64,000 nucleotides of DNA from positions 7,722-71,721 of the forward strand of contig CAWJFW010000006.1 in assembly GCA_963842305.1 (NCBI GenBank), given 5' to 3'. Positions 1 to 64,000 of the stretch are shown here, piece after piece. Origin of the DNA: an uncultured Actinomycetes bacterium. Its GTDB lineage: Bacteria > Actinomycetota > Thermoleophilia > Gaiellales > Gaiellaceae. The position numbers and the translations under genes were made by a program. Position 1 is the first letter of the stretch, and each line of letters begins with the position of its first letter. The notes beneath the pieces were generated by a model. It was not told the DNA's origin. It saw only the letters and a list, made by a program, of their open reading frames with translations, and did not search any database.

Positions 1-91
1 CCGGGCGGGCGATGACCAGCAGGATCGCGCCGACGGCAGCGAGGACGGCGACGACCACGATGACCTGCGGCGGCAGGTAGAAACGCCCCAT
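1..91 (-). CDS. N-terminal fragment of a membrane protein running off the left edge
   Basis: Reverse-strand ATG at 89-91, then MGRFYLPPQVIVVVAVLAAVGAILLVIARP (one hydrophobic helix). Only about 30 codons lie in the window. Confidence 0.3.
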   Translation of the reverse strand, partial: MGRFYLPPQVIVVVAVLAAVGAILLVIARP

Positions 92-201
92 TGCCTAGGC
101 TCATCGGGTCTCGGACGAGCCGCCTCATTCACTCGAACGAGGGACGCCCGCAACCCTCGCCGACCTCGTCCAGGGCGATCGTCTCTGAGAGACTGCCGGG
201 C

Positions 202-990
202 ATGGTGCTGGGAATCGACGTCTCGGCGTACCAGCGGTCGATCTCGTGGAAGGCCGTCAAGGAAGCCGGGGTCGAGTACGGGTTCGTGAAGGCGACCGAG
301 GGCACCGGCTACGTGAACCCGACCTACGAGCGGCATCGCAACGCGGCCCGGCGGCACGGGATCCCGGTCGGCGCCTACCACTTCGCGCGGCCCGACTCGG
401 ACGACGGCCCGCTCGCCGAAGCCGACTTCTTCCTCGAGGTCGCGGCCCCCGGGCAGGGCGACCTCCTGCCGGTGCTCGACTTCGAGCTTGCGGGCATGGG
501 CCCGGCAAAGCTGAGACGATGGGCCAAGGATTGGCTGAAGCGCGTGGAGAAGCGCATCGGGCAGCCGCCGATCCTCTACACGTACTCCGCCTTCTGGACG
601 TCGACAGTCGACAACGCCGTCGGCCTGTCGCGCTATCCGCTCTGGCTCGCGAACTACGGGGTCAACGACGGCAACGTGCACCCCGTCCGGACCGTCGGCG
701 ACTGGCCGAAGGTGTCCATTCACCAGTTCACGTCGAAGGGCCGCATCACCGGCCACGAGGGTGGGGTCGATCTCAACCGGCTGATGCGGGGTACCACGCT
801 CGATCAGCTCCGGATCGGCGGAGAGCCGGCTCCGGCGGCCGGGTACGGGCCACCGTGGCGCCTGATGGCCAAGGGTGAGGTGCAGCACGAGGCGAGGCGT
901 CTGGATGCTGCTTTCCTGGAACGCGTCGCCGAGCAGGCACGCACCGGCGGCGGCGCCGTGATCCGCGGAACGCCTCGCGAGCCTTCCTAG
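202..990 (+). CDS. Glycoside hydrolase family 25 muramidase (lysozyme)
   Basis: Track ORF 91..990. The conserved part begins at ATG 202: MVLGIDVSAYQRSISWKAVKEAGVEYGFVKATEG...GAYHFARP, the DxSxxQ / KATEG / YHF pattern of GH25 enzymes. No signal peptide seen. Confidence 0.85.
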   Translation: MVLGIDVSAYQRSISWKAVKEAGVEYGFVKATEGTGYVNPTYERHRNAARRHGIPVGAYHFARPDSDDGPLAEADFFLEVAAPGQGDLLPVLDFELAGMGPAKLRRWAKDWLKRVEKRIGQPPILYTYSAFWTSTVDNAVGLSRYPLWLANYGVNDGNVHPVRTVGDWPKVSIHQFTSKGRITGHEGGVDLNRLMRGTTLDQLRIGGEPAPAAGYGPPWRLMAKGEVQHEARRLDAAFLERVAEQARTGGGAVIRGTPREPS

Positions 991-2252
991 GCAGAGGCGG
1001 CGACCGGCGCCTCGAGCTGGCGTCTCGGAACGGCGCGGATGAGGAGCACGGCCAGCGCCGCGACGAGGGCGAGCCCGCCGGCGGCCGCCCAGGCGACCGT
1101 GTACTCCCCCGTCGTGGTGCGGACGAGCCCGGCCGCCCAGGCCGCCGTGGCCGCACCGAACTGATGGGCGCTGAAGATCCAGGCGAAGACGACGCCCGCC
1201 TGCCGCTGGAACGTCGCGGTCGCGAGGGCCGAGGTGGGCGGCACCGTCGCGACCCAGTCCAGCCCGTAGACGACGGCGAAGCCGGCCAGCGCCGCATACG
1301 TCGAGTCGAACGCGAACGGCAGTGCAAGCAGCGCGAGGCCGCGGAAGCCGTAGTAGACGAGCAGGAGCTTGCGCGCGTCGAACCGGTCGGTGAGCCATCC
1401 GGAACCGACCGTGCCGACGATGTCGAAGACGCCGACCACGGCCAGTAGGCTCGCGGCGGAGACCTGGGCGATGCCGTGGTCGTGGGCAGCCGGGATGAGG
1501 TGCGTCGAGACGAGCCCGTTTGTGGTGGCGCCGCAGACGAAGAACGTCCCGGCGAGGATCCAAAACGTGCGTGAGTGGACGGCGAGCCGGAGGCCCGCGA
1601 GCGCCGAGCCGAACGCGGCGGCGGCCGGCGGCGGCTCCTCCCAGTCGGGGCCCGCCCCGTAGGCTCGTTCGCCGACGTCGCTCGGGCGATCGCGCATGAG
1701 CCCGACGACGAGCGGCAGGACCAGCCCGAGCGCCGCGACCGCCACCAGCAGCGCGGCGTAGCGCCAGTCGAAGCCGGCGACCCAGGCCAAGAGCGGCAGG
1801 AAGACGAGCTGCCCCGAGGCGTTGCTCGCGGTCAGGATTCCCGTGACGAGACCACGCCGGGCGACGAACCAGCGGTTGGCGATGATTGCTGCAAGCGGCA
1901 CCGAGACAGCGCCCGTCGCCGTCCCGTTGACGACGCCCCAGAGGAGAAAGAGCTGCCACGGCTCGGTCATCCCGACCGTCAGGAGTGACGAGACGGCGAT
2001 GACCGCGAGCGCACACGAGATGACCCACCGCATGCCGAAGCGTTCGACCAGGGCGGCGGCGAACGGTGCGCCGAGACCGAAGCAGAGGAGGTTGAGCGAG
2101 ACCGCGAGACCGATCGTCTCGTGACTCCAGCCGAACTCCTCGTGGAGCGGCACGAGGAGGATGCCGGCGGTCGAGCGAAAGCCCGCGGACATGACGAGCG
2201 CGACGAAGCCGACCGCGACGACCACCCACGCGTACCGCCCTTGCCCTCGCAC
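987..2252 (-). CDS. MFS transporter
   Basis: 421-aa ORF that is hydrophobic throughout (about 12 helices) with an MFS-style N-terminus. Divergent from a MarR regulator gene. Confidence 0.85.
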   Translation of the reverse strand: MRGQGRYAWVVVAVGFVALVMSAGFRSTAGILLVPLHEEFGWSHETIGLAVSLNLLCFGLGAPFAAALVERFGMRWVISCALAVIAVSSLLTVGMTEPWQLFLLWGVVNGTATGAVSVPLAAIIANRWFVARRGLVTGILTASNASGQLVFLPLLAWVAGFDWRYAALLVAVAALGLVLPLVVGLMRDRPSDVGERAYGAGPDWEEPPPAAAAFGSALAGLRLAVHSRTFWILAGTFFVCGATTNGLVSTHLIPAAHDHGIAQVSAASLLAVVGVFDIVGTVGSGWLTDRFDARKLLLVYYGFRGLALLALPFAFDSTYAALAGFAVVYGLDWVATVPPTSALATATFQRQAGVVFAWIFSAHQFGAATAAWAAGLVRTTTGEYTVAWAAAGGLALVAALAVLLIRAVPRRQLEAPVAASA

Positions 2253-2292
2253 GAAGCGAGCCTACCAGATAGGCGGATATACTCCTATCTGC

Positions 2293-2730
2293 GTGATCGC
2301 CTCCATCGAGCCAGTCGAGTCGCCCTGCGTCTGCGCGACCCTCCGCATGGCGACCCGCGCGGTCGCGCGGATCTACGACCGAGCGCTCGAGCCACACGGC
2401 CTCCGCACGACGCAGTACTCCATCCTGGCCCGTCTCGAGGTGGAAGGGCCCTCGGCGGTCGGCCACCTGGCCACGCGACTGGCCATGGACCGAACGACGC
2501 TCGCGCGTGAGGCGGCGCCACTCGTCCGCGCGGGCCTGATCGCGGAAGAAGCCGACACTGACCGCCGGCGCCGCCTCCTGGCGCTCAGCCCGGAAGGGCT
2601 GGCGCGCCTGACCGCCGCGCGGCCGGCCTGGCGCGATGCGCAGCGACGCGTGCAAACCGAGCTCGGCTTCGAGCGCATGCAGGGCCTGCTCGGAGAGCTA
2701 CGCGCTCTCCTCGGCGCCGTGCGCGTCTGA
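2293..2730 (+). CDS. MarR family transcriptional regulator
   Basis: Winged-HTH pattern LRTTQYSILARLEVEGPSAVGHLATRLAMDRTTLAREAAPLVRAGLI..DRRRRLLALSPEG. Start placed at GTG 2293 to avoid overlapping the divergent MFS gene; start uncertain. Confidence 0.85.
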   Translation: MIASIEPVESPCVCATLRMATRAVARIYDRALEPHGLRTTQYSILARLEVEGPSAVGHLATRLAMDRTTLAREAAPLVRAGLIAEEADTDRRRRLLALSPEGLARLTAARPAWRDAQRRVQTELGFERMQGLLGELRALLGAVRV

Positions 2731-2755
2731 GCAGACCGCGTCTAAGCTGTCGCGC

Positions 2756-3397
2756 GTGTTCGCGAGCCTCACGACCGTCCGCGGCGCGGGTGCCGACGTA
2801 AGCGCCACCGCCGGCATGGCCGCCGAGTCCATGCTCGCCTGGTTGCGGGAGTTCGACGGCTATCGCGGGCTGCTCGTCCTCGGCGACCCCGCAAACGGAA
2901 ACGCGCGCATCGTCACCTTCTGGGAAAGCATGGAGGCGATCGAGCGGAGCGAGCGCAGCCGGCGCGAAGTGCGCGAGAGCATGGTCGCCACCGCAGGGGC
3001 CGAACTCCAGAGCGTCGAGCGCTACGAGCTTTTCATCGGCCACAACCTGCCCGCCAGCAGCGGGGTGCCCTCGGAGCAGGAGCTTCCGGCCGTCGCTCGC
3101 TTTACGAGCTTCTCGGGACCTCCCGAGGGCATCGAGGAGGGGCTCCGGACCTTCCGCGAGGACCTGGTCGACTGGTTTCGCGACGCCACGGGTTTTCGCG
3201 GCTGGCTCGCGCTCCTCGACGCGCCGAACGGAAGGTCGATCGGCATTACGTTGTGGGCGACGGAAGCGGACCTCGCCGACGACGTCTCGAGCGGCGCCGG
3301 CCTGCGCAACGAGATCGCTGCGGGCCTGCAGACGCAGGTCACGAGCGTCGAGTACTACGAGGTCGTGATGATCGACCTCGTCGACGAAGCCGGCTGA
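2756..3397 (+). CDS. Tandem two-domain ABM-like (ferredoxin-fold) protein, function unknown
   Basis: GTG 2756. Two roughly 100-aa halves share one pattern (FDGYRGLLVLGDPANGNARIVTFWES and ATGFRGWLALLDAPNGRSIGITLWAT). The long antisense ORF 2585..4204 is a shadow. Confidence 0.55.
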   Translation: MFASLTTVRGAGADVSATAGMAAESMLAWLREFDGYRGLLVLGDPANGNARIVTFWESMEAIERSERSRREVRESMVATAGAELQSVERYELFIGHNLPASSGVPSEQELPAVARFTSFSGPPEGIEEGLRTFREDLVDWFRDATGFRGWLALLDAPNGRSIGITLWATEADLADDVSSGAGLRNEIAAGLQTQVTSVEYYEVVMIDLVDEAG

Positions 3398-3406
3398 CGC
3401 ACGGGT

Positions 3407-4294
3407 ATGCCCGACTTCAGAGACGACGCCAAGCTCGACACCTCGCAGGTCGAGGATCTGCGAGGTCGCCGCCGAGTCCGGAAGGGCGGGCTCGCGGTCG
3501 GCGGTGGCGGCGGGATCGCCCTCGTCGTCACGCTGCTGATCATCTTCCTCGGCGGCGGGGGAAACGGCTTGCCGAGCGACCTCGGCAACCTCGCCGGCCA
3601 GACCGCAGGGACCCCGGCGGCGAACAGCGAGCTCCGGCAGGAGTGCCAAACCGGCGCCGATGCCGACGCGAGCGACGACTGTCGGATCGTCGGCTACATC
3701 AACTCGATCCAACGCTACTGGACGGCCGCTTTCGCCGACGGCGAGCGCGAGTACGTCCCCGCCCGCACCCGGTTTTTCACCGATGCCGTGGACACCGGCT
3801 GCGGGTCGGCCTCGTCCGCCATGGGTCCGTTCTACTGCCCTGCGGATACGTACGTCTACATCGACCTTGGGTTCTTCGACGAGCTTCGCTCGCAGTTCGG
3901 CGCGCAGGGAGGGCCCTTCGCCCAGGCCTACGTGATGGCCCACGAGTACGGACACCACGTCCAGGATCTCCTCGGCGTCCTCGACGGGCCTCAGGACCAG
4001 GGAGCGGAGAGCCGGTCGGTCCGCGTCGAGTTGCAGGCGGACTGCTTCGCCGGGGTGTGGGCGAGCAACGCGGTGGAGACCGGGTTCCTGACCCAGCTCA
4101 CCCAGGCCGACATCGTCGACGCCCTCGACGCGGCGGCGGCGGTCGGCGACGACCGCATCCAGGAGGCAGCCCAGGGCCGCGTGACGCCGGAGAGCTGGAC
4201 GCACGGTTCATCCGAGCAGCGCCAGCGGTGGTTCACGACCGGCTACGAGAGCGGCAATCCGGGCGCGTGCGACACCTTCAGCGGCGACATCTGA
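3407..4294 (+). CDS. YpfJ-like putative neutral zinc metallopeptidase
   Basis: N-terminal TM helix ([15 protein letters not shown]), HEYGHHVQ zinc-binding motif, and overall layout of the PF04228 family. Confidence 0.85.
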
Positions 4295-4304
4295 TCGCCG
4301 AGCG

Positions 4305-4772
4305 CTACTTGGCGCCTGCTTTCGCGAGCTTGTCGAAAGCGGCGTCGAGATCCTGTTCGGGCGGGAGTTTCCCCTCCGGCGAGACCTTGTTCACGACCTC
4401 CGGCAGCGCCTTGGCGACGACATCGGCTGCCTGTGACTCCGAGATGCCCAGCTGCTTCGCGACCGCCTGGATCTGCTCCTTGCCGACGGCCTTCTCCATC
4501 TGAGGACCGTCCACCGCCTGGTTGGGACCGGTTCCCACCCAGGAGTCGGCTTGCGAGGACAGTCCGTTCGCTTTCAGACCGCCCATGATCTTCTGCAGCC
4601 CTCCGCTCGCGAGAAGCCCCCCGAGAACCGGGACGAGAGCGCTCATCGTCGAGCCGCTGCCCCCGCTTCCGCCCCCGCCCATCAGACCGCCGAGCATGTC
4701 GTCGAGCCCGCCGCCCGAGCTGCCGCCTTTGCCGCCCGCTAGGCCGCCCAGGATGTCGTCGAGTCCGCTCAT
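4305..4772 (-). CDS. YidB / DUF937 family protein
   Basis: Gly-rich N-terminal half and C-terminal ..QLGISESQAADVVAKALPEVVNKVSPEG.. typical of YidB-like proteins. Confidence 0.75.
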   Translation of the reverse strand: MSGLDDILGGLAGGKGGSSGGGLDDMLGGLMGGGGSGGSGSTMSALVPVLGGLLASGGLQKIMGGLKANGLSSQADSWVGTGPNQAVDGPQMEKAVGKEQIQAVAKQLGISESQAADVVAKALPEVVNKVSPEGKLPPEQDLDAAFDKLAKAGAK

Positions 4773-4834
4773 CCTTCGCTCCCTTCGCGTCGAGGATGGT
4801 TCGGCGCGAAAGTGTAGATGTGGTGGGCCTTAAC

Positions 4835-4868
4835 GACCGGAGCGCCTCCGGTCGGAGGCGCTCCGGTC
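4835..4868 (-). terminator. Perfect 15-bp stem / 4-nt loop hairpin just downstream of the 67-aa gene
   Basis: GACCGGAGCGCCTCC-GGTC-GGAGGCGCTCCGGTC read directly from the sequence. It begins 9 nt after the stop of 4877..5080. No U-tract, which is common in high-GC actinobacteria. Confidence 0.6.
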
Positions 4869-4876
4869 TGCCGCAA

Positions 4877-5080
4877 CTAGACGCCGGCCGGCTCGGCCGG
4901 CGTCTTCCGGGCCCGCGCCACCGTGAGCCGCGGCTGGCCGCGCTCGATGCGCGGACCAGCGCGGACACGGACGTGCAGGCGGGCCAGGTCCCGGGCGAGC
5001 AGGGCGACCTCGGCCGCGGTGAGAGGCGCAACCTCCCGCACGCGCCGGGCCTCCAGCTGGAGTAGATGAAGCTCGTGCAC
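4877..5080 (-). CDS. Small hypothetical protein (67 aa)
   Basis: GTG start preceded by AAGGAGG at 5-nt spacing and followed by a strong hairpin. Sequence is helical and Arg/Leu-rich; no family recognised. Confidence 0.5.
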   Translation of the reverse strand: MHELHLLQLEARRVREVAPLTAAEVALLARDLARLHVRVRAGPRIERGQPRLTVARARKTPAEPAGV

Positions 5081-5316
5081 GGCTCCTCCTTCCGTCGAGA
5101 ACGTCGTGGTCTCCTGGGTGCTTTCGACCCATCCGGATGCGCGTTCCGACGGAAATGAGCAGGCAAAAGCTTACGTCGCTATTTCACCATCCATTTAGCG
5201 TCGTGACGCGCCGAGAGCTTGCGCTCTCACGCTGGGTCTCGATCCGATCTGGTCTCGTCCAAGTGCTCCATCACCTGCTTTCGTCGCCATCCCCGTCACG
5301 CCTCCGAAACGACGAA

Positions 5317-5335
5317 GGCGACCCGCTGGGTCGCC
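5317..5335 (-). terminator. Hairpin GGCGACCC-GCT-GGGTCGCC downstream of 5365..5619
   Basis: 8-bp GC-rich stem followed on the minus strand by TTCGTCGTTTC. Confidence 0.4.
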
Positions 5336-5364
5336 CTCGAGAGAGTCGCTATGCGGCTAGGCTC

Positions 5365-5619
5365 CTAGCCGATGCACCTCGTCACGAGGGCGCCGTCCGC
5401 GCCCGTCAGCTCGAGCCACGCACCGTCCGGCGAGCACGGCACGACCCGTCCAGCCAGTACGGCGGCGAACGCGGGCGTGTGGGTCGTGGTCGGGATCATG
5501 TGCCTCCAGTGGGTCGGTCGCGCGCCACCATAGCGCATCGATCGGACGATGGCAAGGAATCCATCGGCCGATCTTCGGGCCTCTGGGGTGAAACAGAATG
5601 CGCAATTCGGGCACGTCAT
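5365..5619 (-). CDS. Small hypothetical protein with Cys-rich N-terminus (MTCPNCAFC..)
   Basis: Third-position GC is high in this frame. It lies 12 nt downstream of the amine oxidase gene, so probably in the same operon. Start taken at the internal ATG of track ORF 5365..5700. Confidence 0.4.
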   Translation of the reverse strand: MTCPNCAFCFTPEARRSADGFLAIVRSMRYGGARPTHWRHMIPTTTHTPAFAAVLAGRVVPCSPDGAWLELTGADGALVTRCIG

Positions 5620-5630
5620 TTTTCGTAGCT

Positions 5631-6824
5631 TCAGCGCGCGAGGACATCCTCCGCAGCGCGCTGTCCGCTGCGGAGTGCGCCCTCCATCATTCCGTGCCAC
5701 TCGGCGGCCGTGTGCTCTCCCGCGAACGCGAGCGGGCCTACGGGACGCGCCAGTGCTTCCGTGTCGAGCGGCGAGCTGACGGAGAGCGCCGAGTAGGCAC
5801 CTTGCGCCCAGGGGTCGTCGTGCCAGGTGGTGAGCAGCGATGCCCCGGGATCAGCCTCCAGTTCCAGCTCGGGACGGAGCGCTGCGAGCGCGGTGAGCCA
5901 GGTCACCGGCCCGGCCCAGACGCGCAGGCGAGCGAGCGCTCCCGGGCTGCCGGCGAAGGCCGCGGCAAACGGCGCGGGCTCTCCGTCCGGGCCCAGCTGC
6001 GTGTAGCTCCAGTAGCGCGCCGGTACGGACAGGACCGCGGTCGGATCGGACGGAGTACGCAGCTGCACGTGGAGCTTGGCCGCCTGCCCGTACCGCACCG
6101 CGGCGAGCGCGTCGGCCTTGCGCGCAGGCAAAGGCGGGTCGAAGCGAAGTGCTGTCGCGGCGATCGCCGGCGTCGCGACGACCGCCCCGTCTGCCCATAG
6201 CTCGAGTCCGCCGGCCCTCACGGAGATCGAGCGGCGATCCCAGTCGATCTCCTCCGCGGGTGTTCCGGTCAGGAGCGCGGGCCCGAGGGGAGCCGCCAGC
6301 GCCTCCGCGAGCCGGCTGTTGCCTCCCGCGATTCCAAACGTGTCGAAGCGGCCGAAGCCGGCACCGGTCTCGGCCAGAATGGTCGCGTCCAGATCGGCAG
6401 CCGGGTAAGCGCTCGAGACCTCGATCCGCGCAGCGATCACGTCCGCCGTCGCCTGCTGAAGCCCGAGCGACGCCAGCGCATCCAGCACCGTTCCGTCAAG
6501 CGAGGCCTCACCGAGCAGACCGACCGCGGCCTCGAGGCGGGCCCGCGAGACGGCCGGGCCGCCGCGCGGCTCGCGATCGCCGTACAGGGTCCCCTTTCGA
6601 TAGAGACGCAGGCCGAGCCTGTGCGCGGTCGCGTGAAGAACCTCGTCGCCCGGGAAGACGAACTCCGCTCCGCGCTCGGCGACACCGCCGGCGAAGGGCA
6701 CCGACCAGACCCGGCCGCCGATGCGATCGCGTGCCTCCAGCACGACGACGTCGACGCCCTCCCTGCGGAGCGCGTCGGCGGCCGCCAGGCCGGCAAGGCC
6801 GGCGCCGATCACGACGATTCGCAC
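5631..6824 (-). CDS. FAD-dependent amine oxidase (flavin monoamine/polyamine oxidase family)
   Basis: N-terminal dinucleotide fold MRIVVIGAGLAGLAAADALRREGVDVVVLEARDRIGGRV and C-terminal ..FAGEHT.. motif. Confidence 0.85.
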   Translation of the reverse strand: MRIVVIGAGLAGLAAADALRREGVDVVVLEARDRIGGRVWSVPFAGGVAERGAEFVFPGDEVLHATAHRLGLRLYRKGTLYGDREPRGGPAVSRARLEAAVGLLGEASLDGTVLDALASLGLQQATADVIAARIEVSSAYPAADLDATILAETGAGFGRFDTFGIAGGNSRLAEALAAPLGPALLTGTPAEEIDWDRRSISVRAGGLELWADGAVVATPAIAATALRFDPPLPARKADALAAVRYGQAAKLHVQLRTPSDPTAVLSVPARYWSYTQLGPDGEPAPFAAAFAGSPGALARLRVWAGPVTWLTALAALRPELELEADPGASLLTTWHDDPWAQGAYSALSVSSPLDTEALARPVGPLAFAGEHTAAEWHGMMEGALRSGQRAAEDVLAR

Positions 6825-6929
6825 GAGCGGACGCTAACCGACCTCCGAGGGAAGCTCCCCCGCTGCGTAGCCCGGCGCCCGGACGGGTAGCGTGAGGTGT
6901 GACCCGCAAAAGCCAGTCAGGAGGTTCAG

Positions 6930-7331
6930 ATGCCCGGTTGGGTTGGCGACGTCGAGCGCGCGACGCTCGACAACGAGACGTTCCGCACCGTGCTCTTCAC
7001 CGGCGAGCACACGCAGCTGACGGTCATGCACCTGGCGCCGGGTGAGGACATCGGCCGCGAGGCCCACGACCACAACGACCAGTTCATCCGCATCGAGCTG
7101 GGATCGGCGAGGATCGAGCTCGGCGCCAACGAGGATCGGGTCGACGAGACCCACGAGGTCGGCGACGCGTGGGCCGCGATCATCCCGGCCGGCGTCTGGC
7201 ACAACGTCGTCAACACCGGCGACGGGGACCTGAAGCTGTACTCGCTCTACTCGCCGCCCGAGCACCCCGACGGAACCGTCCACCGGACGAAGGCCGAGGC
7301 TGAAGAGGCCGAGCGGGCCCATCACAGCTAG
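6930..7331 (+). CDS. Cupin domain protein
   Basis: Cupin motifs G(X)5HxH-like (GREAHDHNDQF) and ..IPAGVWHNVVNTG.. Confidence 0.8.
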   Translation: MPGWVGDVERATLDNETFRTVLFTGEHTQLTVMHLAPGEDIGREAHDHNDQFIRIELGSARIELGANEDRVDETHEVGDAWAAIIPAGVWHNVVNTGDGDLKLYSLYSPPEHPDGTVHRTKAEAEEAERAHHS

Positions 7332-9008
7332 CTACGCGAGACGGGCGAGCGCCTCGGAGGGAAGCGGGAACCACCGGAGGCCTTCGAACTCGGCCGGGAG
7401 ATCGAGGCGGGGCACCGATACCGGCGGAGCCGCCTCCACCTGCTCCACGAGACGCCGCGCCGCCTGGAGGTACCCGGGCAGCACTGCCTCGGGCGCCCTC
7501 TGCCACTCGCCCTTGCCGGGGAGCCGCAGGTCGTCGAGCGTGACCGGCGAGAAACGCGGGCCGTCGCGATGGTGCCACAGTCCCGAGTCGGCGTCGAAGC
7601 GGTAGAGCGGCAGCAGCTTCCAGGCATGATCGGCGAGGAAGTCGATGGCCTCGACGAGGTACCCGAGGACCGTCTCGCTGATGAGGTAGGAGAACGAGAC
7701 GCGGACGAAGCCGATCTTTATCCCCAGCCGTCCGTGCGCGACCTCTGCCTCGTGAGCGGCCGACGTCTCGAGATCGAAGTCGATGAGCCGATGGACGTAC
7801 GGGCCGGCGCAGAAGCAGCCGCTCCGCGCCTGGATCCCGAAGAGGTCTCCGAGCAGCGCGACCACGAAGTTGGGGTGCAGCATTCCCACGGGCCGGGCGT
7901 CCAGCGGGTAGCGGATCCCGAACGACACGATCGGTACCCGCGGCAGCTCAGGATTGCCGAGCACGAGCAGCCGGGGGTTTGCGGACCACGACCGCAGCGC
8001 GCGCTGCACGAAGTCCGCCTCGAGCCGTTGGATGGCATCGGCGCCGACTTCCTCTCTGAGCCCGAACGCGAGGCCGGAACGGATCGACTCGACGATGGCC
8101 GGGGTTCCTGCCTCCTCGCGCACCGCCGGGTCGCGATGGTAGGTCTGGCTATCGGGCGTGACATAGAGAACCGTGCCGCCGCCGGGGACCGCCGGGACGT
8201 CGCCGGCGAAGAGGTGGCGCTTGGCGACGAGCACGCCGGGCGAGCCGGGCCCTCCCGGAAGCTTGTGCGGCGACAGGAAGACGGCGTCTTTGTACGCGAG
8301 CTCACCGTCCTCGACGTCCGGAGCCGGGTTCATGTCGATCGGAAGGTGGGGGGCGGCCGCCGCGTAGTCCCAGCACGCGAGGGCGCCGTGCCGGTGGAGC
8401 AGGATCGAGACGGCGTCGGTGTCCGTGACGATGCCGGTCACATTCGAGGCCGCCGAGAAGCTGCCGACCTTGCGCGGCCATGCGGCGTGACGCTCGAGCT
8501 CCCAGCGTAGGTGCTCGAGATCGAAGCTGCCGTCTGCGTCCTCGCGGATGACGACGACCTTTGCCGGGGACTCCCGCCACGGCAGCTCGTTGGAGTGGTG
8601 CTCGAAGGGGCCGACGAAGACGACCGGCTCAGACGCGGCCTCCAAGCGGAGCATCCGTACCAGGCGGTCGATCGCGCCGGTGGCGCCCGAGCCGCAGAAG
8701 ACGACGACGTCGTCGACCCCGCCCCCGACCGCCCGATGGATGACACCGCGGGCGTCCTCGCGCAGGAGCGTCGTCTGTCGCCCGGTCGCCGAGGCTTCCG
8801 TGTGCGTGTTCGCATAAAGCGGCAGGACTCGCTCACGGATGGCGTCCTCGATGAAGCCGAGCGACCGGCCGGAGGCGGTGTCGTCGGCGTAGACGAGGCG
8901 TCGTGGTCCGAACGGGCCGTCGAGAACGACGTCGTCGCCGATCACGGCGCTCCGGATCCGTGCGAGCTCGTGCTCGAGCCGTCGGACTGAGAGTGCGGTC
9001 ACGCTCAT
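7332..9008 (-). CDS. Aminotransferase class V-fold PLP-dependent enzyme (cysteine desulfurase-like) with C-terminal extension
   Basis: ..YANTHTEAS.., ..FCGSGATGAI.., and the PLP-lysine context FLSPHKLPGGPGSPGVLV. Confidence 0.85.
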   Translation of the reverse strand: MSVTALSVRRLEHELARIRSAVIGDDVVLDGPFGPRRLVYADDTASGRSLGFIEDAIRERVLPLYANTHTEASATGRQTTLLREDARGVIHRAVGGGVDDVVVFCGSGATGAIDRLVRMLRLEAASEPVVFVGPFEHHSNELPWRESPAKVVVIREDADGSFDLEHLRWELERHAAWPRKVGSFSAASNVTGIVTDTDAVSILLHRHGALACWDYAAAAPHLPIDMNPAPDVEDGELAYKDAVFLSPHKLPGGPGSPGVLVAKRHLFAGDVPAVPGGGTVLYVTPDSQTYHRDPAVREEAGTPAIVESIRSGLAFGLREEVGADAIQRLEADFVQRALRSWSANPRLLVLGNPELPRVPIVSFGIRYPLDARPVGMLHPNFVVALLGDLFGIQARSGCFCAGPYVHRLIDFDLETSAAHEAEVAHGRLGIKIGFVRVSFSYLISETVLGYLVEAIDFLADHAWKLLPLYRFDADSGLWHHRDGPRFSPVTLDDLRLPGKGEWQRAPEAVLPGYLQAARRLVEQVEAAPPVSVPRLDLPAEFEGLRWFPLPSEALARLA

Positions 9009-9118
9009 CCCGTCACACAGGACGTGCCGGGACGCCGAAATCTTCGGCCGGCCGTTCCCGATCGGGTCGCCTATTCTGTCGGCACGTTGTTGCTGACCCC
9101 TGGGGAAGGGAGGCCCGC

Positions 9119-9316
9119 GTGTCCGTCGCCAAGGTCATCGAGCTGACGGCGACCTCGGCCGAGAGCTTCGAGGACGCCTGCAGAGAGGGGATCGAGAAGG
9201 CAGGCCAGACAGTCCGTGGTATCAAGGGCGCCTGGGTCGACGGGCAGGAGCTCGTCGTCGAGGACGGCGCCGTCCAGTTCCACGTCCACCTGAAGGTGAC
9301 GTTCCTCCTCGAGTAA
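9119..9316 (+). CDS. Dodecin family (flavin-binding) protein
   Basis: 65 aa from GTG 9119 with a GGGGAAGGGAGG Shine-Dalgarno upstream. VAKVIELTATSAESFEDACREGIEKAGQTVRGIKGAWV...VHLKVTFLLE matches the dodecin pattern. Confidence 0.8.
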   Translation: MSVAKVIELTATSAESFEDACREGIEKAGQTVRGIKGAWVDGQELVVEDGAVQFHVHLKVTFLLE

Positions 9317-9329
9317 CCGGGAGATCTAT

Positions 9330-12300
9330 CTAGGGTCCGACCGAGACGAGCCGGTCGACCGCGACGTTCGTAAGCCGCACCTCGCGCCCCGTCGGATAGC
9401 GCACGATCAGCGCCTGCAGCTTCGTGGCATCGCCGAGGCCGAAGTGCAGGCGCGGATCCTCCGACGACAGGTAGCTCCCGCCGGCCTGAACTTCCCTGAC
9501 GAGCCGACGCCCGCCGGGGAGCACGGCCGTGACCTTTGCACCCGGCGCGAACGTGCGGAGCTGCACCTCGAGCCAGTGCCCCGCGGCACCCGAGTTCCGT
9601 AGGAGGACGAGCCGCCCGGCGATCGAGCCGACCGCCACGTCGAGGTCGCCGTCGTTGTCGTAGTCGGCAGCTGCCAGGCCGCGCCCGTTGACGACCGGAC
9701 CGTTTGCCAGGCCGACTCCCGCGCTCACGTCGGCGATCTCCCCCCCGCCGCCGAGCACCTTGATGGGCTCCGCGTCCTCCTCCAGATTCGTCAGCGGAAT
9801 CGCGCCGTTCGCCAGCGCGAGGTCGAGACGCCCGTCGAGGTCGAGATCCGCCCACGAGACGCCCCAGCCTGCGAGGGTCGTGTCGAACGCAGAGGCGAAG
9901 TCCGGCCGCGCGTCTGCGAACTCTGACGCGGGGCCACGGCTGCGGAAGACGCCGTGGAGCTGGTGATGGGAGTTCGTCACGAAAAGATCGGGGCGACCGT
10001 CGCCGCTCGCATCGGCGGCCGCGATGCCCATGCCCGCGTTCCGGTCGTCGACGCCGGCCGCGCCTCCTCGCTCCTCGAAGCGGAACCCGAGCTCTCCGGC
10101 AGCCGGGACGTTCAGGTAGAGCCGGTTCGGATCGAGGTCGTTGGCGACGTAGAGGTCGACCCGCCCGTCGCCGTCGACGTCGGTGAACACGGCCCCGAGA
10201 CCGTGCTCGACCGCGTTCGTCTCGATCCCCGCCTCGTCCGTGACCTCGCGGAAGCGCGCATGCCCGGCGGCGTCCAGCCCGTCGTTCACATAGAGCCGGT
10301 CGCGAACGCCGGCGTAGGTCGAGGGGAAGCCGGAAGCGCCCTCGACCGGCGCATTCAGGTCCGCGTAGCCCGCGACGAACAGGTCGGGGCGCCCGTCGGC
10401 GTTCACGTCGCCGACCGTGGCCGCGGTGTGCCAGCCGTACGTGTCGATGCCGGCCGCGCGCGCGCCGTCGACGAACTTGCCGCCGCCCTCGTTCCAGAGG
10501 AGCGCGTCGTAGCCGGTCGCGGTCACGTAGAGATCCGTCCGCCCGTCTCCGTTGAAGTCGGCGGCGACGCACCCGTTCCCTCGCACCTGCAGGTCGGCGC
10601 CGGAACCGCGGCTCACGTCCGTGAACTTCCCGTTCACGTTCCGGTAGAGAGCGTTCCTCGGAAGGCCTCCGCGCTCCTTCCAGCGCGCGACGTCCACCGC
10701 GATCGAGTGGGAGTTGACCGCGTAGAGGTCGAGCCACCCGTCGTTGTCGAAGTCGAGCCAGCAGACCCCGCCGCCCATCATCGCCACGGGATCGGGCGAG
10801 GTCTCGAACCGGAAGGCGCCGTGTTGGAAATCGAGCCCCACGTGCCGGGCGACATCGACGAGGTGGATGCCGCCGAGCCCCGCCCCCGTCGTGACCGGCC
10901 CCGCGACCGGCGTCCCGCTGCCGACGTTCGTCCCCCCGCGCGATCCGATGATCACGTAGCGGCCATCCTGAAGGTCGAGCACGAGGACCTGCCGGAAGGA
11001 CGCCGGGTCGCCGCGGCTCTCGACCTGAGGGGGTGAGCCCGAATACGTGACGAGCTCTCGCGTGCCGGAAACCGTGGCGATGACGAGCGGTGCGGCCTGG
11101 CCGTCGCTCGGCTCCAGCGTCAGCTGCGCCCGCTCGACGTGGTAGTCGGGGGCGACCACCTCGGGGCCACGGGCGTCGATCTGCTTCCAGAGAGCAGCGA
11201 GACGTGCTCCGGCCGCGGCCTCGGTTGCTCGCTGCCGGTCACGGCCGGCGAGGGCCTCCCCCTCGACCCGGAGATTCGCGACGAGATCGCTTGCGATCCG
11301 GACCGCAGTCGCCCGGTCGATCTCCGTCGAGACGCCCTCGGTCGGGACGACGGTGATCTCCGGCAGCTCGCCGGCTTCGAGGACTGGGACGCTCGCGGCG
11401 GCCGTGTCGGTCCTGGCGGGACCGCCGGCGAGGACGACGAGGCCGGCGAACGCAGCCGAGCCCACGAGCGCCAGCGAGACGACGCGGAGGCGACCGCTCG
11501 GAGCCCACGGCGCGCCGATCCTCCCGCCGAGGATCTCGGCGACGGGACGGGCGGCGCAGACGAGCGCGAGTGCGCCGAGGACGGCGACCTTGGTTCCGAA
11601 CTCGGTCGTCTGCGGGGCGATCAGGAGCGTGGCCAAGAGCCCGATCCCGACGGCGTAGGCGCGCCGGCCGCGCCGGCCGGCCGGAATCGTCTTCGGGTCG
11701 GTGATCATGAAGAAGAGGAAGACGAGGATCTCGGGCGAGAAGACGAGCACGCGCCAGAACTCCCAGCCCGTGACCGGGCCGAGATGCCAGCGCGAGGTCA
11801 TCTCGTGCCCGCTCGCCGCCAGCACGGCGATGCCCACGGCGAAAGCGACCCAGAAGAAGATTGCGATCTCCAGGAGGCGGAGCCGGGTGAGGATCGCGAG
11901 TCCGCCGACGAGGATGACGGCAAGCGCGAGCCCCATCCAGACGGACATCGGCCCCCACCAGAGATCGAGCGGATCGGCCCGCGCTGCGCCGAGCAGCAGG
12001 AAGCAGAGGACGAGGCCGAAGTTCGACGGGTTGAAGACATGGCGGCCCCGGAAGGTGATGACGTACTTCGAGAGCAGCGCGACTGCGGCCGTCCCCGCGA
12101 AGATCCACCAGCCGTGCAGGCTCCACCAGTCACCGTGCTCCGTTCCGGGCACTCGGAGGACGAAGGCGACGCCGTTCCCGGTCAAGAGCGCGCTCGCGGG
12201 CCACATGAGCACCTGCTGGCGACGAAGGGTGATCCCGACCTCCAGCACGGCGCACGTGAGGAGCGAAACCAGGATCTGCGCGATGGAGAGCTGGAACCCG

Positions 12301-12446
12301 AACGCCGTCTGTCCGAGCACCTGCAGCGTGATGATCACGGCGGCCAGGTGAAGCCGTGGGTCCCGGGCAGTCGGGAGCAGGATCGGATACTGCGTGCCGC
12401 GGATCCGAACGCTCGGTCGGCCGGCGGCGACAGCGGGTGCGCTCAT
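9330..12446 (-). CDS. Fusion protein: RnfD/NqrB-like polytopic membrane domain + FG-GAP/VCBS repeats + ASPIC/UnbV C-terminal domain (CRTAC1-like)
   Basis: N-terminal roughly 320 aa are polytopic, with HVFNPSNFG and FFMITDPKT motifs reminiscent of RnfD/NqrB. The C-terminal part has repeated D.DGDG..D motifs (FDNDGWLDLY, DFNGDGRTDLY, DVNADGRPDLF, DVDGDGRVDLY, DASGDGRPDLF, DLDLDGRLDL, DYDNDGDLDV) and the UnbV-like tail ..GGSYLSSEDPRLHFGLG. Confidence 0.8.
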   Translation of the reverse strand: MSAPAVAAGRPSVRIRGTQYPILLPTARDPRLHLAAVIITLQVLGQTAFGFQLSIAQILVSLLTCAVLEVGITLRRQQVLMWPASALLTGNGVAFVLRVPGTEHGDWWSLHGWWIFAGTAAVALLSKYVITFRGRHVFNPSNFGLVLCFLLLGAARADPLDLWWGPMSVWMGLALAVILVGGLAILTRLRLLEIAIFFWVAFAVGIAVLAASGHEMTSRWHLGPVTGWEFWRVLVFSPEILVFLFFMITDPKTIPAGRRGRRAYAVGIGLLATLLIAPQTTEFGTKVAVLGALALVCAARPVAEILGGRIGAPWAPSGRLRVVSLALVGSAAFAGLVVLAGGPARTDTAAASVPVLEAGELPEITVVPTEGVSTEIDRATAVRIASDLVANLRVEGEALAGRDRQRATEAAAGARLAALWKQIDARGPEVVAPDYHVERAQLTLEPSDGQAAPLVIATVSGTRELVTYSGSPPQVESRGDPASFRQVLVLDLQDGRYVIIGSRGGTNVGSGTPVAGPVTTGAGLGGIHLVDVARHVGLDFQHGAFRFETSPDPVAMMGGGVCWLDFDNDGWLDLYAVNSHSIAVDVARWKERGGLPRNALYRNVNGKFTDVSRGSGADLQVRGNGCVAADFNGDGRTDLYVTATGYDALLWNEGGGKFVDGARAAGIDTYGWHTAATVGDVNADGRPDLFVAGYADLNAPVEGASGFPSTYAGVRDRLYVNDGLDAAGHARFREVTDEAGIETNAVEHGLGAVFTDVDGDGRVDLYVANDLDPNRLYLNVPAAGELGFRFEERGGAAGVDDRNAGMGIAAADASGDGRPDLFVTNSHHQLHGVFRSRGPASEFADARPDFASAFDTTLAGWGVSWADLDLDGRLDLALANGAIPLTNLEEDAEPIKVLGGGGEIADVSAGVGLANGPVVNGRGLAAADYDNDGDLDVAVGSIAGRLVLLRNSGAAGHWLEVQLRTFAPGAKVTAVLPGGRRLVREVQAGGSYLSSEDPRLHFGLGDATKLQALIVRYPTGREVRLTNVAVDRLVSVGP

Positions 12447-12523
12447 CGGAAAATCATGCTACTGCGATGAGTCTCGTGTCGATTCGTCGTCGTAGAGGTA
12501 ACGACGATCAAGGAGCCGCTGAC

Positions 12524-13000
12524 ATGCAGAAGAAGATCACCACGTTCCTCACGTACGACGGCCAGGCCGAGGAGGCGGCAAATCTCTATACCTCCGTCTT
12601 CGACGACTCGCGGATCGTGAGCACGACCCGCTACGGCGAAGGTGGGCCCGGCGCGCCGGGGAGCGTCATGTCGGTGACGTTCGAGCTGGCCGGGCAGGAG
12701 TTCTTCGCGCTCAACGGCGGGCCGTCGTTCAGCTTCACGCCGGGCATCTCGCTGTTCGTCGACTGCGAGACCCAGGAGGAGGTCGACGATCTCTGGGAGC
12801 GGCTTTCCGAAGGCGGCGAGAAGGGCCCGTGCGGCTGGCTCACCGATCGCTTCGGCGTGTCGTGGCAGATCATCCCGCGCACCCTGGGCGAGCTGCTCGG
12901 TGACGATGACAGGGAGAAGGCGCAGCGGGTCATGCAGGCGATGATGCAGATGAGCAAGATCGACATCGCAGGCTTGCAGCGCGCCTACGACTCGGCCTGA
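12524..13000 (+). CDS. VOC superfamily protein (PhnB / 3-demethylubiquinone-9 methyltransferase-domain type)
   Basis: ATG 12524 after AAGGAG. MQKKITTFLTYDGQAEEAANLYTSVF...CGWLTDRFGVSWQI is typical of this family. Confidence 0.8.
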   Translation: MQKKITTFLTYDGQAEEAANLYTSVFDDSRIVSTTRYGEGGPGAPGSVMSVTFELAGQEFFALNGGPSFSFTPGISLFVDCETQEEVDDLWERLSEGGEKGPCGWLTDRFGVSWQIIPRTLGELLGDDDREKAQRVMQAMMQMSKIDIAGLQRAYDSA

Positions 13001-13079
13001 GCTGCGGGCGCCGGGGCGGCGTTTGACACGTGGCAGCAGGCGTCCTATCGTCGGGCCAGCGCGCGTCAGGTTTTGCGCC

Positions 13080-14375
13080 ATGGCCGTTGTCGTTCGCAGG
13101 ACACTTCTCGCTCTCCTTCCGGTCTTCGCCGTCGCAGGAGTGATGGCGCCGGCCGCGGGCGCCGCGGCGGGGGATCTGGACACGACGTTCAGCGGGAACG
13201 GCAAGGTGCTCACCGACTTCGCGGCCAATGCGAACGACTTCTCGGGCGCCGCGGGCGTCGTGATCCAGGCCGACGGGAAGATCGTGACCGCCGGCAGGGT
13301 CGGCCTGGACGGCGGCCGCTTCGCGCTCATCCGCTACGACACCGACGGGACGCTCGACACCACGTTCGGCGGCGACGGGAAGGTGGCGACGAACTTCACG
13401 AGCGAGGACGACTTCGCAACGTCCATCGCCCTCCAGGCGGACGGAAAGATCGTGGTCGCGGGAGGGGTGGGCGGCGTCAGCAGGTTCGGCCTCGCGCGCT
13501 ACAACACCGACGGGACGCTCGACACCACCTTCGGCGGCGACGGGAAGGTGATCACGAGATTCCTCAACGCGATCCCAAAACTGAGGTTCGCGGTCCCCAA
13601 CGCGGTCGCGATCCAGGGAGACGGGAAGATCGTCGCCGCCGGGACGGTCGACTTCGACCAGTTCGCCCTGGTCCGCTACGACACGGACGGGTCGCTCGAC
13701 GACGCCTTCGGCGGCGACGGCCGCGTGACCACGAACTTCTCGATCGTCTCCGACTGGGCAAGCGCGGTGATCGTCCAGACGGACGGGAAGATCGTCGCCG
13801 CGGGGACGGCCGGGTCGACCGAGTTCAGCGGCACGTTCGCCCTCGCCCGCTACAACGCCGACGGCACGCTCGACGACACCTTTGGCGGAGACGGGAAGGT
13901 GAGGACCGACTTCAACGACGAGCAGGACGTCGCCTTCGCGCTCGCCCAGCAGACCGACGGCAAAATCGTGGCCGCCGGGGGCGGCGACGCCAGTGGCGGC
14001 AGGGCGGCACTCGCCCGCTACGACACGAACGGGAGCCTCGACTCCACCTTCAGCGGCGACGGCAAGGTGAGGACCGACTTCACCGCCGGGATCGACGCGG
14101 CCCGCGGCGTCGTCATCCAGGCCGACGGGAAGATCGTGACCGCCGGCACCGGGGGCTACCGACGGTTCGCGCTGGCCCGCTACGGAACCGACGGATCGCT
14201 CGATGCGACGTTCGGCGTCGGTGGAAAGGTGCTCACGGACTTCACAAGACAGTCCGGACTCACCGTGGAGCTCGCAACGGGAGTGGCCCTCCAGGCCGAC
14301 GGAAAAATCGTTGCGGCTGGCCTTGCGGGCGTGAACAGCGGCCGGTTCGCCCTCGCCCGCTACCTCGCCGCCTAG
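13080..14375 (+). CDS. Secreted delta-60 repeat protein (7 repeats of about 60 aa, probable beta-propeller)
   Basis: Signal peptide MAVVVRRTLLALLPVFAVAGVMAPAAGAAAG, then seven repeats of the pattern ..ARYNTDGTLDTTFGGDGKV.TDF......A.A...Q.DGKIV.AG. Confidence 0.8.
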   Translation: MAVVVRRTLLALLPVFAVAGVMAPAAGAAAGDLDTTFSGNGKVLTDFAANANDFSGAAGVVIQADGKIVTAGRVGLDGGRFALIRYDTDGTLDTTFGGDGKVATNFTSEDDFATSIALQADGKIVVAGGVGGVSRFGLARYNTDGTLDTTFGGDGKVITRFLNAIPKLRFAVPNAVAIQGDGKIVAAGTVDFDQFALVRYDTDGSLDDAFGGDGRVTTNFSIVSDWASAVIVQTDGKIVAAGTAGSTEFSGTFALARYNADGTLDDTFGGDGKVRTDFNDEQDVAFALAQQTDGKIVAAGGGDASGGRAALARYDTNGSLDSTFSGDGKVRTDFTAGIDAARGVVIQADGKIVTAGTGGYRRFALARYGTDGSLDATFGVGGKVLTDFTRQSGLTVELATGVALQADGKIVAAGLAGVNSGRFALARYLAA

Positions 14376-14747
14376 TCAGGGGCCGGTGAGCGCGCCGACG
14401 GCCTCTTCGAGCTCCGCGCAGACGGCGTCGGCCACGTAGACAGTCCAGGGGTGGGCGGGCGTCCCGCCGGTGTATGCCACCACCGGCTTGCCGAGCGCAT
14501 GCGCATACCAGGCCTCCATCGCGGTGCCCTCGTCCGGCGCCGTGAACGCGGCCAGGACGGCGTCGCAGGATCGAATCTCGGCGAGGTCGGACTCGACGAT
14601 CTCGGCCTCGTGGCCGCTGGTTCGGCCCCTGAAGTCGCGCCGCATGGGATCGATCGCCTCCCAGCCGGCCTCGGCCAGGAGGTGCGTCGCGCGCCGCCGG
14701 TACTCCTCCGCGTACGGCGGGCCAGCGAGGTAGACCCGCCGGCTCAT
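14376..14747 (-). CDS. Nucleoside 2-deoxyribosyltransferase-like protein
   Basis: RVYLAGP.. N-terminus, ..CDAVLA.. and ..GTAMEAWYAHALGKPVVAY.. are characteristic of the NDT-like fold. Confidence 0.75.
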   Translation of the reverse strand: MSRRVYLAGPPYAEEYRRRATHLLAEAGWEAIDPMRRDFRGRTSGHEAEIVESDLAEIRSCDAVLAAFTAPDEGTAMEAWYAHALGKPVVAYTGGTPAHPWTVYVADAVCAELEEAVGALTGP

Positions 14748-14804
14748 CGGTGCAGATCCAGCGTCACGAGCCTCCTGGGCCGGGTCCCCGTACAGTAGAG
14801 AGCC

Positions 14805-15188
14805 ATGAAAGGCTCAGCCCGCTCGACCGAGTTCGTCGCGCTCGGACACGCCGGCTCGGAGCACTACGCCGGTCTCGAGACATTCCTCAACCCAGGTGTG
14901 TCGCACGTCGAGATGACCAGCGACGAACTCACGGCCATTTGCCCCGTGACGAGCCAGCCCGACCTGTACGTCGCCGCCATCGAGTACTGGCCGGACGAGC
15001 TCTGCCTCGAGTCGAAGTCGCTCAAGCTCTACCTCAACCGGTACCGCACGGAAGGACATTTCTGCGAGGCCCTCGCGGTCCTCATCCGAAACGACGTCGC
15101 CAAGGCGCTCGGGCTCGAAGCCGAAAAGGTACGCGTCACCTTGAACCAGAAGGCCCGCGGCGGGATTTCGATCACGACGACCACGTAG
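14805..15188 (+). CDS. queF: NADPH-dependent 7-cyano-7-deazaguanine (preQ0) reductase, type I
   Basis: ..ELTAICPVTSQPDLY.. with the catalytic Cys, ..ESKSLKLYLNRYR.. and ..HFCEAL.. are QueF signature motifs. 127 aa is unimodular size. Confidence 0.9.
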   Translation: MKGSARSTEFVALGHAGSEHYAGLETFLNPGVSHVEMTSDELTAICPVTSQPDLYVAAIEYWPDELCLESKSLKLYLNRYRTEGHFCEALAVLIRNDVAKALGLEAEKVRVTLNQKARGGISITTTT

Positions 15189-15213
15189 ATTCCGCGAGTC
15201 CAGGTAGCAGGAG

Positions 15214-15414
15214 TCAGTCGGTCTTCGGGCTGACGAGGACGATCTGCTCGTAGCGCACGAAGAGCTCTCTGCCGGCCTTCTGGAGCGGAACCCACTCCGC
15301 CCCGTATCGACCCTCGCGCTTCAGGAACAGCTCGAGCTCCCGTTGTACAGAGTGCCCCTCCTCGATGGGAATCGAGTAGTTCTGTCCGTTCGTCAACGTG
15401 ACTTCGAGAAACAC
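15214..15414 (-). CDS. Small hypothetical protein (66 aa)
   Basis: Clean ORF in a visibly lower-GC stretch; no family recognised. Confidence 0.5.
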   Translation of the reverse strand: MFLEVTLTNGQNYSIPIEEGHSVQRELELFLKREGRYGAEWVPLQKAGRELFVRYEQIVLVSPKTD

Positions 15415-15478
15415 GGCCTGACTCTATCCGGCCGTTTGCGGCGTCGCGGATCGGCTGTGCTCTCGGTCGGGCCCGGAC

Positions 15479-15673
15479 CTAGCGCGCCAGCTCCCGATCG
15501 ACCCTGTGCCCTTCACCTTCGCGGTCGTCCCGCTCCTCCTCGGCCAGCCGGGTAGCGTGTGACAAGCGGTCTTCTTCCTCCTCGGCGCCGGACTCGGCCA
15601 CCTGCCAGTGGGCCTCCGTTGACCGCTCATGATTTCGGTCGGCGCGCTCTCGATCTCGTTTTTCGTCAGCCAC
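15479..15673 (-). CDS. Possible small highly charged (Glu/Arg/Asp-rich) protein
   Basis: GTG 15673. The upstream part of track ORF 15479..15805 is occupied by a terminator hairpin, so only the distal 64 codons are plausible. Weak Shine-Dalgarno. Confidence 0.3.
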   Translation of the reverse strand: MADEKRDRERADRNHERSTEAHWQVAESGAEEEEDRLSHATRLAEEERDDREGEGHRVDRELAR

Positions 15674-15763
15674 ATCCGCCAGGGTAGCGTGATCGACCCG
15701 CGGTCGTGGTAACCCCGGCCGGCCGCTCGCTCTGCCGGGCCACGAGCCCGCGACCGACCAGCA

Positions 15764-15792
15764 AAGAAGGCCCGCGAAACGCGGGCCTTCTT
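15764..15792 (-). terminator. Intrinsic terminator downstream of 15813..16127
   Basis: 13-bp perfect stem AAGAAGGCCCGCG / CGCGGGCCTTCTT with a 3-nt loop, followed on the minus strand by TGCTGG (the stem itself ends in TT). Confidence 0.65.
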
Positions 15793-15812
15793 CATCGAAC
15801 TCCACGGAGCCG

Positions 15813-16127
15813 TTACGCCCGGACGAATCCGTTCGCCTTGTGCACGATCACCTCTCCGCCCGAGATCTTGGGCGGGTTCGGAAGTGCCGTGTCCAGCTTC
15901 TCATCGCGCACCCATTCGGCTGCGACGCGTGTCGATTCGTCGGCCTGCGCCGAAGTGTCGGAGAAGCTGATCGACCTCACGACGTCGTCCCCAGCCTCGA
16001 TGAGGTAGTAGCCGCCGAAGCCCGGCAGCTTGCTCAGGCGGGGCAGCAGGCTCTCGTCGACCTTCTTGGACAACTCGTCGGTGCGACTCTTGTCGACACC
16101 CTCGTAGCGTCTCACGGTGGCATGCAT
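15813..16127 (-). CDS. ABM-like / ferredoxin-fold small protein (104 aa)
   Basis: MHATVRRYEGVD...LPGFGGYYLIEAGDDVVRSISFSDT.. follows the same general pattern as the tandem protein at 2756..3397. Confidence 0.6.
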   Translation of the reverse strand: MHATVRRYEGVDKSRTDELSKKVDESLLPRLSKLPGFGGYYLIEAGDDVVRSISFSDTSAQADESTRVAAEWVRDEKLDTALPNPPKISGGEVIVHKANGFVRA

Positions 16128-16285
16128 GTGATGCTCCTAACTCTCTCTTCGTTCAAAGGTGGAGAACCCAAGTGAGCTCTCCTTGGCTGCACGCAGGCCC
16201 GGATGTGACAGTCGAAGAGGAAAAGAGTCGGAGCCTCGACGGCTTCCGTGGTTGTCCTCGCGCAACTGAAAGAGTAGCATACTTC

Positions 16286-16314
16286 TTGACAACGTGAATT
16301 TACGTCACTACGTT
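16286..16314 (+). promoter_or_regulatory. Sigma-70-type promoter candidate for 16344..16994
   Basis: TTGACA (16286-16291), 17-nt spacer, TACGTT (16309-16314), then AGGAGG at 16333-16338 and GTG at 16344. The spacer and flank contain four ACGT-core repeats (aACGTGaatTTACGTCACTACGTttttCTACGTT). Confidence 0.5.
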
Positions 16315-16343
16315 TTTCTACGTTATCTCTTTAGGAGGCGACG

Positions 16344-16994
16344 GTGTGCCCATTCTCGGTAACTCTGCAGCACGTTCCGGATCGGGAACTCGGCCCACTA
16401 CTTACTGAGCTGGCGAAGGCAGGCTTCCACAATCCGATCATCAAGCCTGCTGCTGCCGATCGTGGATTTAGCCGAGCGGCTGGTCGCACTCGCGGGCGGA
16501 AGGCGGATCTCCCGGACGACTGGCGGCCCGTGAGGGAACGGGAGGGCGAGTCGTATCAATGGCCGGAAGAGCGTGATAACTTCGCGCGCTACCGCGTGTT
16601 CCTTGGCACGACGCGCGCCGAGGGCGCGGTTCACATCGGACTTGGCGAGACGATCCGCAGCAATAGATGGGGACGCGACCGAAAATACGTCGTCGCCTTT
16701 ATGAGCTCTGGGTCCCCGCAGCAACCCCTCGCCGAGTTTGTCGCAGCTGATGACTACGAGGAGACACGCGAACTCGTCGCAGTCATCCGAGGGAGCGACG
16801 GAGGTCGGCGCATGTACGGGGTCGGCGACACGCTTCCCGGCGTGTACACGGAAGAATTCCGAACTCAGATGTACAGCGAGCGGGTCGTCTATCGAGGTGT
16901 CTGGCACAAGGTCGTCGTGGTCGCACGCGAGGACGACGACACGACCATGCTCAACCACGCCCTGCTCCAGAGCCGACGCCGCTATCCAACGTAA
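16344..16994 (+). CDS. Hypothetical protein (216 aa), orphan
   Basis: Strong promoter and Shine-Dalgarno context. GC is visibly lower than the flanks. No motif recognised. Confidence 0.65.
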   Translation: MCPFSVTLQHVPDRELGPLLTELAKAGFHNPIIKPAAADRGFSRAAGRTRGRKADLPDDWRPVREREGESYQWPEERDNFARYRVFLGTTRAEGAVHIGLGETIRSNRWGRDRKYVVAFMSSGSPQQPLAEFVAADDYEETRELVAVIRGSDGGRRMYGVGDTLPGVYTEEFRTQMYSERVVYRGVWHKVVVVAREDDDTTMLNHALLQSRRRYPT

Positions 16995-17027
16995 GGCGGC
17001 GCAAGCCGGTCTGTTGCAGGTCTTTCA

Positions 17028-17100
<73 letters not shown>

Positions 17101-17143
17101 GCGCGGGTCACAGTCTAGCGACGCTCCGCCTTAAGATTACGCG

Positions 17144-18025
17144 ATGAAAGCCGTCGCCCTCGACGGCGCCGGGCAACCGGCGCTCACCGAGATCCCCGAG
17201 CCGAGTGGCGAGGGTGAACTTGTGTCCGTGCGGGCCTGCGGGCTCTGCGGGACGGACGTCCAGAAGCTGGGGCGGGCGGCGAAAGGTACGGTGCTCGGCC
17301 ACGAGGTGCTCGCCCTGGACTCGGACGGAAGGCGGGTCGTCCTCGTCCACCACCTCTCTTGCGGCGAGTGCGCACGCTGCCGGGCGGGGCACGAGACGAC
17401 CTGCGAGCGCTTCCCCGAGGCGACGATCGTCCCCGGCGGCTTCGCCGAGCGCGCCCTGGCACGCGAGACGATGCTGCTTCCCGACGGCGTCGACGACGCG
17501 ACCGGTACCTTCACCGAGCCGCTCGCCTGCGTCCTCCGGGCCGCCGAGCGCCTCCCGAGGGGGCGCGTGCTCGTCGTCGGCTGCGGGTTCGCCGGCCTGC
17601 TCTTCGTCCAGGCGCTCGTCCGGCGCGGCGACGAGGTGTTCGCGGCCGACCCATTGCCACACAGGCTCGAACTCGCCCTCGGCTTCGGCGCCGGGGCCGC
17701 GGACGGCCCTGTCGACGCCGTCGTCCTCTGCGCCCACGCCGGCCTCGACGGGGCGCTCGCCTCGCTCGAGGCCGGCGGCACGCTGCTCGTCTTCTCGTGG
17801 CTGACGGAGCCCGTGCCTCTCGACTTCGAGCAGATCTTGCGACGGGAGCTCGCCCTGATCGGCTCCTGCTCGGCGACGCCGGCGGCCATGCGCGAGGCGC
17901 TCGCGGTGCTGCCCGAGCTCGAGCCGATCCCGACCCTAACGTTGCCACTCGAGCGGTTCGCCGAGGGCCTGGAGCTCTATCGAAGCCACGAAGCGGTCAA
18001 GGTCGTCTTCACGCCGACGGCGTGA
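17144..18025 (+). CDS. Zinc-binding medium-chain dehydrogenase/reductase
   Basis: ..VRACGLCGTDV.., GHE, and the structural-zinc CGECARCRAGHETTC motif. Confidence 0.85.
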   Translation: MKAVALDGAGQPALTEIPEPSGEGELVSVRACGLCGTDVQKLGRAAKGTVLGHEVLALDSDGRRVVLVHHLSCGECARCRAGHETTCERFPEATIVPGGFAERALARETMLLPDGVDDATGTFTEPLACVLRAAERLPRGRVLVVGCGFAGLLFVQALVRRGDEVFAADPLPHRLELALGFGAGAADGPVDAVVLCAHAGLDGALASLEAGGTLLVFSWLTEPVPLDFEQILRRELALIGSCSATPAAMREALAVLPELEPIPTLTLPLERFAEGLELYRSHEAVKVVFTPTA

Positions 18026-18085
18026 CTGCGTGTCTCGACGCACAACGTTGACACTTCAACGCCATCGCCTCTAGCCTGGCGCTCC

Positions 18086-20239
18086 ATGGCCTCGCGCTCT
18101 CCCGAGGCTCATGGGCCGACGACTCCCGAGCTGGTGCTGGTGGCACCTCCCGAAGTCGCACGCGCTGAACGTGAGCGCCTCCCGGAGCCCCGCCACTCGC
18201 TGCTTCGGCCGCGAACGCGCCCCTCGCCGCATCGGCTACGAACCGTGCCGGCCTTCGCGTTCGCCTTCGCGGGCGATGCGGCGGCGCTTCCTGCTCCCGC
18301 ACGGCGTGCACGAAGATGGTCGTGGATCGGCTGGTTCCTCGCGACGGTCGCACTCGTCGTCGCGGCGTTCGCCGTCAGCTTTCCGTTCATGCCCTCCGAG
18401 ACCGACCGCCTTCCCGAGTGGCGCGCCCTGAGCGGGACGGGCAACAACCTCGAGCACCCCAACTGGGGTGAGGGAAATCGGCCCTATCTGCGCGTCGCGT
18501 CGTTCTCGTTCGCCGACGGGATCGCGGAGATGGACGCAGGGCCTCCGCCCCGCTACATCAGCAACCGCATCTTCAACGACGTCGGCCAGAACCTCTTCTC
18601 GGAAAACGGCGTCTCACAGTGGGGCTGGGTCTGGGGGCAGTTCCTCGACCACACCTTCGGCCTCCGGCAGGAGACGCCGGGGGAGAAGGCGCCTATCCCG
18701 TTCGCGACCGATGATCCTCTCGAACGGTTCCAAAACGATCTCGGCGCGATCGACTTTCGGCGCACGCCCGCGGCGCCCGGGACCGGCCGCACTTCGTCGC
18801 GGGAGCAAATGAACACCGTCCCGAGCTTCATCGACGCGTTCGCCGTGTACGGCGGCACCGACGCGCGACTCGAGTGGCTCCGTGAGGGACCGGTCAACGG
18901 GACCCTTGCGGACAACCGCGCGTCGTTGATCCTGCCCGGCGGCTACCTACCACACGCGGATGCGCGCACAGCGGCACACGCTCCCGAAATGCAGCTGATG
19001 GGGCCCCTGGTCGGTCAACCCGAAAACGCGGTCGTGTCCGGGGACGTGCGCGCGAACGAAAACATCGCCCTCACAGCGACCCACACGCTGTTCGCGCGCG
19101 AGCACAACCGGGTCGTCTCGCGCCTCCCCGCCATCCTGCCCGAGGAGGAGAAGTTCCAGATCGCGCGGCGTGTCGTGGGCGCGGAGCAGCAGTACATCAC
19201 CTACCACGAGTTTCTGCCGGCGCTCGGCATCTACCTCCCGCAGTACCGGGGGTACAACCCCGACGTCGACCCCACGCTCTCCAACGAGTTCGCGGCCGCC
19301 GGCTACCGAGTGCACAGCATGATCCACGGCGAGTTCGAACCCCGCGTGCCGGCGAGCACCTACTCGGCCGACCAGCTCGACCTGTTCAAGCAAGCGGGAA
19401 TCGGCGTCGAGGAGGACGAAGGCCAGATCGAGCTCGTGATCCCGCTCGGCCTCGCGTTCGGGAACCCCGACCTCCTCCCGGCAGTCGGGCTCGGCCCGTT
19501 TCTGAAGGGCCTCGGCGGCGAGCGGCAATACCGAAACGACGAGCAGATCGACGAGTCGCTCAGGAGCATCCTGTTCCAGATCCCGAAGCCGGGGAGCAGC
19601 GATCCGGCTTCCTGCGCCTCGCCGACCATCAAGCCCGGGTGCTTCACGGGCGTCCAGGATCTCGGCGCGATCGACATCCAGCGCGGGCGCGACCATGGCC
19701 TGCCGCACTACAACCAGCTTCGAACCGCGTACGGCCTCGCGCCGAAGAACACCTTCGCCGACATCACCGGCGAGTCGAGCGAGAGCTTCCCGCAGGACTT
19801 GGCCCGCAAGGGCGATCCGATCGACAACCCGAGCAGCCTCGAGTTCACGAAGCTGGCGGACGCCGAGGGCCACGCGATTCCGCTCGGCAGCGAGGACGCT
19901 GGCGAGAGCGCCGTCACCGGGGTGCGAAGGGCGACGCTAGCGGCGCGGCTGAATGGGATCTACGGCGCCGGAAACGTGAACAAGATCGACGCGTTCGTCG
20001 GAATGCTCTCCGAGCAGCACGTGCGTGGAACGGAGTTCGGGGAGCTGCAGCTCGCGATCTGGACCAAGCAGTTTGCGGCGCTCCGCGACGGGGACCGGTT
20101 CTTCTACCTGAACGACCCCTTCCTGGAGACGATCAGGGAGCAGTACGGAATCGACTACCGGCTCACGCTCGCGGACGTCATCGAGCTCAACACCGGCGAG
20201 TCGGTCGACCCGAACGTCTTCAAGGCGCCGCCCGACTGA
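18086..20239 (+). CDS. Animal-type heme peroxidase (peroxidase-cyclooxygenase superfamily) with N-terminal TM anchor
   Basis: TM helix WIGWFLATVALVVAAFAVSF, then ..GTGNNLEHPNWGE.., ..WGQFLDHT.. (distal His region), ..RANENIALTATHTLFAREHNR.. (proximal His region) and ..DIQRGRDHGLP... Start codon uncertain. Confidence 0.85.
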   Translation: MASRSPEAHGPTTPELVLVAPPEVARAERERLPEPRHSLLRPRTRPSPHRLRTVPAFAFAFAGDAAALPAPARRARRWSWIGWFLATVALVVAAFAVSFPFMPSETDRLPEWRALSGTGNNLEHPNWGEGNRPYLRVASFSFADGIAEMDAGPPPRYISNRIFNDVGQNLFSENGVSQWGWVWGQFLDHTFGLRQETPGEKAPIPFATDDPLERFQNDLGAIDFRRTPAAPGTGRTSSREQMNTVPSFIDAFAVYGGTDARLEWLREGPVNGTLADNRASLILPGGYLPHADARTAAHAPEMQLMGPLVGQPENAVVSGDVRANENIALTATHTLFAREHNRVVSRLPAILPEEEKFQIARRVVGAEQQYITYHEFLPALGIYLPQYRGYNPDVDPTLSNEFAAAGYRVHSMIHGEFEPRVPASTYSADQLDLFKQAGIGVEEDEGQIELVIPLGLAFGNPDLLPAVGLGPFLKGLGGERQYRNDEQIDESLRSILFQIPKPGSSDPASCASPTIKPGCFTGVQDLGAIDIQRGRDHGLPHYNQLRTAYGLAPKNTFADITGESSESFPQDLARKGDPIDNPSSLEFTKLADAEGHAIPLGSEDAGESAVTGVRRATLAARLNGIYGAGNVNKIDAFVGMLSEQHVRGTEFGELQLAIWTKQFAALRDGDRFFYLNDPFLETIREQYGIDYRLTLADVIELNTGESVDPNVFKAPPD

Positions 20240-20300
20240 GCGCACACGCGCGCGAGACCGCCGCACCGGGGCGGTGAGACTGTCAAGGTCGTCTCACACG

Positions 20301-21236
20301 ATGCGAGCGCTTCTCTACCATGGCCCGGGCGACTTGCGCGTCGAGGAAATCCCCCGGCCGGAGCCCGGCCCCGGAGACGTGCTCGTCCAGGTCGAGGTGG
20401 CCCTCACGGACGGGACCGACGCCAAGGCCTTCCACCGCGGCCATCCGCTCCTCATCGCCGAGGTGCCGAGCCCGTTCGGGCACGAGTTCTGCGGGATCGA
20501 CGTCGCCACCGGCCACCGCATCGTTGCCGCGAACTCGGCGCCCTGCGGGAAATGCCCTCCGTGCCGCCGCGGCGAGGAGACGCTGTGCGAGGAGCTCCGC
20601 CCCTTCCTGAACGGTGCCTATGCGGAGTACCTGCTCGTCCCCGCGCGGATCGCCGAGCGCAACCTCGTCCCGGTCCCGCCGGCGCTCACCTCCGAGATCG
20701 CGGCGATGGTCGAGCCACTGGCGTGCTGTCTGCACGGGATCGAGCGGGCTGAGATCGAAGCGGGACAGACTGTCGCGGTGGTGGGGCCCGGCCCGATCGG
20801 CCTGATGCTCTGCGCCGCTGCGAAGGACGCAGGCGCCCGGGTGGTCGTGGTCGGCGGCCGGCCGGAGCGTCGCGAGCTCGCCCTGCTCTTCGGCGCCGAG
20901 CCGGGGGATGGAATAGGGGCCGACGTCGTCATCGAGGCGGTCGGCTCCGGAGAGGCCTGGCACGAAGCGCTGGCGCTCGTGCGTCCGGGCGGAACCGTCC
21001 TCTTCTTCGGCGGCCGCGAGGTGGCGGTCGACACGTTCCGCCTCCACTACGAGGAGCTCACGCTCCGAGGCGCCTTCCATCACACGCCGCGCCACATTCG
21101 CGCGGCCCTCGCGTTCCTGGCCAGCGGCGCCTACCCGTGGGAACGCCTCGTGACCCACCGGGTCGGACTCGAGCAGGTCGCCGCCCTCTTCGCCGACCCG
21201 CCGTCGGACCTGCTGAAGGCGGCCGTCCTCCCCTGA
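20301..21236 (+). CDS. Zinc-binding medium-chain dehydrogenase/reductase
   Basis: MRALLYHGPGDLRVEEIP.., GHE, CGKCPPCRRGEETLC, and GPGPIGL Rossmann motif. Start at the internal ATG 20301. Confidence 0.85.
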   Translation: MRALLYHGPGDLRVEEIPRPEPGPGDVLVQVEVALTDGTDAKAFHRGHPLLIAEVPSPFGHEFCGIDVATGHRIVAANSAPCGKCPPCRRGEETLCEELRPFLNGAYAEYLLVPARIAERNLVPVPPALTSEIAAMVEPLACCLHGIERAEIEAGQTVAVVGPGPIGLMLCAAAKDAGARVVVVGGRPERRELALLFGAEPGDGIGADVVIEAVGSGEAWHEALALVRPGGTVLFFGGREVAVDTFRLHYEELTLRGAFHHTPRHIRAALAFLASGAYPWERLVTHRVGLEQVAALFADPPSDLLKAAVLP

Positions 21237-21878
21237 TCAGCTGCGAAGACGCACGAGTGTGACTCCATCGCGGACGGTCAGGACGACCGCCACGACTCGC
21301 GGATCGGAGGCGATCCGGTCGTTGAGCTCGATGAACATGCGGGTCTCGGGCGAGTCGTCGGGCTCCGCGACCCGGCCCGACCAGAGCGTGTTGTCGAGCA
21401 CCATGAGCCCACGCGGGGAGAGCCGGGGGACGAGCGCCTCGTAGTACGCGGGGTAGCCGGCCTTGTCGGCGTCGATGAAGACGAGGTCGAAGTCACCCTC
21501 GAGACGCTCCACGGTCTCGAGCGCCGGCCCGAGGTGAATCGTGACGCGGTCACCGACACCCGCCTCGTCCAGGTACCGGCGTGCGACAGCGGCGTGCGAC
21601 TCGTCCACTTCGCAGGTATCGATGTGCCCGCCCGCAGGGAGCGCCTCCGCGACGGCGAGCGTCCCGAAGCCGCTGTAGGTCCCGAGCTCGAGCACGCGCT
21701 GGGGCTGCAGCGCGAACGTGAGGAACTCGATCAGGCGCCCGGCGACGAGGCCCGAAAGCATCTCCGGGGAACGCAGCGTCTCCTGGGTCTCCTCGGCGAG
21801 CCGACGCTGGAGCTCCGACGCCGGGGTCGTGTGCTCCTCCGCGTAGCGCTCGATCTCGTCGGAGGCGATGAAGACCAT
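21237..21878 (-). CDS. Class I SAM-dependent O-methyltransferase (caffeoyl-CoA OMT-like)
   Basis: ..VLELGTYSGFGTLAVAEAL.., ..FDLVFIDADK..Y..YYE...L...G....DN.LW.G.V pattern. Confidence 0.85.
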   Translation of the reverse strand: MVFIASDEIERYAEEHTTPASELQRRLAEETQETLRSPEMLSGLVAGRLIEFLTFALQPQRVLELGTYSGFGTLAVAEALPAGGHIDTCEVDESHAAVARRYLDEAGVGDRVTIHLGPALETVERLEGDFDLVFIDADKAGYPAYYEALVPRLSPRGLMVLDNTLWSGRVAEPDDSPETRMFIELNDRIASDPRVVAVVLTVRDGVTLVRLRS

Positions 21879-21881
21879 CGC

Positions 21882-22598
21882 CTACCGGACGACGCGGGAG
21901 CCGCCGACGATCGCGTCGCGACCGTCCTGGAACCGGACCCACGCCTTGCCGCCGCCGTCGTAGTCGGTGCCCCAGACGACGAGCGTCGCCTCGGCTCCCG
22001 AAACATGGCAGCGCTCGGTTCCCTCCGCTTCCGCCCCCCGCCAGATGCGGACGAACGGGTTCTCCTCCCACTCTCGCCCGATCGTCGTCTCCTCGCTGTG
22101 GCCGGGGTAGACGACCAGGTCGTGAGGGAGCCCCATCAGGACGTCCATCACCGAGCGGCGGAGGTCGTCGAAGGCGTCCTGCGTCCCACCAACGGAGCCC
22201 GTGAAGAGCGTGTCGCCCGTGAAGACCGCCTCGTCGTCGACGACGAACGAGAGCATCCCACGCGTGTGTCCCGGCGTTCGGAGCGCCTCGATCCGGAGGT
22301 CCCCCGCCTCGACGACCTCTCCGTGGCCGAGCGGCTCGGCGCCCTCGATGTCCTCCTCGGGAGACGCGAGCACCCGCAGCCCGAACCGTTCCGCGAGCAC
22401 CTCGTGATTCGCAACATGGTCCGCGTGGGCGTGCGTCGTCAGAAGAAGCGTGGGGTGAACCTCGTGCCGCTCGACGGCGGCCAACAGAGGCTCGAGCGGC
22501 GCGCCGGAATCGACGAACACGGCGGCCCCTCCCGAGCGGTCGGCGACCAGGTAGGCGTTCGAGAGCCACTGGGGATCCATGCTCCGCTCGACGATCAT
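21882..22598 (-). CDS. MBL-fold metallo-hydrolase (glyoxalase II-like) with C-terminal extension
   Basis: THAHADH motif, ..TPGHTRG.., ..GD.LF.GS.G... Start ATG 22598 overlaps the upstream stop (ATGA). Confidence 0.85.
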   Translation of the reverse strand: MIVERSMDPQWLSNAYLVADRSGGAAVFVDSGAPLEPLLAAVERHEVHPTLLLTTHAHADHVANHEVLAERFGLRVLASPEEDIEGAEPLGHGEVVEAGDLRIEALRTPGHTRGMLSFVVDDEAVFTGDTLFTGSVGGTQDAFDDLRRSVMDVLMGLPHDLVVYPGHSEETTIGREWEENPFVRIWRGAEAEGTERCHVSGAEATLVVWGTDYDGGGKAWVRFQDGRDAIVGGSRVVR

Positions 22599-24514
22599 GG
22601 AGCGGGAAGCATGCCAGCCGACGCATCTTTCGAGTCGCGGCGAACGGTGAGGTCGAGGTAGAGGAGCGACAACGCGACGGACGTGAACGGGAGGACGAGC
22701 GCGAAGAGGAGCGTCCCGAAGAAGTTGATCGTGGCGAGCGGGGCGTCCGTCACGAAGATGATGACGATGCCCGTGACCGGTCCGGCAACGGCAAGGACGA
22801 GCAGGAGGACGAACGTGATCGCGGCCACCCTCCACCAGTGCCCGCGCACGAGATTTCGACTCCCGCGGAACGCCTCGCGCCCGTGCCGCCCTTCGAATCC
22901 GGCCACCTGCTGGACGAACGCCCAGTCCACCGCCTTCTTCACCGCGTACGGGATCCCGATCACGGTCAGCATGAGGAAGAAGACGACGATGAGCCCCGCG
23001 TATCCGAGCGCGAGCAGTCGCCACAGCTCGCCCCGTAGGCCGCGAACCACCGCGCGCAGGCTCGCGTCGCCGTTGCGGTCCTGCTCCCGGAGGACGAGAA
23101 CCGTGGCCGCCCCGACGAGCATGGGCGCGACCGCGTGGACGAGGCTGCCCGCGAACAGCGCGACCACCGCCTCGATCTTGTCGTCCTCGAGCGCGTCGAA
23201 CGCCCTGCGGAGCCCGGTCGAGTGGAAGAGCGCGAGTTGCGCGGCGACGGCGAGGCCTCCGAGCGGCACAGCGACGAGCCCGACGGGGGCAAGCACGCGC
23301 AGGTCGTCCCAGTAGACGCGGACGGCGCAATCGACGATCTGCCCGCCCGCCCGCCGCTGGCGGACCGGCTTGGCGACGACCGGGCGCCACTGCGTGCGCA
23401 GCGCCGGGATGGCGAAGGCCACCGCAATCGTGGCGAACACGAGGAGCGCCGTCAGGGGGCTCGTCGAGGTGTCATTCAGGAGGCCGGAAGCGGAGCTGAC
23501 CCCTGTGCAGAAGATTTCGGTCACCGGCTCGCCGAGCGTCTCGTTCGTCGGCACGGTCGGCGACGACGTGCGCAGGCGGGTCATCCACCGGAACGGCTCC
23601 AGCCACTGCTCCTTCATGTTCGGCCCGGTCGGCCCGTTCGAGACCCCCGGCTCGTGCTGTCCCCAGTGGCCTCGGAACGTGAGCCAGGCGTGCTCTCCGT
23701 CGAGGTCGGGATACGTCGGGACGATCAGCGGCGTCGGGACGACGCGCGTCGACGGGGGGCGGGTGTTGTCGCAGCCGAGCCCGGATCCGTGCCTCCCGTT
23801 GCCGAGGAAGAGCGCCGACCAGTACTGGCTCGCGTGGGAGCCCGACGAGGGGTAGACGACCGGGTGCGTCCCCTCCTTCTCGACCCTGGGATCGTCCCAC
23901 GAGCGACGCTCGCCGCCTTCGTGCTGCGCGTACGCGAGCTCCGTGGGGCCGCGGGCGAGAGCCTCCTGCGGCGTCGTCGCATCGAACGCGACCTGCATCA
24001 TCTCCCAGTCGCTCTCGTGCAGGTCGTTGAACTGATTGAACCAGTAGTAGAACCAGTACTGGACTGCGATCCCCTGCACCCCGGGCTCGCGCGCGATGTG
24101 GGCGTACGTGACCGACGAGCGGCCGTCCATGAGCCGGGCCGAGTCGCGCGCGTAGGTGCAGCCGGGATGGAGGGGATTCCCGGGCAGGTCGAGGTAGTAG
24201 TCGGGCCCGAGGCCCGCGAGGTCGGAGGCGGTCGGGGCGGTGGCGAGCTCGTCGCTCTGACGGAAGTTCCCGCCGGATCGCCGCCGCACGAGCCGCACGT
24301 CGGAGTTTCCGAGCGTGATCTCGACCGGGGCGAGGCGGTACTGCTCACCCTTCCGCGAGCACGGTGGATCCGGGTTCTCCTTGAACATCATGATCGGGGA
24401 GTAGCGCCGAACCAGCTCGCGCTCGGCCGCGGTCTGCGAACGGGCGACGGCGGGGCCGGCCAGCGCGGCCAGCGCGGCAATCGCGATAGCCACGCGCCCG
24501 ACGATCCTCGTCAT
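22595..24514 (-). CDS. Exported Vps62/DUF946-like domain fused to a C-terminal polytopic membrane domain
   Basis: Signal peptide MTRIVGRVAIAIAALAALAGPAVA. ..VQYWFYYWFNQFNDLHESDWEMMQV.. resembles the WFFY..N / H.GDWE motifs of Vps62-type proteins. About 6 C-terminal TM helices. Confidence 0.7.
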   Translation of the reverse strand: MTRIVGRVAIAIAALAALAGPAVARSQTAAERELVRRYSPIMMFKENPDPPCSRKGEQYRLAPVEITLGNSDVRLVRRRSGGNFRQSDELATAPTASDLAGLGPDYYLDLPGNPLHPGCTYARDSARLMDGRSSVTYAHIAREPGVQGIAVQYWFYYWFNQFNDLHESDWEMMQVAFDATTPQEALARGPTELAYAQHEGGERRSWDDPRVEKEGTHPVVYPSSGSHASQYWSALFLGNGRHGSGLGCDNTRPPSTRVVPTPLIVPTYPDLDGEHAWLTFRGHWGQHEPGVSNGPTGPNMKEQWLEPFRWMTRLRTSSPTVPTNETLGEPVTEIFCTGVSSASGLLNDTSTSPLTALLVFATIAVAFAIPALRTQWRPVVAKPVRQRRAGGQIVDCAVRVYWDDLRVLAPVGLVAVPLGGLAVAAQLALFHSTGLRRAFDALEDDKIEAVVALFAGSLVHAVAPMLVGAATVLVLREQDRNGDASLRAVVRGLRGELWRLLALGYAGLIVVFFLMLTVIGIPYAVKKAVDWAFVQQVAGFEGRHGREAFRGSRNLVRGHWWRVAAITFVLLLVLAVAGPVTGIVIIFVTDAPLATINFFGTLLFALVLPFTSVALSLLYLDLTVRRDSKDASAGMLPAP

Positions 24515-24575
24515 GATGATCCAGCCTAGAGCGGTAGCATGGCTGGCGCACCCGGACCGGGAGGTTGATTCGGAC

Positions 24576-25310
24576 ATGGCCGGCCTGATGAGCCGAACTT
24601 CGAACGTCGTCAAGTCGTGGTACTCGAAGCTGCTCGACCGCGCCGAGGATCCGTCGGTGACCCTCGACTACTCGTACGAGAAGCAGCTCGAGATGCTGCA
24701 GGACGTCAAACGCGGCGTCGCCGATGTCGTCACCGCGAAGAAGCGGCTCGAGCTGCAGACCGGCAAGCTCGAGCAGGAGCTGCCGAAGCTCGACGACCAG
24801 GCCCGCAAGGCCCTGGCCGCCGGCCGCGAGGACCTCGCCCGCGCCGCGCTCGAGCGCAAGGCGGTCGCCCAGCAGCAGCTCCAGGGGCTCGACCAGCAGA
24901 TTGCCGGCCTCGAGGCGCAGCAGGAGAAGCTCATGGCCAACGAGAAGCGCCTCTCGGCCAAGGTCGAGGCCTTCCGCAGCCAGAAGGAGGTCATCAAGGC
25001 CGAGTACTCGGCCGCAGAGGCCCAGGTAAAGATCAGCGAGGCGGCGACCGGGATCGGCGAGGAGATGGCGGACACCGGGCTCGCGATCCAGCGCGCCCAG
25101 GACAAGACGGAGCAGATGCAGGCCCGAGCCGCGGCCGTCGACGAGCTCGTCGAGTCGGGCGCCCTCGAGGACTTCACGACCGGCGAGACGTCGCTCGACC
25201 GCGAGCTCGCTCAGGTCTCCGCGCAGAGCCAGGTCGACGAGGAGCTCGCCAAGCTCAAGGGTGAGCTGGCCACGGGCGGTGCCAAGAAGGAGCTGGAGGA
25301 GAAGTCGTGA
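24576..25310 (+). CDS. pspA: PspA/IM30 family protein
   Basis: ATG 24576 after GGGAGG. Coiled-coil sequence ..LLDRAEDP...LDYSYEKQLEMLQDVKRGVADVVTAKKRLE.. is typical of PspA/Vipp1. Confidence 0.9.
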   Translation: MAGLMSRTSNVVKSWYSKLLDRAEDPSVTLDYSYEKQLEMLQDVKRGVADVVTAKKRLELQTGKLEQELPKLDDQARKALAAGREDLARAALERKAVAQQQLQGLDQQIAGLEAQQEKLMANEKRLSAKVEAFRSQKEVIKAEYSAAEAQVKISEAATGIGEEMADTGLAIQRAQDKTEQMQARAAAVDELVESGALEDFTTGETSLDRELAQVSAQSQVDEELAKLKGELATGGAKKELEEKS

Positions 25311-25594
25311 TCGTCAGGCTGATGGGCGAAGGGCAGTACCGGATCGGCGACGAGCTCCTTCCGACCTTGAACGAGCTCGACGACCGGGCGCAGTCCGCCG
25401 CGGACGCGGACGACGAGCCGCAGCTCGACGCCCTCCTGGAAGACATGTGGAAACTCGTTCTGGCCGAAGGCGAGCGGCTTGCCGACGACCATCTCGGCGC
25501 CTCGGACGTCGTCATTCCGCCGAGCGACCTGACCCTGGAAGAGACGAAGCGCCTCTTCTCGGACGAGGGCCTGATCCCGGACCTGCCGGCCTAG
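25307..25594 (+). CDS. PspA-associated protein PspAA
   Basis: 95 aa, start overlaps the pspA stop. MIVRLMGEGQYRIGDELL..LNELDD.. and ..VIPPSDLTLEETKRLFSDEGLIPDLP fit my recollection of the PspAA family. Confidence 0.75.
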   Translation: MIVRLMGEGQYRIGDELLPTLNELDDRAQSAADADDEPQLDALLEDMWKLVLAEGERLADDHLGASDVVIPPSDLTLEETKRLFSDEGLIPDLPA

Positions 25595-25597
25595 CTC

Positions 25598-26503
25598 CTA
25601 GGTTCGACGCCGGATCCGCCAGCGCCGACGTGCTCGGCGCGGCGCGCTGCGGAGCGCCCCACGAATCGAGCCTGATCGGCCCTTGACAACGGCGCAGACG
25701 GCCACGGCGCCATAGAAGCCGAGCCTCGGCTTCGCCGAGCAGCACCCCGGGCATCGGCACGCGGGCGCGGAGTTCAGGTCCTCCGAGTACACGCGCGGCA
25801 CCCAGCGCGGGCCGCCCCAGCGGAGGTCGAGGGTGAACGACCGCACGACGTGAGCCCAGATGAGCCACGCGGTCCAGCGGCAGACGCCGTAGAAGAAGGA
25901 AGCGCGGTAGAGGGCGACGAGCGTCGACTCCGAGAGGTAGCGGCCGGCCCAGTTCCAGAACGGGTCGGCCGCCATCACGGTGGTCCTGAAATAGCCGCGT
26001 GTGAGTACCCGCCAGCTCAGAATTCCCCAGACGACGAACACGCCGTCCCAGACGAAGCCGAGGCCGCTGAAGTACGCGCCGGCATCCGTGTACCGACCGG
26101 TCTGTCCCGCGTAGGCCCAGGCCCCGAGGGAGAATAGGTGGTCGGTGAACGGGAAGAGGAGCATCGTCCCGACGGTGTCGCCGACGTCCGTCAGGGCGTG
26201 CGCCCACTGTCCGATCACGAAGCTGTACGCGACGACCTTGTTGCCCCAGATCAGGTACAGGAGGAGCCCGACGAGGACGCCGAACGTCAGTGAGTGGGTG
26301 AAGCCGAACCCCGGCCAGCCCCGGTGGAACTGGGCGGGGTTGTCGGCTTTCAACTCGAAGCCGGCCAGCGTAACGCCGTACACGAACCATTTGGAGAGCA
26401 GGTCGGGCGCGTACGAGCCCACGAGCAGGGGCACGAACGCGACGCGCTTCCCGAGCTCCTTCTGGATGACGTAGGGCTCGAGATCGTGGGCGGCCCAGCT
26501 CAC
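25598..26503 (-). CDS. Membrane-bound metal-dependent hydrolase-like protein (DUF457/YdjM-like)
   Basis: Polytopic, with His/Asp positions (..THSL.., ..WAHALTDVGD..) as in DUF457. The Arg-rich C-terminal tail looks atypical. Confidence 0.6.
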   Translation of the reverse strand: MSWAAHDLEPYVIQKELGKRVAFVPLLVGSYAPDLLSKWFVYGVTLAGFELKADNPAQFHRGWPGFGFTHSLTFGVLVGLLLYLIWGNKVVAYSFVIGQWAHALTDVGDTVGTMLLFPFTDHLFSLGAWAYAGQTGRYTDAGAYFSGLGFVWDGVFVVWGILSWRVLTRGYFRTTVMAADPFWNWAGRYLSESTLVALYRASFFYGVCRWTAWLIWAHVVRSFTLDLRWGGPRWVPRVYSEDLNSAPACRCPGCCSAKPRLGFYGAVAVCAVVKGRSGSIRGALRSAPRRARRRWRIRRRT

Positions 26504-26706
26504 CGGCGCAGGCGACCGACGACCCAGGGCAGCGCAACGACCACGAGCAGCAGGTACCCGGCGGCCACAGCCCAGGAGAAGAGAAACTCGGGCACGACGA
26601 CGCCGATCGCGACGTACAGGGCTCCGGCAGCCAGATAAAGGACGAGCTCACGCCGGCCGAGCGCAAACGCCTCGCGGATCGTCGAGGGTGAGCCGTCCCG
26701 CCGCAC
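26500..26706 (-). CDS. Small two-helix membrane protein (68 aa)
   Basis: Two hydrophobic helices. 4-nt overlap with the downstream gene suggests coupling. Confidence 0.55.
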   Translation of the reverse strand: MRRDGSPSTIREAFALGRRELVLYLAAGALYVAIGVVVPEFLFSWAVAAGYLLLVVVALPWVVGRLRR

Positions 26707-26724
26707 GAGCGGGAGTATGCCGGG

Positions 26725-27303
26725 CTACTCGAACGGCGCGTCGAAGAGCCCCAACCAGCGGGTGAGGTCGGGCTCGATCGGCATCTCGCCCTGGAGCTCG
26801 TTCCGCAGGCGAAGCTCCTCGGCGTTGTCGCGCTCCTGATCCTTCCCGGTGGGGATGAAGGGCCAAAACGCGCCCCGCTTGAAGCCGTAGACGAGGTACA
26901 CGGGGTGCTCCCGGTCGCGACCCTCGAAGGCGAAGTCGGCGGCGAGGAGCTGCTCGCCGAACCCGCGGGCGACGAGCTCGCTCGCGACGATGTGGACGCC
27001 GGTGACGACGTCCTCGAAGTCGCGGTCGCGGACGACGATCCACTCGTAGCCCAGCGAGTCCTGGCGGCGCCTGACGTCCGATCCGGACGTCTCCTTGACC
27101 ACGCCGAGCAGCTCGTCGACGTCCTGCTCGGCGCGGGCGAACTCGCCCGCCGAGAGCGGCTTGATGACGACGGCCGCGACGCCGGCGGGCTTGAGGCCGA
27201 GCTCGGTCTCGAGCGTGACCTGGGCGGTCGAGAGCGCGAAGAGCTTGTCGAGTTTGGCGCCCTTGAGGCGCTTGCGCCCGAAGAGGACGTCAGTGAGGCC
27301 CAC
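26725..27303 (-). CDS. PspA-associated protein PspAB
   Basis: MGLTDVLFGRKRLKGAKLDKLFALSTAQVTLE... fits my recollection of PspAB. It lies immediately downstream of htpX with adjacent stop and start. Confidence 0.7.
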   Translation of the reverse strand: MGLTDVLFGRKRLKGAKLDKLFALSTAQVTLETELGLKPAGVAAVVIKPLSAGEFARAEQDVDELLGVVKETSGSDVRRRQDSLGYEWIVVRDRDFEDVVTGVHIVASELVARGFGEQLLAADFAFEGRDREHPVYLVYGFKRGAFWPFIPTGKDQERDNAEELRLRNELQGEMPIEPDLTRWLGLFDAPFE

Positions 27304-28218
27304 CTAGGCGGCGATCGGGCGGCCCATCTCGGCGGCGATCTCCGCGAGGCGGGCGAGCCGCTTCTCGAGCGGCGGGTGGGACATGAAGAGCTCGCCGGCC
27401 GACCGCTTCACGGTCGTCGGGATGATGAAGAAGGCGTTCATGCCCTCGACCTGGCGCAGGTCGCGCTGGGGAATCCGCGTCATGTCGCTCGAGATCTTCT
27501 GCAGGGCGCTCATCAGGTACTCGGGCGCGCCGGTGATGAGGGCGGCGCCGCGGTCGGCGGCGTACTCGCGGTACCGGGAGATGAGCAGGATGAGCATGTA
27601 GCTGAGAACGTAAGTGACCAGCGAGACGACGATCATGATCAGGAAGGCCGGGGCGCCGCCGTTGTCGCGGCTGCGGCCGCCGCCCATCATCCCCGTCCAC
27701 ATGCCCATGCGGATCATGAACGCGGCGAGCATCGAGAAGAAGCTCGCGATCGTCATCACTGCGACGTCGCGGTTGCCGATGTGCGAGAGCTCGTGGGCGA
27801 GCACGCCCTCGACCTCCCGCGGCTCGAGGCGGTCCCAGAGGCCCTGCGTCACCGCAACGGCGGCGTGCTTCGGGCTCCTCCCGGTTGCGAACGCGTTGGG
27901 AATGTCCGTCGGGACGATCGCCACCCGCGGCTTGGGCAGGTCGGACATCGCACAGAGCCGTTCGACCATCGCGTGCAGCTCGGGCGCGTCGTCCGGCGTG
28001 ACGATCTTCGCGCCCGCGGCGGCGAGGGCGATCTTGTCCGACGTGTAGTACTGGACAAAGGCGAGGGCGCCGAGCAGCACGACCATCGGCAGGAAGCCGA
28101 GCTGGAAGACCTGCACCAGCACGACGAAGAAGACGACGTAGAGCGCGCCCAGCAAGAAGAGCGTCAGGAAGAGGCGGGCCGAAAGCCCGCGGTCCCGTCC
28201 GAATGCCTTTCGCTCCAT
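27304..28218 (-). CDS. htpX: Zinc metalloprotease HtpX (peptidase M48)
   Basis: HELSHIGNRD (HExxH), N-terminal TM helices, ..NAFATG.. motif. Confidence 0.9.
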   Translation of the reverse strand: MERKAFGRDRGLSARLFLTLFLLGALYVVFFVVLVQVFQLGFLPMVVLLGALAFVQYYTSDKIALAAAGAKIVTPDDAPELHAMVERLCAMSDLPKPRVAIVPTDIPNAFATGRSPKHAAVAVTQGLWDRLEPREVEGVLAHELSHIGNRDVAVMTIASFFSMLAAFMIRMGMWTGMMGGGRSRDNGGAPAFLIMIVVSLVTYVLSYMLILLISRYREYAADRGAALITGAPEYLMSALQKISSDMTRIPQRDLRQVEGMNAFFIIPTTVKRSAGELFMSHPPLEKRLARLAEIAAEMGRPIAA

Positions 28219-28227
28219 GCCTAAATG

Positions 28228-29850
28228 CTAGCGAGCAGGGGGTGGGCAAGCGGACGACTTCGGTCGCCAGCCGATGCCGAGCGTGAACGGGCCCGGCGCC
28301 GCGGCGACGAGCTGGGTCATCCCGTCGGGCCCCTCCTTCACGCAGACGTCGCCGGCCTCGACGCGCCAGGTGGGAGTCCAGCGGACCGCGAGGCGATAGG
28401 CGCCGGCGGCGCCGACCTCGCCTTCGACCCGGTCGTGCTGCATGGACGTGATGTGCGCCTCGGCTGGGCCTGTGAGCATCGGGGCCGCATCCGGCACCTC
28501 GTACACCGTCACGTCACCCGCGCGCCCGCGCTCGACGAGGCCGGCACGGCCGGAGCGCACGAGGTCGGCCTCACGCTCCTCCCCAACTCGCCCGAGCTGC
28601 GTGTCCGGGAGGAGGACGTAGCGGATCCCGAGCGAGTCGAGCCAGGCACGGTAGGCCTCGGGTTCGAGTGGCTCTTCGTAGAAGAGCGGGTTCTGAGCGA
28701 TGTCGATCTGGCGGTACCACCCGCGCGCCAGCGGGATCCCGGCTCGCGGCAGCCAGTACGCCTCCCAATGGTCGCCAGTGGGGACGACCTCCACGCGCTC
28801 GCCCGGGCTCCGGCGCTCCGCCAGGAAGTCGATCGCAGGCTGCCAGTAGGCATCCTCGGCGGAGCGAGTGTCCGTCCGGTGGAGCGCGGAGCCGACGTAG
28901 GGAACCAGGGTGAAGGCAATCGCCCCGGCAATCGCGATCCCGGCCAGCCACCGCGGCCGGTACGAAGCGAGCGCGGCCGCGAGCAGCGCAAGCGGGAGCG
29001 CGATCCCGCGCAGCCGCGTGACGTTCTCGCCGATCGGCGACGGCACGACGAACGCAACGACCGTGGCCAGGGCCCAGAGGCCGAAGACTGCGGCCAGGAG
29101 ACGCCCCCGCTGGGCCCGCAGCGCGAGCGCCGCGCAGGCGGCCGAGAGAGCGATGACGCAGACGAGCTCCTCGAGCCGGAAGAACGGATACTCCGCCTCC
29201 GCCGGGTAGAGGAAGAGGAGCCCGCCCTGCACGAGGCCGAGCGCGACCAGCGAGCCTCCGACCAGGAGCACGGTCGCGTCGGCCCGCGGCCGCCGCGCGA
29301 GGAACGCCGCGACCACGGTCAGGCAGAGGAAGAAGAACGCAAGCGGGGAGAGCCCCAGCGTGAGCGCGGCGAGACCGACTGCCGTCCACCGCCGCCCCAC
29401 CTGGAGGGCCTTGAGCGCACCGAGTCCGGCGGCGAAGCCGGCCGCGTACGGATACGTCCCCGTGAACAACGGGCCGCAGGCGACCACGGCGAAGACGCGC
29501 GAGGGCCAGCGAGCGGCGGCGCCCCACTCCCGCTCGGCGAGCGAGGCGAAGAGGGCCGCGGCCGCGACCACCGACCCGAGTGCGACGACGTCGTTCCCGA
29601 CCAGGGCCGCGGGGAAGTAGTAGAGGAGGCTGTAGGCAAGGAACGGGTAGTGGCCCGCGTACCAGAACGTGTCCCACACGAGGACGCCGTCCTTGACGAG
29701 CTCGGTGCGGTACAGGTGAGCAGGCAGATCGCCCGGCGGCGGCCCGAAGAGGACGAGCGCGAGACCCACGACGAGCGCGATCGCGGCAGCTTCTAGAGTT
29801 CCCGGGATGGCCCGGACGGCGGTGGTCGCTCTCGCGTTGATGGTGCTCAT
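28228..29850 (-). CDS. Polytopic membrane protein with C-terminal extracytoplasmic domain (possibly a GT-C-type glycosyltransferase)
   Basis: About 10-12 TM helices followed by a soluble roughly 230-aa tail. The only canonical start (ATG 29850) overlaps the divergent gene by 44 nt; start uncertain. Confidence 0.55.
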   Translation of the reverse strand: MSTINARATTAVRAIPGTLEAAAIALVVGLALVLFGPPPGDLPAHLYRTELVKDGVLVWDTFWYAGHYPFLAYSLLYYFPAALVGNDVVALGSVVAAAALFASLAEREWGAAARWPSRVFAVVACGPLFTGTYPYAAGFAAGLGALKALQVGRRWTAVGLAALTLGLSPLAFFFLCLTVVAAFLARRPRADATVLLVGGSLVALGLVQGGLLFLYPAEAEYPFFRLEELVCVIALSAACAALALRAQRGRLLAAVFGLWALATVVAFVVPSPIGENVTRLRGIALPLALLAAALASYRPRWLAGIAIAGAIAFTLVPYVGSALHRTDTRSAEDAYWQPAIDFLAERRSPGERVEVVPTGDHWEAYWLPRAGIPLARGWYRQIDIAQNPLFYEEPLEPEAYRAWLDSLGIRYVLLPDTQLGRVGEEREADLVRSGRAGLVERGRAGDVTVYEVPDAAPMLTGPAEAHITSMQHDRVEGEVGAAGAYRLAVRWTPTWRVEAGDVCVKEGPDGMTQLVAAAPGPFTLGIGWRPKSSACPPPAR

Positions 29851-31390
29851 GGCCGGCCCGGCGCAGGCTACGGACTTCCAGGTCGTCGTGGTGCCGGGCT
29901 TGACCGTTGACGACCTCGAGGCGGTACAGAGCAAAGGTGCGGTCGGGCTCATGAACCCGGGAGCCGGGCCGGAGACGAGCGCCGCGAACGCCGAGGCGGC
30001 ACTCGTCCGTGGCGAGGTGCGAAACTCCCTCCGCGGCGGCGGGCCGGACGGCCCGGTGCTCGTGTCGCCGATTCGCGGCGAGGTGCTGAGCGTCGGCGGA
30101 CCCGCAATCTACGTCGGGCTGCCGGAGGGCAAAACGCAGCCGAACGACCGCCGCTACCCGATCCTCGTCGTGGGACCGGGCTACGAGGGGCTCCTCACCT
30201 CCGACTCGACCCGCATTCCGGGCCTCGTCTCGATCGCCGACATCGCGCCGACCGCGCTCGGCCGGGAGGACGCGATGGGGTCAGAGCCCGCCGCGGATGC
30301 AGCCGGGGAGCTGCGGGACCTCGACGCGCGAATCGACGACAACAACCGCGGGAGGCTGCCCGCAACCCTCCTCGTTTGCGCGCTCGTCCTCGTCCTCGCG
30401 GTCCTCGCACCGTCGGCCGCCGTGCCCGGTTTTGCGGCCGCGCTCCTGGCCAACCTCGGCCTCGGGGTCGCGGAGATCTCGAACCTCTGGGCCGTCCTCG
30501 CTGTGCTCGGCCTCGCCGTCGCGGTCGGGGGCCCGCTGCTCGCGGCGGTCCTGCGCTCACCGCTCTCACTCGGGTGTCTCCTGGTCGGTGTTGTCGGCGC
30601 GTACTTGCTCGCGCTCGGGATCGACGGCACGACGGCGGCGCTCTCACCCTTTGGCCCGACGCAGAACTCCCGCTACTACGGGCTCTCCAATCTGCTCGAA
30701 ACAATGCTTCTCGTGCCGGCACTGGCCGGCGCAGCGCTCCTCTTCGCCGTGCTCGGCTGGGCGGCCTTCGCGGGAACGGCACTCCTCGCATTCGCGACGG
30801 TGTCCGGAAATCGGTTCGGGGCGGACGGCGGTGGGGCGATCGTGCTCGCCGCCGGCTTCGCCGTCCTCGCGGTGCTGCTCGCCGGAGGAGGCAGGCGGGC
30901 GCTTGCTCTCTCCGTCGGCGCCTCACTCGCTCTCGCCCTCGGGCTCATCGGGCTCGACGCGGCGACCGGGGGGTCCAGCCACGTGACCACGGCTCTCGAG
31001 GACGGCCCGGCGGGGCTCGCCGGAGACCTCGTCGAGCGAGTCGAGCTCTCCTGGGAGCGCGCCACCTCGTCCCTGTGGGTCAGCCTCGCCGCGCTCGCCC
31101 TGCTGGTGCTCCTCGCCGCACTCGTCGTACGGACGCTCCGGAGCCGGGAGCCGCTCGACGCGGTTGCCGCCGCGCTCGCGCTCGCCGCGGCGATCGCCGT
31201 ATCGCTGGTCGTCAACGACTCGCCGATCGACGTCCTCCTCGTTGGCACGACGGGTTACGCCGCCGTCGCGGCGGGTATGCTTCGCGCGCCATGGCCCGCG
31301 TCGCCGCCCTCCTCTTCGCCTTCGGTGCTCTGGTCTTCTTCACCGCCTGCGGCGGCGGCGAGGACACCACGGCTACGCCTGAGACGGTGA
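29807..31390 (+). CDS. Membrane protein: signal peptide, roughly 170-aa exported domain, then about 10 TM helices
   Basis: MARTAVVALALMVLMAGPAQA signal peptide. The last 33 codons overlap the cytochrome c gene in another frame. Confidence 0.6.
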   Translation: MARTAVVALALMVLMAGPAQATDFQVVVVPGLTVDDLEAVQSKGAVGLMNPGAGPETSAANAEAALVRGEVRNSLRGGGPDGPVLVSPIRGEVLSVGGPAIYVGLPEGKTQPNDRRYPILVVGPGYEGLLTSDSTRIPGLVSIADIAPTALGREDAMGSEPAADAAGELRDLDARIDDNNRGRLPATLLVCALVLVLAVLAPSAAVPGFAAALLANLGLGVAEISNLWAVLAVLGLAVAVGGPLLAAVLRSPLSLGCLLVGVVGAYLLALGIDGTTAALSPFGPTQNSRYYGLSNLLETMLLVPALAGAALLFAVLGWAAFAGTALLAFATVSGNRFGADGGGAIVLAAGFAVLAVLLAGGGRRALALSVGASLALALGLIGLDAATGGSSHVTTALEDGPAGLAGDLVERVELSWERATSSLWVSLAALALLVLLAALVVRTLRSREPLDAVAAALALAAAIAVSLVVNDSPIDVLLVGTTGYAAVAAGMLRAPWPASPPSSSPSVLWSSSPPAAAARTPRLRLRR

Positions 31391-31692
31391 TCGGCGAGGT
31401 CCCGACCGACACCGGGAGCGGCGGAGGAGGCGGAGGCGGAGCGGCCCAGGGCGACCCCGCGGCCGGCAAGGCGATCTTCGCGTCGGCCGGGTGCGGCAGC
31501 TGCCACACCCTTTCCGACGCCGGCACGTCGGGCAACGTGGGGCCGAACCTCGACCAGTCGACCGTCGACTTCGACGCCGCCGTCACGCAGATCACAAACG
31601 GCGGCGGCGGGATGCCCGCCTTCAGCAGCCAGCTGAGCGAGGACGAGATCGCCAACGTGGCCGCCTACGTCGTCTCGGCGCGCACCGGCTGA
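31291..31692 (+). CDS. Class I c-type cytochrome, lipoprotein
   Basis: Lipobox ..LVFFTAC, Gly-rich linker, heme site CGSCH, and distal ..GGGMPAF.. Met ligand. Confidence 0.85.
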   Translation: MARVAALLFAFGALVFFTACGGGEDTTATPETVIGEVPTDTGSGGGGGGGAAQGDPAAGKAIFASAGCGSCHTLSDAGTSGNVGPNLDQSTVDFDAAVTQITNGGGGMPAFSSQLSEDEIANVAAYVVSARTG

Positions 31693-32516
31693 TCCTGCCG
31701 CCCGCGTTTCCGGCGGAGGTCGATGTCCTCGCCTGTGACCTCGACCGGACGCTGATCTGGGAGGACGGCGCCCTTCAGCCGCGGACGCTGGCGGCGATCG
31801 AGCGGGCGCGGCAAGCCGGCCTACGCGTTCTCATCGCCACCGGCCGGATGTTTCGGTCGGTCAAGCCCTATCTCGTGCAGGCCGGGATCGACGACCCGGT
31901 CGTCTGCTACCAGGGAGCCGTCGTCGCCGATCCGACCACCGGTGAGTTCCTGCGCCACGAGCCGATTCCACTCGAGCTCGCCCGCGCGACGATCGCGGTT
32001 CTCCAGGGGGAGGAATTCCACGTCAACTGCTACGTGGACGACGAGCTCTATGTTGCCGAGGTGACGCCGGAGGCCGAGCGCTACGCAGGCTTTCAGAGCC
32101 TTCCGCTCCACCCGGTCGGAGACCTTGCGAGCTGGCTCGCCGCGCCGCCGACGAAGCTCGTCACGATCGACGAGCCAGACGTGCTCGACGCGCTCGAGGC
32201 ACGCATGAAGGAGCGCTTCGCGGGCCGTCTCTACATCTCGAAGTCCCTTCCCTACTTCCTCGAGTTCGCGAGCCCCGAGGTGACGAAGGCTTCTGGGCTC
32301 GAGTTCCTCGCCGAGCGCCTTGGCTTCACCTCCGCGCGCACGGTCGCGTTCGGCGACGGCGAGAACGACGTGGAGCTCCTCGAGTGGGCGGGCTTCGGCG
32401 TCGCGGTCGCCAACGCCCATCCCAAGGTGCTCGCGGCGGCCGACTGGGTGTGCCCCTCCGCCGAGGAGGAGGGCGTCGCCCAGGTGATCGAGGCGGTCTT
32501 AGACTCTCGCGCATGA
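31689..32516 (+). CDS. Cof-type HAD-IIB phosphatase
   Basis: DLDRTL (DxD nucleophile motif), ..ATGR.., ..FGDGENDVELLEWAG... There is no ATG/GTG/TTG between the cytochrome c stop and the DxD motif. Start provisionally placed at a CTG overlapping that stop (CTGA). Confidence 0.75.
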   Translation: MILPPAFPAEVDVLACDLDRTLIWEDGALQPRTLAAIERARQAGLRVLIATGRMFRSVKPYLVQAGIDDPVVCYQGAVVADPTTGEFLRHEPIPLELARATIAVLQGEEFHVNCYVDDELYVAEVTPEAERYAGFQSLPLHPVGDLASWLAAPPTKLVTIDEPDVLDALEARMKERFAGRLYISKSLPYFLEFASPEVTKASGLEFLAERLGFTSARTVAFGDGENDVELLEWAGFGVAVANAHPKVLAAADWVCPSAEEEGVAQVIEAVLDSRA

Positions 32517-33733
32517 TCGACATTCGCGCCGCGCGAGCAGAGCCGGACGCATATCGCGAGGCCCTCGCGCGCAAGGGCGCCGTCGAGGACTTCGACGCCC
32601 TGATGGAGGCCGACAGCGAGTGGCTCGCCCTCGTCCCGAGGGCGGACGAGCTCCGCGCGAAGACGAAGGTCAAGGGCAAGCCGACGCCCGAGCAGATCGA
32701 GGAGCTGAAGGGCGTCAAGGCCGAGCTCCAGGAGGTCGAGGGGGCGCTCGCAACAGCGGAACGCCGCCGTGCCGAGCTGCTCGACCGCGTCCCTTCGCCC
32801 CCTGATCCGACCGCGCCGGACGGGTTCACGGACGACGACGCGGAGGAGCTCCGACGCGTCGGCGAGCCGCCCTCGTTCTCCTTCGAGCCGCGCGACCACC
32901 TCGAGCTCGGGCGCATCGACACCGAGCGTGGCGCCAAGGTGTCGGGGTCGCGCTTCGTCTACCGCATCGGCGCGGTCGCGCTGCTCGAGCTGGCGCTCTA
33001 CCGCTTCGCACTCGACCGGCTCAACGCGGCCGGCTTCACTCCCGTTCTCCCGCCCGTGCTCGTGCGCGAGGACGCGATGTACGGCACGGGCTTCCTCCCC
33101 ACCGACGAGGTCAACCTCTACCGCGTCGAGCGCGACGAGCTCTACCTCACGGGAACGTCCGAGGTGACCCTCGCCGCCATGCACGGCGGTGAGATCCTGG
33201 AAGCCGAGCTTCCGCTCCGCTACGCGGGCTACTCGACGTGCTTCCGGCGCGAGGCCGGCGCCGCAGGCAAGGACACGCGCGGCATGTTCCGCGTCCACCA
33301 GTTCGACAAGGTCGAGATGTTCGTCTTCTGCCGCCCCGAGGACTCGCCGGCGGAGCACGACCGCTTGCTGGCGACGGAGGAGGAGCTCGTCGCCGAGCTC
33401 GGGCTCCCCTATCGAGTGGTCAGCATCGCCGCCGGAGATCTGGGCGCCTCGGCCGCGAAGAAGTACGACATCGAGGGCTGGTTTCCGAGCCAGGGCCGCT
33501 ACCGGGAGCTCACGTCGACCTCCAACACGACCGACTACCAATCGCGCCGCCTCGACATCCGTTTCCGCACGGAGACGGGGCTCGAGTTCGTCCACACCCT
33601 GAACGGCACGGCGGTGACGGCCCGCGCCATGCTGGCCGTGCTCGAAAACTTCCAGGACGAGGGTGGCTCCGTTTCCGTTCCCGAGGCGCTCGTCGCGTTC
33701 GGCGCCCCGGCCCGCGTCGAACCCGGCCAGTGA
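32513..33733 (+). CDS. serS: Seryl-tRNA synthetase
   Basis: N-terminal coiled-coil arm and class II motifs (..FRREAG..GKDTRG..R.HQF.KVE.., ..GRYRELTSTSNTTDYQSRRL.., ..HTLNGT..). ATGA overlap with the upstream gene. Confidence 0.95.
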   Translation: MIDIRAARAEPDAYREALARKGAVEDFDALMEADSEWLALVPRADELRAKTKVKGKPTPEQIEELKGVKAELQEVEGALATAERRRAELLDRVPSPPDPTAPDGFTDDDAEELRRVGEPPSFSFEPRDHLELGRIDTERGAKVSGSRFVYRIGAVALLELALYRFALDRLNAAGFTPVLPPVLVREDAMYGTGFLPTDEVNLYRVERDELYLTGTSEVTLAAMHGGEILEAELPLRYAGYSTCFRREAGAAGKDTRGMFRVHQFDKVEMFVFCRPEDSPAEHDRLLATEEELVAELGLPYRVVSIAAGDLGASAAKKYDIEGWFPSQGRYRELTSTSNTTDYQSRRLDIRFRTETGLEFVHTLNGTAVTARAMLAVLENFQDEGGSVSVPEALVAFGAPARVEPGQ

Positions 33734-34098
33734 TCGTCAGCGTCTTCGTCAGGCGGCTGAAGGAGGGCCGGACGTTTGCCGAGTTCATCGAGGAGTGGGA
33801 GGCCGACGAGGGATTCGGCGTGCCCACGAGGGTGTTCAACGCCCAGAGCCTCGAGGACCCGCGAGACGTCATCTCCTTGGGGTTCGTGGAGATGAGCGTC
33901 GAAGCGCTGACCGAGGGCCTGGCGGCCGTCGCCGGCTCGGAGAGCGTTCGCCACGACCGAATCGACACGGTGATCGAGTCGACCAGCCTCCGCTGCATGT
34001 ACGAGCTGCGAACGGAGCACGACTTCACGTCGATGCCCGTCGAGATCGAGGTCGGCTCCCCCGAGAGCCTGCTGGCCGCCCTCGTGGCGCCGAAGTGA
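33730..34098 (+). CDS. Small hypothetical protein (122 aa), possibly ferredoxin-fold
   Basis: GTG 33730 overlaps the serS stop (GTGA). VIVSVFVRRLKEGRTFAEFIEEWE.. No family recognised with confidence. Confidence 0.55.
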   Translation: MIVSVFVRRLKEGRTFAEFIEEWEADEGFGVPTRVFNAQSLEDPRDVISLGFVEMSVEALTEGLAAVAGSESVRHDRIDTVIESTSLRCMYELRTEHDFTSMPVEIEVGSPESLLAALVAPK

Positions 34099-34130
34099 CC
34101 CCGGCCGGGTGAGGGCTACACTGGGCCGCG

Positions 34131-34220
34131 GGCGGGGTGCCCGAGCGGTCGAAAGGGGCGGTCTTGAAAACCGCTAGACGGTGCTGAGCCGTCTCCTGGG
34201 TTCGAATCCCAGCCCCGCCG
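34131..34220 (+). tRNA. tRNA-Ser (anticodon UGA)
   Basis: GGCGGGG acceptor stem pairs with CCCCGCC. Anticodon loop CUUGAAA, long variable arm (CTAGACGGTGCTGAGCCGTCTCC), T arm CTGGG-TTCGAAT-CCCAG, discriminator G. Confidence 0.95.
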
Positions 34221-34283
34221 CTCTACCATGCACAATCCCGCTCACCATGCGGGGTTCCGGCTCGGCATGCGGGATCGCGCGGC
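34163..34283 (+). repeat. Direct repeat copy A (3' two-thirds of tRNA-Ser plus about 60 nt of trailer)
   Basis: Aligns by eye with 35988..36086. The tRNA portion is identical apart from three 1-nt gaps in copy B. The trailer CCGGCTCGGCATGCGGGATCGCGCGGC matches CCGGCTCGCCATGCGGGCTCGCGCGGC. Confidence 0.75.
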
Positions 34284-34336
34284 CGTCGAGCAGCCCCGAA
34301 CCTCTTCGTCGGCTGTAGATCGAGCTGCGTCGCCCG

Positions 34337-35755
34337 TCAGCCCTGCTGCGACTTGAGTCTGCCAGGAAGGAGCAGCCCCGCCACCAGGCCAATGAGCCCG
34401 AACACGATCAGCGAGGCCATCGCCCACGCGTAGGCCCGGTTTCCTGTGGCGACGACGGAGACGAGGATCGTGCCGGCGATCGCGGTGCCGAAGGACGAGC
34501 CCAAGTTTGAGATGCTCCGCGACAGCCCCGAAATCTCGCCCTGCAGCTCCTCGGGGAAGCTCGACTGCACGACGTTCACTGAGGGAGTGAGCATCCCGCC
34601 CAGGCCGAGGCCGACCAGTGCCAACCCGGGTACGAATGCCCAGAGGCTGTCGGAGGCCCTGACGAGGCCGAGCAGGATCGCGATCCCGGCGATGGTGACA
34701 ACGAAGCCGGCGACGATCAACGTGCGCTGGGCGTACCTCTTCGCGAGGCGCTCCGCAGCGAGGGAGGAGAAGAGGATGCCGAGTGTCGCGGCGGTGAAGA
34801 TGACGCCGGTCTTGATTGCGCTGTAGCCGCGATCCTCCTGCAGGAAGACGGAGACGACGAACGACACGCCCATCAGCAAAAGCCACTGGATGTTCTGCGT
34901 GACCAGGGCGAGGTTGCAGGTCCGGTTCTTGAACAGGCCGGTCGACAGCAGCGCCTCCTTGCCCGCCCGCTCGCGGCGGCGGATGAAGAGAAAGAACGCA
35001 ACCAGGAACACGGCTCCGATCACGAGGAACACCGCGAATAGCGTGTTGTTGCTCCCTGCCTGGAGGATTCCGAAGACGACGCAGAACATCCCGACTCCCG
35101 ACAGGATCGCCCCGACGGCGTCGAAGGGACGTGTCGGATCGGGCGCGAGCGGGTCGACCATGCGCCGGCTCAGGAGGATGATCGCCCCGACCACCAGGGC
35201 CTGGAAGACGAACGCGGCTCGCCAGCTGATTCCGGTCGTGATCACACCCCCGATCAACGGGCCTGCCGCGGCGCCGATGCCTCCCAGCCCGCTAATCACG
35301 CCGAAAGCCCAGGCACGGGAGGTCATGTCGCCCCACCACAAGGTCGCGAGGATGTAGACAGGGGGGATCAGCAGCGCCGTCCCCACGCCCTCGAACACCG
35401 AGTTTCCGAGGATCAGCACACCGAGGTTCGGCGAGATCGCGCTGGTCAAAGCCCCGACCCCATACAGCGCCAGACCCCAGATGAAGCACCGCTTGCGGCC
35501 CCAGCGGTCGGTCAGCTTGCTGCAGGGGATCATGAGGATGGCCATGATCAGCAGGAAAAGGGTGATTGCGGTCTGGACGCCCTTGACGGTCGTGTTGAGG
35601 TCCTCGCTGATGTCGTTGATCATCACGTTCATGTTCGAGCCGGCGAAGCTGCAGATGAACTGCGCTAGCGCAAGCGGAAGGATCAGCCTCCGCGCAGAGG
35701 CGAGCGGACGATCCAAAGTCGTGGCCTGGCTCACCGGTGCCGAACTCTCACACAC
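34337..35755 (-). CDS. MFS transporter, DHA2 (EmrB/QacA-like, 14-TM) drug:proton antiporter type
   Basis: ..LTDRWGRKR.. motif A-like loop and 14 hydrophobic segments. GC is visibly lower than the flanks. Confidence 0.85.
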   Translation of the reverse strand: MCESSAPVSQATTLDRPLASARRLILPLALAQFICSFAGSNMNVMINDISEDLNTTVKGVQTAITLFLLIMAILMIPCSKLTDRWGRKRCFIWGLALYGVGALTSAISPNLGVLILGNSVFEGVGTALLIPPVYILATLWWGDMTSRAWAFGVISGLGGIGAAAGPLIGGVITTGISWRAAFVFQALVVGAIILLSRRMVDPLAPDPTRPFDAVGAILSGVGMFCVVFGILQAGSNNTLFAVFLVIGAVFLVAFFLFIRRRERAGKEALLSTGLFKNRTCNLALVTQNIQWLLLMGVSFVVSVFLQEDRGYSAIKTGVIFTAATLGILFSSLAAERLAKRYAQRTLIVAGFVVTIAGIAILLGLVRASDSLWAFVPGLALVGLGLGGMLTPSVNVVQSSFPEELQGEISGLSRSISNLGSSFGTAIAGTILVSVVATGNRAYAWAMASLIVFGLIGLVAGLLLPGRLKSQQG

Positions 35756-35987
35756 CTGATCTCCACGCGCCGCAGGTCGGTAGGCGACTTCTGCCCGCCC
35801 ATCGCTGTCTCGACCTGGCTAATCATCATGCTGCGGCGAGCTTAGGTTCGTCGGCGGTGATCCCAGTGCATCGCGTTCCTGACCGCAGCATCGGAAGGGC
35901 CCCGCCTCATCCTCCTCTCCGGGACTGGGGGCGCAGATAGGGGCGCACCCGCCGTTTCCCGCATGGTTAAACCAAAAACAGAGCCGC

Positions 35988-36086
35988 CTTGAAACCGCTA
36001 GACGGTGCTGAGCGTCTCCTGGGTTCGAATCCAGCCCCGCCGCTTCACGAGCGGGATCCCCGGCTCGCCATGCGGGCTCGCGCGGC
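35988..36086 (+). repeat. Direct repeat copy B: decayed 3' fragment of tRNA-Ser(UGA) plus trailer
   Basis: CTTGAAA-CCGCTAGACGGTGCTGAG-CGTCTCCTGGGTTCGAAT-CCAGCCCCGCCGCT. It lacks the 5' half and has 1-nt deletions in the anticodon loop, variable arm and T stem, so it is non-functional. Confidence 0.75.
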
Positions 36087-36118
36087 GCGATGACCCCTCC
36101 TTCACGTGCGCTGGGCCG

Positions 36119-37474
36119 TCAAGAGCTCGTCGATCGCGGTTCAGACTTGCGCGATGCCCAGGCGCGCCCTCGGCCGGTGAGCGTCGGCTCGCGGGCCCGG
36201 TCGTCGGCGGCTGACGCGCGGCCGCCGCCCGGACCGATGAGGTACCACGCCTCGACTTCGCCCTTCCCCTTGACCGAGATGGTCCCGCGCGGCTCGCAGT
36301 CGAACTCGTCGGCGACGAGCGCATACGTCGCGCGAGTGATCTGGATCCGCCCCGGCGTCCCGTGCGACTCCATACGACTGGCCATGTTCACGGCTTCGCC
36401 CCAGAGGTCGTACAGGAAACGCTTGCGTCCGATCACGCCGGCCACCACCGGGCCCGAATTGATGCCGATCCGGAGCTCGAGGCCGAGGTGCCCGACTTCG
36501 TCGCCCGAGCGCATCGCCTTGAGCATGTCGAGTGCCATCTGCGCGAGCGCGCGAGCATGGTCGGGGCGTGGTGTCGGGACGCCCGCAGCGACCATGTAGC
36601 AGTCCCCGATGGTCTTGATCTTCTCGAGCCCGTGCCGCTCCGCGAGCTCGTCGAAGTGGCGGAACAGGTGGTCGAGACAGCTGACCACCTCCGCGGGCGG
36701 GAGCCGCTCCGACCAGGGCGTGAAGTCGACCACGTCGGCGAACAGGATCGAGGCCGACTCGAACTGGTCTGCGATCGGCTGAGTCTGTGCCTTCAGCTTT
36801 TCGGCGATCGAGCGCGGCAGGATGTTGAGCAGAAGGTCTTCGGCCTTTGCCTGTTCCTGCCGGAGCGCTTCGAGCGCATGGCGGCGTTGGCTGGCGAACA
36901 CCGCGAGCAGCGTGAACACGATCGTGCCGCCGACCGCGATGTTCAGGGCCAGCATCGTGCTCGTGAACCAGCTGGGTGGGACCGGCCAGATCGGGCCCAC
37001 TATCTCCCCCGCGATCCCCGATCCGAGGAACACGGCGAGGTACGCGACGTACCAGCGTGCCGCCGACCGGACGTCGCTGAACACGAGCGCCCCGAGCGGG
37101 GCGAGAATCCCCCAGAGGCCGACGCCGGCGGAGTCAAGGAATCCGCCGAGCGGGATCATCGACAGCGTCGGCGCGAGCAGGATGGCGATCTGGCTCACCA
37201 GGAGCAGCCACGGGAGGTCGCGCGTCCTCGAGAACACGATGATCGCACCGAGCAGGACGCCGAAGTAGACGAGCGGCACCACACCGACCGGCGATCCGAG
37301 CGCGAGATACAGCGCCCCCCACAGTGCCGCGACGGGCAGGATCAACACGGAGATCAGGACCAGCAGTGCCTTCCGAGCACGCAGGTCCTCGTCGTCGCGG
37401 GGATCCGCGCCGACGAGCGACAGCCGCGCGATGACGCGATCCGCCGCGGCTCGGATTCGGTGCAGTAGGTGCAT
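36119..37474 (-). CDS. Membrane-anchored class III adenylate/guanylate cyclase
   Basis: About 6 N-terminal TM helices, then ..ASILFADVVDFT.., ..IKTIGDCYM.., ..RIGINSGPVVAGVIG..RF.YDLWG..VN.ASRME... Start ATG 37474 or upstream ATG 37579. Confidence 0.85.
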   Translation of the reverse strand: MHLLHRIRAAADRVIARLSLVGADPRDDEDLRARKALLVLISVLILPVAALWGALYLALGSPVGVVPLVYFGVLLGAIIVFSRTRDLPWLLLVSQIAILLAPTLSMIPLGGFLDSAGVGLWGILAPLGALVFSDVRSAARWYVAYLAVFLGSGIAGEIVGPIWPVPPSWFTSTMLALNIAVGGTIVFTLLAVFASQRRHALEALRQEQAKAEDLLLNILPRSIAEKLKAQTQPIADQFESASILFADVVDFTPWSERLPPAEVVSCLDHLFRHFDELAERHGLEKIKTIGDCYMVAAGVPTPRPDHARALAQMALDMLKAMRSGDEVGHLGLELRIGINSGPVVAGVIGRKRFLYDLWGEAVNMASRMESHGTPGRIQITRATYALVADEFDCEPRGTISVKGKGEVEAWYLIGPGGGRASAADDRAREPTLTGRGRAWASRKSEPRSTSS

Positions 37475-37603
37475 CGTGGGAGACGAAACGTTGCGGGGCT
37501 CGTGTGAGCGGCCGCTCGGTCGGGCTCGAACCGACGAGCCCTCCTGACGTGCTATTCCCGCCGCAACCGTTTGTGACACCCCGCTAGCGACGTCTAGGGG
37601 TGA

Positions 37604-37634
37604 GCGGCGAGCAGCGGCCGAAGCTGCTCGCCGC
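37604..37634 (-). terminator. Hairpin downstream of the DoxX gene
   Basis: 12-bp perfect stem GCGGCGAGCAGC / GCTGCTCGCCGC with a 7-nt loop. Confidence 0.6.
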
Positions 37635-37660
37635 TTGCGGAGCGCGAATCGGTAGCCCTC

Positions 37661-38110
37661 TCAGGCGGCGCGGGTCAACGGCTCCTCGACCGGTGAGGCC
37701 GCTCGCGCAGTGTGGAAGACGGTGCTCAGGCGGGCGAGGGTGAGGGCGCCGAGCATGAGCCCGAAGTCGCGCAGGGCGATGTCGTAGTAGCGCGGCGGGT
37801 CGACAGTGAGCAGGTTGAGGACGATGCCCGCGAGCCACGCTGCGACGACGTAGGCGCCGATACGCGGCGCCACGGCGACGAGCAGGCCGGCGGCGATCTC
37901 GACCACGCCGACGAAGTACATGAAGTCCTGCGCGCTGCCTGGGACGATGTCGTTCACCCAGGGCGCCAGGTAGTTCGTCCAGTCGACCGTCCAGTTGAAG
38001 AACTTGTCGAGCCCGAAGAGGATCGGGGCCACGGTGAAGCCGATGCGCAGGAGCGTGAACGCCTGGTAGACAGGGTTGCCGAGCTCCGCTCTCTCGGTCG
38101 TCGCTGCCAT
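37661..38110 (-). CDS. DoxX family membrane protein
   Basis: Four hydrophobic helices; ..LLRIGFTVAPILFGLDKFF.. and ..VEIAAGLLV.. pattern. Confidence 0.8.
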   Translation of the reverse strand: MAATTERAELGNPVYQAFTLLRIGFTVAPILFGLDKFFNWTVDWTNYLAPWVNDIVPGSAQDFMYFVGVVEIAAGLLVAVAPRIGAYVVAAWLAGIVLNLLTVDPPRYYDIALRDFGLMLGALTLARLSTVFHTARAASPVEEPLTRAA

Positions 38111-38257
38111 GCTCGTCGTACCTCCTGATCGAGGTCCCGGCGGGACCTTCGTCAGCTAGGTGACCACCGCCGGCAAGTTCTTACTCGAGGTTCTCCTGAA
38201 CCAAGCGTAATGCGGCGTGGCTGCAGACCATGTCCAGGCGATCGACTCCTGTGGTCG

Positions 38258-39142
38258 TTACCGGAGAATCTTCTCGAACCAGTGGTCCGCGAAGAGCTCG
38301 TCGTTGAAGGCGGGCACTTCGAGGTAGCCCGCCGACCGGTACAGGGAGATCGCCTCCGTGAGCGTGCGGTTCGTCTCCAGCCGGACGGCGCGGTCGCCAT
38401 GGGCGGCTGCGCGCGCCTCCAGCTCGGCCAGGAGCCGCCTGCCGATACCGAGCCCGCGCGCGGACTCCGCGACCCACATCCGCTTGATGTCGGACGGGCC
38501 GCCGGGATGGTGCTTGAGCGCGCCGCAGCCGATCGGCGCCCCGCGGAGGTAGGCGACCACCATGACGCCCGCCGGCGGCCTGATCTCGTGCGGCTCGGCG
38601 GTCGAGCCCGTCGACGGATCGAACGACGCGCCGGAGCGGCGCTCGAGCTCGGCGAAGTAGGAGCGGAGGCACTGCCTGGCGTCCGCATGGGCCGGATCGA
38701 CCGGCGTGATCTCGACGAGGGCGACCGTGAGCAGCCGCTCGACCTCGCGCATCGCGGCGACGAGCCGCTCGCGCTCGCCGTTCGTCAGGGGCTCGAGGAT
38801 CGACCGGGCGAGCTCGTCGCTTCGCCCATCGACCACATCGCGCTCCTCCCGACCGGCGGGCGTGAGCCGTACGGTGCGGGCGCGTCGGTCGGACACGCCC
38901 GGCGTCACCTCGACCAGGCGGGCCCTCTCGAGCGAGCGGAGGAGGCGGCTCGCATGGCCGGAGTCGAGCCCGAGGCGCGTGCGCAGCGCGCGCACCTCGC
39001 AGCCCTCCTCGCCGACCTCCCAGAGGATACGGGCCTCGCCGAGCGGCCTGTCGCGGGCGAGGTAGCGGTCGTCGAGCGCCCCGACCCGCTGGGTCACCGC
39101 GCGGTTGAAGCGGCGAACCTGTTCCACCATCGCATCCTCCAT
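38258..39142 (-). CDS. Bifunctional MarR-type HTH / GNAT N-acetyltransferase
   Basis: N-terminal MarR wHTH (..ARILWEVGEEGCEVRALRTRLGLDSGHASRLLRSLERARLV..) and C-terminal GNAT (..RGLGIGRRLLAELEARA.., ..A..LY...G). Confidence 0.85.
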   Translation of the reverse strand: MEDAMVEQVRRFNRAVTQRVGALDDRYLARDRPLGEARILWEVGEEGCEVRALRTRLGLDSGHASRLLRSLERARLVEVTPGVSDRRARTVRLTPAGREERDVVDGRSDELARSILEPLTNGERERLVAAMREVERLLTVALVEITPVDPAHADARQCLRSYFAELERRSGASFDPSTGSTAEPHEIRPPAGVMVVAYLRGAPIGCGALKHHPGGPSDIKRMWVAESARGLGIGRRLLAELEARAAAHGDRAVRLETNRTLTEAISLYRSAGYLEVPAFNDELFADHWFEKILR

Positions 39143-39309
39143 TCTCTGATCTTAGTCAGAGATCGTGAGGCAGGGCAGGCTTTCAGCGCGCCAGGTAGCG
39201 CGAGGCCGAAGTCGAAGTCGTCGCTGGCCACGGTCGTGACGCGCCCGGCGACGACCATGCGTCCGCTCGGCTTGACTGATTGGAGGGGCGTACGGGCTAC
39301 CGTCCGAGC

Positions 39310-40209
39310 ATGCACAGGCTGGCGGACCGGTTGCCGTTCCTCTCCACGACTATGCGGGCGGCGCTCGTCGTCTTCGTGCTCGCCTGGATCTTCGGCCCCT
39401 ACGAGCTGCGATCGGCGGTGCCGGTCTGGGTCGCCTTCCTGATCGTGCTCGGGCTCGAGATCAGCTTCCTCGTCGGCGCCATCGGCCGGCCATCCCCGCA
39501 GCCGGACCGAGGGCCTCAGCCGGTCGATCGCGAGCGCTTCGGGTATCTCGGGTGGCCCGACGAGGACGAGGAGGAAGAAGCGGGCGAGGTCGACGACGAG
39601 GAGCACCCGGGCATCTGGGTACCCGTGCGGCGGTTCCTCGTGGGGGTGGCACTCATTGCCGCCCTCGCCCTCCTCTTCTGGCTCGTCGAGAGCCGGACGG
39701 GATGGGACTCGCTCTCGGTCGAGACCCGCACCGAGGCCCAGGACCGCTTCTCCGAGGAGGCCTCGCTGATCGCGGAGAAACCCGTGCGGATCCGCTGCGA
39801 CGAGTCCGGGGCGTATGTCGGAGCCGTCCAACACACCGACGGAGTCGCCACGGTGGGAGGCGACCTTGCATACCTCACGCCGGAGCGCTGCCTCGACCTC
39901 TACCGGCTCGCGTTCGAGGGTGAGGTGACCGGGAGCCAGACCGGGCGCTCGATCGTCGTCCTGGCACACGAGGCGTGGCACCTCCACGGCGTCGACGACG
40001 AGGGGACGACGGAGTGCTATGCGATTCAATCCGGCGTCGCGCTCGGGGAGCGGCTGGGCCTCTCGGCGGACGCCGCGAGACGGCTGATGGACCAACAGCT
40101 CGCCGAGAACGCGGGCCGAAGCGGGGTGGCTGTCGAGTACCTCGTCCCTCCGGGCTGCCGCGACGGCGAGGCCCTCGACCTCGACCCGAGCAGTCACCGG
40201 TTCCCGTGA
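39310..40209 (+). CDS. Membrane protein with HExxH motif (putative metallopeptidase-like), uncharacterised
   Basis: Three TM helices, an acidic linker (DEDEEEEAGEVDDEE), and an extracytoplasmic domain with VVLAHEAWHLHG. Confidence 0.6.
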   Translation: MHRLADRLPFLSTTMRAALVVFVLAWIFGPYELRSAVPVWVAFLIVLGLEISFLVGAIGRPSPQPDRGPQPVDRERFGYLGWPDEDEEEEAGEVDDEEHPGIWVPVRRFLVGVALIAALALLFWLVESRTGWDSLSVETRTEAQDRFSEEASLIAEKPVRIRCDESGAYVGAVQHTDGVATVGGDLAYLTPERCLDLYRLAFEGEVTGSQTGRSIVVLAHEAWHLHGVDDEGTTECYAIQSGVALGERLGLSADAARRLMDQQLAENAGRSGVAVEYLVPPGCRDGEALDLDPSSHRFP

Positions 40210-40271
40210 CGACATCCTTGTGCGAACGGGCTCAAGTCCGGCGGACGTCGTGCCGATACGGACCTCGAGAG

Positions 40272-40345
40272 AACGAGGAGCGCGGTCATCCTCGGCGGTC
40301 GCCGCAGCCAGCCGAGGTGAGAGAGCCGAGCTCCTCGTTTTCGTT
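40272..40345. terminator. Long structured hairpin with T-tract between convergent genes
   Basis: Outer stem AACGAGGAGC / GCTCCTCGTT, inner stem CCTCGGC / GCCGAGG, followed by TTTTCGTT on the plus strand. Confidence 0.6.
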
Positions 40346-40347
40346 GG

Positions 40348-41124
40348 TCAGCGCGGCGCGGGCAGCGGAAGGCGGAGCAGGCGCGCCGCGATGCCCTGGA
40401 TCGTGCGCGTCCCGTAGTGGTGACTCGGATTCCAGCGCGTCAGGATCGAGAGGGCGAGCCGGCGGCGTCCCTCCCGGACAAGCGCGGACTGGTGAGTGAC
40501 GAGCCCGGTGCCGGATCCCCAGCCGCCCTTGAAGTAGATCGTCCAGCCGGGGGGGAGCGCCTGGGGGATTCCCCACCGTTGCCGCCGGACGATGTCCGTT
40601 AACAGCCCGAGGGCGTAGCGCCGGTGTCGGGCCGCGACGAGCGCATCGATCCGGGAGAAGAAGCGAGCCTGGTCGGTCGCGCACGTCGTCGAGTTGCCCC
40701 AGATCGGCCAGGCGAACCTGAAGGCCCGCATGCCCGCCCGCTCGGCGAGCGCGTCGAGCCTGTGCGCGCCGACCGTCCGGAGGACGGCGCCCGCTGCGGC
40801 GTTGTCCGACCACCTGATCATGGGGCCGAGCAGCGCGCGATCGGAACCGTGCAACGCGCGGTGGCGCACCGAGGGGAGATTGAGGTAGGCGACCAGGGCC
40901 ATGGCCTTGAGGAGGCTCGCGGACGGGACGCGCGCGCCCCGTCGAAAGCCGTGGATCCGACCGCGCTCGTCGACGAGCGCGAAGCTCTCGACACCCGCGC
41001 GCGTCTGGAGGTAGCGCACGGCGGAGGCCTTCCGCTCCTTCCAGATCGACGCCCCGGCGGGCGATGCGCTCAGGAGGAGGGCCAGCGCAGCCAGAACGGC
41101 GAGCAAGACTGCCCAGGGCCGCAT
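40348..41124 (-). CDS. Class A beta-lactamase-like serine hydrolase, exported
   Basis: Signal peptide MRPWAVLLAVLAALALLLSASPAGA; S-x-x-K (SLLK), SDN (WSDNAA) and KGG (FKGGWG, KTG-like) motifs. 10 nt downstream of the sigma factor gene. Confidence 0.7.
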   Translation of the reverse strand: MRPWAVLLAVLAALALLLSASPAGASIWKERKASAVRYLQTRAGVESFALVDERGRIHGFRRGARVPSASLLKAMALVAYLNLPSVRHRALHGSDRALLGPMIRWSDNAAAGAVLRTVGAHRLDALAERAGMRAFRFAWPIWGNSTTCATDQARFFSRIDALVAARHRRYALGLLTDIVRRQRWGIPQALPPGWTIYFKGGWGSGTGLVTHQSALVREGRRRLALSILTRWNPSHHYGTRTIQGIAARLLRLPLPAPR

Positions 41125-41134
41125 CACCGCGGGC

Positions 41135-42172
41135 CTAAACGACGCCCTGGAGGGCCGCGATCTCCCGCCGCACCGCGAGGCGCTCGAGCGCATCGGCCTC
41201 GATCTGGCGCACACGCTCGCGCGTGAGGCCGAGGCCGCGCCCGATCTCCTCGAGCGATTCGGGATCGCGCTCGCCGTTCAGCCCGTAGCGGCGTTTCAGC
41301 ACCTCTCGCTCGCGGTCCGGAAGCTCGTCGAGGGCGTCCCGGAGCGCCTCCTGGGCAAGGTTCACCGTCACCTCCTGCTCGACGTCCTCTTCGTCGCCGG
41401 CGAGGAGCTCCTGGAAGGTCGTGCCGCTTGCCTCCGAGATCGGCTTGTCGAGGCTCGTGACCGCCCGTGCCGCCGCCCGCACCTCCCCGACCTGAGCGAC
41501 CGTGATGCGCGCCGCCTCCGCCACTTCCTCGTCGGTCGGCATGCGCCCGAGCCTCGGCGCCAGGTCGCGCTCGGCGCGCGACATGCGCTGCTCGCGCTCG
41601 ACGATATGCACCGGCACCCGGATCTCGCGCGACTTGTTGGCGACGCCCCGCTGCACGGCCTGGCGGATCCACCAGGTCGCGTACGTCGAGAACTTGAAGC
41701 CCCTGCGCCAGTCGAACTTCTCGACGGCACGGATGAGGCCGATGATCCCCTCCTGGATCAGGTCGAGCAGCGAGAGCCCGTGCCCCTGGTAGCGCTTCGC
41801 GATCGAGACGACCAGGCGCAGGTTCGAGTTGATCATCTGATCCTTGGCCTCGAGGTCCCCGCGCTCGATCCGCTGGGCGAGCTCGATCTCCTGCTCCTTC
41901 GTCAGCAGCGGGTAGCGCCCGATCTCCTGCATGAAGAGCTGCAGCGCGTCGGTCGTCGCCACGGCGAGGTCGCCGTTCACGTAGGTCGTCTTCGCCTCAC
42001 GGCCGCAGTTGTCGCGCAGCTCGATCCGGCGGCGTTCGATCTCCTCGTAGAGATCCTCGATCTCCTCCTCGCCCAGCTCGAGTGCCTCGACGAGCGTGTC
42101 GATCTCCGAGTACTCGAGGCACTCGAACTCCTCACCACGTTCAAGGAGGGCTTGCAGCTGCGGGTCCATCAC
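41135..42172 (-). CDS. RNA polymerase sigma-70 family factor, RpoD-like (group 1 or 2)
   Basis: Regions 1.2 to 4.2 are recognisable: ..[17 protein letters not shown].., ..[12 protein letters not shown].., ..[33 protein letters not shown].., ..TLEEIG...[10 protein letters not shown]... Confidence 0.9.
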
Positions 42173-42295
42173 CGTTCGTATCTCCTCGCCGAGCGGGGGG
42201 AAACATCAACGATACGCCGATGGCCCAGGCGACGTTGACGGAGACGAAAAGACGGGCTACCGTCGCGCTTTGTCCCAGTCAGGCGGGAGGAAGCG

Positions 42296-42640
42296 ATGGC
42301 GGAGATCGATTGGAGACAGGTCGACAGCGAGGCGTTCCAGGAGGTCGACCGGGAGCGAATCGCGCTTCTCACGGCCACGGTCAAGTCCGAGACGGATCTT
42401 GCGACCGAGCTCATCCTGGACCCACTGCCGCAACTCATCGAAGGCGCGGCGCAGTTCGACTACGGCTTCCAGGTCGACGAGAGCTGGACGGTCTCGCTCG
42501 AGCGCGTCAACGCCGAGGTGCCCGTCGGCCCGGGGAAGGGGCCGCGCAAGATTATCGTGGTCTTCGTTCTCCTGCCGCTGATGAGCGAGGCACAGGCGGT
42601 CGTGTACCGCGTGCCGCAGGACGCCGTTCAGGCGGATTAG
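42296..42640 (+). CDS. Hypothetical protein (114 aa)
   Basis: ATG after GGGAGGAAG; no family recognised. Confidence 0.5.
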   Translation: MAEIDWRQVDSEAFQEVDRERIALLTATVKSETDLATELILDPLPQLIEGAAQFDYGFQVDESWTVSLERVNAEVPVGPGKGPRKIIVVFVLLPLMSEAQAVVYRVPQDAVQAD

Positions 42641-42654
42641 CCGGCTCGTCGCAC

Positions 42655-45600
42655 TTAGCGGGCGAGGGAGTCCAGGAGCTCGCGGGCGCTCGCGGCCGCG
42701 ACGACGTTGCCCTTCGCCTCGTGAAGCTCCAACGCCTGGGCGAGCACGGGTAGGGCATCGTCGACCCGTTCGGCGAGCAGTAGCACCTCGCCCAGGTTCG
42801 CGCGCGCGTCGGCCCGGTCGATGAGGAAGTCGGTCCGGTCGATGATCTCGACCGCCTCACGGGCGAGCCGCTCGCCCTCGGAGGCTCGGCCCTGGTGGGC
42901 CACGGCCGTCCCGCGGGCGCTGCGCGCGAGCGCGATCTCCGCGATGCCGCTCGGATCCAGCTCCTCGACGAGCAGCGCAAGGCTCTCGGCCTCGGCGAAC
43001 CGCGTCTGGATCGCCAGGGCGCGGACGAGGTACGACCCGACGACCTGAAGCTGTGGCTTCGCACCTGTGGGCTCTAGCTTCTCGTAGCCAGCGCGCAGAA
43101 TGCGCTCGGCCGCCGCGACGTCGCCCGCGAGAAGCTCGACCCAGCCCGACGTATGGGATCGCCATGCCTCCGCCAGCTCGAGCCCGAGGTCGTCGAAGAT
43201 CGCGGCACGCTGCGCCAAGAGCACGTGTGCCTCGTCGAAAAGCCCTTCCATGGCGCGCAGGCAGCCGAGCAGCCCGAGGATGTTGGCCTCCTCCTCCATG
43301 TTGCCCTTCACCCGCCCCAGGATCTCCTCGCAGATCTCGATCCCCGTTGTGCGGTGTGTGGGCCCCCAGAGGACGATGGACGCGAGTGAGGAAAGGCCCA
43401 CGAGCTCCTCCTTCCGGCTGCCGGCTCGCCGCGCGTAGTCGATCGAGCGTCGCCAGGCCTCCTGGGCCGCGCTGCTCTGCCCCTGCCCGTACTGCAGATC
43501 TGCACGAAAGTCCCACGCCCTGGCGAGGCCGAGCTCGTCTCGGGCGCCCTCGAAGACCTCGATCGCTCGATCGGCTGTGTCTCGGAGGTCGGCGATCTCA
43601 CCGGGGTTGGTCGAGTAGTGGAGCTTGGCGAGCGCGAGCGAGGCCCGTGCCTCGAGGCGTGGGTCCCCGGTCGAGGCGGCGCCGCCGATCGCCTCCGCGA
43701 GAACGGTCTCCGCCCGCGAGAAGTCCGCCAGCTCCGTCAGAGCATCGCCGAGCTCCGCCAGCACCTCGACCCTCGTGCGCTCGTCGGCCGCGAGCAGCAC
43801 CGCGGCCCTGGAGAGCAGGTTTACCTGCGCGGGCCGATCACCGCGGGCGATTGCCCGCCCGGCTGCTGCCACGAGGCACTCCGACGCTCGACGGGCCAGC
43901 GCGCGGCCGCGCTCGTCCACCGGCCCGAGTTCGGCCCGGTAGACGTGGGCCTGCTCCAGGTGATAGCCGACGAGCTCCTCGAACTCGGCCATGCGCCCTT
44001 CCGCGGCTCTGGCGAGCCAGGCCGCGAACTGCTCGTGCAACTCCGCGCGCAGTTCCTTCGCCATTGCCGCATATGCAGCGTCGCGCACGAGGATGTGCGC
44101 GAAGCGAAAGCCGTCGTCGCCGGCGAACGCCGCCCGGTCGGGGCGGATCAGCTCCTTGCGCACGAGCGACATGAGGTCGGATCCGAGCGTCTGGCGGACC
44201 GCCTCGGGCAGGAGCTCCGACACCGCTCCACGATGGAAGCTCCGCCCCTCGACCGCTGCGCGCTCGATCACCGCGCGCTCGCCGGGATCCAGCCGGTCGA
44301 TGCGCGCCGCGAGCAGCGCCTGGATGGTCGGCGGAACCACCAGCTCGCCGCTGTCGCCGTTCTGCTCGACCTTGAGGGCGACAATCTGCTCGAGAAAGAG
44401 GGGGTTGCCGGAGGAGATCTCGACGATCTGGCTTCGCGTCGCCTCGGAGAGGCGCGCCCCGCTGGAGAGACGGTCGATCAAGGCGCCGGCATCCCGTTCG
44501 GACAACGGCTCGAGCACCACGGCGTCCGCGTTCGGCCTCGGCGTCGCCCAGGACGCCCGCGTCTCGAACAGGTCGGGCCGGGCGAGCCCGAGCAGGAGCA
44601 CGGGCCCGGCGGTGAAGCCCGCCAGATACTCGATCAGGTCGAGGAACGTCGGCTCGGCCCAGTGGATGTCGTCGAACACAACGACCAGCGGGCGCTGACG
44701 CGAGAGCGACTCGAGCAGCCGGCGGACGGCCCACGAGACCTCTTCGCTTCGCCCGTCCGCGGGAGCAAGGCCCACCGCACTCGCGATCCGCTTCGCGATC
44801 AGCTCGGCGTGCTCGTCGTCGGCGACGAGTTCGAGTATTCCGGCGTGGTCGCGACCGGCAACCTGCTGGACGATCTCCGCGAGCGGCCAGTAGGTGATCC
44901 CCTCTCCGTAGGGGAGGCACCGACCGACGACGACGCGCGCGCGCGTGTCGACCGCGGCGAGCAGCTCGCGCGCGAGCCTCGACTTGCCCACGCCCGGTGG
45001 GCCCAGCACGGTGACAAGTCGGCACGTTTCCTCCTCCGCGCAGCGCTCGAACGCCTGCTCGAGCGCGGCGAGCTCGGACTCTCGCCCGACGAACGGAGCG
45101 TCCAGTCTGCGGGTGTAGGCCGGAACGTCCGGAAGGACGTCGAGGAGGCGCCAGGCAGGGACCGGTTCGGCCTTCCCTTTGACGGCAAGAGGCTCGACCT
45201 CCTCGACCCGAACCGCATCGCGCACGAGGCGGAGGGTCGCGTCCCCGACCAGGATCTCGCCGGGACTCGCGGACTGCTCCAGGCGCGCCGCCACGTTGAC
45301 GGCGTCCCCGGTCGCGAACGAGTCTCCCAGCGCCGCGTCGCCGGCGACGACCTCGCCGGTGTTGACGCCCATTCGCACCGCGATTCGAACGCCCCAGTCG
45401 CGCTCGAGCTCGTCGTTCAGATCGCCCAGGCGGAGGCGCAGCTCTGCGCTCGCACGGATCGCCCTGAGGGCGTCGTCCTCGTGGAGCTGCGGAATGCCGA
45501 AGACGGCCATCACCGCGTCACCGATGAACTTCTCCACCGTGCCGCCGTGACGCTCGAGCACCGCCTGCGCCTCGTCGAAGTAGCGGCGCATGACCCGACG

Positions 45601-45690
45601 GACCGTCTCCGGATCGAGCTCCTCCCCCAGCGTGGTCGAGCCGCTCACGTCCGAGAACACGATCGTGACGGTCTTGCGCGCCTCCGCCAT
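42655..45690 (-). CDS. Class III adenylate/guanylate cyclase fused to a STAND-type P-loop ATPase and TPR repeats (1011 aa)
   Basis: N-terminal ..VTIVFSDVSGST.., ..KFIGDAVMAVFG.., ..GVNTGEVV.. cyclase domain; Walker A GPPGVGKSRLA; Walker B ..LVVVFDDIHW..; long helical TPR-like C-terminus. No C-terminal HTH seen. Confidence 0.85.
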   Translation of the reverse strand: MAEARKTVTIVFSDVSGSTTLGEELDPETVRRVMRRYFDEAQAVLERHGGTVEKFIGDAVMAVFGIPQLHEDDALRAIRASAELRLRLGDLNDELERDWGVRIAVRMGVNTGEVVAGDAALGDSFATGDAVNVAARLEQSASPGEILVGDATLRLVRDAVRVEEVEPLAVKGKAEPVPAWRLLDVLPDVPAYTRRLDAPFVGRESELAALEQAFERCAEEETCRLVTVLGPPGVGKSRLARELLAAVDTRARVVVGRCLPYGEGITYWPLAEIVQQVAGRDHAGILELVADDEHAELIAKRIASAVGLAPADGRSEEVSWAVRRLLESLSRQRPLVVVFDDIHWAEPTFLDLIEYLAGFTAGPVLLLGLARPDLFETRASWATPRPNADAVVLEPLSERDAGALIDRLSSGARLSEATRSQIVEISSGNPLFLEQIVALKVEQNGDSGELVVPPTIQALLAARIDRLDPGERAVIERAAVEGRSFHRGAVSELLPEAVRQTLGSDLMSLVRKELIRPDRAAFAGDDGFRFAHILVRDAAYAAMAKELRAELHEQFAAWLARAAEGRMAEFEELVGYHLEQAHVYRAELGPVDERGRALARRASECLVAAAGRAIARGDRPAQVNLLSRAAVLLAADERTRVEVLAELGDALTELADFSRAETVLAEAIGGAASTGDPRLEARASLALAKLHYSTNPGEIADLRDTADRAIEVFEGARDELGLARAWDFRADLQYGQGQSSAAQEAWRRSIDYARRAGSRKEELVGLSSLASIVLWGPTHRTTGIEICEEILGRVKGNMEEEANILGLLGCLRAMEGLFDEAHVLLAQRAAIFDDLGLELAEAWRSHTSGWVELLAGDVAAAERILRAGYEKLEPTGAKPQLQVVGSYLVRALAIQTRFAEAESLALLVEELDPSGIAEIALARSARGTAVAHQGRASEGERLAREAVEIIDRTDFLIDRADARANLGEVLLLAERVDDALPVLAQALELHEAKGNVVAAASARELLDSLAR

Positions 45691-45723
45691 GGGCCGAGTC
45701 TACGGCCGCCCGCTCGGCTGCAA

Positions 45724-45739
45724 TCGAACATATGTTCTA
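45724..45739. promoter_or_regulatory. Candidate LexA (SOS / Cheo-type) box
   Basis: TCGAACATATGTTCTA matches the Gram-positive/mycobacterial consensus TCGAAC-N4-GTTCGA at 14 of 16 positions, and the core CGAAC-N4-GTTC matches perfectly. It sits in the 51-bp divergent intergenic region. TATAAT at 45738-45743 overlaps it. Confidence 0.6.
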
Positions 45740-45741
45740 TA

Positions 45742-46662
45742 ATGACCGGAGACGTGGCTCGCGCGCAGTACCTAGAAGACCTCTGCAAGTCGGCTCTGAA
45801 CCGTGTGCCGGAGCTGAGCCGGATCCCCTTCCGCTGGACTGTGAACCCATACCGCGGGTGCACGCATAGCTGCCACTACTGCTTCGCCCGCGCCTTTCAC
45901 AGCTACCTGGATCTGGGGGTCGGCGACGACTTCTCGTCGAAGATCGTCGTAAAGACGAACGTGGTCGAGGTGCTGCGCCGCGAGCTCGCGTCCCCCCGCT
46001 GGGACGGCGAGACGGTGGCGATGGGCACCGCCACCGATCCCTATCAGCACTGCGAGGGGCGCTACAAGCTGACCCGTGGGGTGGTCGAAGCGCTCGCCGA
46101 CTTCGCAAACCCGCTCTCGATCCTCACCAAGTCGACCCTCATCGTGCGCGATCTCGACGTCTTCGGCCGACTGAACGAGGCCGCCCCGCTGACCGTCTCC
46201 ATGAGCGTGAACACGTTGGACGAGGACGTGCGACGCGTTGTCGAGCCGGGAACCCCGCCCGGCCGGAAGCGGCTTGAGATCCTCGGCCGGTTCGCGGAGG
46301 CGGGCATCCGGACGGGCGTCCTCGTCGCCCCGGTCCTTCCCGGTCTCACCGATGACGACGAGCATCTGGACGAAGTGCTCGCCGCGTGCGCCGAGGCGGG
46401 TGTCTCGTGGGCATCCGCGATCGTCCTCCACGTCAGGCCGGCGATCCGCGATCACTTCATGCCCTGGCTGAAGCAGGCCTACCCATGGCTCTACCCGCGC
46501 TACGTGGAGCTGTATGGAAGCCGGGCCTACGCCCCGAAGCGCTACCAGCAGCAGATCGGAGAGCGGTTCGCACGCCTCCGCCTGCGCCACGGCCTATCGC
46601 CAACCGGGGGCGGCAGGCCGCTTCCCGGCAAGCGCCAGGAGCAACTCGCTCTCACGGTCTAG
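45742..46662 (+). CDS. Rv2578c-family radical SAM protein (spore photoproduct lyase-like)
   Basis: ..NPYRGCTHSCHYCFAR.. (CxxxCxxC cluster motif) plus the overall pattern of the family. A GTG at 45754 is an alternative start. Confidence 0.85.
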   Translation: MTGDVARAQYLEDLCKSALNRVPELSRIPFRWTVNPYRGCTHSCHYCFARAFHSYLDLGVGDDFSSKIVVKTNVVEVLRRELASPRWDGETVAMGTATDPYQHCEGRYKLTRGVVEALADFANPLSILTKSTLIVRDLDVFGRLNEAAPLTVSMSVNTLDEDVRRVVEPGTPPGRKRLEILGRFAEAGIRTGVLVAPVLPGLTDDDEHLDEVLAACAEAGVSWASAIVLHVRPAIRDHFMPWLKQAYPWLYPRYVELYGSRAYAPKRYQQQIGERFARLRLRHGLSPTGGGRPLPGKRQEQLALTV

Positions 46663-47318
46663 TAGCGGCCGAAGTAGTTCCTGACGTCCGGCGGCATCCT
46701 GCTGTTGATGAAGAAGCCGACCGGCGCCAGGACGAACCAGGAGAGAATCGCCGCCGTCGTGTTGACGAACGCGATCGGAATGGAGAGGACGAAGACCCCG
46801 ACGGGGAAACCCGAGGCGACGAGGCTCCAGCCCCAGGCCGCGGAAGGCATGCCCTCCCGCACGAGTCCCGCCCGGTAGGCATGGCCGGTGATCAAGATCT
46901 CCATCGCGCTCACGGCCGCCATCGAGAGTGCGAAGACGACGAAGGCGATCGGGTTTTTTTCGTACTCGCCGACGAGCGAGGTCGGGAACGGCAAGAAGGC
47001 GATGAACCCGAGGTAGGCGAGGTTCTGCGACAGCAGGCGACGGTCGATCCGAGCGAGCCGCGAGAAGAACCAGTGGTGTGCGAGCCAATAGCGGCCGATG
47101 ACGTAGAACGAGACGGCGAAGCTGACGATCTCGGGAAGGGCGTCGCTCAGCGCCCCGAGCATGTCGCGTGAGCTCCCGCCGCCGGGCGGCAGGCCGGAGA
47201 CGCCGATCTGGAGGACGAGCAGCGTCATCGCGATGGCGAAGATCGCGTCGCTGAACGCGATCACGCGGGCGAACTCGGTACTGCCGCGCACGATGCCGTG
47301 GGCCTGCTCCTGCGGCAC
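46659..47318 (-). CDS. TMEM175 / DUF1211 family potassium channel
   Basis: Hallmark R....FSDA..AI..T.LV motif (RVIAFSDAIFAIAMTLLVL); 6 TM helices. Confidence 0.8.
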   Translation of the reverse strand: MPQEQAHGIVRGSTEFARVIAFSDAIFAIAMTLLVLQIGVSGLPPGGGSSRDMLGALSDALPEIVSFAVSFYVIGRYWLAHHWFFSRLARIDRRLLSQNLAYLGFIAFLPFPTSLVGEYEKNPIAFVVFALSMAAVSAMEILITGHAYRAGLVREGMPSAAWGWSLVASGFPVGVFVLSIPIAFVNTTAAILSWFVLAPVGFFINSRMPPDVRNYFGRY

Positions 47319-47350
47319 CGCGAAAGGCTACACCGCTAGCGTTGCCTGAA

Positions 47351-48277
47351 ATGGCGCCGATCTGCATCGGTACGTGCTCGTGGGCTGACGACGCGCTCAC
47401 GAAGTACTGGTATCCGAAGGAGGTCTCCTCCGCGGAGGCGCGGCTCCGCTACTACGCGGAGCAGTTCTCGACCGTGGAGGTGGACTCCACCTACTACCGC
47501 CTGCCCGACGAGACGATGGTGTCGCGCTGGGCGGAGCGGACGCCCGACGGCTTCGTCATGCACGTGAAGGCGTTCGGCGTGATGACCCGCCACCCCGTCA
47601 AGGTGGAGCAGCTGCCACCCGACCTCCGAGACGCGGCACCCGTCGACGATCGGGGTCGGGTCGACCGCCCGCCGCGTGAGTTTCGCGCGGAAGTCTTCCG
47701 GCGCTTTCATCGAGCGCTCGAGCCGCTGCGCGAGACCGGCAAGCTCGGCGGGATCCTCCTCCAATTTCCGCCGTATGTCGTCTCAAAGGACGTGTCCGTC
47801 GACTACCTCCGTTGGGCCGTCGAGCAGCTGGGCGGTGACAAGGCCCTGGTCGAGTTCCGCCACCGCAGCTGGCTCGACGACGAGCATCGGGATGCGACGC
47901 TGAAGACCCTCGAGGAGCTCGGCGCCTCCAACGTGATCGTGGACGCGCCGAAGACGGAGGCCAAGAACCTCGTCCCCACCGTGGTCGCGGCGACGAGCCC
48001 GCTCGCCTACGTCCGCTTCCACGGACGCAACGCGGGCACGTGGAACAGGCGAGGCGGGAGCGCCAGCGACCGCTTCGACTATCTCTACTCGAACGAGGAG
48101 CTGGAGGAGTGGGTCGAGCCGCTCCGAGAGCTCGGGAAGAACGCCGACGAGGTGTACGTCCTCTTCAACAACAACCGCTGGAGCCGGACGCCGCAAGGCG
48201 AGCTCGCGGCCCAGGCTCCGGCAAATGCACGCGCCTTGCAAGGAATACTCGGCGTTTCTGGGGTTCCAACTCGCTAG
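47351..48277 (+). CDS. DUF72 (YecE-like) protein
   Basis: ..IGTCSWAD.., ..FSTVEVDSTYYRLP.., ..W...TPDGF...VKA.. patterns. TTG 47342 is an alternative start. Confidence 0.85.
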   Translation: MAPICIGTCSWADDALTKYWYPKEVSSAEARLRYYAEQFSTVEVDSTYYRLPDETMVSRWAERTPDGFVMHVKAFGVMTRHPVKVEQLPPDLRDAAPVDDRGRVDRPPREFRAEVFRRFHRALEPLRETGKLGGILLQFPPYVVSKDVSVDYLRWAVEQLGGDKALVEFRHRSWLDDEHRDATLKTLEELGASNVIVDAPKTEAKNLVPTVVAATSPLAYVRFHGRNAGTWNRRGGSASDRFDYLYSNEELEEWVEPLRELGKNADEVYVLFNNNRWSRTPQGELAAQAPANARALQGILGVSGVPTR

Positions 48278-48327
48278 ATAGTGGGTTACCGTTCAAGTCA
48301 GAGGGAGGTTCGGCCGATGGGAGAAGG

Positions 48328-49197
48328 GTGGGGAGCCGTCTAGGCACACACGCGCTTTGGACCGTCGCGCTCAGTGTGGTGATCACGCTGCTTGCGCTGG
48401 CGCCTATGGTGCTGCCCGGAGACCGCCCGCTCGACAGCCTGCCGGCGCCGCTGCGCGGCACCGCGCAGGTCGGCGAGGTGGTCGCCGATGCACTGGCTTC
48501 CCCGCCGCAGAAGACGAACGAGGCAACGCCGAATTCCCCACAGACTCCACCGGCGGCGCCCGCTTCGACTTCCAGCGGAGTGCTCGGAGACACGGCATCT
48601 GGCTCCTCCGACGGCGGCTCTGACCGCCCCGGCGGCGGCTCGAACCCGGGACGGCCCGGCGGCGACGGAGAGGAGCCCCCACCTCCTCCTCCGCAGCCAC
48701 CTCCCCCGCCGCCCCCACCTCCGCCGGAGCCGCCGACGCCTCCACACGAGCCGCCGACGCCCAATCAGCCCCCTTGGGGCGGAAAGCCGGACCGGGACGA
48801 ACGGCAAGCGAAGAGGGCCGAGCAGCGTGCGCGCCTCGCCGCGATGCGGGATGCGCGCCGCGAGGCGAAGGCCGAGAGGCGCGAGGAGCTGAAGGCCGAG
48901 CGGGACGAGCGCCGCGAGGAGAAGGCTGAAGAGCGTGACCAGCGGCGCGAGGAGAAGGCCGAAGAGCGTGACCAGCGTCGCGAGGAGAAGGCCGAAGAGC
49001 GTGACCAGCGTCGCGAGGAGAAGGCTGAAGAGCGGGACGAGCGGCGGGCGGACAAGGCGGAGCAGTGCGAGGACCGCCGTGAGGAGAAGGCCGAAGAGCG
49101 CGAGCAGCGGCGCGAGGAAAAGGCCGAAGAGCGCGAGCAGCGGCGCGAGGAGCGCGCCGACCGCGGGCGGCGAAGCGGCCGCGAAGACCGAGACTAG
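48328..49197 (+). CDS. Membrane-anchored protein with polyproline tract and Glu/Arg/Lys-rich repeat (probable single alpha-helix) tail
   Basis: GTG 48328 after a purine-rich stretch; TM helix ALWTVALSVVITLLALAPMVL; PPPPPPQPPPPPPPPPPEPPTPPHEPPTPNQPP; then about 9 copies of an 11-aa EEKAEERDQRR unit. Confidence 0.65.
   Translation: MGSRLGTHALWTVALSVVITLLALAPMVLPGDRPLDSLPAPLRGTAQVGEVVADALASPPQKTNEATPNSPQTPPAAPASTSSGVLGDTASGSSDGGSDRPGGGSNPGRPGGDGEEPPPPPPQPPPPPPPPPPEPPTPPHEPPTPNQPPWGGKPDRDERQAKRAEQRARLAAMRDARREAKAERREELKAERDERREEKAEERDQRREEKAEERDQRREEKAEERDQRREEKAEERDERRADKAEQCEDRREEKAEEREQRREEKAEEREQRREERADRGRRSGREDRD
48883..49146 (+). repeat. 33-bp tandem repeat, 8 in-frame units
   Basis: Units starting at 48916, 48949 and 48982 are near-identical (GAGGAGAAGGCCGAAGAGCGTGACCAGCGTCGC). 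Units starting at 48883, 49015 and 49048 are diverged. Units starting at 49081 and 49114 form a second near-identical pair. Confidence 0.85.
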
Positions 49198-49231
49198 CGC
49201 CGGGCTACGGGCGTTCTCCTAAGCTCACCTC

Positions 49232-49885
49232 GTGCAGCCCGAGCCGAGCGCGATCGCGCATCGCACCCGACCGGCGGCCGGTGAGCCTGTCGGCGCTCTC
49301 GTCCTGTTCCACGGACGCGGCGCCGACGAGCTCGACCTCCTCCCTCTGCTCGACCTCCTCGACCCGCAGCAACGCCTGGTCGGGCTCCTCCCGCGAGGCC
49401 CGCTGGCACTGCCGCCCGGCGGCGCGCACTGGTACGCGGTGCGGGAGATCGGCTTCCCCGACCAGGACACGTTCCTGGCGACTTTCGCCGCGGTCTCCGC
49501 TTGGCTCGAGGAGGCGCTTTCCGAGGCCGGCGTCCCCCCGGAGCGCGTCGTGTTCGGCGGCTTCTCCCAGGGAGCGGTGATGTCCTACGCGCTCGGCCTG
49601 GCCGCCTCACGGTCGCGTCCGTCGGGAATTGTCGCCATGAGTGGGTTCATCCCGACGGTCGACGGGTTCGAGCTCGGGCTCGAGAGCCGCTCGGGCCTCC
49701 CGGTCTCGATCTCCCACGGGGCGTACGACCCGGTGATCAGCGTCGACTTCGGGCGCGAAGCGCGCGACCGTCTCGACGTGGCGGGGCTCGACGTCAGCTA
49801 CCGGGAGGATCCTGTCGCCCACCAGATCGCGCCCGCGGCGGTCACCCAGGCCCGGGCGGTGCTCGAGCGGGCACTTCCGGACTAA
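49232..49885 (+). CDS. Alpha/beta hydrolase, phospholipase/carboxylesterase family
   Basis: ..LVLFHGRGADE.., nucleophile elbow GFSQG, and distal ..HG..D.V.. motif. Confidence 0.8.
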   Translation: MQPEPSAIAHRTRPAAGEPVGALVLFHGRGADELDLLPLLDLLDPQQRLVGLLPRGPLALPPGGAHWYAVREIGFPDQDTFLATFAAVSAWLEEALSEAGVPPERVVFGGFSQGAVMSYALGLAASRSRPSGIVAMSGFIPTVDGFELGLESRSGLPVSISHGAYDPVISVDFGREARDRLDVAGLDVSYREDPVAHQIAPAAVTQARAVLERALPD

Positions 49886-51410
49886 GCCCGCCAGTACGCC
49901 CTGGTCAGAAGCGCGACGACGGGCACGATCTCGAGCCGGCCGAGCCACATGAGGCCGGTCATGATCCCGATCGAGACGTCGCTGAACGGTTCGAAGGAGC
50001 CCATCGGCCCGGCGAATCCAAAGGCCGGGCCCACATTCCCGAGGGTCGTTGCGGAGGCCGCCAGGGCGTCGAAGGGCGAGAGCTCCAGATCGACCCTGTG
50101 GGCGTCCAGGAGGAGCAGAACGGCGCCGACGACGAAGATGCCGACGTAGAGGAGCACAAACGCGATCACCGCGCGCACCGTGCGCTCGTCGATCGCGACG
50201 CGGTTGACGCGGATCGGCGCCACGTACTCCGGGTGCATCGTCTGGTCGAGCTCCCGGCGCAGAACCCGGCCGATGACGAGATGCCGGACGATCTTGATCG
50301 AGCCCGCCGTCGAGCCCGCGGAGCCGCCGGGAAACATCAGCGCGACGATGAGCATCGCTGCCGCTGGAGCTGCGACGACCCAGGTGGCGAAGTCGGTGCT
50401 CGCAGAAGCCCGTGGTGGTCATGATCGAGACCGTCTGGAACGCCGCCTGACGGATCGCCTCCTCGCCCTCGCTAAGACCGGCGTCCCAGAGAATGACTGC
50501 GAGAACCGCAGAGGCGAAGAGGAGCAGGCCGAGGTAGAGACGAAACTCCTCGTCGCGCACGAGCGCAACCGGCTTGCCCCGCACGAACGCGCGGTACAGA
50601 AGCGCGAAGTTCGCGCCCGCGATGGCCATGAAGAGCACGAGCACCCATTGCGAGGCGGGTGCGTACCCCTCCAGCGACCGCGGGTCGATGCCGAAACCAC
50701 CGGTCGGCATTGCCGAGAACGCATACGCGGTGGCGTTGAAGAGGTTCATCCGCCGGTCGACCCCGGTCCAGCCGAAGACGGCGAGGATGAGCGATCAGCA
50801 GCCCCGTCAGCGCGACGTAAAGCAGCCACAGACGTCTCGCGGTATCCCGAATCGAGGCCGTCAGCGCCTCGAGTTCGGGACCGGGCGCCTCGGACTCCAT
50901 GAGCTGCCTGCCGCCGACCCGCAGCCGAGGCAGCACGGCGAGTGCGAGCACGATGATCCCCATGCCCCCGAACCACTGGGTGAACTGCCGCCACATCGCG
51001 AGCGACTTGTCGAGCGTCGACACATCGGCGACGACGCTGGAGCCGGTCGTCGTCATCCCGGACATCGCCTCGAAGAGGGCGTCCACCGGGCGTGAGAGCT
51101 GGTCCTCGCCCGAGAGGACGTAGGAGAGCGCGATCGCCGCCGAGCCGAGGAGCCAGGTGAGCGAGACGACGAGGAACCCCTCCCGGAGACCCACGCGCTC
51201 TTTCCCCCGTGTCACCCTCTCGACCCCCCAGCCGACGAGCGCCGTGATCGCTCCGGCCGCGGCGTAGTACCACCACGGTTCGGAGTAGCCCAGGGCAAGC
51301 GGAATCGGGAAGATGAACGCGGCCGAGAGGTACTTGAGTAGGACCCCGACGAGGTTGAGGGCCGCGCCGACCTCGACGTTCACGCTTCGCCGCAGCCGCC
51401 CCAGGATCAC
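49882..51410 (-). pseudogene. trkH: trkH (Trk potassium uptake, membrane subunit) disrupted by two frameshifts
   Basis: Three consecutive minus-strand ORFs (50472..51410, 49607..50749, 49882..50355) each carry one contiguous third of a TrkH sequence. The frame changes near 50790 (..LTGLLIA / ILAVFGWTGVDRRMNLFNA..) and near 50404 (..SIMTTTGF / ASTDFATWVVAAPAAAMLIVALMFPGGSAGSTAGSIK..). Confidence 0.8.
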
Positions 51411-52807
51411 TAGAGCGCTTTCTCGACCTCGGCCACGCGGCTCGACTCGGTGAAGATGATCGCGCGGTCACCGGGCTCGAGCTGATCCTCGCCGTGCGGG
51501 AAGATCGCCGAGCCGTCCCGGACGATCGCACCGATCAGGGATCCCGTCATCGGCAGCTCCTTGAACGGCTTGCGCACGAGCTTGCTGGTCTCCCGCACCG
51601 TGATGTCGAGAATCTCGAAACGGTCGCCCTCGAGCATCGCGAGCTGGCGAATGCGCGGGTCGTGGGCAAACCGGACGATCTCCTCGGCGGTGACCGAGCG
51701 CGGGTTGACCGCCACGTCGATGCCCGCGTGCTCGAACACCTCGACCGAGATCGGCTCGTGGACGATGCCGATCGTGAAGCCCACGCCATGGACTCTGGCG
51801 AGCGTCGCCGCGTAGAGGTTCTTCGAGTCTTCGCGCATGGCGAAGACGACGGCGCGAGCCTGTCCAATACGCTCGCGCTCGATGAAGTCGGGGTCGACCC
51901 CGGTCGCGCAGTAGACGCGGGCGTCGGGAAGCTCTTCGGCGAGCTCACGCGCGCGCTCCTCGCGCGGCTCGATCAGCCGGACACGGATCCTCTGGTCGAG
52001 GAGGACTCGGGCGATCGCGAGACCGGTCGCCCCGCCGCCGTAGATGACGACGTCGTCAACTCGTCCTTCGCCGCGCGCCATTATCTGTCCCCATTGGCGC
52101 GCCGAGTCCGGGGAGCCGATCACAATGATCCGGTCACCCGGCTTGATCGCCTCGTCGCCGCGCGGAACCAGCATCCTCTCGCCGCGGATGATGCTCGCCA
52201 CCTTCGAATCGGGTGGGATGGTCGCCTCGCGCAGCGGCCTGCCCACGACCTCCTCGTACGCGCCCGAGAGCGGCCGGCGGGCGGCGCGCTCGGCGGCCTC
52301 GGTGAGCGGGATGGCGGCAAGGTCCTCGGCGCCGGCGTCACGCGGGACGTCGAACTCGACGATCTGCACCTGGCCTTCGGCGAAGACGTCTGTTTGCTTG
52401 GCGGCAGGAAGGCCGATCGTGCCGGAGACCGCGTGGGCGGTCTCGAGCTCGGACGAGACCATGAAGTCGACGTCGATCTGGCGCTCCTGCCACGCCTCGA
52501 GGTATTCCGGGTTCGAGGTACGAACGATGGTCTGGCCCTCGGAGAGGTTCTTCGCCAGCGTGCCGGCGACGAGGTTGATCTCGTCCCGCGACGTGCAGGC
52601 GATGATGAGATCGGCGTGCTTCACGTCCGCCTCCTGGAGAACGCGCCGCGTCGCGCCGTTGCCCTTTACCGTGCGGATGTCGAAGCGGTACGAGAGCGCC
52701 TGCAGCCGCCCGGGGTCGAGGTCGATGACGGTGACCTCGTGATCCCCGTGCAACGCCTCCACTATGGTCGCGCCCACTTGCCCCGCGCCGACAAGAACGA
52801 TCTTCAT
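51410..52807 (-). CDS. trkA: Trk system potassium uptake protein TrkA (two RCK/NAD-binding modules)
   Basis: MKIVLVGAGQVG.. and a second ..VVIYGGGATGLAIA.. Rossmann motif. The stop overlaps the trkH GTG (TAGTG). Confidence 0.9.
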   Translation of the reverse strand: MKIVLVGAGQVGATIVEALHGDHEVTVIDLDPGRLQALSYRFDIRTVKGNGATRRVLQEADVKHADLIIACTSRDEINLVAGTLAKNLSEGQTIVRTSNPEYLEAWQERQIDVDFMVSSELETAHAVSGTIGLPAAKQTDVFAEGQVQIVEFDVPRDAGAEDLAAIPLTEAAERAARRPLSGAYEEVVGRPLREATIPPDSKVASIIRGERMLVPRGDEAIKPGDRIIVIGSPDSARQWGQIMARGEGRVDDVVIYGGGATGLAIARVLLDQRIRVRLIEPREERARELAEELPDARVYCATGVDPDFIERERIGQARAVVFAMREDSKNLYAATLARVHGVGFTIGIVHEPISVEVFEHAGIDVAVNPRSVTAEEIVRFAHDPRIRQLAMLEGDRFEILDITVRETSKLVRKPFKELPMTGSLIGAIVRDGSAIFPHGEDQLEPGDRAIIFTESSRVAEVEKAL

Positions 52808-52861
52808 GGCGACGGGAGCCTAGTCTCCGATCAGGTCAACGTGAGCCGGGGCCCGCGCCGC

Positions 52862-53410
52862 TTACGTGGAGTCCCACTCCGGCTCACCGTCGATGCCGAC
52901 GCCCTCGGCGATCCGGTTCACGTAGTTGAAGTAGGAGACGACCTGAATCGCGTCGTGAATGGCGGCGTCGCTCCACCCGTGGCCGCGGAGAAGATCCGCG
53001 TCCTCGACGGTCACGTCCGCCGGCGCAGTCGTGAGCTTGAGGGCGTAGTCGCAGAGTGCGCGGACGCGCGGTTCCAGGTCGGCGTTGCGATAGTCGTGCA
53101 TCGCGTGCTCGGCCAGATCGTCGGGTGCGCCCTCGGCACGGAGGTCGTCTGCATGCGCGCGCAGTCAGTAGTGACAGCCGTTGGCCGTCGAGACGACGAC
53201 GGCAAGCAGCTCGCGCTCGGCCCGCGAGAGCTCGGAGGGCCCGAACATGATCGCCTGGTAGAGCGCCATGGAGCGGTTGAGGACGAGCGGGTTCAGGCAC
53301 ATCGCCTTGACGATGTTGAAGACCTTCCCCGCGCGCCCGAGGGCCGCGGCGTACTCCTCCGCGAGCTGCCCTTCGGCCTCGCCCACCTCGATCTGCTTGA
53401 TGTGCGGCAC
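52862..53410 (-). CDS. AhpD-like / carboxymuconolactone decarboxylase family peroxidase-related protein with one in-frame TGA (candidate selenocysteine codon or nonsense mutation)
   Basis: Track ORFs 53165..53845 (distal part) and 52862..53101 are in the same frame and separated only by the TGA at 53165-53167. Read-through gives ..LAVVVSTANGCHY[TGA]LRAHADDL.., the NGCxxCLxAH AhpD signature. GTG start at 53410. Confidence 0.7.
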
Positions 53411-53440
53411 GAGGCTCAGCCTTGCATCTACGCCTACGGG

Positions 53441-53935
53441 ATGCAATCGTCGCCGCCCCTGGCGACTGTCGGAGACGAATTTCGCTCGCTTCTGCGCGGC
53501 TTTCCCGCCGGCGTCGCCGTGCTGACCGTGGACGACGGGGGCGAGCGGCTCGGGCTGACCGTCGGGACGACGCTCTCGCTCTCGCTCGAACCGCCGCTCG
53601 TCGGCGTCTCCGTGAGCCGGCAGGCAGCCATGCACGAGCTGCTGCGACACGCGGGCGGATTTGCGCTCAGCCTCCTTGCCGGCGATCAGGAGGCCGTGGC
53701 CCAGCATTTCGCCCGCGGTGTCCCGCCGCTCGCTCACTGGCACGGCATCGAATGGCGGGAGGGCACGGCCGGCGGCCCGCTTCTCGACGGCGCCCTCGGC
53801 TGGATCGAGGCGCGGGTCGTCGACGAGCACGAGACCGGCGACCACACGCTCTTCGTCGGCGGAGTCGTGTCCGTCCAGCAGGGGCGCTCGGGCCCTGCTC
53901 TCGTCAGGGTCGGACAGGAGTACGCGGGCTTGTGA
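53441..53935 (+). CDS. Flavin reductase domain protein (FMN-binding split barrel)
   Basis: ..FRSLLRGFPAGVAVLT.., ..TVGT..S.SLEPPLV...... and ..GDHTLFVG.V pattern. Confidence 0.8.
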   Translation: MQSSPPLATVGDEFRSLLRGFPAGVAVLTVDDGGERLGLTVGTTLSLSLEPPLVGVSVSRQAAMHELLRHAGGFALSLLAGDQEAVAQHFARGVPPLAHWHGIEWREGTAGGPLLDGALGWIEARVVDEHETGDHTLFVGGVVSVQQGRSGPALVRVGQEYAGL

Positions 53936-54573
53936 TCGACGCGGTCGTCTTCGATCTCGACGGAGTCATCATCGACTCCGAGCACGTCTGGGACGACGTG
54001 CGACAGCAGCTCGCCGAGGAGCGCGGCGGACGTTGGCACGAGGAGGCCTCGAGAGACATGATGGGAATGAGCTCGCCCGAGTGGTCGCGTTACATGCGCG
54101 ACGTGATCGGGCTCCGGGAATCGCCGGAGGAGATCAACGCCGAGATCGTGCGGCGGATGGAGGATGTTTATCGGGCGAGCCTCCCGCTGATCCCGGGGGC
54201 GGTGGCGGCGGTCGAGCGCCTCGCCGCTCGCTGGCCGCTCGGACTGGCGTCGTCCTCGAATCGGGAGCTGATCGACTTCGTTCTGGACGTCTCGGGCCTC
54301 GGACGGCTCTTCCAGGCAACCGTCTCCTCGGAGGAAGTCTCGCGCGGCAAGCCTGCTCCGGACGTCTTCCTGGAGGCCGCCCGGCGGCTTGCGGTTCCGC
54401 CCGAGCGCTGCGCCGCCGTCGAGGACTCCGAGAACGGCATCCGCAGCGCCAAGTCAGCCGGGATGCGCACGATCGCCATCCCGAACCCGGGGTTCCCGCC
54501 CGCTCAGGACGCGCTCGCCGAGGCCGACGTCGTCCTCGACTCGGTCGGCCTGCTGACCCCCGAGGTCGTCTAG
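53932..54573 (+). CDS. HAD-IA family hydrolase (beta-phosphoglucomutase/phosphatase-like)
   Basis: VVFDLDGVIIDSE, ..SSSNRE.., ..GKPAPDVFLEAA.., ..EDSENGIRSAKSAGM... GTG 53932 overlaps the upstream stop (GTGA). Confidence 0.85.
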   Translation: MIDAVVFDLDGVIIDSEHVWDDVRQQLAEERGGRWHEEASRDMMGMSSPEWSRYMRDVIGLRESPEEINAEIVRRMEDVYRASLPLIPGAVAAVERLAARWPLGLASSSNRELIDFVLDVSGLGRLFQATVSSEEVSRGKPAPDVFLEAARRLAVPPERCAAVEDSENGIRSAKSAGMRTIAIPNPGFPPAQDALAEADVVLDSVGLLTPEVV

Positions 54574-55067
54574 CCGCCGCCGGATGCGGCTTCGATCCTC
54601 GCGATCGTCTGGCGCATCTGCTGGATCGAGAGAAGCTGCTCGGTGGCCGTCTTCGCACCATCGAGGTCGTCGCTCGCGAGCAGGCCCTCGATGCGACCGA
54701 GCTGAGTCCGAAGCCCGCGGAGCCCGGAGGCGAGCTGCTCCTTCTGGGAGCCGAGCTCCTCCGGGACATCCGCCTCACTGACCTGTTCGATGAGCGTCTG
54801 GATCTGGTCCCGGAGCGGCCCGAGCTGTGCCGAGAACTGCTGAGTGGTCGTCGCCGAAGTGGGCAGCGCCTCGATCTTGTCGAGGAGCGCGCCGACCGCT
54901 ACTGCTTGCGCCTGTAAGTCGCTCGAATCCTCGGCGCCTCCGCCGCCGCCGTCTCCCCCGCCGCAGGCCGGGGTGAGCAGGAGGACGAGTGCGCCAGCGA
55001 GAACCGCTCCGATACGAGTTCGACGCGACGGCAGAGTGCGCCGGACTGTAGCGCTCTGCGCAGACAA
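54570..55067 (-). CDS. Helical lipoprotein, function unknown
   Basis: TTG 55067, signal peptide and lipobox (..ALVLLLTPAC), Gly-rich linker, then an all-helical Gln/Leu-rich domain. Lies 15 nt downstream of the S8 protease gene. Confidence 0.5.
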   Translation of the reverse strand: MSAQSATVRRTLPSRRTRIGAVLAGALVLLLTPACGGGDGGGGGAEDSSDLQAQAVAVGALLDKIEALPTSATTTQQFSAQLGPLRDQIQTLIEQVSEADVPEELGSQKEQLASGLRGLRTQLGRIEGLLASDDLDGAKTATEQLLSIQQMRQTIARIEAASGGG

Positions 55068-55081
55068 ATCAACCCCAGAGG

Positions 55082-57181
55082 TCAGACGATACGCCAGGTC
55101 CGGACGGGCGGTGTGGGGTCGACATTCCCGTTCGTGTCCATCGCCCGCACCTGGAACATGTGGTGGCCGTTCCCGAGGCCGGTGTACGTCTTGGGGGAGT
55201 TGCACGGCGTCCACGGGCCGTTCATGTGCTTGCACTGGAACTTCACGCCGGGTTCCGAGCCCGTGAACTTGAACGTCGCCCGATGCCGGCTCGTCCGACC
55301 GGAGGGGCCGCTCGTGATCGTCGTCGACGGCCCCGTGTCGTCGGGCGTGAGCCCCAGCGCCTTCGCAGCGTTCAGGCGGCCGCCCGTCATGACGTGGGGC
55401 ACGAGGCCCGGGACGGCGTCGACGCCGGCGAGAATGGCGGCCTTCAGATCGGCGACGGTCATCGTCGGGTCGTCGGCCAGGAGGAGGGCGGCGACGCCCG
55501 CGACGTGCGGCGTCGCCATCGACGTACCGTCGAGCGTCTGGTAGGCCGCGCCCGACTGGTTCAGGCACTTGACCGCGGTGTTGTCGACGTACGCTCCGTC
55601 GAAGACACCTGTCGGGTCGCTGAAGAACCCGAAGCGGAGGAACACCGTCGGCTCGCCGTCGAAGTCCGAGAGGTCGTCGGTGACGCGGAAGAACTTGCCG
55701 CTCGTCCCACCGGTCCAACTGCCGACGAGCGTCGATGCGCTCCCCGACGTTCCCGCCAGGACGTCGAAGAAGTCGAACTGCGGCTCGGCGTCGAGGCGCA
55801 GCCAGTTCTCGACGAGACAGCCCGACCGGCCTGCAAGGCTGAACGACGCCAGCCGCCGGATCGTCCGGTTCGCGTTGTTCGGATAGTTCGTGGTCGGCGA
55901 GTCGGCGAGGCTGTGCGTCCCCGCCTTCTCGTGCAGCGTCGTCCGGCCCCAGGCCGGCGCGCCGCCGGTCCGGTCGCCCCAGCGGTTGTTGAACGCCGAG
56001 TTGCTGCCCTCGTAGCCGTCAGGGAAGCCTGGAAGCGTCGAATACCTGGGCCAGGTGCTGCGGATGTCGACCCCTGGAGCCGCGAGGTGGACGGCCGCCG
56101 TTCCGCGGTTCGAGAAGTTGGCGATCGCATCGGTCGGCCCCGTCGCGGCGATGCAGAGGACGTTCGGCGCGCTCGTCGGGGCCCGGTGGAGCTCGCACGG
56201 ATACGACTCGTCGTCGTTGCCCGTGTTGGTATCGAGGTCCCAGCCGCTGTTCCCCGCCGCGAAGGCGAAGAGGGTGTCCGCGCACGAGGGGTCCGTGACG
56301 GCGTCGGCGATCGCCTGGCTGAACTGCGGCGCACCGAAGCTTCCGTTGACGACGTCGGCGCCGTTGTCGCAGGCGTACTCGATGGCGTCGACGATGTCCG
56401 CGTCCTCGAGGCTCCCGGCCGCGTTCGCAGCCCGCACCGGCATGATCGACACGTCCCAGTTGACGCCCGTGACGCCGGTGCCGTTGTCGCCTTCGGCGCC
56501 GATCGTGCCGGCGACGTGGGTGCCGTGGCCGTTGAAGTCGAGCGGCGCGTTGTCGTTCTGGACGAAGTCCCAGCCGCGGACGTCGTCAACGAACCCGTTG
56601 CCGTCGTCGTCGGTCGAGTTCCCGGGCGTCTCGCCCGGGTTCGACCAGATGTTGTCGTTCAGGTCCGGGTGCCCGTAGGAGACGCCGCTGTCGACGACGG
56701 CGACCACCACCCCTGCGTCACCGGTCGTCTGGTTCCAGGCCGAGGGCGCGTCGATGTCCTTGTCCGAGGGCTGGCTGAGGCCCCAGAGCTGGCCGAACAT
56801 GGGGTCGTTCGGCAGATCGCTGAGGGACCGGACGTGGTTCGGCTCCGCGTAGAGGACGTCGGGATCCTGTTCGAGCGCGGCCGCTGTTTCCTGCACAGAG
56901 GCGCCGCGCGGAAGCTTGACCAGCGAGAGACGAGGCACGCCGACGTTGCCTGCCGAGCGCGCCCCCTCGACCGCGAGCGAGGCCGACCGCTCCGAAGCCG
57001 TCGTGCCGCTGCGGAAGCGGACGAGCAGCTCACCCGGGACGTAGCTCGCCCGGCTCTCGGCCCTGGCGAGTGGCGCGAGCTCCACGGAGGTGGACGACGT
57101 CTGGCCCGCCCCGGCTCCGGAGACGACCCCGAGAACCAGCGCGAGCACACCGACCAGCAGCAACCGCCTTCGACCCCGCAT
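55082..57181 (-). CDS. Secreted S8 family (subtilisin-like) serine peptidase with propeptide and C-terminal beta domains
   Basis: Signal peptide; catalytic triad contexts VAVVDSGV (Asp), HGTHVAGTIGA (His), GTSMATPHVAGVAALL (Ser). Confidence 0.9.
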   Translation of the reverse strand: MRGRRRLLLVGVLALVLGVVSGAGAGQTSSTSVELAPLARAESRASYVPGELLVRFRSGTTASERSASLAVEGARSAGNVGVPRLSLVKLPRGASVQETAAALEQDPDVLYAEPNHVRSLSDLPNDPMFGQLWGLSQPSDKDIDAPSAWNQTTGDAGVVVAVVDSGVSYGHPDLNDNIWSNPGETPGNSTDDDGNGFVDDVRGWDFVQNDNAPLDFNGHGTHVAGTIGAEGDNGTGVTGVNWDVSIMPVRAANAAGSLEDADIVDAIEYACDNGADVVNGSFGAPQFSQAIADAVTDPSCADTLFAFAAGNSGWDLDTNTGNDDESYPCELHRAPTSAPNVLCIAATGPTDAIANFSNRGTAAVHLAAPGVDIRSTWPRYSTLPGFPDGYEGSNSAFNNRWGDRTGGAPAWGRTTLHEKAGTHSLADSPTTNYPNNANRTIRRLASFSLAGRSGCLVENWLRLDAEPQFDFFDVLAGTSGSASTLVGSWTGGTSGKFFRVTDDLSDFDGEPTVFLRFGFFSDPTGVFDGAYVDNTAVKCLNQSGAAYQTLDGTSMATPHVAGVAALLLADDPTMTVADLKAAILAGVDAVPGLVPHVMTGGRLNAAKALGLTPDDTGPSTTITSGPSGRTSRHRATFKFTGSEPGVKFQCKHMNGPWTPCNSPKTYTGLGNGHHMFQVRAMDTNGNVDPTPPVRTWRIV

Positions 57182-57229
57182 CTCGGATGATCTTGCCGGA
57201 GGATTCCGGAAAAAGGAAGTGCGCGGCAG

Positions 57230-58462
57230 TTAGTTCACCCGTCCGAGGAGGACGCAGCCGTTGTGGCCGCCGAGCCCCATCGCGTTCGAAAGCGCGACTC
57301 GGATTTCGGCGTTCCGCGCCTCGTTCGGGACGTAATCGAGATCGAGGTCCGGATCGGGGTGCTCGTAGTTGATCGTGGGCGGGATCGTGCCTTCGTGGAT
57401 CGCAAGCGCGCACGCGACGGCCTCGATCGCGCCCGCCGCGCCGAACATATGCCCGAGCATCGATTTCGTGGAGGAGACCGCCAGCTCGTAGGCGTGGTCG
57501 CCGAAGACCTCCTTGATCGCCTGCGTCTCGGCGAGGTCGCCGAGCGGCGTCCCGGTCCCGTGCGCGTTGATGTAGTCGACCTCGTCGGGGGAGACGCCCG
57601 CGCGCTGGAGCGCTGCGCGCATCATCGCCACGACGCCGCCCGACTCCGGGTCCGGCTGCAGCATGTGGTGCGCATCGTTCGATGCGCCGTAGCCGAGCAC
57701 CTCGGCGTAGATCGTGGCTCCCCGCGCCCGTGCCGCCTCGAGCTCCTCGAGGACCATCACTGCCGCGCCCTCGCCCATGACGAAGCCCTCGCGCGTGGCG
57801 TCGAATGGACGTGCGGCGCGGGGTGGGTCGCCGTTTCCGATTGCGAGCCCGCGCATCATGCAGAAGCCGGCGAGGATGAGCGGATGGATGCAGCCCTCGG
57901 TGCCACCGGCGATGACGACGTCTGCGTCACCGTGCCGGACCAGCTCCGCCGCCTCGCCGATCGCGTGCGAGCCGGTCGCGCAGGCCGACACAACTGCGTA
58001 GTTGGGGCCGCGAAGGCCGAACTCGATGGCGATCTGCCCGCTCGCGGAGTCGACCAGCACGTTGGCGAGGAATGTCGGCGAAACCCGGTCGGGGCCGCGC
58101 TCTCGCAGCACGTCGTACTGACGCATGAGCTCGTTGAACCCGCCGATGCAGTTGCCGACGATGACTCCGGCTCGTTCGGGATCGAAGCCGTTCAGCCCGG
58201 CGTCGCTGAGCGCTTCCTTCGCAGCGCTGAGCGCGAACAGCACGTTGCGGTCGAGCTTGCGCAGCTCCTTTGCCGAGACGGCGCCAGTCGGGTCGTAGTC
58301 CTCCTTCACCTCGGCCGCGATCTGAACCGGGAAGGCGCTCGGGTCGAACGCCTGGATGCGGTCGACGCCGCTCTCTCCGACAAGCAGGCGCTTCCAGGTT
58401 GTTCGCAGGTCGTTTCCGAGCGGGGTGACCGCTCCCATGCCGGTAATGACAACCTTCCTCAT
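57230..58462 (-). CDS. fabF: Beta-ketoacyl-ACP synthase II
   Basis: MRKVVITGMGAVTPLG.., active-site ..SACATG.., ..NAHGTGT.., ..GHNG.. motifs. Confidence 0.9.
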   Translation of the reverse strand: MRKVVITGMGAVTPLGNDLRTTWKRLLVGESGVDRIQAFDPSAFPVQIAAEVKEDYDPTGAVSAKELRKLDRNVLFALSAAKEALSDAGLNGFDPERAGVIVGNCIGGFNELMRQYDVLRERGPDRVSPTFLANVLVDSASGQIAIEFGLRGPNYAVVSACATGSHAIGEAAELVRHGDADVVIAGGTEGCIHPLILAGFCMMRGLAIGNGDPPRAARPFDATREGFVMGEGAAVMVLEELEAARARGATIYAEVLGYGASNDAHHMLQPDPESGGVVAMMRAALQRAGVSPDEVDYINAHGTGTPLGDLAETQAIKEVFGDHAYELAVSSTKSMLGHMFGAAGAIEAVACALAIHEGTIPPTINYEHPDPDLDLDYVPNEARNAEIRVALSNAMGLGGHNGCVLLGRVN

Positions 58463-58534
58463 GCTTTCTTAGACGCGAAGCCCTCCCATCCGGTTTCTCC
58501 CGCCGTTTCGACGACGGGCTGACAGAATCGAGAC

Positions 58535-59554
58535 GTGGCCGAGGAGTTCGAGACGCCCGCCGCGCTGCCCTTCCCGCCCATGGAGGCGGAGCTGGTCGAC
58601 GAGCTCCCCGGGGACGGCGAATGGCAGTTCGAGCCCAAGTGGGACGGGTTCCGCGGCATCGCCGAGAACCTCGGCGGGGAGTTCCACCTCTGGAGCCGGA
58701 ACGGACGGCCGCTGCTTCGGTACTTCCCGGAGCTCGCGGAGCTCGGCGACCGGCTTCCACCGCAGTCCGCGGTGGACGGCGAGATCGTTGTGGTCCGCGA
58801 CGGGGCCCTCGACTTCGACGCGCTCCAGATGCGCCTCCATCCCGCGGAGAGCCGGGTCAAGAAGCTCTCGGCGGAGATCCCGGCAGGCTTCGTCTGCTTC
58901 GACGTGCTCCTCTGGGACGGCGAAAACTTCCACGGCAGGCCGTTCGAGGAGCGCCGCGCGAAAGTGGAGAGGCTCCCCTTCGACGTCTCGCCCTCGACCC
59001 GCGACATCGACGAGGCCACGCACTGGCTCGAACGGCTCGAGGTCGCCGGGTTCGACGGCGTCATCGCCAAGCGGCTCGGCTCTCCCTACCTCCCGGGCTC
59101 GCGGGAAGCAGTGCAGAAGGTGAAGGGGGAGCGAACGGCCGACTGCGCGGTCATGGGCGTGACCTGGAGCGAGAAGGGCACGGGGATCGCCAGCCTCATG
59201 CTCGGGCTGTACGAGGGCGGCAAGCTCCGCCCGGTGGGATCGGCTCCCGCGACCGGCAAGAAGCGCGCGGAGATCCTCGAGCGCGTGGAGCCGCTCCTCG
59301 GCCCGAACCCGGAGCGGAAGCCGCGCGGCGCGCCGAGCCGCTGGAAGCCGAAGGCCGATCTCGAGTGGAGCCCGGTCCCGCCCGAGCTCGTCGTCGAGGT
59401 CCGCTACGACAAGTGGCAGAAAGGGCGCTTCCGCCACAACTCTCGCTTCCTCCGCTTCCGTCCCGACAAGGATCCGGAGCAGTGCACCGTCGCCCAGGTG
59501 CGCCCGCGGCCGAAGAAGGGCGACCCGACGGTCGCCGGGCTCCTGGGTAACTAG
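58535..59554 (+). CDS. ATP-dependent DNA ligase (LigD ligase-domain / LigC type)
   Basis: Adenylation motif I ..EPKWDGFR.., ..DGEIVV.., ..FDVL.. and an OB-fold C-terminus. Confidence 0.85.
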   Translation: MAEEFETPAALPFPPMEAELVDELPGDGEWQFEPKWDGFRGIAENLGGEFHLWSRNGRPLLRYFPELAELGDRLPPQSAVDGEIVVVRDGALDFDALQMRLHPAESRVKKLSAEIPAGFVCFDVLLWDGENFHGRPFEERRAKVERLPFDVSPSTRDIDEATHWLERLEVAGFDGVIAKRLGSPYLPGSREAVQKVKGERTADCAVMGVTWSEKGTGIASLMLGLYEGGKLRPVGSAPATGKKRAEILERVEPLLGPNPERKPRGAPSRWKPKADLEWSPVPPELVVEVRYDKWQKGRFRHNSRFLRFRPDKDPEQCTVAQVRPRPKKGDPTVAGLLGN

Positions 59555-60465
59555 CCCTGTAGCTCCGGAGGATCGAGGCCAAGCCGCTCGAAGCGCGCCT
59601 TCAGGCTGGCCTTGCGTCGCCACATCCCCTTGCTCAGGTCGCCGACCTCGGCGACGCGGATTCGCATCGTCTCCATCGTGAACGCCGCCGGGTCGACCTT
59701 GGGCACCTCCTCCCAGCTGAGGGGTGCCGACGCGCGCGCGTCGGGCGTGGGGCGAATGGAGTAGGCAGACGCGATCGTTCGATCGCGCGCGTTCTGGCCG
59801 AAGTCGACGAAGACGCCGCGTCGATCAGCGACCTTCCAGGTCGTCGTCGCCACGGTCTGATCGGCGATCCGCCGCTCGACCTCCTGCGCGAGCGCCTTGG
59901 CGAAGCGGCGCACGTCGGGAAAGCGGAGCTCAGGCTTGATCGGCGCAAGGATGTGAAACCCGGTCGCCCCGGACGTCTTGGGGAAGCTCGCCAGGCCGAG
60001 TTCGTCCATGACCTCCTTGACGACGAGCGCGATCTGCGGAACGAGGTCCCACGGGTTCCCCTCGGTCGGGTCGAGGTCGATGAGCAGGTAGTCGGGCCGC
60101 TCGGCGTCCGTCACTCGGGCATGCCAGGTGTGGAGCTCCAGGCATCCCAGGTTGACGATCCACGCGAGGCTGGCCGCATCGGTGACGACCGAGAAGTCGG
60201 CGGTGCGCCCGCTGCCCGGGAAGACGATGTGCACGGTCTCCAGCCAGTCGGGGTGCGGGTTGGGAACGCGCTTCTGGTAGAAGAACTCGCCCTCGACGCC
60301 GTTCGGGTACCGCTTCATCTGCATCGGCCGCCGCTCGACGTGGTTCAGGACGTACGGCGCCAGGTCGAGGTAGTAGCGGACGAGGTCGCCCTTCGTCAGC
60401 CCGGGGCCGGGGAAGTAGATCTTCTCGAGATTGGTCAGCGCGACCTCGCGGTGGCCGATGCGCAT
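59551..60465 (-). CDS. NHEJ polymerase/primase domain protein (LigD PolDom type)
   Basis: ..LTNLEKIYFP..G.TKGDL..YY.., ..DLDP.., ..KTSG..G.H... motifs. 4-bp convergent overlap with the ligase gene. Confidence 0.85.
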   Translation of the reverse strand: MRIGHREVALTNLEKIYFPGPGLTKGDLVRYYLDLAPYVLNHVERRPMQMKRYPNGVEGEFFYQKRVPNPHPDWLETVHIVFPGSGRTADFSVVTDAASLAWIVNLGCLELHTWHARVTDAERPDYLLIDLDPTEGNPWDLVPQIALVVKEVMDELGLASFPKTSGATGFHILAPIKPELRFPDVRRFAKALAQEVERRIADQTVATTTWKVADRRGVFVDFGQNARDRTIASAYSIRPTPDARASAPLSWEEVPKVDPAAFTMETMRIRVAEVGDLSKGMWRRKASLKARFERLGLDPPELQG

Positions 60466-60672
60466 CGCCAGCTACTTCACCGCGGCGCGGCGAATCCCCC
60501 TTCATGGGGACGGAATCCAGTCCCTCCCAGGTCATCATGCTGGGTGCCGGCTCCCCTCACATATCCCCCGGCGTCTGGCGAATGCCCGTTTCGGTCGTGC
60601 GGCTCCTAACCCACCGAGGCGGGCTTCGTCGCATCTTGGGGTCGAAGAGACGCTGGTACCATGGCCCGGCAC

Positions 60673-60763
60673 GGAGAAGTGGCCGAGTGGCTGAAGGCGG
60701 CGCCCTGCTAAGGCGTTAGGGGGGTGATTACCTCCCTCGAGGGTTCGAATCCCTCCTTCTCCG
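60673..60763 (+). tRNA. tRNA-Ser (anticodon GCU)
   Basis: GGAGAAG acceptor stem pairs with CTTCTCC; anticodon loop CUGCUAA; long variable arm; T arm GAGGG-TTCGAAT-CCCTC. Confidence 0.95.
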
Positions 60764-60791
60764 TTCCGCAGAGCGCTCGCACCAGACCGTC

Positions 60792-60880
60792 GGAGGGGTG
60801 GCAGAGCGGACGAATGCGGCGGTCTCGAAAACCGTTATCCGTCGTTAGGCGGATCGAGGGTTCGAATCCCTCCCCCTCCG
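60792..60880 (+). tRNA. tRNA-Ser (anticodon CGA)
   Basis: GGAGGGG acceptor stem pairs with CCCCTCC; anticodon loop CUCGAAA; long variable arm; T arm GAGGG-TTCGAAT-CCCTC. Confidence 0.95.
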
Positions 60881-60956
60881 CCTTCCCCTTGCTCGGGTTC
60901 GGCCCGGCGGCGAAACCACCGAGCGACATGGAGATGCCGAGGCCGACCCTTGCCGA

Positions 60957-62435
60957 TCAGGCGGCTTCGGCCGCCTCCGACTCGGACTCCGCCTCGGCCC
61001 CCATCTCCGGATGCTCGGCCGCATACGCACCCCGGCGGAGCAGCAGGCCACCGAGCGCCCCAGCGACCGCAGCGAACAAGGCGCCGACGAGGAACGCGAC
61101 GTGGTAGCCGCCCGCGAGCGCGGCAGCCTGGCTCTCGCCACCGGCGAGTAGAGCGTCCGTCCGCGACGCGGCCAGGCTGGCGAGAACGGCGAGCCCGAGC
61201 GCGCCTCCCATCATGAACGAGGTGTTGACGACACCTGAAGCAAGACCGGCCTCGGCCGGCTCCACGTCGCTCATCGCAGCGAGGAGCACCGGGTTGAACG
61301 CCATGCCGGCGCCGAGGCCGAGCAGGATCATGCTCGGCAGTACGTCGATGACGAAGGTTCCGTCGACCGGTGCCCGTGCGAAGAGCAGAAGCCCGAGCGA
61401 CGCCAAGAGCAGCCCGACAGCGAGCGGCGGCCTGATCCCAAATCGCATGACGAGCCGGGCCGAGAGCCAGATCGACACGGCGCCCATGATCAGGTTCCCC
61501 GGCAGGAACGCGAGCCCGACCTCGAGCGGGCTATAGCCGAGCACGAGCTGGAGGTAGAGCGCGGAGAGGAAGAACCACGCGAACATCGCCCCCGCCCAGA
61601 GGATCCCGACGACGTTGGAGACCACGATGTTGCGGAGCCGGAAGAGGCGAAGCGGAACCAGCGGCGATGCGACCCGCGCCTCGAGGAGGAGGAAGCCGGT
61701 GAGCAGCGCGGCCGCCGCGCCGAGCAGGCCCAGCGTCTGCGGGGTCAACCAGCCAACGTCGTTCCCGTTCACGATCGCGTAGACGGCGATCATCAACGAG
61801 ACGGTCACCGTAATCGCGCCCGCGATGTCGAGGCGCTCCGCGGCGGTCGCAATGCGAGCCGCCGGGATCAACATCACGGTCAATACGACGACGAGGATCC
61901 CGACCGGGACGTTGACGAGGAAGATCCAGTGCCAGCTCAAGACGTCGGTGATGATTCCGCCGAGGAGCACTCCGATCGAACCGCCCCCGGAGGCGACAAA
62001 GCCGAAGATCCCCATCGCCTTCGCCCGCTCGGCGGGCTCGGTGAACAGAGTCATCATCAGCGAGAGTGCGACCGCCGAGACGACTGCGGCTCCGAGACCC
62101 TGCACGGCCCGGGCGCCGACCAGGATCGCCTGAGAGGTCGCAAGCCCGCAGGCTGCCGAGGCGAGGGTGAAGAGCACTATCCCGCCCAGGAACAGCCGCC
62201 GATGGCCGAAGAGGTCTCCTAGGCGGCCGCCGAGCAAGAGGAATCCGCCAAATGTGATCAGGTACGCGTTTACCACCCACGCGAGGGACTCCTCGGAGAA
62301 CCCGAGATCCTCCCGAATCGACGGGAGCGCAACGCCGACAATCGTGACGTCGAGCACGATCATCAGGTCCCCAAGACAGAGCACGAGGAGAGCGAGCCAG
62401 CGCGTGCGATTCTCGAGAGTCATCGAATCCGCCAT
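60957..62435 (-). CDS. MFS transporter, DHA2 (EmrB/QacA-like, 14-TM)
   Basis: ..LDVTIVGVALPSI.., ..GRLGDLFGHRR.. and 14 hydrophobic segments. Confidence 0.85.
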   Translation of the reverse strand: MADSMTLENRTRWLALLVLCLGDLMIVLDVTIVGVALPSIREDLGFSEESLAWVVNAYLITFGGFLLLGGRLGDLFGHRRLFLGGIVLFTLASAACGLATSQAILVGARAVQGLGAAVVSAVALSLMMTLFTEPAERAKAMGIFGFVASGGGSIGVLLGGIITDVLSWHWIFLVNVPVGILVVVLTVMLIPAARIATAAERLDIAGAITVTVSLMIAVYAIVNGNDVGWLTPQTLGLLGAAAALLTGFLLLEARVASPLVPLRLFRLRNIVVSNVVGILWAGAMFAWFFLSALYLQLVLGYSPLEVGLAFLPGNLIMGAVSIWLSARLVMRFGIRPPLAVGLLLASLGLLLFARAPVDGTFVIDVLPSMILLGLGAGMAFNPVLLAAMSDVEPAEAGLASGVVNTSFMMGGALGLAVLASLAASRTDALLAGGESQAAALAGGYHVAFLVGALFAAVAGALGGLLLRRGAYAAEHPEMGAEAESESEAAEAA

Positions 62436-62557
62436 TCGTTTCCCTTACCAGACTCGCGAGGGACCGAAACTCATCGGTTGGCCCCGTTGCGTGTGGGATG
62501 TCACTGGTATCTCGGGTTGGCGGCCAGCGTCCTCCTGAAGACGCCGGGAGGAATCGG

Positions 62558-63038
62558 TTGAGAGAGATTCGCTTGGCGCTTCCCACTCTGCTGGCGCTGG
62601 TCGCACTTGCGGCGGTGGGGTGCGGCAACGGCGGCGGCGGACGAGGGATCCGCGACGGCGGAGACCGGAGCCACCGGCGGCGTCATGACCGGGACGTCAA
62701 CCACCGGCCCACCGAAGCTCATCGGCACCGTCGGATCCACCAACGACCCAGACGCCTACGAGATCCACCTCACAACCGGAGACGGGGCCGAGGTCACCAC
62801 CGTGCTCCCGCCGGGCGAATACATGCTCGAGATCGACGACCCGTCCACCATCCACGACTTCCATCTGGGCGGGCCGCGCGCCGCGGTCGACGTGGCCACC
62901 GATATCGCAGGTACGGGCGAGAAGACGGCCGTCGTCCTGCTCCAGGAGCCGGAGTCCTACATCTACTTCTGCGACGCGCACCCGGCCAGGATGAACGTGA
63001 CCTTCAGCATCCACGGCCGGATACGGACGCAGAACTAG
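62558..63038 (+). pseudogene. Cupredoxin-like lipoprotein gene with an apparent 1-nt frameshift between signal peptide and mature domain
   Basis: GGGAGG Shine-Dalgarno, then TTG 62558 encoding a lipoprotein signal (REIRLALPTLLALVALAAVGCGNGGGG) in one frame. From the GGCGGCGGCGG tract (about 62628-62641) the sensible protein continues in another frame (..DEGSATAETG...YIYFCDAHPARMNVTF, the copper-site C..H...M context). Confidence 0.55.
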
Positions 63039-63104
63039 AACGCCCATCGCAACGGGCGACATCACTGCTCGTGAGGCGTCGTCGGGCGGTCTCGACAGAG
63101 GGAG

Positions 63105-63725
63105 CTACAGCTGGATGCCGGCCGGAGCGTCGTGCCCCGCTTCGCGTTGGAAGTGGACCGAGCGCTCGACCGTTCTGAGCCACTCATATGCGAGGCCCTT
63201 CAGGCCAACGAGCTCGACGCCGCCGCGGGCCATGCGGGCGAGTCCCTGCGCGTGTGCGGTGCCCGGCGAGGCGACGGCGTCCTCGACGACGACCACGCGC
63301 TTCCCAAGGTCGAGCAGCCCGAAGGCCGACTGCGCGACGCACACGTCGGTCTCGAGCCCGCAGAGCACGACCGTCGCACGACCGTGTCGAGCGACGTCTT
63401 CGAGGATTGGATCGCAGGCGGAGAGGTCGAAGACCGGCTTCGGATGCCTGAGGGCCTCCGGAGGAAGCTCCTCCGCGATCGTCGAAGAGGTCGATCCGTT
63501 TCTTTCGGGCTCCTCCTCGGTGACGACAACCGGGACGTGAAGCCATCGTGCGAGCCTGCAGAGCCACCTGATTCGATCGACGAGCTCCGAGCGTTCGTCG
63601 TTCGGGAGCTTCCGGAGGAAGCCGTCCTGCGGGTCGATCACGGCGAGCAGACAGTCATCGACGTCGAGCAGGCGTCTCACGCGACCGGATTTTGCCAGGC
63701 GGAGGGCGTCGACTCGATTGCACAC
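63105..63725 (-). CDS. Isochorismatase-family cysteine hydrolase
   Basis: ..LLAVIDPQDGF.., ..VVLCGLETDVCVAQSA.. with the catalytic Cys context. GTG 63725 lies 1 nt after the stop of the upstream small ORF. Confidence 0.8.
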   Translation of the reverse strand: MCNRVDALRLAKSGRVRRLLDVDDCLLAVIDPQDGFLRKLPNDERSELVDRIRWLCRLARWLHVPVVVTEEEPERNGSTSSTIAEELPPEALRHPKPVFDLSACDPILEDVARHGRATVVLCGLETDVCVAQSAFGLLDLGKRVVVVEDAVASPGTAHAQGLARMARGGVELVGLKGLAYEWLRTVERSVHFQREAGHDAPAGIQL

Positions 63726-63726
63726 C

Positions 63727-63855
63727 CTAGCGACGCGGTGCCCCCATCCAACCCCGGTCTCCGAGGCGGCGGGAATCGAATCCGTAGAGGTACGCCAACG
63801 GGCCGATCAGAGCGAGAAACGCAAGGACGATGATGACCTCGACCAGGACTCTCAC
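63727..63855 (-). CDS. Possible 42-aa single-TM micro-protein
   Basis: Too short for the ORF track. GTG 63855 lies directly after AAGGGGAGGAGG. Encodes MRVLVEVIIVLAFLALIGPLAYLYGFDSRRLGDRGWMGAPRR. The stop is 1 nt from the isochorismatase start. The Shine-Dalgarno spacing is short. Confidence 0.35.
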   Translation of the reverse strand: MRVLVEVIIVLAFLALIGPLAYLYGFDSRRLGDRGWMGAPRR

Positions 63856-64000
63856 CTCCTCCCCTTCGTTCCGCTAGTCACAAGAACGTCGCAAAGGGGC
63901 TCGCGATTCCCGAGGTGGCCCGGAACCCGTTGGGCGCGATGCTCTGGCATGGTTTCCCGGTGCCCGCGGATGACGCGCTCGACCGGCTCTACGGCCTCCC

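Follow-up and report, generated by a model that had tools for sequence, protein, structure and literature searches.

The question raised by this locus is whether a TGA codon lying in frame within an AhpD-like gene of a Gaiellaceae bacterium is a true stop, a defect of the gene or of its assembly, or the codon for a selenocysteine (Sec) placed in a CxxC-type redox motif. A sequence-only reading of the window (the whole stretch of 64,000 nucleotides analysed here) had proposed the last of these possibilities, leaving a nonsense mutation or a base-call error as the competing explanation.

A Single Reading Frame Encoding an AhpD-Like Protein

On the minus strand of the window, one frame can be followed from a GTG at position 53410 to a TAA at 52862-52864, and the sole internal stop in this frame is the TGA at 53165-53167, which occupies codon 82. 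The two open reading frames that a mechanical search delivers for this region, 53165..53845 and 52862..53101, share that frame. The predicted complete selenoprotein gene (52862..53410, minus strand) comprises 182 codons, with a GTG start, the TGA as Sec codon 82 and a TAA stop, and its junction reads ...VVVSTANGCHY[TGA]LRAHADDLRAEG..., so that frame, start and junction are as first described. The GTG start is backed by the orthologues, which are colinear with the gene over its full length and share the same beginning, V/M-P-H/N/Y-I/L-R/K.

When the stop at codon 82 was replaced by Cys for profile scoring, the product reached 152.3 bits against TIGR01926 ("peroxidase-related enzyme", NCBIfam; cutoff 81.8), the match running from residue 8 to residue 177 of the 182 and from position 7 to position 177 of the 178-position profile. 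It also matched the Pfam family PF02627 (CMD) and the AhpD domain profile TIGR00778 (ahpD_dom; 48.8 bits vs a cutoff of 27.8). The cutoffs of two other profiles were not reached: NF041238, which describes the AhpD_rel_CFYUT (seleno)protein (56.7 bits vs a cutoff of 175; the motif here is CHYUL), and TIGR00777, which describes AhpD of the M. tuberculosis type (26.2 bits vs a cutoff of 191.95). Because this last cutoff was missed, the protein is classed as AhpD-like only, and not as AhpD proper. Judged from these sequence comparisons, the locus very probably holds one gene, not two, whose product is an AhpD-like thiol/selenol oxidoreductase of 182 residues belonging to the TIGR01926 subfamily.

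The TGA Occupies the Position of a Redox-Active Cysteine

The predicted redox motif is C79-H80-Y81-U82 (TGT CAC TAC TGA; 53165..53176, minus strand), the TGA at 53165-53167 being the predicted Sec codon. Five structures deposited as "uncharacterized peroxidase-related protein" or AhpD (2pfx, 3c1l, 2oyo, 2prr and 6k40) could be aligned with the product over about 150 residues, with E values from 5e-31 to 2e-21. In 2pfx (E = 5e-31) the segment N-K-C-F-Y-C-L-V-A-H, and in 3c1l (E = 4e-27) the segment N-H-C-Y-Y-C-L-T-A-H, align to N-G-C-H-Y-[TGA]-L-R-A-H. A sequence match at E = 5e-31 is close enough to settle both fold and motif. Structures of the TIGR01926 type, mostly structural-genomics entries described as uncharacterized, share with the product this N-x-C-x-Y-C-L-x-A-H helix, yet all of them carry Cys, not Sec, at the second position. 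Full-length homologues at a greater distance likewise present CHYC, CDYC or CEYC at the TGA site, and a few present CxxS or AxxS. The TGA is thus placed opposite Cys both in the relatives of known structure and in the distant homologues, which bears out the claim that it stands for the second Cys of the CxxC motif.

The proposed equivalence with Cys133 of M. tuberculosis AhpD, the reductase of the peroxiredoxin AhpC, was supported as regards position. Profile positions 111-149 of TIGR00777 align without gaps to residues 60-98, and E67, C79, U82 and H86 fall on positions 118, 130, 133 and 137, respectively. The published proton relay of the M. tuberculosis enzyme is made of Glu118, Cys130, His132, Cys133 and His137. 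The core AhpD motif E-x11-C-x-x-C-x3-H is therefore present as E67, C79, U82 and H86, with Sec in place of the second Cys, and the two proteins share the relay spacing E-x11-C-x-x-C/U-x3-H and, as PF02627 suggests, the CMD fold. They differ in that the motif is found in the middle of the protein here and near the C-terminus there, and in that Y81 occupies the position of His132; a Tyr is also found at the His132-equivalent position of P. aeruginosa PA0269.

Two groups of homologues deserve a separate mention. In a related clade at 50-55% identity (P0022, P0027, P0033, P0035 and P0040), the redox motif has been lost (NRCRYS, NGAHYS, NGARYS) while the remaining protein has been kept, as might be expected of paralogues of the selenoprotein that are redox-inactive or of the 1-Cys type. 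The Cys-form homologue P0026 (L047 930-2889; also L048) shares what looks like an operon with genes for an HTH regulator of the ArsR type, a protein resembling MerT/HMA mercury transporters and another small CMD protein, an arrangement that hints at a role in metal or thiol stress for some members of the family.

A Constrained RNA Block Downstream of the UGA

Insertion of Sec in bacteria calls for an RNA element (SECIS) downstream of the UGA, and a small hairpin, CCUC-CGUGCC-GAGG, had been pointed out as starting 21 nt past this codon. Its position was confirmed: with the U of UGA taken as nt 1, it occupies nt 24-37, which correspond to 53144..53131 of the window. The hairpin lies within the predicted bacterial SECIS core, GACGACCUCCGUGCCGAGGGCGC (53127..53149, minus strand; nt +19 to +41), and these 23 nt form the longest run in the gene that is conserved in at least 95% of sequences. 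Constraint in this block acts at the nucleotide level. The synonymous-codon entropy of codons 88-95 was 0.13 bits, compared with 0.74 bits in the other conserved codons (permutation p = 0.00045), and the Arg codon of the block was CGU in 32 of 32 sequences, although CGU accounts for 7.7% of the Arg codons of the window. For an identical peptide (AHADDLRSEG), a Cys homologue has CUU, CGG and GGA instead, which indicates that the peptide does not dictate the nucleotides of the block. The block starts 15 nt downstream of the TGA; the hairpin core was found once per locus, always 18 nt after the TGA, and nowhere else in the window and the loci compared.

Two overlapping folds of modest energy can be drawn. 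In model A (-6.5 kcal/mol), the stem is formed by G19-C41, a bulged A20, C21-G40, G22-C39, an A23/G38 mismatch and the pairs C24-G37, C25-G36, U26-A35 and C27-G34, closing an apical loop C28-G-U-G-C-C33 (CGUGCC). Model B (-6.7 kcal/mol) has a GUGCC/GGCGC stem with a GAG loop, and is the one picked by RNAalifold from 36 sequences. Model A is preferred here, on three grounds: it spans exactly the invariant block; the sole variant within the hairpin (C33 to A, in L009) falls in its loop and would break the closing pair of model B; and U30 would form in model B a G-U wobble that the preferred codon CGC should improve, so that its fixation fits a recognised base in the loop of model A.

Conservation and covariation of the downstream structure among orthologues had been proposed as checks. 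Conservation was observed, as no other nucleotide stretch of the gene is conserved so strongly, whereas no covariation was detected in the hairpin across the aligned orthologues; because the block is invariant, covariation can prove neither fold. The single-sequence fold of the 81 nt downstream was not more stable than that of shuffled sequences (z = +1.06), and the evidence for an RNA signal is thus its conservation, not its folding energy. The L-R-x-E-G peptide itself tends to encode a self-complementary CUN...GAG, and in the Cys homologue a weaker hairpin (-5.3 kcal/mol) is possible at the same site. A search of Rfam at a permissive threshold gave chance-level matches and no SECIS family. 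From the nucleotide constraint, the block from nt +19 to +41 is predicted to be a bacterial SECIS, able to fold into a small hairpin with a G-containing loop.

As modelled, this candidate would resemble the fdhF-type SECIS of E. coli in having a stem-loop located within the coding sequence directly past the UGA, a small apical loop with a G in it (G-U in this case) and a stem interrupted by a bulge or mismatch. Its stem, however, is shorter and weaker, and its base lies 15-20 nt from the UGA; in the E. coli SECIS, 11 nt separate the codon from the minimal upper stem-loop. In a distant relative (L049; about 41% identity, 29% GC) this codon is again TGA, with a conspicuous GC hairpin of 6 bp after it, which suggests that the use of Sec at the CxxU position recurs across the family.

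tRNA-Sec, selA and selB Are Linked to the Gene in Relatives

No tRNA-Sec, selA or selB was found within the 64-kb window. A tandem pair of tRNA genes at 60672-60882, about 7 kb from the gene and kept in most syntenic loci, consists of ordinary tRNA-Ser(GCU) and tRNA-Ser(CGA) genes and holds no tRNA-Sec. The machinery appeared in two of the orthologous loci, L027 and L034, where ARAGORN placed a tRNA-Sec about 0.5 kb and 3.4 kb upstream of the orthologue, respectively. Both tRNAs exceeded the gathering score of Rfam RF01852 (68.6 and 64.1 bits vs 47), and both loci encode, at most 10 kb from the orthologue, SelB (TIGR00475; 338 and 347 bits, cutoff 242) and SelA (TIGR00474; 535 and 529 bits, cutoff 268). 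With SelA of L027 as query, more than 120 distinct clusters were recovered at 78% identity or above, several of them labelled Gaiellaceae. On three further Gaiellaceae megabase contigs, selA-methyltransferase-selB clusters were found, two of the three with a tRNA-Sec just downstream, and SelB in Gaiellaceae sel clusters carries the SECIS-binding domain PF09107. The presence of tRNA-Sec, SelA and SelB in the lineage is thus documented both on the orthologue contigs of L027 and L034 and in other Gaiellaceae. In the sel clusters L043 (10001-15478), L044 (10001-13961) and L045 (10001-15218), a conserved O-methyltransferase (PF00891, with the dimerisation domain PF08100) sits between selA and selB. 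It is sometimes joined in Gaiellaceae by a GNAT acetyltransferase, and in L027 a GNAT gene (9530-9985) lies between the tRNA-Sec and the AhpD-like gene.

Of the Sec machinery that had been proposed as a check, one component was not found: a tblastn search with an E. coli SelD sequence as probe revealed no selD in about 0.9 Mb of loci. This result counts in favour of a read-through of the UGA that does not yield Sec, either because a near-cognate tRNA, helped by the hairpin, inserts Trp, Cys or Arg, or because the Sec machinery inserts Cys at low selenium. Read-through might also, in principle, be promoted by a conserved structure downstream. Nevertheless, a TGA at a Cys site, a SECIS-like hairpin at bacterial spacing and co-located tRNA-Sec, selA and selB genes constitute the classical signature of a selenoprotein, AhpD-like proteins are already an accepted selenoprotein family, and the relay would no longer work with Trp or Arg in place of the equivalent of Cys133. 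Read-through of this kind is therefore regarded as very improbable, even if it is the best surviving of the alternatives to Sec.

Conservation of the TGA and Selection on Both Halves of the Gene

Orthologues were sought in one genome per GTDB species, which yielded 36 loci with 64-86% protein identity, labelled Gaiellaceae, Thermoleophilia, Actinomycetota or "uncultured Actinomycetes". The TGA was present at the identical codon in all 37 sequences (the window plus these 36 species-level Gaiellaceae genomes). In none of the 36 did TGC or TGT take its place, the Cys codon being found in the more distant homologues described above, and across the 37 species the stop was always TGA and never TAA or TAG. 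A pairwise Nei-Gojobori comparison of 32 ungapped sequences gave a dN/dS of 0.33 for codons 1-81 and of 0.31 for codons 83-177. Purifying selection is thus equal on both halves, which argues that the region past the TGA is translated.

Gene callers and the NCBI annotation treat the locus as two genes, an example being P0044, a 103-aa "peroxidase-related enzyme" from a Gaiellaceae MAG. About 20 public N-terminal fragments that were inspected (100-116 aa) all end in ...N[D/G/E]CHY, and public C-terminal fragments start directly past the CHY point. Taken at face value, these annotations would mean that translation ends at the TGA and that polypeptides of 81 and about 100 residues assemble non-covalently. 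However, no conserved start codon follows the TGA, as the next codon is CTG, ATT, ACG, ATC, ATA, CGC or others, and a Met first becomes common at codon 104, where only 20 of 32 sequences have one. In addition, the break would cut through the C-x-x-[C]-x-x-x-H catalytic helix, the stop is TGA in every one of 37 species, and tRNA-Sec, selA and selB are linked to the gene in two genomes. A split gene is accordingly considered still less probable than read-through without Sec.

The explanation that the sequence-only reading had itself set against Sec, namely that the TGA is a nonsense mutation in a decaying pseudogene or an error of base calling or assembly, starts from frame disruptions that are real: trkH is spread over three frames in the window, and the AhpD-like gene itself is frameshifted in several orthologues from long-read MAGs (L030, L031, L032 and L036). 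Against it, all 37 sequences, obtained from different species and samples with different assemblers, have the TGA at one and the same codon, constraint is as strong on the downstream half as on the upstream one, and the TGA stands in for precisely the catalytic Cys. The TGA is likewise kept in L046, an independent assembly of a close relative whose gene is 96% identical in nucleotides. Conservation and equal dN/dS together exclude this explanation for practical purposes. Finally, a genome-wide reassignment of TGA (genetic codes 4 or 25), to which the W shown at the TGA site in the JGI calls P0001-P0005 would point, has a negligible chance of being correct, since TGA ends 23 of the 54 window ORFs selected by third-position GC content and a scan of about 0.9 Mb turned up no further in-frame TGA that recurs.

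The JGI records just mentioned are "full-length" calls that read CHYW, the TGA being rendered as Trp. The same rendering was observed in P0077, and the JGI and ENA calls concerned include high-GC contigs. We infer that the CHYW calls arose when a metagenome gene caller settled on a code-4 model for contigs of about 1 kb. Scans for further in-frame TGAs with coding signal on both sides, over about 0.9 Mb of related sequence, returned nothing recurrent: the hits were adjacent genes in the same frame and antisense artefacts, with no second selenoprotein.

Sec is supported by the integrity of the gene, the TGA in all 37 sequences, the Sec/Cys pairing, the constrained downstream block and the linkage of tRNA-Sec, selA and selB to the gene in relatives. 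On this comparative evidence, the UGA at codon 82 is predicted to encode selenocysteine in a C-H-Y-U active site, with a probability that we put at roughly 0.93.

Gene Neighbourhood

Upstream of the AhpD-like gene lie a flavin reductase-like gene and a gene for a HAD hydrolase, and trkA and trkH are found downstream; no ahpC is adjacent. The flavin reductase-like neighbour, in divergent orientation at 53441-53935, was identified as announced (PF01613, 136 bits). The suggestion that it might form a redox pair with the AhpD-like protein was not supported. The flavin reductase and HAD genes are indeed adjacent in 31 of the 36 loci, but in these same 31 loci an entire block of about 15 kb (trkH, trkA, HAD, fabF and ligD) is syntenic, and in the five most divergent loci the pairing is gone along with the whole block. 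Since synteny extends over the block, adjacency to the flavin reductase is not specific evidence for a redox partnership. In two of these five loci, the AhpD-like gene lies beside sel genes.

The frame disruption of trkH noted earlier in the window was verified and found to comprise two breaks. On the minus strand at 49885-51395, residues 7-207, 208-338 and 339-509 of the L001 orthologue are encoded in frames -3, -1 and -2, respectively, and the breaks, near 50792 and 50398, correspond to two single-base frameshifts, which may be either assembly indels or the mark of a real pseudogene. In the gene calls of L046, TrkH is also fragmented, together with S8 protease and ligase genes, and by blastn the window trkH (49886-51378) aligns to two consecutive stretches of L046 12479-15534. 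In several loci the C-terminus of trkH lies about 4.5 kb, and not about 3 kb, from the AhpD-like gene. Some relatives may therefore have two tandem copies of trkH, compared with one in the window.

A Known Selenoprotein Family in a Probable New Lineage

That AhpD-like proteins belong to the reported bacterial selenoprotein families, as had been stated in proposing this candidate, is supported by publications since 2005. In that year, Zhang, Fomenko and Gladyshev described AhpD-like (COG2128) proteins with a CxxU motif as a new selenoprotein family, represented by 27 sequences from the Sargasso Sea (PMC1088965). In the GOS survey, "AhpD-like 1" ranked fourth among the families in abundance, its Sec forms numbering 299 and its Cys forms 902 (PMC2398784), and the family is listed in reviews of 2022 and 2026 (PMC9312934, PMC13188914), the entry in the latter being "AhpD-like protein, TIGR01926, CxxU". 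AhpD-like selenoproteins have been found in a few complete genomes, and Actinobacteria have been known to use Sec since 2006 at the latest.

The Gaiellaceae protein shares with this family a TIGR01926 score above the cutoff, a CxxU motif with Sec at the position of the second Cys, widespread Cys homologues and, as predicted, a small hairpin past the UGA whose apical loop contains a G. It departs from it in two respects. The members described come mainly from marine metagenomes and from a few Firmicutes or Deltaproteobacteria, whereas the present ones belong to high-GC soil Gaiellaceae (Thermoleophilia, Actinomycetota); and the sequence of the predicted SECIS is specific to this lineage and essentially invariant. 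The protein is thus a new member, and Gaiellaceae a new lineage, of the known AhpD-like CxxU selenoprotein family. No report specific to selenoproteins in Gaiellaceae was found in the literature searched.

A mechanism can be outlined by analogy with better-known systems. SelA would make Sec-tRNA(Sec) from Ser-tRNA(Sec) and selenophosphate, and SelB would carry it to the ribosome, competing there with release factor 2, while the C-terminal winged-helix domain of SelB would bind the small hairpin located 15-38 nt past the UGA, as is standard in bacteria. In the folded protein, Sec82, at the Cys133 position of the Glu-Cys-x-x-Cys-x-x-x-His relay, would be the attacking nucleophile, if homology with AhpD is a valid guide. 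A selenenylsulfide between Sec82 and Cys79 would then form as a peroxiredoxin-type partner or a hydroperoxide is reduced, and a thiol or dithiol donor would presumably reduce it again.

Implications

The most immediate consequence concerns annotation. In dozens of Gaiellaceae MAGs and in many metagenome contigs, this gene is either split in two or has its TGA read as Trp; the two pieces ought to be joined under a single selenoprotein annotation, and "CxxW" calls in public data could serve as a cheap flag for missed selenoproteins. The case also illustrates that an in-frame TGA at a Cys of a CxxC motif can be told apart from an assembly error by cross-species codon conservation, even in a window that bears frameshifts.

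For the organisms, probable Sec use with a conserved (predicted) SECIS and a selA-selB-tRNA-Sec cluster is now documented in Gaiellaceae, a family that enters this comparison through many MAGs from soil and other environments. As CxxU AhpD-like proteins are among the more abundant of the known bacterial selenoprotein families, the finding is biologically unsurprising. A bolder idea, offered as a speculation that is more likely to be wrong than right by a wide measure, is that the AhpD-like protein is the main or only client of the Sec machinery in Gaiellaceae, perhaps ancestrally located in the neighbourhood of the sel genes; in the two most divergent lineages examined, the gene does lie beside tRNA-Sec, selB and selA. 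According to a published generalisation, the Sec trait is maintained by FdhA or SelD selenoproteins (PMC1794560). Should the idea be true, an abundant aerobic soil clade would be an exception to that generalisation, and the invariant SECIS would represent a compact recognition element for SelB across the whole lineage.
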